19,983 nt of DNA, from positions 1-19,983 of the forward strand of contig JAVCBY010000109.1 in assembly GCA_037917625.1 (NCBI GenBank), in the 5' to 3' direction. Position 1 is the first letter of the stretch, and each line of letters starts with the position of its first letter. The notes under the pieces were generated by a model. It made no database searches. It was not told the DNA's origin and worked only from the letters and a program-made list of their open reading frames with translations. A program made the translations under genes and the position numbers. Of the stretch, positions 1-19,983 are shown piece by piece. The stretch comes from Thermoproteota archaeon. GTDB lineage: Archaea; Korarchaeota; Korarchaeia; Korarchaeales; Korarchaeaceae.

Positions 1-114
1 CTTAGAGGAGTTGGGATTGAGTTAGAAGATCTTCTAACTCAAGGCCTTAAGAGGGGGAGGCAAGTACCCATAGATTCTTCCAACATAAAATCCTTCCTGA
101 GGAGAGTTGCCGTA
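1..114 (+). repeat. Exact inverted duplicate of radical SAM gene segment 1297-1410 (runs off the window edge)
   Basis: Bases 1-114 are the exact reverse complement of 1297-1410. After 3 mismatches (115-117), 118-125 match again (gaggggct), then similarity stops. Confidence 0.95.
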
Positions 115-155
115 GGAGAGGGGCTATAATCGTCAAGTTAGATGAGATCTTGTGA
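111..155 (+). CDS. Possible 3' remnant of an upstream gene (...RRRGAIIVKLDEIL*)
   Basis: The frame from 111 reads cgt agg aga ggg gct ata atc gtc aag tta gat gag atc ttg tga. The same Ile-Leu-stop is restored (atc tta taa) if the element at 152-413 is removed. Any 5' part is replaced by the inverted duplicate. Confidence 0.35.
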   Translation, partial: RRRGAIIVKLDEIL

Positions 156-330
156 GCTACCCACCCCTGAAGGGTGTGGGCTTCCAGCATTCAGAGTGGG
201 CTTTGCGCCTACCTCCTCATCTGCTGGTTCGAGGGGCTCACATCTCCTCCATCCCATAGAGCTCGTTACCCCATGGGCTATTCTCTTTTATCCACCTCAG
301 CAGATGCTTCATATGTCATCGGAACATCCT
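152..330 (-). ncRNA. Putative TnpB omegaRNA-like (right-end) structured RNA; 5' end estimated
   Basis: BRE/TATA GCGAAAA-TTTAAAAA at 367-353 on the minus strand. There is a 9-bp stem (218-226/298-306), a hairpin (253-277) whose G-U pairs work only on the minus strand, and the terminal right-end hairpin. Confidence 0.5.
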
Positions 331-413
331 CAAACTAATTGAGCTCTCTAATTTTTTAAATTTTCGCATCCATCCCACCCGAATGGCGTGCGTTTTCTGG
401 CGAAAACTTTGAT
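152..413 (-). mobile_element. Non-autonomous IS200/IS605-family miniature element (PATE/MITE-like), no tnpA or tnpB
   Basis: On the minus strand the right end reads GAAG-CCCACACCC-TTCA-GGGGTGGG-TAGC-TCAC (184-152). The left end follows target TTTAT (418-414), with AAAA plus a degenerate hairpin CGCACGCCATTCGGGTGGGATGGATG. The guide/cleavage pairs GAAG/TCAC and AAAA/TTAT fit the IS608-type rule. Confidence 0.8.
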
Positions 414-423
414 ATAAATAAAA

Positions 424-699
424 TCATTCCTCTAACTTCCTCTTCTTCACGGCCCTATCGAAGATTATCCAGTTCTTGTACCACTCCTCATTCTCCTGCC
501 TCAAGTAGTTGAGGACACCCCTCATGAGATCCTTAGTAGTCACCTCATTGATCCCAGATCTCAATAGATCGCACTCAATTATCCTAGCTATCTTCCTAGC
601 TACATCCAGGGGAGCTCCAGCCTTCAGACAGCTCACCACTATCTTCTCCGGTGAGAACTCCTCCCTCCTATCATCCCTCTTGATGACGTATATCGGCAT
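424..699 (-). CDS. Stand-alone ATP-cone domain protein
   Basis: N-terminal [16 protein letters not shown] matches the ATP-cone VxKRDG...F...KI signature; 91 aa. Confidence 0.85.
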
Positions 700-827
700 A
701 CGGTTACTTGGAAGCGGGACTTAATAAGCGTTACTTATGCTTCCATCAACTATTCATTAAAAATTTTTATCTCTTAGGGAGCCCCATCCCGGCTTCAAAT
801 TTATTAATGGAAGTAGTAGATAGCCTT

Positions 828-1028
828 ATGAGACCGCTCAGCCCCTTAGTGCTCACCTCGACGAAGAGATTCAAGAGGAAGAGGGTGGGAAGGGGCTTCA
901 GCTTAGGGGAGCTTGAGAGAGCAGGCATAAGCATCGAGGAAGCGAGGAGGCTTGGTATCTATATCGATAAGAGGAGGAAGAGCGTGCATGAATGGAATGT
1001 GAATGCTCTCCTAAAGCTCAAGTCCTAA
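828..1028 (+). CDS. rpl13e: 50S ribosomal protein L13e (66 aa, probably leaderless)
   Basis: [15 protein letters not shown] and IDKRRKS motifs. TATA-like tttattaa at 800-807 favours the ATG at 828 over the ORF-track start at 708. Confidence 0.92.
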
Positions 1029-2127
1029 CTGTAGATACGATCCTCCTCGTGAAAGCCCTAACTAAAGATCTAGCTATTTTCTCCCTCTTAGCTCCTCTCA
1101 CGCGGAGGATCAAGCGTTCTCCCTTCATATCGACATCCGCCACTATGCCCAAGCTCATGAGCCCCTCCCTTATGTCCTCAATATCTATTTGCGGGAGATC
1201 GCCATCACAAGGACCGAATGAACAGGAGTGACAACCTAAGGAGTGGGAATCCATATTAGCTGAGCATGCTGCGGGGAAGACCTTCAGCCCCTCCTTTACG
1301 GCAACTCTCCTCAGGAAGGATTTTATGTTGGAAGAATCTATGGGTACTTGCCTCCCCCTCTTAAGGCCTTGAGTTAGAAGATCTTCTAACTCAATCCCAA
1401 CTCCTCTAAGCCTCTCAAGAATGCTGGGAGTTGCCCTAAGGGTCCCCAAGACTACACCATTAGCTCCAGCTGATTTAGCTCTCTCTATTATCTTAGGCCC
1501 CTCCAATTCAGCTACTCCAGGTATTATAGGCCTCAGGAAGAGGGAAGCGTGTATAGATTCATCCCTCAAGTTCCTCATAGTTTGGAACCTGAGCTCAGGC
1601 CTCGGGGCATATGGCTCAATGACCTCAGCTTTACTCAAGCAAGTTATCGTGACTAGAACGCTCAATTTAGGATCTATCTCCCTCAGAACCCTTGATTCCT
1701 CCTTCCCTAAGTAGTACTTAGTCGAGATCTGCGTGGGGTTTCCCAGTAGCTCGCTTACAGCTCTCAAGTACTCGAAGGTCCTCTCCCCTATGCTGGGTAA
1801 GAAGGGCTCAGTTATGGAGCCAAAAGCTAACATAGTCCCGTATTGCGAGGGGAGGAAGAATGGGTTAGATAGGATCGCGTAAACTAACTGCAAACCGCTC
1901 AGCTTGTAACTCTCGGGTGGCTCTCTTATCCCCATATCCTCCAAGTAGCAGTACTTGCACCCTAAGCTGCAACCCCTCCCGGGATGCACAGTGAGCCCGC
2001 ACATCCTGGGCTCGCGTCTCGCGTGGGAGTCCGCTAGAGCCTCCTTCCTCTCCCTTTGGGTTAGCTTCTTTCCCAGTTGGTCCCTAAGCTCCCTCTTGAG
2101 TTCGAGGAGCTCCACGAACTTCCTCAT
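1018..2127 (-). CDS. Radical SAM protein, spore-photoproduct-lyase-like (SplB-related) family
   Basis: CxxxCxxC motif [10 protein letters not shown], plus [13 protein letters not shown] and [10 protein letters not shown] segments typical of SPL-like proteins. Extra C-terminal Cys cluster (CHSCSFGPC). Confidence 0.85.
1369..1394. repeat. Perfect 26-bp palindrome TTGAGTTAGAAGATCTTCTAACTCAA (copy at 17-42)
   Basis: The sequence equals its own reverse complement. Confidence 0.95.
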
Positions 2128-2225
2128 CTAGATGCCCCAGTGAGTCTCGCATAAAATCGCTTCAGGTCTCATCTTGAAGGGTTAAGTGGATCCTAGCTGA
2201 GGACCACTCAGATGTGTTGTAAAAC

Positions 2226-2256
2226 TTTAAATACAATAATATGCAACATATTGTAT
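2226..2256 (+). promoter_or_regulatory. vapBC promoter: TATA box plus inverted-repeat operator
   Basis: tttaaata at 2226-2233. Inverted repeat atacaata (2231-2238) / tattgtat (2249-2256), with an overlapping aatatg/catatt pair, sits directly before ATG 2257. Confidence 0.65.
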
Positions 2257-2469
2257 ATGAAGACGGTCACTCTGAGGGATGACGTCTACAGGAAGTTACT
2301 CTCGCTGAAGGGAGATAGGAGCTTCTCGGATGTGATAGATGACTTAATAAAGAGGGATGTGGAGAGGAGAGTCAGTAAGATAATAGAAGCGTCTATTTCC
2401 GCTGGATCGCCTGAGGAAATGGAGGGTGTGATCAGAGAGATAAGAGAGGGATTCAAGGTGAGAATTTGA
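2257..2469 (+). CDS. vapB: VapB-type antitoxin (archaeal RHH/DUF217-like)
   Basis: MKTVTLRDDVYRKLLSLKGDRSFSDVI matches the KTI...VY..L...K...SFS.VI family pattern. Its stop overlaps the start of the PIN gene. Confidence 0.85.
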   Translation: MKTVTLRDDVYRKLLSLKGDRSFSDVIDDLIKRDVERRVSKIIEASISAGSPEEMEGVIREIREGFKVRI

Positions 2470-2888
2470 GGATCATACTCGATACATCATTCATTTTGAA
2501 GATCAGGAAGAGCGAGAAAGCTCTAGAATTGTTGAAAGATGAGTCAAAGGGGGCTAGTGACATCGGAATCTCTATACTCTCATTGTACGAGCTCGAGGTC
2601 GGCTCAAATTACTTATGGCTCAAGAGGAGGGATTACAGTGAGAGAGCTTGGTTGAAGGAGATCTTGAGATGGCTCACAATTTACAGGATCAATGAGAGGA
2701 GCATAAAGAGGGCAGCGATGATAAAAGCGAGGGCTTTAGCTAGAGGGGAGTCCTACCCTGATATGGATCTGCTGATAGCTACTACCATCTCAGGACCGGC
2801 GAAGTTGCTCTCATGCGATGAGGATCACTTTAAAATGGCTAAAGATCTTGAGGAGTTCGATCTGGAGGTCGTTCATATAGACGATTGA
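2466..2888 (+). CDS. vapC: VapC PIN-domain ribonuclease toxin
   Basis: PIN acidic motifs ILDTS, ELEVG, DLLIA and SCDEDH; TTG start coupled to the antitoxin stop. Confidence 0.9.
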   Translation: MRIILDTSFILKIRKSEKALELLKDESKGASDIGISILSLYELEVGSNYLWLKRRDYSERAWLKEILRWLTIYRINERSIKRAAMIKARALARGESYPDMDLLIATTISGPAKLLSCDEDHFKMAKDLEEFDLEVVHIDD

Positions 2889-3017
2889 TAGTCTTAATCA
2901 AACTGGGCCCCCGCTTTAATTGAAAGGTATTCTGAGCCTCCTCAACATGAAAAATCAAAGCTTCATCTGGTCCTCTGGAGAACTTTGTAACCCCTCCTCG
3001 GCTTGATTCAAGAATGC

Positions 3018-4031
3018 TCACTGGGGCTGGTTATCCCTCAACGCCTCCACCGCTCTCTTATAAACGGCTACTGAGAACTCCAGATCCCTCAAGTGGATTC
3101 TCTCCTCATCAGTGTGAGCTAATGAAGAATCTCCCGGGCCATAGGCCGCGGAGCTCTTCACATGCTTCGATATGTAATTCATATCACTTGATCCAAGTTT
3201 CCTGAGTAAGATGGGCTTAGCTCCAGACGTTATTATCGCTCTAGTTAAGGCCCTCGGGACTGGATCCGTCGGCCTCACTGAAACCGGATCCACTGATCCC
3301 CTCAGAATCATATCGCATCCATCCTCCATTTTAATCCGCTCTAGTATCCCCTGAAGCGAATATCCCATTGAGAACCTCAGATCCAGGGTGCACTCAGCTC
3401 TCCTAGGCAGCACGTTCTCATACTCCCCTCCCCTAATTTTAGTTGCTCTCAAGCTGACGCCATCGAGCCCCCTCAGGCTCTCATGAATCTTCTCTAAGCA
3501 TGAGATCAACTTCTCTATAGCTGAATCCCCGGGGGATGAGGAGTGCCCTCCTCTAGCTTTGCACTTCAAGAGGAGCTTGGCCCCTCCTCTGTACTCTATA
3601 ACTATCCCAATTGTGTTAGTGGGCTCGCCCACTATAATGTAAGGGGGCAGCTCCCCCCTCAATAACTCCCTGACCCCCCTGCTATCCCCCTCCTCTCCCA
3701 CTACAGCAGCCACCTTGACTGGTCTCTCTGATATGGAAGCCGCTACTAGCATAGCTGCCAAGGGGCCCTTAGCATCTACAGCCCCCCGTCCGGATACTGT
3801 CCCTTTCCGGACGCTGACTCTCAACCTCCCGGGCACTGTGTCGTAGTGGCCTAGCAGCATGACGCATCCTCCATCCCCCTTCGAGGCTATTACATTACCG
3901 ACGTTATCGGAGTAAGCCTCAAGCCCCAAATCCCTCGCTACTTCAATTATGACTCTCTCAGCATTCTTCTCCCTTCCAGTCGGGCTGTAAGCCTTTAGTA
4001 AAGCTAAAAGGACTTCAGATACTTTGCTCAC
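3018..4031 (-). CDS. lysK: [LysW]-lysine/[LysW]-ornithine hydrolase (M20 family)
   Basis: GHYDTV, GRGAVDAKG, GEE, GEP, GSSDMN and YGPGD...AH motifs; last gene of the lys cluster. Confidence 0.9.
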   Translation of the reverse strand: MSKVSEVLLALLKAYSPTGREKNAERVIIEVARDLGLEAYSDNVGNVIASKGDGGCVMLLGHYDTVPGRLRVSVRKGTVSGRGAVDAKGPLAAMLVAASISERPVKVAAVVGEEGDSRGVRELLRGELPPYIIVGEPTNTIGIVIEYRGGAKLLLKCKARGGHSSSPGDSAIEKLISCLEKIHESLRGLDGVSLRATKIRGGEYENVLPRRAECTLDLRFSMGYSLQGILERIKMEDGCDMILRGSVDPVSVRPTDPVPRALTRAIITSGAKPILLRKLGSSDMNYISKHVKSSAAYGPGDSSLAHTDEERIHLRDLEFSVAVYKRAVEALRDNQPQ

Positions 4032-5130
4032 TTATGAACCTCCTGAGCCTCTCGGATAGGAAGGAGCAATCCTCCTCAGTTATGCAGTAGGGTGGGAGCA
4101 GCCTCACCATATCCCCTCCAGCCTTCAGAGCTAGCACCCCTGAGGCCTGCAGGGACCTGATGACTCTGTTAGGCTCCTTCACCTTAATGCCTAGCATCAA
4201 TCCCTCCCCCTTGAGCTCAGCGTACTCACTTATCATAGAGGCTAGAGACTTACCCATCTTCCTCGCAGCTTCAGGGACATTTTCCTCGAGGAAGAGCTCT
4301 ATAGAGGCCTTTAGGGCAGCGCAAGCTAAGGGGTTGCCACCATGAGTGCTTCCGTGAAATCCAGGTTTTAAGCCCTCAATTACCCAGTCCCTAGCAGCTA
4401 CCAAGCTGATCGGGAATCCAGAGGCTATGCTCTTCCCAGCTATCAATATGTCAGGCTCAACGCCCCTGCTCTGATGGGCCCAAGTAACACCAGTCCTACC
4501 GAAACCGCATTGCACCTCATCGAATATCAACACAGCTCCCGCTTCATCGCAAGCTCTCCTCAACTCGATTAAGAAGTCGCGTCTAGAGGGCTCTATACCC
4601 CCCTCACCTTGGACAGGCTCCAATATCACTGCAGCTATCTCATCATCGATTAGTTCCGCTGAGGAGATATCGTTGAACTCCCCGAACTCAGCTTTGAGTA
4701 AGGGCAGCCCCTCCCTATACTCCTCATTCCAAGTGACGGAGAGGGCTCCTAAGGTCCTGCCATGAAATCCTCTCTTGAAGGAGAGAAGACCCCTCCTCCC
4801 AGTGGTTTTGAAAGCTAACTTAAGGGCTAATTCGACTGCTTCAGCCCCGCTGTTCTGAAAGTAGACGTTATTGAGCTTATTGGGGAGTATCTTACTCAGG
4901 GAGGAGAGGCACTCCTCCATAGCATCTGTTGAGAAAGTAGTGGACGCCACCATAATCCTATCCAATTGCTCCTTAATGGCATCAACGACCTTCCTAGGCC
5001 TGTGCCCGAGGAAAGCGGCTCCATGACCAGTATGAGCATCTAAGTACTTCCTACCCTCGGAGTCCCATACGTACTGACCCTCTCCCTTGACGAGCTTCAA
5101 GCCCCTGTGAGCTTGGAACCTCATGAACAT
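4015..5130 (-). CDS. lysJ: [LysW]-aminoadipate/glutamate semialdehyde transaminase (class III PLP); alternative start at 5124
   Basis: NSGAEA, FHGRT, EPVQGEGG, DEVQCGFGRTG, AGKSIASG and HGSTHGGNP motifs; cluster context. Confidence 0.92.
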   Translation of the reverse strand: MFMRFQAHRGLKLVKGEGQYVWDSEGRKYLDAHTGHGAAFLGHRPRKVVDAIKEQLDRIMVASTTFSTDAMEECLSSLSKILPNKLNNVYFQNSGAEAVELALKLAFKTTGRRGLLSFKRGFHGRTLGALSVTWNEEYREGLPLLKAEFGEFNDISSAELIDDEIAAVILEPVQGEGGIEPSRRDFLIELRRACDEAGAVLIFDEVQCGFGRTGVTWAHQSRGVEPDILIAGKSIASGFPISLVAARDWVIEGLKPGFHGSTHGGNPLACAALKASIELFLEENVPEAARKMGKSLASMISEYAELKGEGLMLGIKVKEPNRVIRSLQASGVLALKAGGDMVRLLPPYCITEEDCSFLSERLRRFISEQSI

Positions 5131-5960
5131 TCGGACACCGCGTACCTAACTAGCTCCTCAGCTATGTCAACTCCAGTCGCCCTCGCTGCGTTCTTGAACT
5201 CAGTCACTGCATTAGCCTCTAGGACAATCGGACCCCTCTCGCTATCCTCGACTATATCTATGCCTAAGAAACCTCCGCCCAGAGCCTCGCATGTCCTCAA
5301 GACGAGATCCTCAAGATCATCAGTAGCTCTCACAGGCTCAACTCTAGCTCCTCTAGCTGTATTCGTTATCCAGTGATTCGATATCCTATATATTGCTGTT
5401 AAAAATCCTCTATCAGTCCCATAAGCTCTTATATCGCGATCAGGCTTCCTAATGTACTCTTGAATGTAGTGTATTCTATAGTAGGGGGAGCCTATCGCCT
5501 CCCTATGCTCAATTATACTCCTGAGCTCCTCCTCATCCCTAGCCAATGAGACTAGCCTCCCCCAGCTCCCGTTGACGGGTTTTACGACTACTGGGAAGCC
5601 TATCTCCTTAGCCGCTCTGAGCGCTCCCTCTGGGGAGAAGGCAACAGCAGTCTTAGGGGTGGGTACGCCCGAGCTCATCAACTTGAGGGAAGTTAGGAGC
5701 TTATCACCGCACACCCTTATGACTTCAGGGGAATTAACACATTTCACCCCATAATTCGATAAGATTTCAGAGAAAGCCACCGAATTCGTGTGACTCATCG
5801 TCCTGATGAGAGCTACATCGGTTTCTAAGGCTCCAGCGTCCAATCGGTAGTGATTCGATGGTAGATGTAGCAGGAGCCTCTCAGCTCCGAGCCTCTCTAT
5901 GGCCCTCAATATCTGGGACTCCTCCTCCCTGAGCCTCTCGTAAACTAGAGCTATCCTCAT
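5121..5960 (-). CDS. lysX: LysX/ArgX-family ATP-grasp amino acid--LysW ligase
   Basis: KPVNGSWGRLV, QEYI...RDIR, WITNTARG and EANAVTEFKN motifs. The ATG at 5960 overlaps the lysW TGA (ATGA). Confidence 0.93.
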   Translation of the reverse strand: MRIALVYERLREEESQILRAIERLGAERLLLHLPSNHYRLDAGALETDVALIRTMSHTNSVAFSEILSNYGVKCVNSPEVIRVCGDKLLTSLKLMSSGVPTPKTAVAFSPEGALRAAKEIGFPVVVKPVNGSWGRLVSLARDEEELRSIIEHREAIGSPYYRIHYIQEYIRKPDRDIRAYGTDRGFLTAIYRISNHWITNTARGARVEPVRATDDLEDLVLRTCEALGGGFLGIDIVEDSERGPIVLEANAVTEFKNAARATGVDIAEELVRYAVSECS

Positions 5961-6127
5961 TCTCCCCAATCCTCGAGCACTCCCCCTGCTTCTCGGAGAG
6001 AAAGGGTTCCGTTGTCATCGAAGACCTCTAGAAGGGCCCCGCAGGAGTTACAATCTATCAACTCTCCCGGGATCGCGTCATCAGGCACCTCGAGAGCCGA
6101 ACCACATATGGGACATCTCGCCTCCAT
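5957..6127 (-). CDS. lysW: Amino-group carrier protein LysW
   Basis: Zn ribbon CPICG...CNSCG, acidic composition and the C-terminal EDWGE signature; ATG at 6127. Confidence 0.96.
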   Translation of the reverse strand: MEARCPICGSALEVPDDAIPGELIDCNSCGALLEVFDDNGTLSLREAGGVLEDWGE

Positions 6128-6129
6128 AT

Positions 6130-6202
6130 TCGCACCCAATGGTGCGAATGCTGGAAAATATAAGCTTTACTATCGCACTTGCAAGTGCGAATATCGGAAA
6201 AT
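6130..6202 (-). promoter_or_regulatory. lysW promoter with two TCGCAC-N6-GTGCGA palindromes flanking the TATA box
   Basis: Sites at 6130-6147 and 6173-6190, each followed on the plus strand by AT-N3-GGAAAAT. TATA-like aaagcttatattt on the minus strand at about 6168-6156. Confidence 0.75.
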
Positions 6203-6215
6203 GCTGTTAAATTCA

Positions 6216-6989
6216 TTACCTAACTTCGATCGATGTGCCCTCCCCCTTCAACGCTCTCGTCACGGGTTCGTCCCTCAGGCCATTAGCTATCACGATACGC
6301 GTCAATCCAGCTACCCTAACTGCCATCATCAGCTTCCTCAACATACCCCCTCCTATCCCCTCGATAGACCCTATCTCATCGGTCCAGAGGATCCTCCTGA
6401 CCTCGCCATTCAAGATGACACCATCTACATCGGACAGGATCACTAAACCCTCAGGACGCATTGCCTCAGCTATGCTCACTGCTGCTTGATCCCCATCTAC
6501 GTTCAGGATCTCCCCTCCCTTTCCCCTGGAGATGGGGGAGATGACCACGCTGTAACCCAGTTTAATGAGGCCCTCAATGAGCTCCCTCCTCACTTCAACT
6601 ATCCTGCCCGTATAACCACCGGGGATCGCGAACCTCCTTCCGCCTTCCTGGACGATTATCCTCTCCTTCCTCTCAGCTATCATAGTTGGGCCATCCAATC
6701 CTGAGATGCCGACTGCCTTGACGCCGAGGTTCAGGAGCTCGTTCACTATCAACTTATTTATCTTCCCAGCCATCACCATGACGTATACCTCTATCTCATT
6801 CTCATCAGTGTACCTGCTCCTAAGACCGGAAGGGGATGTCACGAACTTCGGCTCTATGCCCATCCTCCTCGATACCTCGCTAACTTCATCTCCCCCGCCG
6901 TGAACGAGTATGAATTCGTATTTGGTTAAGTCCCTGCATATCTCCCTCAAGTTTCGGAGGGCCCTCCCTCCTACCTTGACGACAAGCAT
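6216..6989 (-). CDS. lysZ: [LysW]-aminoadipate/glutamate kinase
   Basis: VVKVGG, VHGGG, SRYTD, LNVDGDQAA, LSDVDG and GGGMLRKL motifs. Confidence 0.93.
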   Translation of the reverse strand: MLVVKVGGRALRNLREICRDLTKYEFILVHGGGDEVSEVSRRMGIEPKFVTSPSGLRSRYTDENEIEVYVMVMAGKINKLIVNELLNLGVKAVGISGLDGPTMIAERKERIIVQEGGRRFAIPGGYTGRIVEVRRELIEGLIKLGYSVVISPISRGKGGEILNVDGDQAAVSIAEAMRPEGLVILSDVDGVILNGEVRRILWTDEIGSIEGIGGGMLRKLMMAVRVAGLTRIVIANGLRDEPVTRALKGEGTSIEVR

Positions 6990-6998
6990 GCTAACACC

Positions 6999-8015
6999 TC
7001 ATGGCCTCAGGGGAGGGATGAGGAGGGCCTCAGTCTCTCTAAATCCCAGCATGAGGTTCATGCACTGGACAGCTTGCCCTGCTGCCCCCTTCCCTAAGTT
7101 ATCTATAGCCGCGAAGCCCGTGACTCTCCCGGATTTCTCATCGCTAGAGAACCCTAGGTCCGCGAAATTGCTACCTATAACGTTTTTGACATCCGGGAAA
7201 ACTCCTCTGGACATTATCCTTATGAAGGGCTCATTGGAGTATAGCTTAGCGAACTCCCTCCATAAAGCCCCCTCATCGGCATCAATTATGGCATGGACGC
7301 TCGCGAAAGAACCCCTCACTGCTCCAACGGAGTGAGGAATTATGCTGACCTTTATAGATGGGTTGAACCTCTTAAGTTCCTGCTCAACTTCTGCTTGATG
7401 TCTGTGCCCTGAAGGGGAATAAGGCCTTATTGTTTGACTCCTCTCAGGGTGATGAGATCCCTTAGAAGGCTTTGAGCCGGCCTCACTGCTCCCAACTTTC
7501 AGATCAGCTATGAGGAGATTTGCGCCGAGGCTAGTGAGGGGGGCTGAGGCCAGCAGAGTGGATGTAGCATTACAACCCGGTACAGCCACTAAGGAGGAGC
7601 GCTTTATCTCATCCCTATTGAACTCAGGGATCCCGTAAACGGATCTATCCAGAAGATCTGGGAGGGGATGCTTCCACCCGTACCACCTCTCGTATAGCTC
7701 GGGATACTTCAGCCTGAAATCAGGGCTCAGATCAATGACTTTGATCCCCACTTCCAGTAGTTTTGGCGTAATATCCTTGGAATTACCTGGAGGTAGGGAG
7801 AGGAAAGCGAGGTCATAGTCTCCCTTCATCGCCTCGCTCGTGGATGAGAACTTCGAGTTGAGTAGCCCCTTGAGATGGGGGTGAGCTAAGTGAATGGGCT
7901 TGCCCGCATACTCCCTTGAGGTTAAAAAAGATAACTCTATATCCCGGTGATTGATTAATATCCTCAAAAGCTCGCCCCCCGTGTATCCCGATGCTCCGAA
8001 TATCGATACCTTCAA
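6999..8015 (-). CDS. lysY: [LysW]-aminoadipate/glutamate phosphate reductase (ArgC family)
   Basis: GASGYTGGEL, DLSPDFRL, PGCNAT, GSSEAG, HHPER, HRHQAE and IDNLGKGAAGQA motifs; TTG start with a GAGGTG Shine-Dalgarno. Confidence 0.93.
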   Translation of the reverse strand: MKVSIFGASGYTGGELLRILINHRDIELSFLTSREYAGKPIHLAHPHLKGLLNSKFSSTSEAMKGDYDLAFLSLPPGNSKDITPKLLEVGIKVIDLSPDFRLKYPELYERWYGWKHPLPDLLDRSVYGIPEFNRDEIKRSSLVAVPGCNATSTLLASAPLTSLGANLLIADLKVGSSEAGSKPSKGSHHPERSQTIRPYSPSGHRHQAEVEQELKRFNPSIKVSIIPHSVGAVRGSFASVHAIIDADEGALWREFAKLYSNEPFIRIMSRGVFPDVKNVIGSNFADLGFSSDEKSGRVTGFAAIDNLGKGAAGQAVQCMNLMLGFRETEALLIPPLRP

Positions 8016-8470
8016 TGCGAATCACCTCTCTTCTCACGCGACTATGATTATATTTTAAGCATATTGGTTGCATTAATCGTACTATAATAGACGATATTAA
8101 TACCTAACGGCCCGCAATAGATAAGCTCTCACGACCCCTCAACGATGGAGAAAGTATCATTTAACCTCTGGCTGAGCTCACTCAGAAAAGCTCCTCCACT
8201 GAACTTGAAGAGAGCCTCTGAGCTTCAATCAGCTCTCTCGAATAAACTAAACTCTCCGCCCGAGGGCTTATATCAGTGATCAGCTACTTCACATCGATAA
8301 GCCCCTCATGATCGATATCTCGAGGCCACCGCTAACTCACGCTTCATGTATGGAGCTCAAATTGAGCGTCTCAAAACTTCAGATAGCATCGCTTAAGGTG
8401 AAATTAAATGATGACCTCAACTCTGATGATCTAAAGGGGACTGCGACTCTGAAAGATATATCTTAAAAAT

Positions 8471-9109
8471 TCACATTATTCCAGCTCTCTTAAGTGCCTT
8501 CTCTATCTCTACTATCCTATCTCGTATCTCCTTGAGATTCTCCTCAATGTATTCCCTGAGATCTCCTCTAAGAAGCCTTATCTCCTCCCTTGTCTTCTCA
8601 GATTCTTCCCTTATCGCTTTCAGAATCGCCCTCCCTAACTTCAAGTTCTTCTCCCCTAGCTCAACCGCTCTCTCGCTCAGCTTCAAGTTCTTCTCCCCTA
8701 ACTCCACAGCTCTCTCGCTCAACTCCACAGCTCTCTCGCTCAACTCCACAGCTCTCTCGCTCAACTCCACATTCCTATAGAGGAGCCTTCCAGCTGCATC
8801 CAGCCTCTCGAAGAGTTCCTCCGTCCATTCTCCTCTCCTTATCTCGAAGAAACTGAATTCCCCTGTCGCCTCCTGCCAGCTGACCTCGAGGCTCTCGACG
8901 AATATGGGGAACTTCTGTATCTTCACCAATTCGATGAACTGTTTGAGCTTCCCCTCATCCCCCTCCGCAACTATCTTGACATCGTAAGGCTTTAAGTTCT
9001 CAACGTAACCAGTGAGGCCCAACTTCCTAGCGATCCTCTCCACTTCATCCCTATAGCCAACTCTCTGAACTTCTCCCTTCGCTATGATCTCTACTCTCTT
9101 CATGACCAC
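8471..9109 (-). CDS. Acylphosphatase-like domain fused to a heptad-repeat coiled coil
   Basis: GEVQRVGYR and GYVEN match acylphosphatase GxVQGVGFR/GxVxN. The C-terminal half contains ELSERAV and ELGEKNL heptads. Confidence 0.85.
   Translation of the reverse strand: MVMKRVEIIAKGEVQRVGYRDEVERIARKLGLTGYVENLKPYDVKIVAEGDEGKLKQFIELVKIQKFPIFVESLEVSWQEATGEFSFFEIRRGEWTEELFERLDAAGRLLYRNVELSERAVELSERAVELSERAVELGEKNLKLSERAVELGEKNLKLGRAILKAIREESEKTREEIRLLRGDLREYIEENLKEIRDRIVEIEKALKRAGIM
8639..8771. repeat. In-frame tandem repeat with 21-bp units
   Basis: aactccacagctctctcgctc occurs 3 times exactly (8700-8762) plus a partial copy. There is also a 42-bp duplication at 8639-8680/8681-8722. Confidence 0.95.
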
Positions 9110-9274
9110 TTCTCCTATAGCCCCTAAAATTTAAAATTTAAGATTTAAAATTTTAAGAGTGAGGATCTAACCTCAATTTATCCTGTGAGCTCAAGCCCAC
9201 GAGGTTGGGCTCTCAATGAGGCTCACTCAAGTGATAGATTAAATATAATGAGCCAATAGGTATGAGGATGCCCT

Positions 9275-10432
9275 GTGAGCTCTAGGAACGTATCAGTGCT
9301 CTCAATAACTTCCTTCATGATAGACGTGGCCTTCAGCTCGTGGTGGATGATCCTCCCCCTCTACTTAGAGAGGTTGGGGGCTAGCGTATCAGAAGTGGGG
9401 ATGAGCTTCTCACTGATAGATATAGCTTGGGCCCTCTCCCAGCTACCCGGAGGCCTCCTCTCAGACAGATTCGGGAGGAAGATAATTATATTGTTATCGA
9501 CATCCACATTCATACCTTTCTTCGCATCTATGCTCTTCCTCAAGGACTGGCTCACAGTAGCTTTAGCAGTAGCTATATCCTCATTTTTCGCCGGCCTTCA
9601 GAATCCATCCTTCAGCTCGATGATAGCGGAATCCTCAGAGAAGCTCGGGGTGGCTAGGGCATTCGGGTTCTACAACTTCCTACTCAATTTAGGATGGGCC
9701 GTCGGTCCCCTCCTCGGATCCTTCATAATACCATCGTATGGTTTCGATCCCCTCTTCATACTGGGGGTAGTCACGAGCCTCTCCTGCCTCGTAGCTAGAG
9801 CTACTCTACTGAGAGAACCCCCGAAACTAGAGGGAAGTAGCTTCGGAGTGACTTTCATACCCCTCCTCATCTCCCTCTCAATATTCAACTTAGCTAATGG
9901 GCTGATCTCCCCCCTAATACCTATTTACGCTGAGAAATCCATGGGCTTCTCCATAGAGGAGATAGAATACATGTTCTTCATAGCTCAACTCCTCACCTCA
10001 ATCTCGAGCATCGCTGCGGGCTCCCTCGTGATGAAGATAGGGGGATTGAGAGGCTTGACATTGTCTTTCGCTCTCTCAGGGGTCTTTTCCTTTCTATGGG
10101 TCTTCTCGAGGACTTACGCAGCTTTCATATTCATCTCGCTCTACTACATGGCTCTCTTCTCCTTAGCTGAGGTCTCCTTCGGTACTTCGATCAGTGAGCT
10201 CACAGCTAGGGGTAGGAGGGCCACTGCCTTCGGGACAGCCACTGTGATCACTAGCCTATCTCACTCAGTTGGTTCTTACTTAGGCGGGATCCTCTGGGAG
10301 ATATCTAAGCCAGAAGCACCCTTCTTCCTAGCATCATCTATAATGCTGCTCTCTTCCTTGATCCTGAGAGCTGTTAGGCCTAATGCCACTCCTCCACTTC
10401 GTTATACCACTTCTCCTTCGTCCCTACCTTAG
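9275..10432 (+). CDS. MFS transporter
   Basis: Motif A GLLSDRFGRK; about 12 hydrophobic segments; 385 aa. Confidence 0.9.
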   Translation: MSSRNVSVLSITSFMIDVAFSSWWMILPLYLERLGASVSEVGMSFSLIDIAWALSQLPGGLLSDRFGRKIIILLSTSTFIPFFASMLFLKDWLTVALAVAISSFFAGLQNPSFSSMIAESSEKLGVARAFGFYNFLLNLGWAVGPLLGSFIIPSYGFDPLFILGVVTSLSCLVARATLLREPPKLEGSSFGVTFIPLLISLSIFNLANGLISPLIPIYAEKSMGFSIEEIEYMFFIAQLLTSISSIAAGSLVMKIGGLRGLTLSFALSGVFSFLWVFSRTYAAFIFISLYYMALFSLAEVSFGTSISELTARGRRATAFGTATVITSLSHSVGSYLGGILWEISKPEAPFFLASSIMLLSSLILRAVRPNATPPLRYTTSPSSLP

Positions 10433-11186
10433 CTCTCTTCTCCCACTTCTTAGATTTGGGGGTCTCATTCAGGTATTTGAGGAGTTCATCTATCCTAGAT
10501 CTCACTACAACTTTATGGGGCTCCTCGATATCATATTCATCTAACTTGCTCCTGAGTAACTGGAGGTTCGTCGTCACAGTGTACCAGAATCCCCAGTCAT
10601 CGAAGAGGCCCTGTATCTTAAATGCCTCCAAGTTTATCTTATCGTCATCATCCCAGCCCAGTTCATGAGCTCTGAGTAAAACTATAGAATCCTTGAAGTC
10701 CTTATCATTCATCCTGACTATTTGAAGTTTCTCCAAGAGTAGCTCAGCTAAGGGGAGCGTTAACGGATCCTTCTCGAGCCTCCCCTTGAACTCTATCGTG
10801 TGATTCATAGCCAACCTATCTAAGAAGACCTCAACCATAGGTATCCTCTCGCTATAATAGATCTGCCTGACCCTACCGTAGTACATGAGGAGCCTCTGAT
10901 CTACCTCATACCCTCTCTCAGCTAAGAACTTCGCTATCTTATCTCTCTCTTTAGAATAACCGGCTAGATCTATATCCGTGAAGACCCTAGCTCCAAGTCT
11001 CTTGAGCCTCTTCCATAGATCCTCATACTCCTTACTGTGCATGTAGATGGCCATACCTCCTATCACCCTCACGGTGATGCCTCTCTCCTTGGCCCCCTCA
11101 ACTATAGCTATAGCCTCTTCTATGAACTCCTCGGGAGACGGGTACTCCTCTATAGGTATCTCAGAGGGCAATCTGAACCTCTTCAT
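10380..11186 (-). CDS. Uncharacterised nucleotidyltransferase-fold protein (AbiEii/DUF1814/MenT-like motifs)
   Basis: IGGMAI, TDIDL, VEVF, LEKL and NDKDFKD motifs in canonical order. Confidence 0.7.
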   Translation of the reverse strand: MKRFRLPSEIPIEEYPSPEEFIEEAIAIVEGAKERGITVRVIGGMAIYMHSKEYEDLWKRLKRLGARVFTDIDLAGYSKERDKIAKFLAERGYEVDQRLLMYYGRVRQIYYSERIPMVEVFLDRLAMNHTIEFKGRLEKDPLTLPLAELLLEKLQIVRMNDKDFKDSIVLLRAHELGWDDDDKINLEAFKIQGLFDDWGFWYTVTTNLQLLRSKLDEYDIEEPHKVVVRSRIDELLKYLNETPKSKKWEKRAKVGTKEKWYNEVEEWH

Positions 11187-11190
11187 GATC

Positions 11191-12123
11191 TCACCCGGAT
11201 ACGAATGAATATCCCTTGATCTTCCCTCTCTCTATATCTATTAGGACTCCCTTGAGTATCCCCTCACCGTACTCACTGCCCGGGTTGAAGCAAGCAGTCC
11301 TCCCTACGTTGCAAACGCCTTTGGATTCGTGTATATGGCCGTGGAGCCCCATCATGGGCTGGTACTTCTCTATAGCTTTCCTAACAGCTACGCTGCCCAC
11401 GGGTATCATCTCACTTACTGATGGCGTCAGATCCTTCGAGAGCTTAGGAGCTAGATCTAAGCCTGAATCATAAGGTGGGGCATGGAAGTTGAATATAGCA
11501 TTCTCCATATTCTCCAGCTTCTTGACGAGGTCCTCTATCAGTTCCTCGAGCTTCTCCTCGGGGACCTCCCTGGGTGTGTTCCAGGGAGTCGGGTTAGAGT
11601 AAGGTAGGGTTATCATCTCATGATGCTCATCAACCCAGACCTTCTTCATGCCAGCGTTCACCACGAAATCGCTTGAATTCAGGACTTCCTCTATCTCCAT
11701 CGGGTCATCGTTTCCAGCCGCTATGAATATCTTCACGTTCTTCCCCCTCAATCTCTCCTCAGCCAGTCTGATCCAACTATTTAACCTGGCCTTTATGTTC
11801 TCGACGAAGAGCCTATCCTTGAGATCGGGGTTCCTCTCTACCTCCTCTAACTCCTCCTTCGTCACTACTATAGGGTAGTAACCGGCTATAGATATCCTCT
11901 TCTTGACATCATCGAGCTCCTTCTCCTTGAACTTATAGGTACCACCGAAGAAAGTGCTAACGTAAGTGTTATCGGGGTTCCTCACTATCGGTATTAGGAG
12001 CTTACCAGATAAATCACCGAGAAGTATGCCGACGTCAGCTTTGTATATGGGGATCGCGTTTAGGAATTTCCTAAATACATATTCAGAGCCATGGACATCC
12101 GTCACGAAGAGTATCCTGGTCAT
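11191..12123 (-). CDS. Calcineurin-like (Icc-related) metallophosphoesterase
   Basis: DVHG, GDL, GNDD, HAPP and GHIHE motifs. Confidence 0.9.
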   Translation of the reverse strand: MTRILFVTDVHGSEYVFRKFLNAIPIYKADVGILLGDLSGKLLIPIVRNPDNTYVSTFFGGTYKFKEKELDDVKKRISIAGYYPIVVTKEELEEVERNPDLKDRLFVENIKARLNSWIRLAEERLRGKNVKIFIAAGNDDPMEIEEVLNSSDFVVNAGMKKVWVDEHHEMITLPYSNPTPWNTPREVPEEKLEELIEDLVKKLENMENAIFNFHAPPYDSGLDLAPKLSKDLTPSVSEMIPVGSVAVRKAIEKYQPMMGLHGHIHESKGVCNVGRTACFNPGSEYGEGILKGVLIDIERGKIKGYSFVSG

Positions 12124-12179
12124 ATTGTCACCTCTCTACCGCAAATCGGCTCCTTATAAAAAATATAGTGTGGGTAGGA

Positions 12180-13820
12180 TCACTCCGGAGGTAGCTCCTT
12201 CCACGCTAGATCTATATCTATGCCCTTCTTCTTGTTCTTCCACCTCCAATATGCCCACCAGAGCATGCCGCCGGTCCAGACGAACAAGAAGGCTATCACT
12301 CCCTCTAAAGATATCCCCTCGAGCTCAGGCGTCGTGTAGTAGATGTACTCTATTATCGCGACGTTTATCAGATCTATCACTGCAGCTATCGTCACTATGT
12401 GAAGGGGTCCTATCCTCCAGTTCCTGTAGGGCGAGGTCTCCCATATAGATCTGACCTTCTTGACGAATGGGAATATCAGAGCGCCTATTGCGGTGACTCC
12501 CCACAAGGAGATGCCCTCAGTGGCAGGGCAGTCCAGCGAAGATATCGGACCAGCTCCTCCGAAGCAATAAAGAGCTATCCCGAGTTCGCTAGCTATGAAG
12601 AAGAAGGTCAAGTTCTTCACGGGTGATGCCCACTTGGGGTTCACCTCAGAGAACCACTTCGGCCCCATCCTGTCCATACCCCAAGCTACTGCTATCCTGC
12701 TAGCAGCTACGTAACCCAGAGGGATGTACATATAATCGCAGATTATGAAGCTGAGAGCGGCTATTATAGCTAGAGCGTAATGTAGCGGGTTAGATATGTC
12801 TAGGAAGACCCTAGTAATTCCCATTAAGTTGGGTGGGAAGGGCATGTTGTAGCCATCTAAGCCCACGTTGTCCGCTACCGAGAGAGCGTACATGAAGTCC
12901 CTCCCCACGACGCTCGGGAAGAGCATAGCGAATGCGAGGACGAATATAGCTGGAGCAACTACTGAGCTTATCTGAGCTATCATTATGTTCCTCTGGGGTC
13001 TCTTTATCTCACCAGCCATGACGTTCAGATCTAGGCCGTATCTAGCCCACCAGGCGTTCACCACAACTAAGCCGAGGGTCCCAGCGACTAGAGATGCAGT
13101 AGGGGCGAAGACCCTGGGATCAGCATCCATAGCTGCGCTTATCATACCCTCATAATCTAGGGAATTGTACTGAGCTGCCATCGCGTTCCAAGCTGCTACG
13201 AACTCCTCGTGAGAGTGCATGCCCAGTATGACACCTACTATAACGAGGAATACTATAGAGAGTACCATCATCGTCCTCTGATGCCAGAGGTACCATCTCA
13301 AGCCATAGAAAGTGAATAGATAGCCCAGGAAGTTCACTATGGAAGCTATTATGAACTTGCCTAGTGGAGTGGCGCACCACTCAGCAGCTTCAGGCATCTC
13401 CAGCATCCCGAAGAGAGTGGTCAACCCGGGATCGGCGACCCATGGGGCTAATATTATCCCCCAGAGCCACCAAACGAAATATTCAGCGAAGCTGACGGCC
13501 ATCCCTATCGCTGGGTGGAGTATCCTCGTGTTGTAAACGTAGCTTCCTCCACTCCTGGGCATGGAAGCCCCCAGGATCCCCCACACGAGGGCAGCTCCGA
13601 AGACCCCAAAGAAAGTAGCTATCCATATGGAGCTCAGTATATCCCCGGATGGGAAGAGCCATATTCCCCAGCTTAACAACGTCCATATAGCGACAGCTGG
13701 TCCTTGGTTGAGGAAACCGAAGGAGAAGGCATCTATTAGGCTGGCTTCCCTCACTAGACCGCTCGCCCTTCTCGCGAAAACTTCCTTTGGAACAATTCCA
13801 CTCGATCCCTCTCCCGACAT
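12180..13820 (-). CDS. APC-family amino acid permease
   Basis: FARRASGLVR, MPRSGGSYVY, AGEIKRP and SRIAVAWGMDR motifs; about 12 TM segments; ATG at 13820. Confidence 0.9.
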   Translation of the reverse strand: MSGEGSSGIVPKEVFARRASGLVREASLIDAFSFGFLNQGPAVAIWTLLSWGIWLFPSGDILSSIWIATFFGVFGAALVWGILGASMPRSGGSYVYNTRILHPAIGMAVSFAEYFVWWLWGIILAPWVADPGLTTLFGMLEMPEAAEWCATPLGKFIIASIVNFLGYLFTFYGLRWYLWHQRTMMVLSIVFLVIVGVILGMHSHEEFVAAWNAMAAQYNSLDYEGMISAAMDADPRVFAPTASLVAGTLGLVVVNAWWARYGLDLNVMAGEIKRPQRNIMIAQISSVVAPAIFVLAFAMLFPSVVGRDFMYALSVADNVGLDGYNMPFPPNLMGITRVFLDISNPLHYALAIIAALSFIICDYMYIPLGYVAASRIAVAWGMDRMGPKWFSEVNPKWASPVKNLTFFFIASELGIALYCFGGAGPISSLDCPATEGISLWGVTAIGALIFPFVKKVRSIWETSPYRNWRIGPLHIVTIAAVIDLINVAIIEYIYYTTPELEGISLEGVIAFLFVWTGGMLWWAYWRWKNKKKGIDIDLAWKELPPE

Positions 13821-13925
13821 GCACAACCCCCCAAATCGGGGCTCTATTTATGGATCCATGCTAGATTTAAGCATTGCGTTTCGACAAAGGGTGGATAAAA
13901 TAATTAAAAAATTTTAATGATAGAA

Positions 13926-13970
13926 AGGAGCTCTCATGCTCCTCCGGGGAGAGGATTGAAGGTCCCCTCC
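13926..13970 (-). terminator. Twin GC-rich hairpins followed by U-rich tracts after the dehydratase gene
   Basis: The minus strand reads GGAGGGGA-ccttcaa-TCCTCTCC and AGGAGC-atgaga-GCTCCT, then ttttttaattatttt. Confidence 0.45.
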
Positions 13971-13996
13971 TTCCGTATATTTTTTTAAGATAGAAT

Positions 13997-15034
13997 TCAC
14001 CTGAGGAAGAACCCATATCTCAGGGGATCCTCTGGATCTATGAGGAAAGTGTTCTTAGCTATTATATATGCATCTCCGCTTACTTCAGGTATGATAGCTT
14101 CGTAAGGCCCATATCTCACCCTCTCAACTATCCTTCCCTTGAACTTCGTATTTATTATGCTCTCAAATACTAGCTCCTCACCTATGCTGACTTCGTTCCT
14201 CGCTAGTAAAATGGGCAACCTCGCGCTGACACCAGTCCCAGTGGGGCACCTATCAACTTCACCCTCAGCGAAGATCGTGACGTGCCTGCTATGAGATCCC
14301 TCCTCCATAGGTGGGCACACGAATATCGTCCCGTATAGGAAGCTGAGGTCCCTCTCAAACGGATGCTCTATATTCAAGCTCCTCATGACTGCTCTCTTTA
14401 TCCTTATCCCCACATCTATGAGCTCCCTATACCCCTCGGGGATGCACTTCAATCCTAGCTGCTCTGAGTCGACGAAAGCGTAGAAAGCCCCTCCGAATGC
14501 CACATCATACCTTACCCTCCCGATCCCCTCAACTTCTACCTCCCTATCGAGAGCGTAAACGAATGAAGGCACGTTCCTGAATCTCACCCTCCCTATCTTG
14601 CCGTTTTTGACCTCAACGTAAGCCTTGACTAGACCTGAGGGTGTCTCTATCCTAACTTCCGTTAGGGGCTCAGTAGCATCGACGATACCAGTTAGCACAG
14701 CTACTTTAGCTAAAGCTATCACAGCGTGACCGCATCCAGTACTGTAGCCCTCATTGTGCATGAATATCACTCCGAAGTGCGCTTCAGGAGAGGAAGGCTC
14801 TGTTATCACCGCACCGTACATATCAGCGTGACCCCTGGGCTCTAAAATTAGGGCTCTCCTCATGTGATCCAAATTCTCCATGAAGTACCTCCTCTTCTCC
14901 AGCAAGTTGTTTCCTTCAATATAAGGGATCCCCGAGGTTATTATCCTGAGGGGCTCCCCCTCCGTATGCGTCTCTAAAGTCGTTATCTTCAACCAGCTGG
15001 CTGGCGGTTCCCAATCCCTGAGCTCACTCTCCAA
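13997..15034 (-). CDS. Proline racemase family, Cys/Thr type: probable trans-3-hydroxy-L-proline dehydratase
   Basis: HTEGEPLRI, EPRGHADMYG, STGCGH (Cys), DVAFGGAFY and DRCPTGTG (Thr at the second catalytic site). Confidence 0.82.
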   Translation of the reverse strand: MESELRDWEPPASWLKITTLETHTEGEPLRIITSGIPYIEGNNLLEKRRYFMENLDHMRRALILEPRGHADMYGAVITEPSSPEAHFGVIFMHNEGYSTGCGHAVIALAKVAVLTGIVDATEPLTEVRIETPSGLVKAYVEVKNGKIGRVRFRNVPSFVYALDREVEVEGIGRVRYDVAFGGAFYAFVDSEQLGLKCIPEGYRELIDVGIRIKRAVMRSLNIEHPFERDLSFLYGTIFVCPPMEEGSHSRHVTIFAEGEVDRCPTGTGVSARLPILLARNEVSIGEELVFESIINTKFKGRIVERVRYGPYEAIIPEVSGDAYIIAKNTFLIDPEDPLRYGFFLR

Positions 15035-15077
15035 GGTATCAACCCGCTGAAAAGTGAGGTGAATAATAAAAAAGTAT

Positions 15078-16142
15078 TTAGGAGCTAGCTATGCTGCTCT
15101 TCACCCTCTCCCTAACATCCTTCGGTATATATGGCCTCTCAGGAAGCACTCCCTGAGGCCTGTAAATCAATATGAGCGCTGTTATAGCCCCAAGGAGGAT
15201 CTGATAGAGCCAGATCACATCAAAGGGTAGGAGGCCGACGAACTCGTGCTTGTAGTACGTTATGAACCTGTCTAAGGCGACGAAAACTGTAGTACCTACG
15301 AGCGCACCCTTATTATTACCTAGACCTCCCAGTAATATCATGAGCCAGGGGAGGAAGGTCCAGTTGAACCTGAAGAACTGTCCGGGCATCACGCTCCCGT
15401 TGAAGAAAGCCCATAGGACGCCAGTTATCCCGCAGAACGCGGATCCTATCACTATAGCTATAGCCCTATATTTCACTAAGCTCTTACCTAAAGCGGCAGC
15501 TGCGACTTCATTATCCCTTATTGCCTTCATAGTCCTACCTATGGGCGTCCTCCCTAAGTACTCAGCGTAAGCGTATATGATCAGGGCTATTATGAGCATA
15601 GCAGCTGTCATAGCGACTATAGTATTTTTCCCAGCCCATCCGAAGACTGATGGAACTTGCACCCCGTATTCTCCACCTATCAATGGTCTATAAGCCCTAG
15701 CAATTACGTTCGCTATCTCACCGAATGCCAGGAGCGTTAAACCCAAATAATCGATCCTCAGCCTTATCGCCGGGCCGACCTGAACTAGTCCGAGGACTGC
15801 GCCGATTATAGCACCTATTATCAAGCATATTATGAAGAGGGCCATCGATAGAAGGGGATTAGAGCTAAGGATAGGGTTTATAAGGGCTATCACACCCGAG
15901 CTCTCGTATATCGGATCTAGCTCCGTCTTTATCCCGAGGATCCACATGGCCAGTCTCGTGGAGAGATTCCCCATTACATATGCGGTCCCAGCTATGGGGA
16001 ATACTAATCCGAACTGTGGGATCCCAGCATACCCTCTCTGTATGTTCAGACTCACACTCGCTATCAAGTATACGGAATATACTGCTATGAAGCTCGTAAC
16101 GAATAATAAGATTTGCTCAAATATCTGCTCCATCTCAAACAC
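15078..16142 (-). CDS. livM: Liv-type ABC transporter permease (LivM-like)
   Basis: GYAGIPQFG, RLRIDYLGLTLLAFGE, AIRDNEVAAAALG, LGGLGN and RPQG motifs. Confidence 0.88.
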   Translation of the reverse strand: MFEMEQIFEQILLFVTSFIAVYSVYLIASVSLNIQRGYAGIPQFGLVFPIAGTAYVMGNLSTRLAMWILGIKTELDPIYESSGVIALINPILSSNPLLSMALFIICLIIGAIIGAVLGLVQVGPAIRLRIDYLGLTLLAFGEIANVIARAYRPLIGGEYGVQVPSVFGWAGKNTIVAMTAAMLIIALIIYAYAEYLGRTPIGRTMKAIRDNEVAAAALGKSLVKYRAIAIVIGSAFCGITGVLWAFFNGSVMPGQFFRFNWTFLPWLMILLGGLGNNKGALVGTTVFVALDRFITYYKHEFVGLLPFDVIWLYQILLGAITALILIYRPQGVLPERPYIPKDVRERVKSSIASS

Positions 16143-17049
16143 CCCTCCTCCTCATTATCAAGGGGGCTATGCCCGTGGGCAATACTGCGAGCGTTATTAC
16201 CAATATGGCTAGGGGTATTATCATCATGTAATTTATTATATCGGGACCTACTACTGAGGCTAGAGAAGAGAGAAGCAATATCTTTGCGAATCCAAGCAGA
16301 AAACTTCCAATAGGTGCTCCTATTAGGTAATCAAGCCCACCTACTGTACTGGCGCAGAACATCTCAGCTAAATAGTAAGTACCTGTGAAAACATTGCACA
16401 TCTGGTAGAAGGGGAGCAATGCCCCAGCTACCCCAGCAGTAGCTCCTGCTATGAACCAAGAGATCAGGAGCATCCTGGAGACATTTATTCCCAAGGTCTG
16501 CGCTAAGGATGGGTTCTCCATACATGCTCTTAATGCTACTCCTAAGTTCGTCCTGTAGAGTAAGAGCTGAAGCGCTATCATCGTGACGAGAAATGCCGCA
16601 AGTGAGATGAAAACTATTCCCCGAAGCCCGAATATATTAAAATCCATTGGAGCAAAATAGATATTCCTTGATAATATCTTGAACTCAAATTGGAGTATAT
16701 CAGCTAGTATGTTGAGGACTCCGTACATCAGTATATCGAAGGAGAGAGTGGCTATCATAAGGAGGAATATTGATGCTTTTCTTTTCCTCAAAGGCTCTAA
16801 TATGTAAAAGAGCAATACAGCCACTAGGCCACCGAGGATAAAGCCAAGAGGAATTCCAAAGTACGGGTGGGAGCCGAAAACCCAGGCTATCGTTGATGCA
16901 TATATGCCAGTTGTTACAAAGGATGCGTGAGCGAAGTTAGGGACTCTTGTAGTTCTGTAAAGGAGAGTAATCCCTATGGCAGTTAAAGAAAGTATGGAGG
17001 ACCAAACTAAGGCTTGTATAAGGGTACCAACGGAGAAGATAACTTGCAT
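16135..17049 (-). CDS. livH: Liv-type ABC transporter permease (LivH-like)
   Basis: AIGITLLY...NFAH, RTNLGVALRA...A..LGIN and VGGL motifs. Confidence 0.88.
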   Translation of the reverse strand: MQVIFSVGTLIQALVWSSILSLTAIGITLLYRTTRVPNFAHASFVTTGIYASTIAWVFGSHPYFGIPLGFILGGLVAVLLFYILEPLRKRKASIFLLMIATLSFDILMYGVLNILADILQFEFKILSRNIYFAPMDFNIFGLRGIVFISLAAFLVTMIALQLLLYRTNLGVALRACMENPSLAQTLGINVSRMLLISWFIAGATAGVAGALLPFYQMCNVFTGTYYLAEMFCASTVGGLDYLIGAPIGSFLLGFAKILLLSSLASVVGPDIINYMMIIPLAILVITLAVLPTGIAPLIMRRRGV

Positions 17050-17766
17050 TCAATCACCCATCCCCAAGTAGAGCTCCATTATCTCCCTCTCACCCATGAG
17101 CTCCGAGGGCAGGCCCTTGAAGACCACCTGGCCACTTACAATCACATAAACCTTATCAGCAACCTCAAGAGCCTTCTGAACGTTTTGCTCAACCAAAACT
17201 ATACTCAACCCCTTCTGATCCCTTATCTCATTTATCTTCTTCGTTATGAGGTTCACGTAAAGGGGCATGAGACCTGCTGTAGGTTCATCTAGTAGCAAGA
17301 GCTTCGGGTTCCTCACTAGTCCTATGCTTATAGCCAACATCTGCCTCTCTCCCCCGCTGAGAGTTCCTGCTCTCTGCTTCTTCCTCTCCTTGAGTATTGG
17401 GAAGAGCTCGTATACATAATCCAGCATATCGGAACTTTTATCCTTGGAGAGGGCCATCGAGATCCTCAAATTTTCATCCACTGAGAGCTCCGAAAATATG
17501 TTTATCATCTGTAGTAAGTATGCGACTCCCATCCTCGCTATGCTGTGAGGAGGGAGCTTCGAGATCTCCTCCTCATCGAGCTTGATGCTTCCCGAGTAGA
17601 TATCAGCGATCCCGAAAATGCTATTCAGTAGAGTCGTTTTCCCTGCGCCATTAGGGCCGACTACAGCGACTATCTCCTTCTTCCCACAATCTATCGAGAC
17701 ATCATATAACACGTGCAACTTCCCATAACCCGAGTTCAGATTCTCGACCCTCAGCATGTCAACCAC
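17050..17766 (-). CDS. livF: Liv-type ABC ATPase (LivF-like)
   Basis: GPNGAGKTT, AGTLSGGERQMLAI, LLLDEP and VEQN motifs. Confidence 0.92.
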   Translation of the reverse strand: MVDMLRVENLNSGYGKLHVLYDVSIDCGKKEIVAVVGPNGAGKTTLLNSIFGIADIYSGSIKLDEEEISKLPPHSIARMGVAYLLQMINIFSELSVDENLRISMALSKDKSSDMLDYVYELFPILKERKKQRAGTLSGGERQMLAISIGLVRNPKLLLLDEPTAGLMPLYVNLITKKINEIRDQKGLSIVLVEQNVQKALEVADKVYVIVSGQVVFKGLPSELMGEREIMELYLGMGD

Positions 17767-18511
17767 CTATATAAACCATCCTGACTTGCTCATTCCTAGC
17801 TATCTCATCGGGCGTCCCGCTCGCTATTATCCTCCCCTGATGCATAGCGTATACGAAATCAACGTACTTCAGAGCTATGTCAAGCCTGTGCTCTATTATT
17901 AGGAAAGTCAGTTTCATCTCATCCCTCAATTTAACTATATGCGAGAATATATTATGAGCGAGCTTAGGATTCACGCCCGCGATGGGTTCATCGAGAACGA
18001 CCATTTTAGCCCCTGACATGAGAGCTCTACCTATCTCAATTAGCTTCAGAGCTCCGGCATCAAGAGAAGCTGGCTCCTTATCCCAGTAACTCTCGAGACC
18101 TAAGATCTTCATTATGTGGACTGCTCTATCCACAGCCTCCCTCTCATAATCCTTCCATGATGATTTGATCAAGTGCTTCGTGAAGGACTCGCCGGGATGA
18201 TTCCTCGCTGCGAGCAGGAGGTTCTCGAGCACCGATAATTGGAGGAAGGGAGAGGGTATCTGGAAGGTCCTCACGAAACCTCTCTCATACATCTTGTGCA
18301 TCGGTAGACCTGTGACATCTTCGTTCATGAAGTAAACCTTGCCGCCATCAGGCTTGTAGTAGCCGCTCACTGTGTTGACGAAAGTCGTCTTTCCGCATCC
18401 ATTTGGACCTATTAGCAGCGTTATTGAACCTTCTTCAACCCCTATGTTGACTTCATTAACAGCTATCAGGCCCCCGAACCTCTTGACGAGCTTATCAGTT
18501 TTCAATATCAT
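17759..18511 (-). CDS. livG: Liv-type ABC ATPase (LivG-like)
   Basis: FGGLIAV, GPNGCGKTT, RTFQ, LDEPIAGVNP and IEH motifs. Confidence 0.92.
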   Translation of the reverse strand: MILKTDKLVKRFGGLIAVNEVNIGVEEGSITLLIGPNGCGKTTFVNTVSGYYKPDGGKVYFMNEDVTGLPMHKMYERGFVRTFQIPSPFLQLSVLENLLLAARNHPGESFTKHLIKSSWKDYEREAVDRAVHIMKILGLESYWDKEPASLDAGALKLIEIGRALMSGAKMVVLDEPIAGVNPKLAHNIFSHIVKLRDEMKLTFLIIEHRLDIALKYVDFVYAMHQGRIIASGTPDEIARNEQVRMVYIGG

Positions 18512-18627
18512 GTATACCCCCTTAAAGCCTCGAGCTATCGACGACTTTATCGCTTTTTTAAAAACCTATCGCAAGAGTGTAGAGCGGGCTACGATCATTT
18601 TAGAACTAAAAAAGGTTAGGGTGAAGT

Positions 18628-19911
18628 TTAAGAGCCTAGAGGATGATACCAAGTTATGCTGTCCGCGATAGGATCGTACATGCCTATAAGTACCATCTTT
18701 CCATCTATTACAGCCCATATCTCCTCGCTCTGTGACTTCCTATCGTTCTTCTCATTGAGCTCAAGGTTCCCGCTCACTCCCCAGTACATCTTGGCCACGT
18801 AGGGTATAGCAGCCTTTATGGCATCAGCGTCGTACTTCCCAGCTAGTAGCGTTGATAGAGCGAGCACCCAAGCAGTATCATATGCCTGAAGCGCCCATAT
18901 ATCGGGCTCCATCCCTATCTCCTTCTTCACAGTTTCTACTATCCTCCTCTTCAGAGGCGTGTCCGGCGCTGTGAACTGCACGCACACGACTCTCACCTTT
19001 GAGGCTAGATCAGCAGCGTTCTTGAGCACGACATCAGCAGGGTATATGGTATCAGGAGCTATCCACTGTAGGTTGAGCAGGAAGCTCTTCCTAGCGTTAG
19101 CTTGTGTCAGAAGCAGGGTGAGGTCATCCTGCCATCCATTGTCGAATACAGCCACCTTCTCTCCTCTATCAACGTAAGGCTTAGCTGCAGCCTCCATCTG
19201 ATCCAATAATGCTGAGAAGTCCTTCATATCAGGCGGATAAACTGCATTAAGCAATACAGTGACGTCATACTCAGGAGCCAGTTTGACGAAGGCATCCCTA
19301 ACTGCTAAGTTGTAAGTATCGTCTATCGTTATGGTGACAACATACTTTATCCCTAAGGTCTTGAGGACGTTGAGCAGAGCTTTGGAATCTGGTATTGAGG
19401 ACTCAGCTGTAAACCTGAAGAGGTAACCACCTGGAGGAGCTACCCTCTCCCTGGGAGCTGTGGACGCTGAGCTCACAACTACTACCTTCTGAGTGTTAGC
19501 GAACTCAGCTAAGCTCCTAGTCTGCTTGCTGGTCAGTGATCCGAATATCACCTTGATCCCCCTAGCAGCGAGGGATTGGGCCCTCTGCAGCGTTAAGCTC
19601 GGGTTGGTCTCATCGTCCTCGAAGTAGAACTTGAATCTAACGTTGAGCCCTATGGATTTCACGAACTCATTTATGTCTTTCTCAGCTATCTTAGCTATGA
19701 CCTCCGACTGAAGGCCTGAGGAGGCCCAAGTGCCGCTCCTAGATACGATCACCCCGAATGGTATCTCGCTCGGAAGCGCTGCCGCTGGAGCGGTAACAGT
19801 AACTGTGGTTGCAGCACCTGGCCTGGGGATGAAGTAGCCGATAGCTACACCGATTAATAGCACTACTATTAGAAGTAGGGCTAAAACCGGGGTCGATATG
19901 CCTCTCCTCAT
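18628..19911 (-). CDS. Liv-type ABC substrate-binding protein, N-terminally membrane-anchored
   Basis: N-terminal hydrophobic helix and Thr/Ala linker; EDDETNP, SSASTAP, YLFRF, AYD and WGVSGNLELNEKNDR motifs; first gene of the operon. Confidence 0.88.
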   Translation of the reverse strand: MRRGISTPVLALLLIVVLLIGVAIGYFIPRPGAATTVTVTAPAAALPSEIPFGVIVSRSGTWASSGLQSEVIAKIAEKDINEFVKSIGLNVRFKFYFEDDETNPSLTLQRAQSLAARGIKVIFGSLTSKQTRSLAEFANTQKVVVVSSASTAPRERVAPPGGYLFRFTAESSIPDSKALLNVLKTLGIKYVVTITIDDTYNLAVRDAFVKLAPEYDVTVLLNAVYPPDMKDFSALLDQMEAAAKPYVDRGEKVAVFDNGWQDDLTLLLTQANARKSFLLNLQWIAPDTIYPADVVLKNAADLASKVRVVCVQFTAPDTPLKRRIVETVKKEIGMEPDIWALQAYDTAWVLALSTLLAGKYDADAIKAAIPYVAKMYWGVSGNLELNEKNDRKSQSEEIWAVIDGKMVLIGMYDPIADSITWYHPLGS

Positions 19912-19983
19912 GAAGACCCCCGATATCTGGGGGGGCTTACTTATAAATGTAACTATCCAGTTGCTGAAGGCACCTCATACGTT

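Follow-up and report, generated by a model that had tools for sequence, protein, structure and literature searches.

A conserved permease, metallophosphoesterase and nucleotidyltransferase cassette found mostly among amine-catabolic genes of archaea and bacteria

An APC permease, a metallophosphoesterase (MPE) and a nucleotidyltransferase (NT) encoded side by side in a Korarchaeal genome form one conserved, horizontally spread cassette, which is an accessory module and not a toxin-antitoxin pair. The trio rises above chance, as judged from the AF2 model of NT (pLDDT 93.5), its nucleotidyltransferase fold matches and the presence of MPE alongside NT in 76/80 related loci (the best 80 of 559 confirmed matches). 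The best reading of its function, to which we assign a probability of roughly 0.35, is a transient cycle in which NMP would be added to, and later removed from, an imported amine conjugate.

Organization of the locus

The ORF listing of the window, i.e., the whole stretch of 19,983 nucleotides analysed here, confirmed the trio as three co-oriented ORFs on the minus strand, in the order permease, MPE and NT:

12180-13826, minus strand: APC permease, 548 aa from TTG 13826, with an ATG at 13820
12124-12179, minus strand: permease-MPE spacer, 56 bp
11191-12123, minus strand: metallophosphoesterase (MPE), 310 aa, GNDD motif
11187-11190, minus strand: MPE-NT spacer, 4 bp, TGA-GATC-ATG (MPE stop to NT start)
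10380-11186, minus strand: nucleotidyltransferase (NT), 268 aa, predicted Pol-beta fold

The initial annotation had described three co-oriented genes separated by 56 and 4 bp, and this layout was borne out, its end coordinate being the ATG at 13820. In the 56-bp spacer, about 30 nt 5' of the MPE ATG, lies a run rich in T and A, TATATTTTTTATAAGG, which, read by eye, might serve as an internal promoter of archaeal type or as an oligo-T terminator. In close relatives (L001, L002 and L003), the MPE and NT ORF calls overlap, suggesting that the two genes are translationally coupled. Upstream of NT lies MPE at 4 bp, and downstream lies a convergent MFS gene overlapping the NT end by 53 bp, in agreement with the earlier statement that no AbiEi/MenA-type antitoxin gene is adjacent. 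The neighbours of the cassette in the window comprise a proline-racemase-family gene, the MFS gene and a LIV-type ABC transporter, and no aminotransferase gene adjoins it there. The window also carries a true VapBC pair, which looks quite unlike MPE and NT.

Conservation and distribution of the cassette

The related loci compared (the best 80 of 559 confirmed matches) carry 14 phylum labels; MPE is the adjacent upstream gene of NT in 63/80 of them and all three genes are adjacent in the exact order permease, MPE, NT in 48/80, counts that are not independent because they come from the best 80 of 559 matches and at least 27 of these loci are Chloroflexota. Co-occurrence of the homologues, which the initial annotation had named as a test of its proposed system, is therefore seen across many genomes. 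In two loci (L048 and L076), neither MPE nor permease lies within some 6 kb of NT. Among 43 genomes of the window's phylum, MPE of the same type was found in 25 of the 26 NT-positive genomes versus none of the 17 NT-negative ones, and it lies directly upstream of NT within 100 bp for 28/35 full-length NT matches in these 43 genomes. A paralogous cassette, with identities of 37-41% for NT, about 40% for MPE and 24-27% for the permease, shows the same gene order in all five Korarchaeal loci examined. The cultured Halobellus limi keeps the MPE-NT order, with the permease convergent on the other strand. Such a cassette was not described in any literature retrieved for the gene combination, for NTP_transf_5/DUF2204 or for TT1561/aq_1956, and the single mention of PF14907 concerns an unrelated phosphonate cluster.

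Nucleotidyltransferase

The motifs listed in the initial annotation are present in the NT sequence, namely IGGMA (42-46), DID (71-73), EKL (152-154) and KDFKD (162-166). Scored over 24 homologues with 49-72% identity, invariant residues include G43, G44, T70, D71, D73, K153, K162, D163, K165 and D166, and the invariant basic residues are R40, R63, R107, R136, K153, K162, K165, K244 and R251. The N-terminal nucleotidyltransferase lobe contains GG (43-44), T70-D71-x-D73 and E119, and the C-terminal helical lobe contains K153, K162-D163, K165-D166, DWGF (197-200) and a basic C-terminal helix; the predicted catalytic set of GG, DxD and a third carboxylate is intact.

The sole Pfam match of NT at E<=0.01 was NTP_transf_5 (PF14907), sub-threshold at 21.2 bits against a cut-off of 31.2, and matches to it of 16.7-26.2 bits, all sub-threshold, occurred in 6/25 NT relatives. 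NTP_transf_5 is also the nearest named family in Atlas, and PF10706 was confined to one distant Atlas cluster, where 20% of the members carry it. The Pfam AbiEii model (which we take to be PF08843) was matched by 0/25 NT family members, and no Pfam match to the ANT(2'')/LnuA sequence family was obtained for NT despite the common fold. PDB sequence searches with NT alone and as a profile gave chance-level matches only. The 887 NT homologues have neither Pfam family nor name, and the family comprises at least 2396 clusters at 50% identity (E<=1e-3), with 50-60% identity across domains; judged by sequence, NT belongs to a large unnamed family lacking a Pfam model. Fused, longer or membrane-anchored forms of NT were not found, which is weak evidence. 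Two longer representatives, P0301, in which an IclR/MarR-type HTH precedes NT, and P0303, whose N-terminal extension is unassigned, may be gene-calling fusions.

The AF2 model confidently places NT in the Pol-beta nucleotidyltransferase fold, so that the structure search, likewise named as a test by the initial annotation, recovered this fold with both Foldseek and VIA. The best Foldseek match was 8an5_B (E 7.2e-4). VIA comparison of the model matched MenT1 (Z 11.7), ANT(2'')-Ia (11.0), the fungal nucleotidyltransferase-like protein 5uvd (10.9) and LnuA (10.4), and with Z of 10.4-11.7 MenT1, the small-molecule enzymes ANT(2'')-Ia and LnuA, and 5uvd are tied as the nearest structures to the model. 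TglT/MenT3 (Z 9.7) and MenT4 (Z 8.3) scored lower, and the Rel and SpoT synthetase domains were weak matches (Z about 6). The earlier assignment of NT as AbiEii/DUF1814 (MenT)-like was thus upheld in part: the Pol-beta fold and the place of MenT toxins among the best structural matches stand, whereas MenT1 is tied with ANT(2'')-Ia and LnuA, no AbiEii model is matched (Pfam, 25 members) and PADLOC returned nothing for NT.

MenT1, MenT3 and MenT4 (DUF1814, AbiEii-like tRNA toxins) have a bi-lobed Pol-beta nucleotidyltransferase fold in common with NT, with 169 residues of MenT1 aligned at 3.5 Å. GG and DxD occur in NT as in the MenT enzymes described in PMC7450476 and PMC11375011, and a conserved Lys and Asp of the NT C-terminal lobe, like the Thr that precedes its first Asp, are candidate counterparts of MenT residues; those of the MenT C-terminal lobe are given as K137/D152 in PMC11375011. 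In NT, motifs I and II (G43, G44, D71, D73) are invariant, as are K153, D163 and D166, which are candidates for motifs III and IV. However, identity to MenT is 10-14% and NT matches no AbiEii model; unlike MenT, NT has no antitoxin gene, keeps its place next to a phosphoesterase and a permease within metabolic clusters, shows high conservation between domains and does not occur in phage records. ANT(2'')-Ia and LnuA match NT as well as MenT1 does (Z 11.0 over 154 residues and Z 10.4 over 135), and their substrates, amine-rich small molecules, fit the amine context of NT. Identity to these enzymes is 12-14%; NT is about 100 residues longer and, unlike them, has an extra helical C-terminal part, a conserved N-terminal peptide and no resistance-gene context.

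Metallophosphoesterase

MPE scored 33.5 bits on Pfam Metallophos (cut-off 21.5), and some members of its family carry Pfam Metallophos_3. Residues D9, H11, G36, D37, G137-N138-D139-D140, H214, G262-H263 and H265 are invariant in 22 homologues, so that all five metal-ligand motifs (DxH, GD, GNDD at 137-140, H214 and GHxH) are kept, motif III reading GNDD where GNH[DE] is usual (His to Asp). From these motifs, MPE is predicted to be a binuclear calcineurin-like metallophosphoesterase with all metal ligands intact. VIA comparison of its AF2 model (pLDDT 93.7) matched 2yvt (Z 24.4), 1uf3 (23.9), MPPED2 (20.4), Mre11 (19.7), Rv0805 (18.0) and GpdQ (16.9). The two best matches, aq_1956 (2YVT) and TT1561 (1UF3), are 18% identical to MPE, which is of this type, with a subdomain inserted between motifs II and III. 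To our knowledge, neither of these structural-genomics proteins has been assigned a function, and the literature search found no functional paper on them. A PDB sequence search with MPE returned nothing useful. Complex prediction for MPE and NT (score 0.01, mark 0.32) gave no answer and weighs neither way.

Permease and its siblings

The permease scored 58.6 bits on Pfam AA_permease_2 (cut-off 27), placing it in the APC superfamily, and it has no NCBIfam equivalog match and no PDB sequence match. It belongs to a distinct APC subfamily, marked by FxRRxSGLVR near the N terminus and a GID...ELPPE tail at the C terminus, which are kept in 18 aligned orthologues, in paralogues of about 25% identity and in the complete relative genome G014. 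G014 encodes three sibling permeases with the same terminal motifs and without MPE or NT, each paired with a hydrolase (HDAC/acetylpolyamine-amidohydrolase-like, acetamidase/formamidase-like and GH113-like). These pairs fit the idea of a permease working with an enzyme that processes the imported conjugate. The terminal motifs were also weighed as specific evidence of an MPE/NT docking site and were rejected as such, because the three siblings carry the same motifs.

Metabolic context

The cassette sits mostly among catabolic genes for omega-amines, polyamines and arginine-derived amines, in keeping with the metabolic or nutrient-linked setting suggested by the initial annotation. At least one amine-metabolism neighbour was present in 59/80 loci (best 80 of 559). 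In the same loci, class-III aminotransferases were counted in 49, ALDH in 20, saccharopine-dehydrogenase-like genes in 11, AOR, PotA and PotD in 10 each, deoxyhypusine synthase in 7, MttB in 4, and OTCase and ADI-like genes in 3 each. Across relatives, the neighbour set includes PotABCD, class-III aminotransferases and aldehyde oxidisers. One neighbouring aminotransferase reached 594.6 bits on the putrescine aminotransferase model (cut-off 612), and the PDB best matches of neighbouring aminotransferases were taurine:2-oxoglutarate, GABA-type and GSA-aminomutase-type enzymes. The possibility that these aminotransferases are phospho-lyases was dropped, as neither the PDB matches nor the putrescine-aminotransferase-like neighbour shows such a sign. 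Around an unchanging trio, the catabolic neighbours vary by lineage (transaminases, OTCase, ADI-like, MttB, Fe-ADH), a pattern that could equally be compatible with a generic transport or regulatory unit.

In E. coli, putrescine is taken up by PuuP and processed by a transaminase route through PatA/YgjG and PatD. A cassette cluster can likewise bring together an APC permease, an aldehyde dehydrogenase and a class-III aminotransferase resembling the putrescine enzyme; unlike the cassette, the E. coli route is not known to include a phosphoesterase or a nucleotidyltransferase.

Proposed function and alternative explanations

The initial annotation had suggested a writer/eraser pair or a two-step pathway, and either may hold. 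In the proposed NMP cycle, the permease would import an amine-bearing compound, probably conjugated or phospho-linked, and NT would use an NTP to place NMP on this compound, or on a pathway intermediate, at a hydroxyl or phosph(on)ate group. MPE would later cleave the resulting phosphodiester, and the NMP would therefore act as a transient activating or handle group; alternatively, MPE might unmask a phosphodiester-linked amine. The freed amine would be handed to class-III aminotransferases and aldehyde-oxidising enzymes. The gene linkage, the invariant motifs of both enzymes, the amine-catabolic neighbours and the sibling permeases lend this proposal tentative support, and ANT(2'')-Ia and LnuA, tied with MenT1 as nearest folds, may serve as a small-molecule precedent. 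Phosphonate biosynthesis includes transient cytidylyl handle steps (Fom1/FomD, FrbH/FrbI) of similar logic, in which NMP is placed on a small phospho- or hydroxy-amine, the compound is modified and the NMP is removed hydrolytically; unlike the cassette, these steps use other enzyme folds, are biosynthetic rather than catabolic and have no known permease link. Against the NMP cycle, net addition and removal of NMP is energetically costly, we know of no amine pathway that requires it, the window's own cassette has no adjoining aminotransferase, the neighbours vary around a constant trio, the loci are not independent and two of them (L048 and L076) have NT with neither partner nearby.

The main rival, which we regard as rather unlikely, is a writer/eraser pair in which NT nucleotidylylates a Ser, Thr or Tyr of the permease or another pathway protein and MPE removes the NMP, so that amine uptake would be switched as GlnD/GlnE-type cycles switch nitrogen metabolism. 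GlnD and GlnE run nucleotidylyl-transfer and removal cycles in which a Pol-beta nucleotidyltransferase is paired with a phosphoester-cleaving activity, as in the cassette, whose linkage to a nitrogen-compound transporter can be likened to amtB-glnK; however, the eraser here is a calcineurin-type MPE and not an HD or second nucleotidyltransferase domain, and there is no PII protein. Most known nucleotidyltransferase-phosphohydrolase pairs (GlnD, GlnE, Rel/SpoT) are regulatory, and the constant trio amid varying neighbours, the tight coupling of MPE and NT (4-bp gap or overlap) and the cytoplasmic N- and C-terminal permease motifs, kept even at about 25% overall identity, point the same way. Yet the three G014 siblings have these motifs and pair with ordinary hydrolases, the N-terminal motif in our reading resembles an ordinary APC permease start, and the lack of fused or membrane-anchored NT among the forms found counts weakly against protein-directed control. 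It is improbable that MPE is the sole pathway enzyme, unmasking a phosphoester-linked amine, with NT controlling it or being controlled. In this reading, a MenT-like NT could be switched off by auto-phosphorylation at T70 and re-activated by MPE. The pairing of sibling permeases with single hydrolases speaks for such a scheme, as does the invariance of T70 directly before D71-x-D73. T70 is a candidate equivalent of MenT1 T39, two residues before D41, whose auto-phosphorylation inactivates MenT1 according to PMC11375011; however, the spacing differs (T-D-x-D in NT, T-x-D in MenT1) and an antitoxin-like inducer is absent.

Other readings place the activity on nucleotides or RNA. MPE has cyclic-nucleotide phosphodiesterases among its relatives, namely Rv0805 (Z 18.0) and MPPED2 (Z 20.4), which together with the weak Rel and SpoT matches of NT would suit a small nucleotide messenger, made by NT and degraded by MPE, that reports amine supply. 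This is quite improbable, as the best NT matches transfer onto tRNA or antibiotics and are not cyclases or alarmone synthetases, and the cassette is not accompanied by any conserved receptor or effector gene. Addition of nucleotides to tRNA 3' ends by NT in the manner of MenT toxins, with MPE healing or resetting RNA ends and translation tied to nutrient uptake, draws on the MenT1, MenT3 and MenT4 matches and on the many invariant basic residues of NT, but it leaves the obligatory link to a permease and amine catabolism unexplained, and the 50-60% identity of NT across domains is unlike that of fast-evolving toxins; we consider it very improbable. A toxin-antitoxin or abortive infection system with MPE as a new kind of antitoxin is scarcely credible: NT resembles MenT/AbiEii-type toxins in fold, but PADLOC matched neither NT nor the permease and gave MPE only a weak PDC-S10 match (E 2.2e-6). 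Furthermore, NT homologues occurred in 0/50,697 phage records and 1/72,556 plasmid records (a non-mobilizable 398-kb replicon), synteny with metabolic genes is stable, and the true VapBC pair of the window looks quite different.

Implications

Taken in its wider form, the idea that the NT/MPE pair either tags an imported amine with NMP or switches the permease by reversible nucleotidylylation, as a previously undescribed mode of amine handling common to archaea and bacteria, falls somewhat short of even odds. Two enzyme families without an assigned function, NT and MPE, are locked to one permease subfamily, and this linkage spans at least 14 archaeal and bacterial phylum labels, among which are many uncultured anaerobes that feed on detrital nitrogen compounds. 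A version of the cassette is present in a cultured organism, Halobellus limi, and the question is therefore testable. Solving the chemistry would give a function to thousands of "hypothetical" genes, may yield a new step in the turnover of polyamines or amines or a new way of controlling a transporter, and would clarify the role of MenT/ANT-like nucleotidyltransferases beyond toxins and resistance. If true, the NMP handle would be the nucleotide equivalent of CoA activation, serving compounds without a carboxylate; with either the handle or the permease switch, a fold familiar from toxins that poison tRNA and from enzymes of antibiotic resistance would take on a housekeeping role in metabolism.

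Organization and conservation of the cassette

The cassette comprises three co-oriented genes, encoding an APC permease, a metallophosphoesterase (MPE) and a nucleotidyltransferase-fold protein (NT), with spacers of 56 bp (permease/MPE) and 4 bp (MPE/NT):

12180-13826, minus: APC permease, 548 aa from a TTG start (ATG at 13820), Pfam AA_permease_2
11191-12123, minus: MPE, 310 aa, Pfam Metallophos
10380-11186, minus: NT, 268 aa, Pfam NTP_transf_5 match below cut-off

The permease and MPE exceed their Pfam cut-offs (58.6 bits vs 27 and 33.5 vs 21.5, respectively), the sole Pfam match of NT reaches 21.2 bits against a cut-off of 31.2, and NCBIfam provides no name for any of the three. Every NT motif quoted in the initial annotation is present in the sequence, and G43, G44, T70, D71, D73, K153, K162, D163, K165 and D166 are invariant across 24 homologues (49-72% identity). 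In MPE, DxH, GD, GNDD, H214 and GHxH are likewise invariant among 22 homologues; judged from these alignments, the putative catalytic residues of both enzymes are intact. The MPE shares 93% identity with proteins that carry the name Candidatus Korarchaeum cryptofilum, in keeping with the Korarchaeal origin of the window.

The initial annotation had presented the trio as a candidate undescribed system, and the three genes do co-occur in other genomes. When each species was represented by a single genome, scanning recovered at least 559 genomes with an NT relative, and the best 80 loci were kept; many of these are related Chloroflexota, so that the counts overstate independence. Linkage was counted by tblastn with the window's proteins, because a simple ORF caller mis-calls some high-GC loci. 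Among the best 80 of at least 559 loci, permease, MPE and NT are directly adjacent in this order in 48, and MPE and NT are adjacent with the permease elsewhere in the locus in nine, with the upstream DNA cut by a contig end in four, and without a permease match in two. MPE occurs in another arrangement, with or without a permease, in 13 loci, the DNA is cut upstream of NT in two, and NT stands alone in two (L048 and L076). Within the window's phylum, NT was detected in 26 of 43 genomes and a cassette-type MPE in 25; the one exception, a genome of 63% completeness, has NT only as fragments at the ends of contigs, and none of the 17 NT-negative genomes carries a cassette-type MPE. MPE lies directly upstream of NT, on the same strand and within 100 bp, for 28 of the 35 full-length NT matches in this phylum, and for a further six it is no more than 1.8 kb away on the same contig. 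The cassette is present in 15 of 25 high-quality genomes of the phylum and, within the window's genus, in 10 of 20 other genomes. It is a real, conserved and accessory cassette.

The best 80 of at least 559 loci carry 14 phylum labels, the archaeal ones including Korarchaeia, Nitrososphaerota, Bathyarchaeota, Thermoplasmatota, Geothermarchaeota, Culexarchaeota, Thorarchaeota and Baldrarchaeota, and the bacterial ones being Chloroflexota, Spirochaetota, Thermodesulfobacteriota, Actinomycetota and Acidobacteriota. In a quick, unrooted tree, Dehalococcoidia, Spirochaetota and Thermodesulfobacteriota form a clade (support 100) beside Bathyarchaeia, separate from the main Anaerolineae clade (support 99), which is consistent with transfer between archaea and bacteria. 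No NT relative was found in the phage records searched, and the only match in plasmid records is on a non-mobilizable 398-kb replicon of the cultured Halobellus limi (NT 31% identical).

Genomic surroundings and the second cassette

Upstream of the cassette, the window contains a proline-racemase-family gene and a LIV-type ABC transporter; downstream are an MFS gene, an acylphosphatase gene and a LysX-type lysine/arginine biosynthesis cluster:

13997-15034, minus: proline-racemase-family gene, 170 bp upstream of the permease
9275-10432, plus: MFS gene, convergent with NT, 3' ends overlapping by 53 bp (10380-10432)
8471-9109, minus: acylphosphatase-domain gene (domain residues 7-90, then a repetitive coiled-coil-like tail, ELSERAVELSERAV...)
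3018-8015, minus: five-gene run of M20 peptidase, class-III aminotransferase, RimK/LysX-type ATP-grasp, amino-acid kinase and semialdehyde dehydrogenase (Pfam)
2212-2888, plus: VapB-type antitoxin (85 aa, PF02697) and PIN-domain (140 aa) ORFs, overlapping by 4 bp

The proline-racemase-family protein does not reach the equivalog cut-off of any of three models (proline racemase, 4-hydroxyproline epimerase, trans-3-hydroxy-L-proline dehydratase); its gene is also kept beside the cassette in locus L001 and in the complete relative genome G014. An MFS gene likewise follows NT in L001, L025 and L026, and the acylphosphatase gene contains 21- and 42-nt tandem repeats at 8633-8771. The ATP-grasp gene of the five-gene run matches the LysX_preATP_grasp domain, and we take the run to be a LysW-type lysine/arginine biosynthesis cluster. 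The pair at 2212-2888 looks like an ordinary VapBC toxin-antitoxin system. In the positions adjoining NT no antitoxin-like gene was found, as the initial annotation had noted, and no amine-metabolism gene lies directly beside the cassette in the window.

The window's own genome harbors a second, diverged cassette on another contig, and a further version occurs in H. limi:

Contig C24 of the window's genome (L084), 3694-12141: HemL-like class-III aminotransferase, APC permease, MPE, NT
NZ_CP031312.1 of H. limi (L085), 383126-389795: IclR regulator, Fe-alcohol dehydrogenase, aldehyde dehydrogenase, MPE, NT, convergent APC permease

In Korarchaea, the paralogous type-2 cassette retains the permease, MPE, NT order in all five loci examined (L084, L087-L090), with identities of 37-41% for NT, about 40% for MPE and 24-27% for the permease. 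In L084, the 5' part of the NT gene is present twice, as a direct repeat of 300 nt (99% identity, 616-nt spacing); since G014 has a single copy, this duplication is either recent or an assembly artefact.

Structural affiliation of the three proteins

The confidently predicted model of NT (pLDDT 93.5, pTM 0.92) gave weak matches only in a Foldseek search of the PDB, with MenT1 first (E 7.2e-4), followed by LnuA, a fungal NTase-like protein and ANT(2'')-Ia. An independent structure search returned MenT1 (Z 11.7; 169 residues, 3.5 A), ANT(2'')-Ia (Z 11.0), 5uvd (Z 10.9) and LnuA (Z 10.4) as four tied top matches, then TglT/MenT3 (Z 9.7), JHP933 (Z 8.9), MenT4 (Z 8.3) and TM1012 (Z 8.1), with DNA polymerase beta and terminal uridylyltransferases lower (Z 6-8). 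These matches, from MenT1 to the terminal uridylyltransferases, establish the Pol-beta nucleotidyltransferase fold proposed for the 268-aa protein. The modelled structure places NT in a neighbourhood common to tRNA-modifying toxins and antibiotic O-nucleotidyltransferases, and its predicted mode of working is that of a MenT/ANT/Lnu-type nucleotidyltransferase.

The narrower assignment to AbiEii/DUF1814 did not hold at the sequence level, as no such model was matched by NT or any of 25 family members. Judged by the four-motif criterion of PMC7450476, motifs I and II are present, and K153, D163 and D166 are candidates for III and IV; NT differs from AbiEii/DUF1814 proteins in matching no model of that family and in having no antitoxin gene beside it. 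PADLOC has no family for NT, and PDB sequence and profile searches yielded chance-level matches only. In the ESM Atlas, the nearest named families are NTP_transf_5 and DUF2204, with Aminoglyc_resit more remote, each name being carried by just some members of distant clusters. The NT family is large and nameless, with 887 matches in the 90% collection (all "hypothetical", without Pfam domains) and, at E<=1e-3, 2396 clusters (50% identity), of which 634 reach E<=1e-30. Two representatives carry N-terminal extensions, which may be real fusions or gene-calling artefacts: P0301 has an IclR/MarR-type HTH (with D-I-N in place of DxD and G-A in place of GG), and P0303 has about 170 residues without a family plus a proline-rich linker.

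The MPE, likewise modelled with confidence (pLDDT 93.7), finds its nearest structures in two uncharacterised proteins, aq_1956 (Z 24.4) and TT1561 (Z 23.9), followed by MPPED2, Mre11, Rv0805 and GpdQ. It is an ordinary enzyme of the calcineurin type, from a branch that is itself uncharacterised. The permease belongs to the APC superfamily. Five of the seven APC genes in G014 belong to its subfamily, sharing N-terminal FxRRxSGLVR and C-terminal GI[DE]...ELPP; two are cassette permeases, and the three siblings outside cassettes (L099, L100 and L101) neighbour HDAC/acetylpolyamine-amidohydrolase-like, acetamidase/formamidase-like and GH113-like genes, suggesting a general arrangement in which a permease goes together with a processing hydrolase. 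The acetamidase/formamidase-like gene overlaps its permease by 4 bp.

Amine-catabolic setting

Neighbours were counted with our own simple ORF caller and clustering, by which some high-GC loci are mis-called. At least one amine-metabolism neighbour occurs in 59 of the best 80 of at least 559 loci, and the cassette setting is amine-catabolic.

Table. Neighbouring genes in the best 80 of at least 559 loci (number of loci)
Class-III aminotransferase: 49
Aldehyde dehydrogenase: 20
Membrane protein of about 231 aa (no family assigned), in most cases immediately downstream of NT: 19
Lrp/AsnC regulator: 14
Saccharopine-dehydrogenase-like: 11
Aldehyde:ferredoxin oxidoreductase: 10
PotABCD-type transporter parts: 9-10
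Deoxyhypusine-synthase family: 7
Pyruvoyl arginine decarboxylase: 6
MttB-family methyltransferase: 4
Carbamoyltransferase: 3
Arginine-deiminase-superfamily: 3

Against the putrescine aminotransferase model, which has a cut-off of 612 bits, the Chloroflexota aminotransferase downstream of NT reaches 594.6 bits, and other aminotransferases resemble taurine:2-oxoglutarate and GABA-type enzymes; a neighbouring dehydrogenase exceeds the methylmalonate-semialdehyde dehydrogenase subfamily cut-off, and a neighbouring binding protein is PotD-like. The membrane protein (L004:6130-6807 and 18 other loci among the best 80 of at least 559; about 215-257 aa, hydrophobic middle by eye) matches no Pfam, NCBIfam or PADLOC family. 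It directly follows NT in most carrier loci, in archaea, Dehalococcoidia, Spirochaetota and Thermodesulfobacteriota, and could be a fourth cassette component.

Possible function

A substrate-level role is tentatively favoured (probability roughly 0.35), because enzymes acting on a conjugated substrate accompany the sibling permeases and because ANT(2'') and LnuA demonstrate that an NT-type fold can act on amine-rich small molecules. In such a pathway, the permease would import an amine-bearing, possibly phospho-linked compound, NT would add an NMP to this compound or to an intermediate, MPE would cleave the phosphodiester, and transaminases and aldehyde-oxidising enzymes would then take over the freed amine. 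Reversible nucleotidylylation of the permease or of a pathway protein would fit a trio that stays constant while its neighbours vary; however, the conserved termini of the permease also occur in siblings without MPE or NT, and this reading appears rather improbable.

It is unlikely that MPE is the sole pathway enzyme, with NT as a regulator or regulated partner, for example via the invariant T70, for which the auto-phosphorylation of MenT1 on T39 (PMC11375011) offers a precedent. Production of a signalling nucleotide ranks lower and is quite unlikely, followed by an RNA-directed role, to which the tRNA-modifying toxins among the structural relatives of NT would point. The same relatives include MenT toxins, but nothing in the cassette marks it as a toxin-antitoxin or defence system, and a toxin-antitoxin pair is highly improbable.

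The combination of permease, MPE and NT was not described in the literature searched, bioRxiv supplements and subscription journals being beyond the search's reach. The cassette joins parts of known kinds in an undescribed, widely conserved association, and the chance that the underlying mechanism is itself new is somewhat below even. Halobellus limi, a cultured haloarchaeon with its own version of the cassette, could serve as an experimental system.
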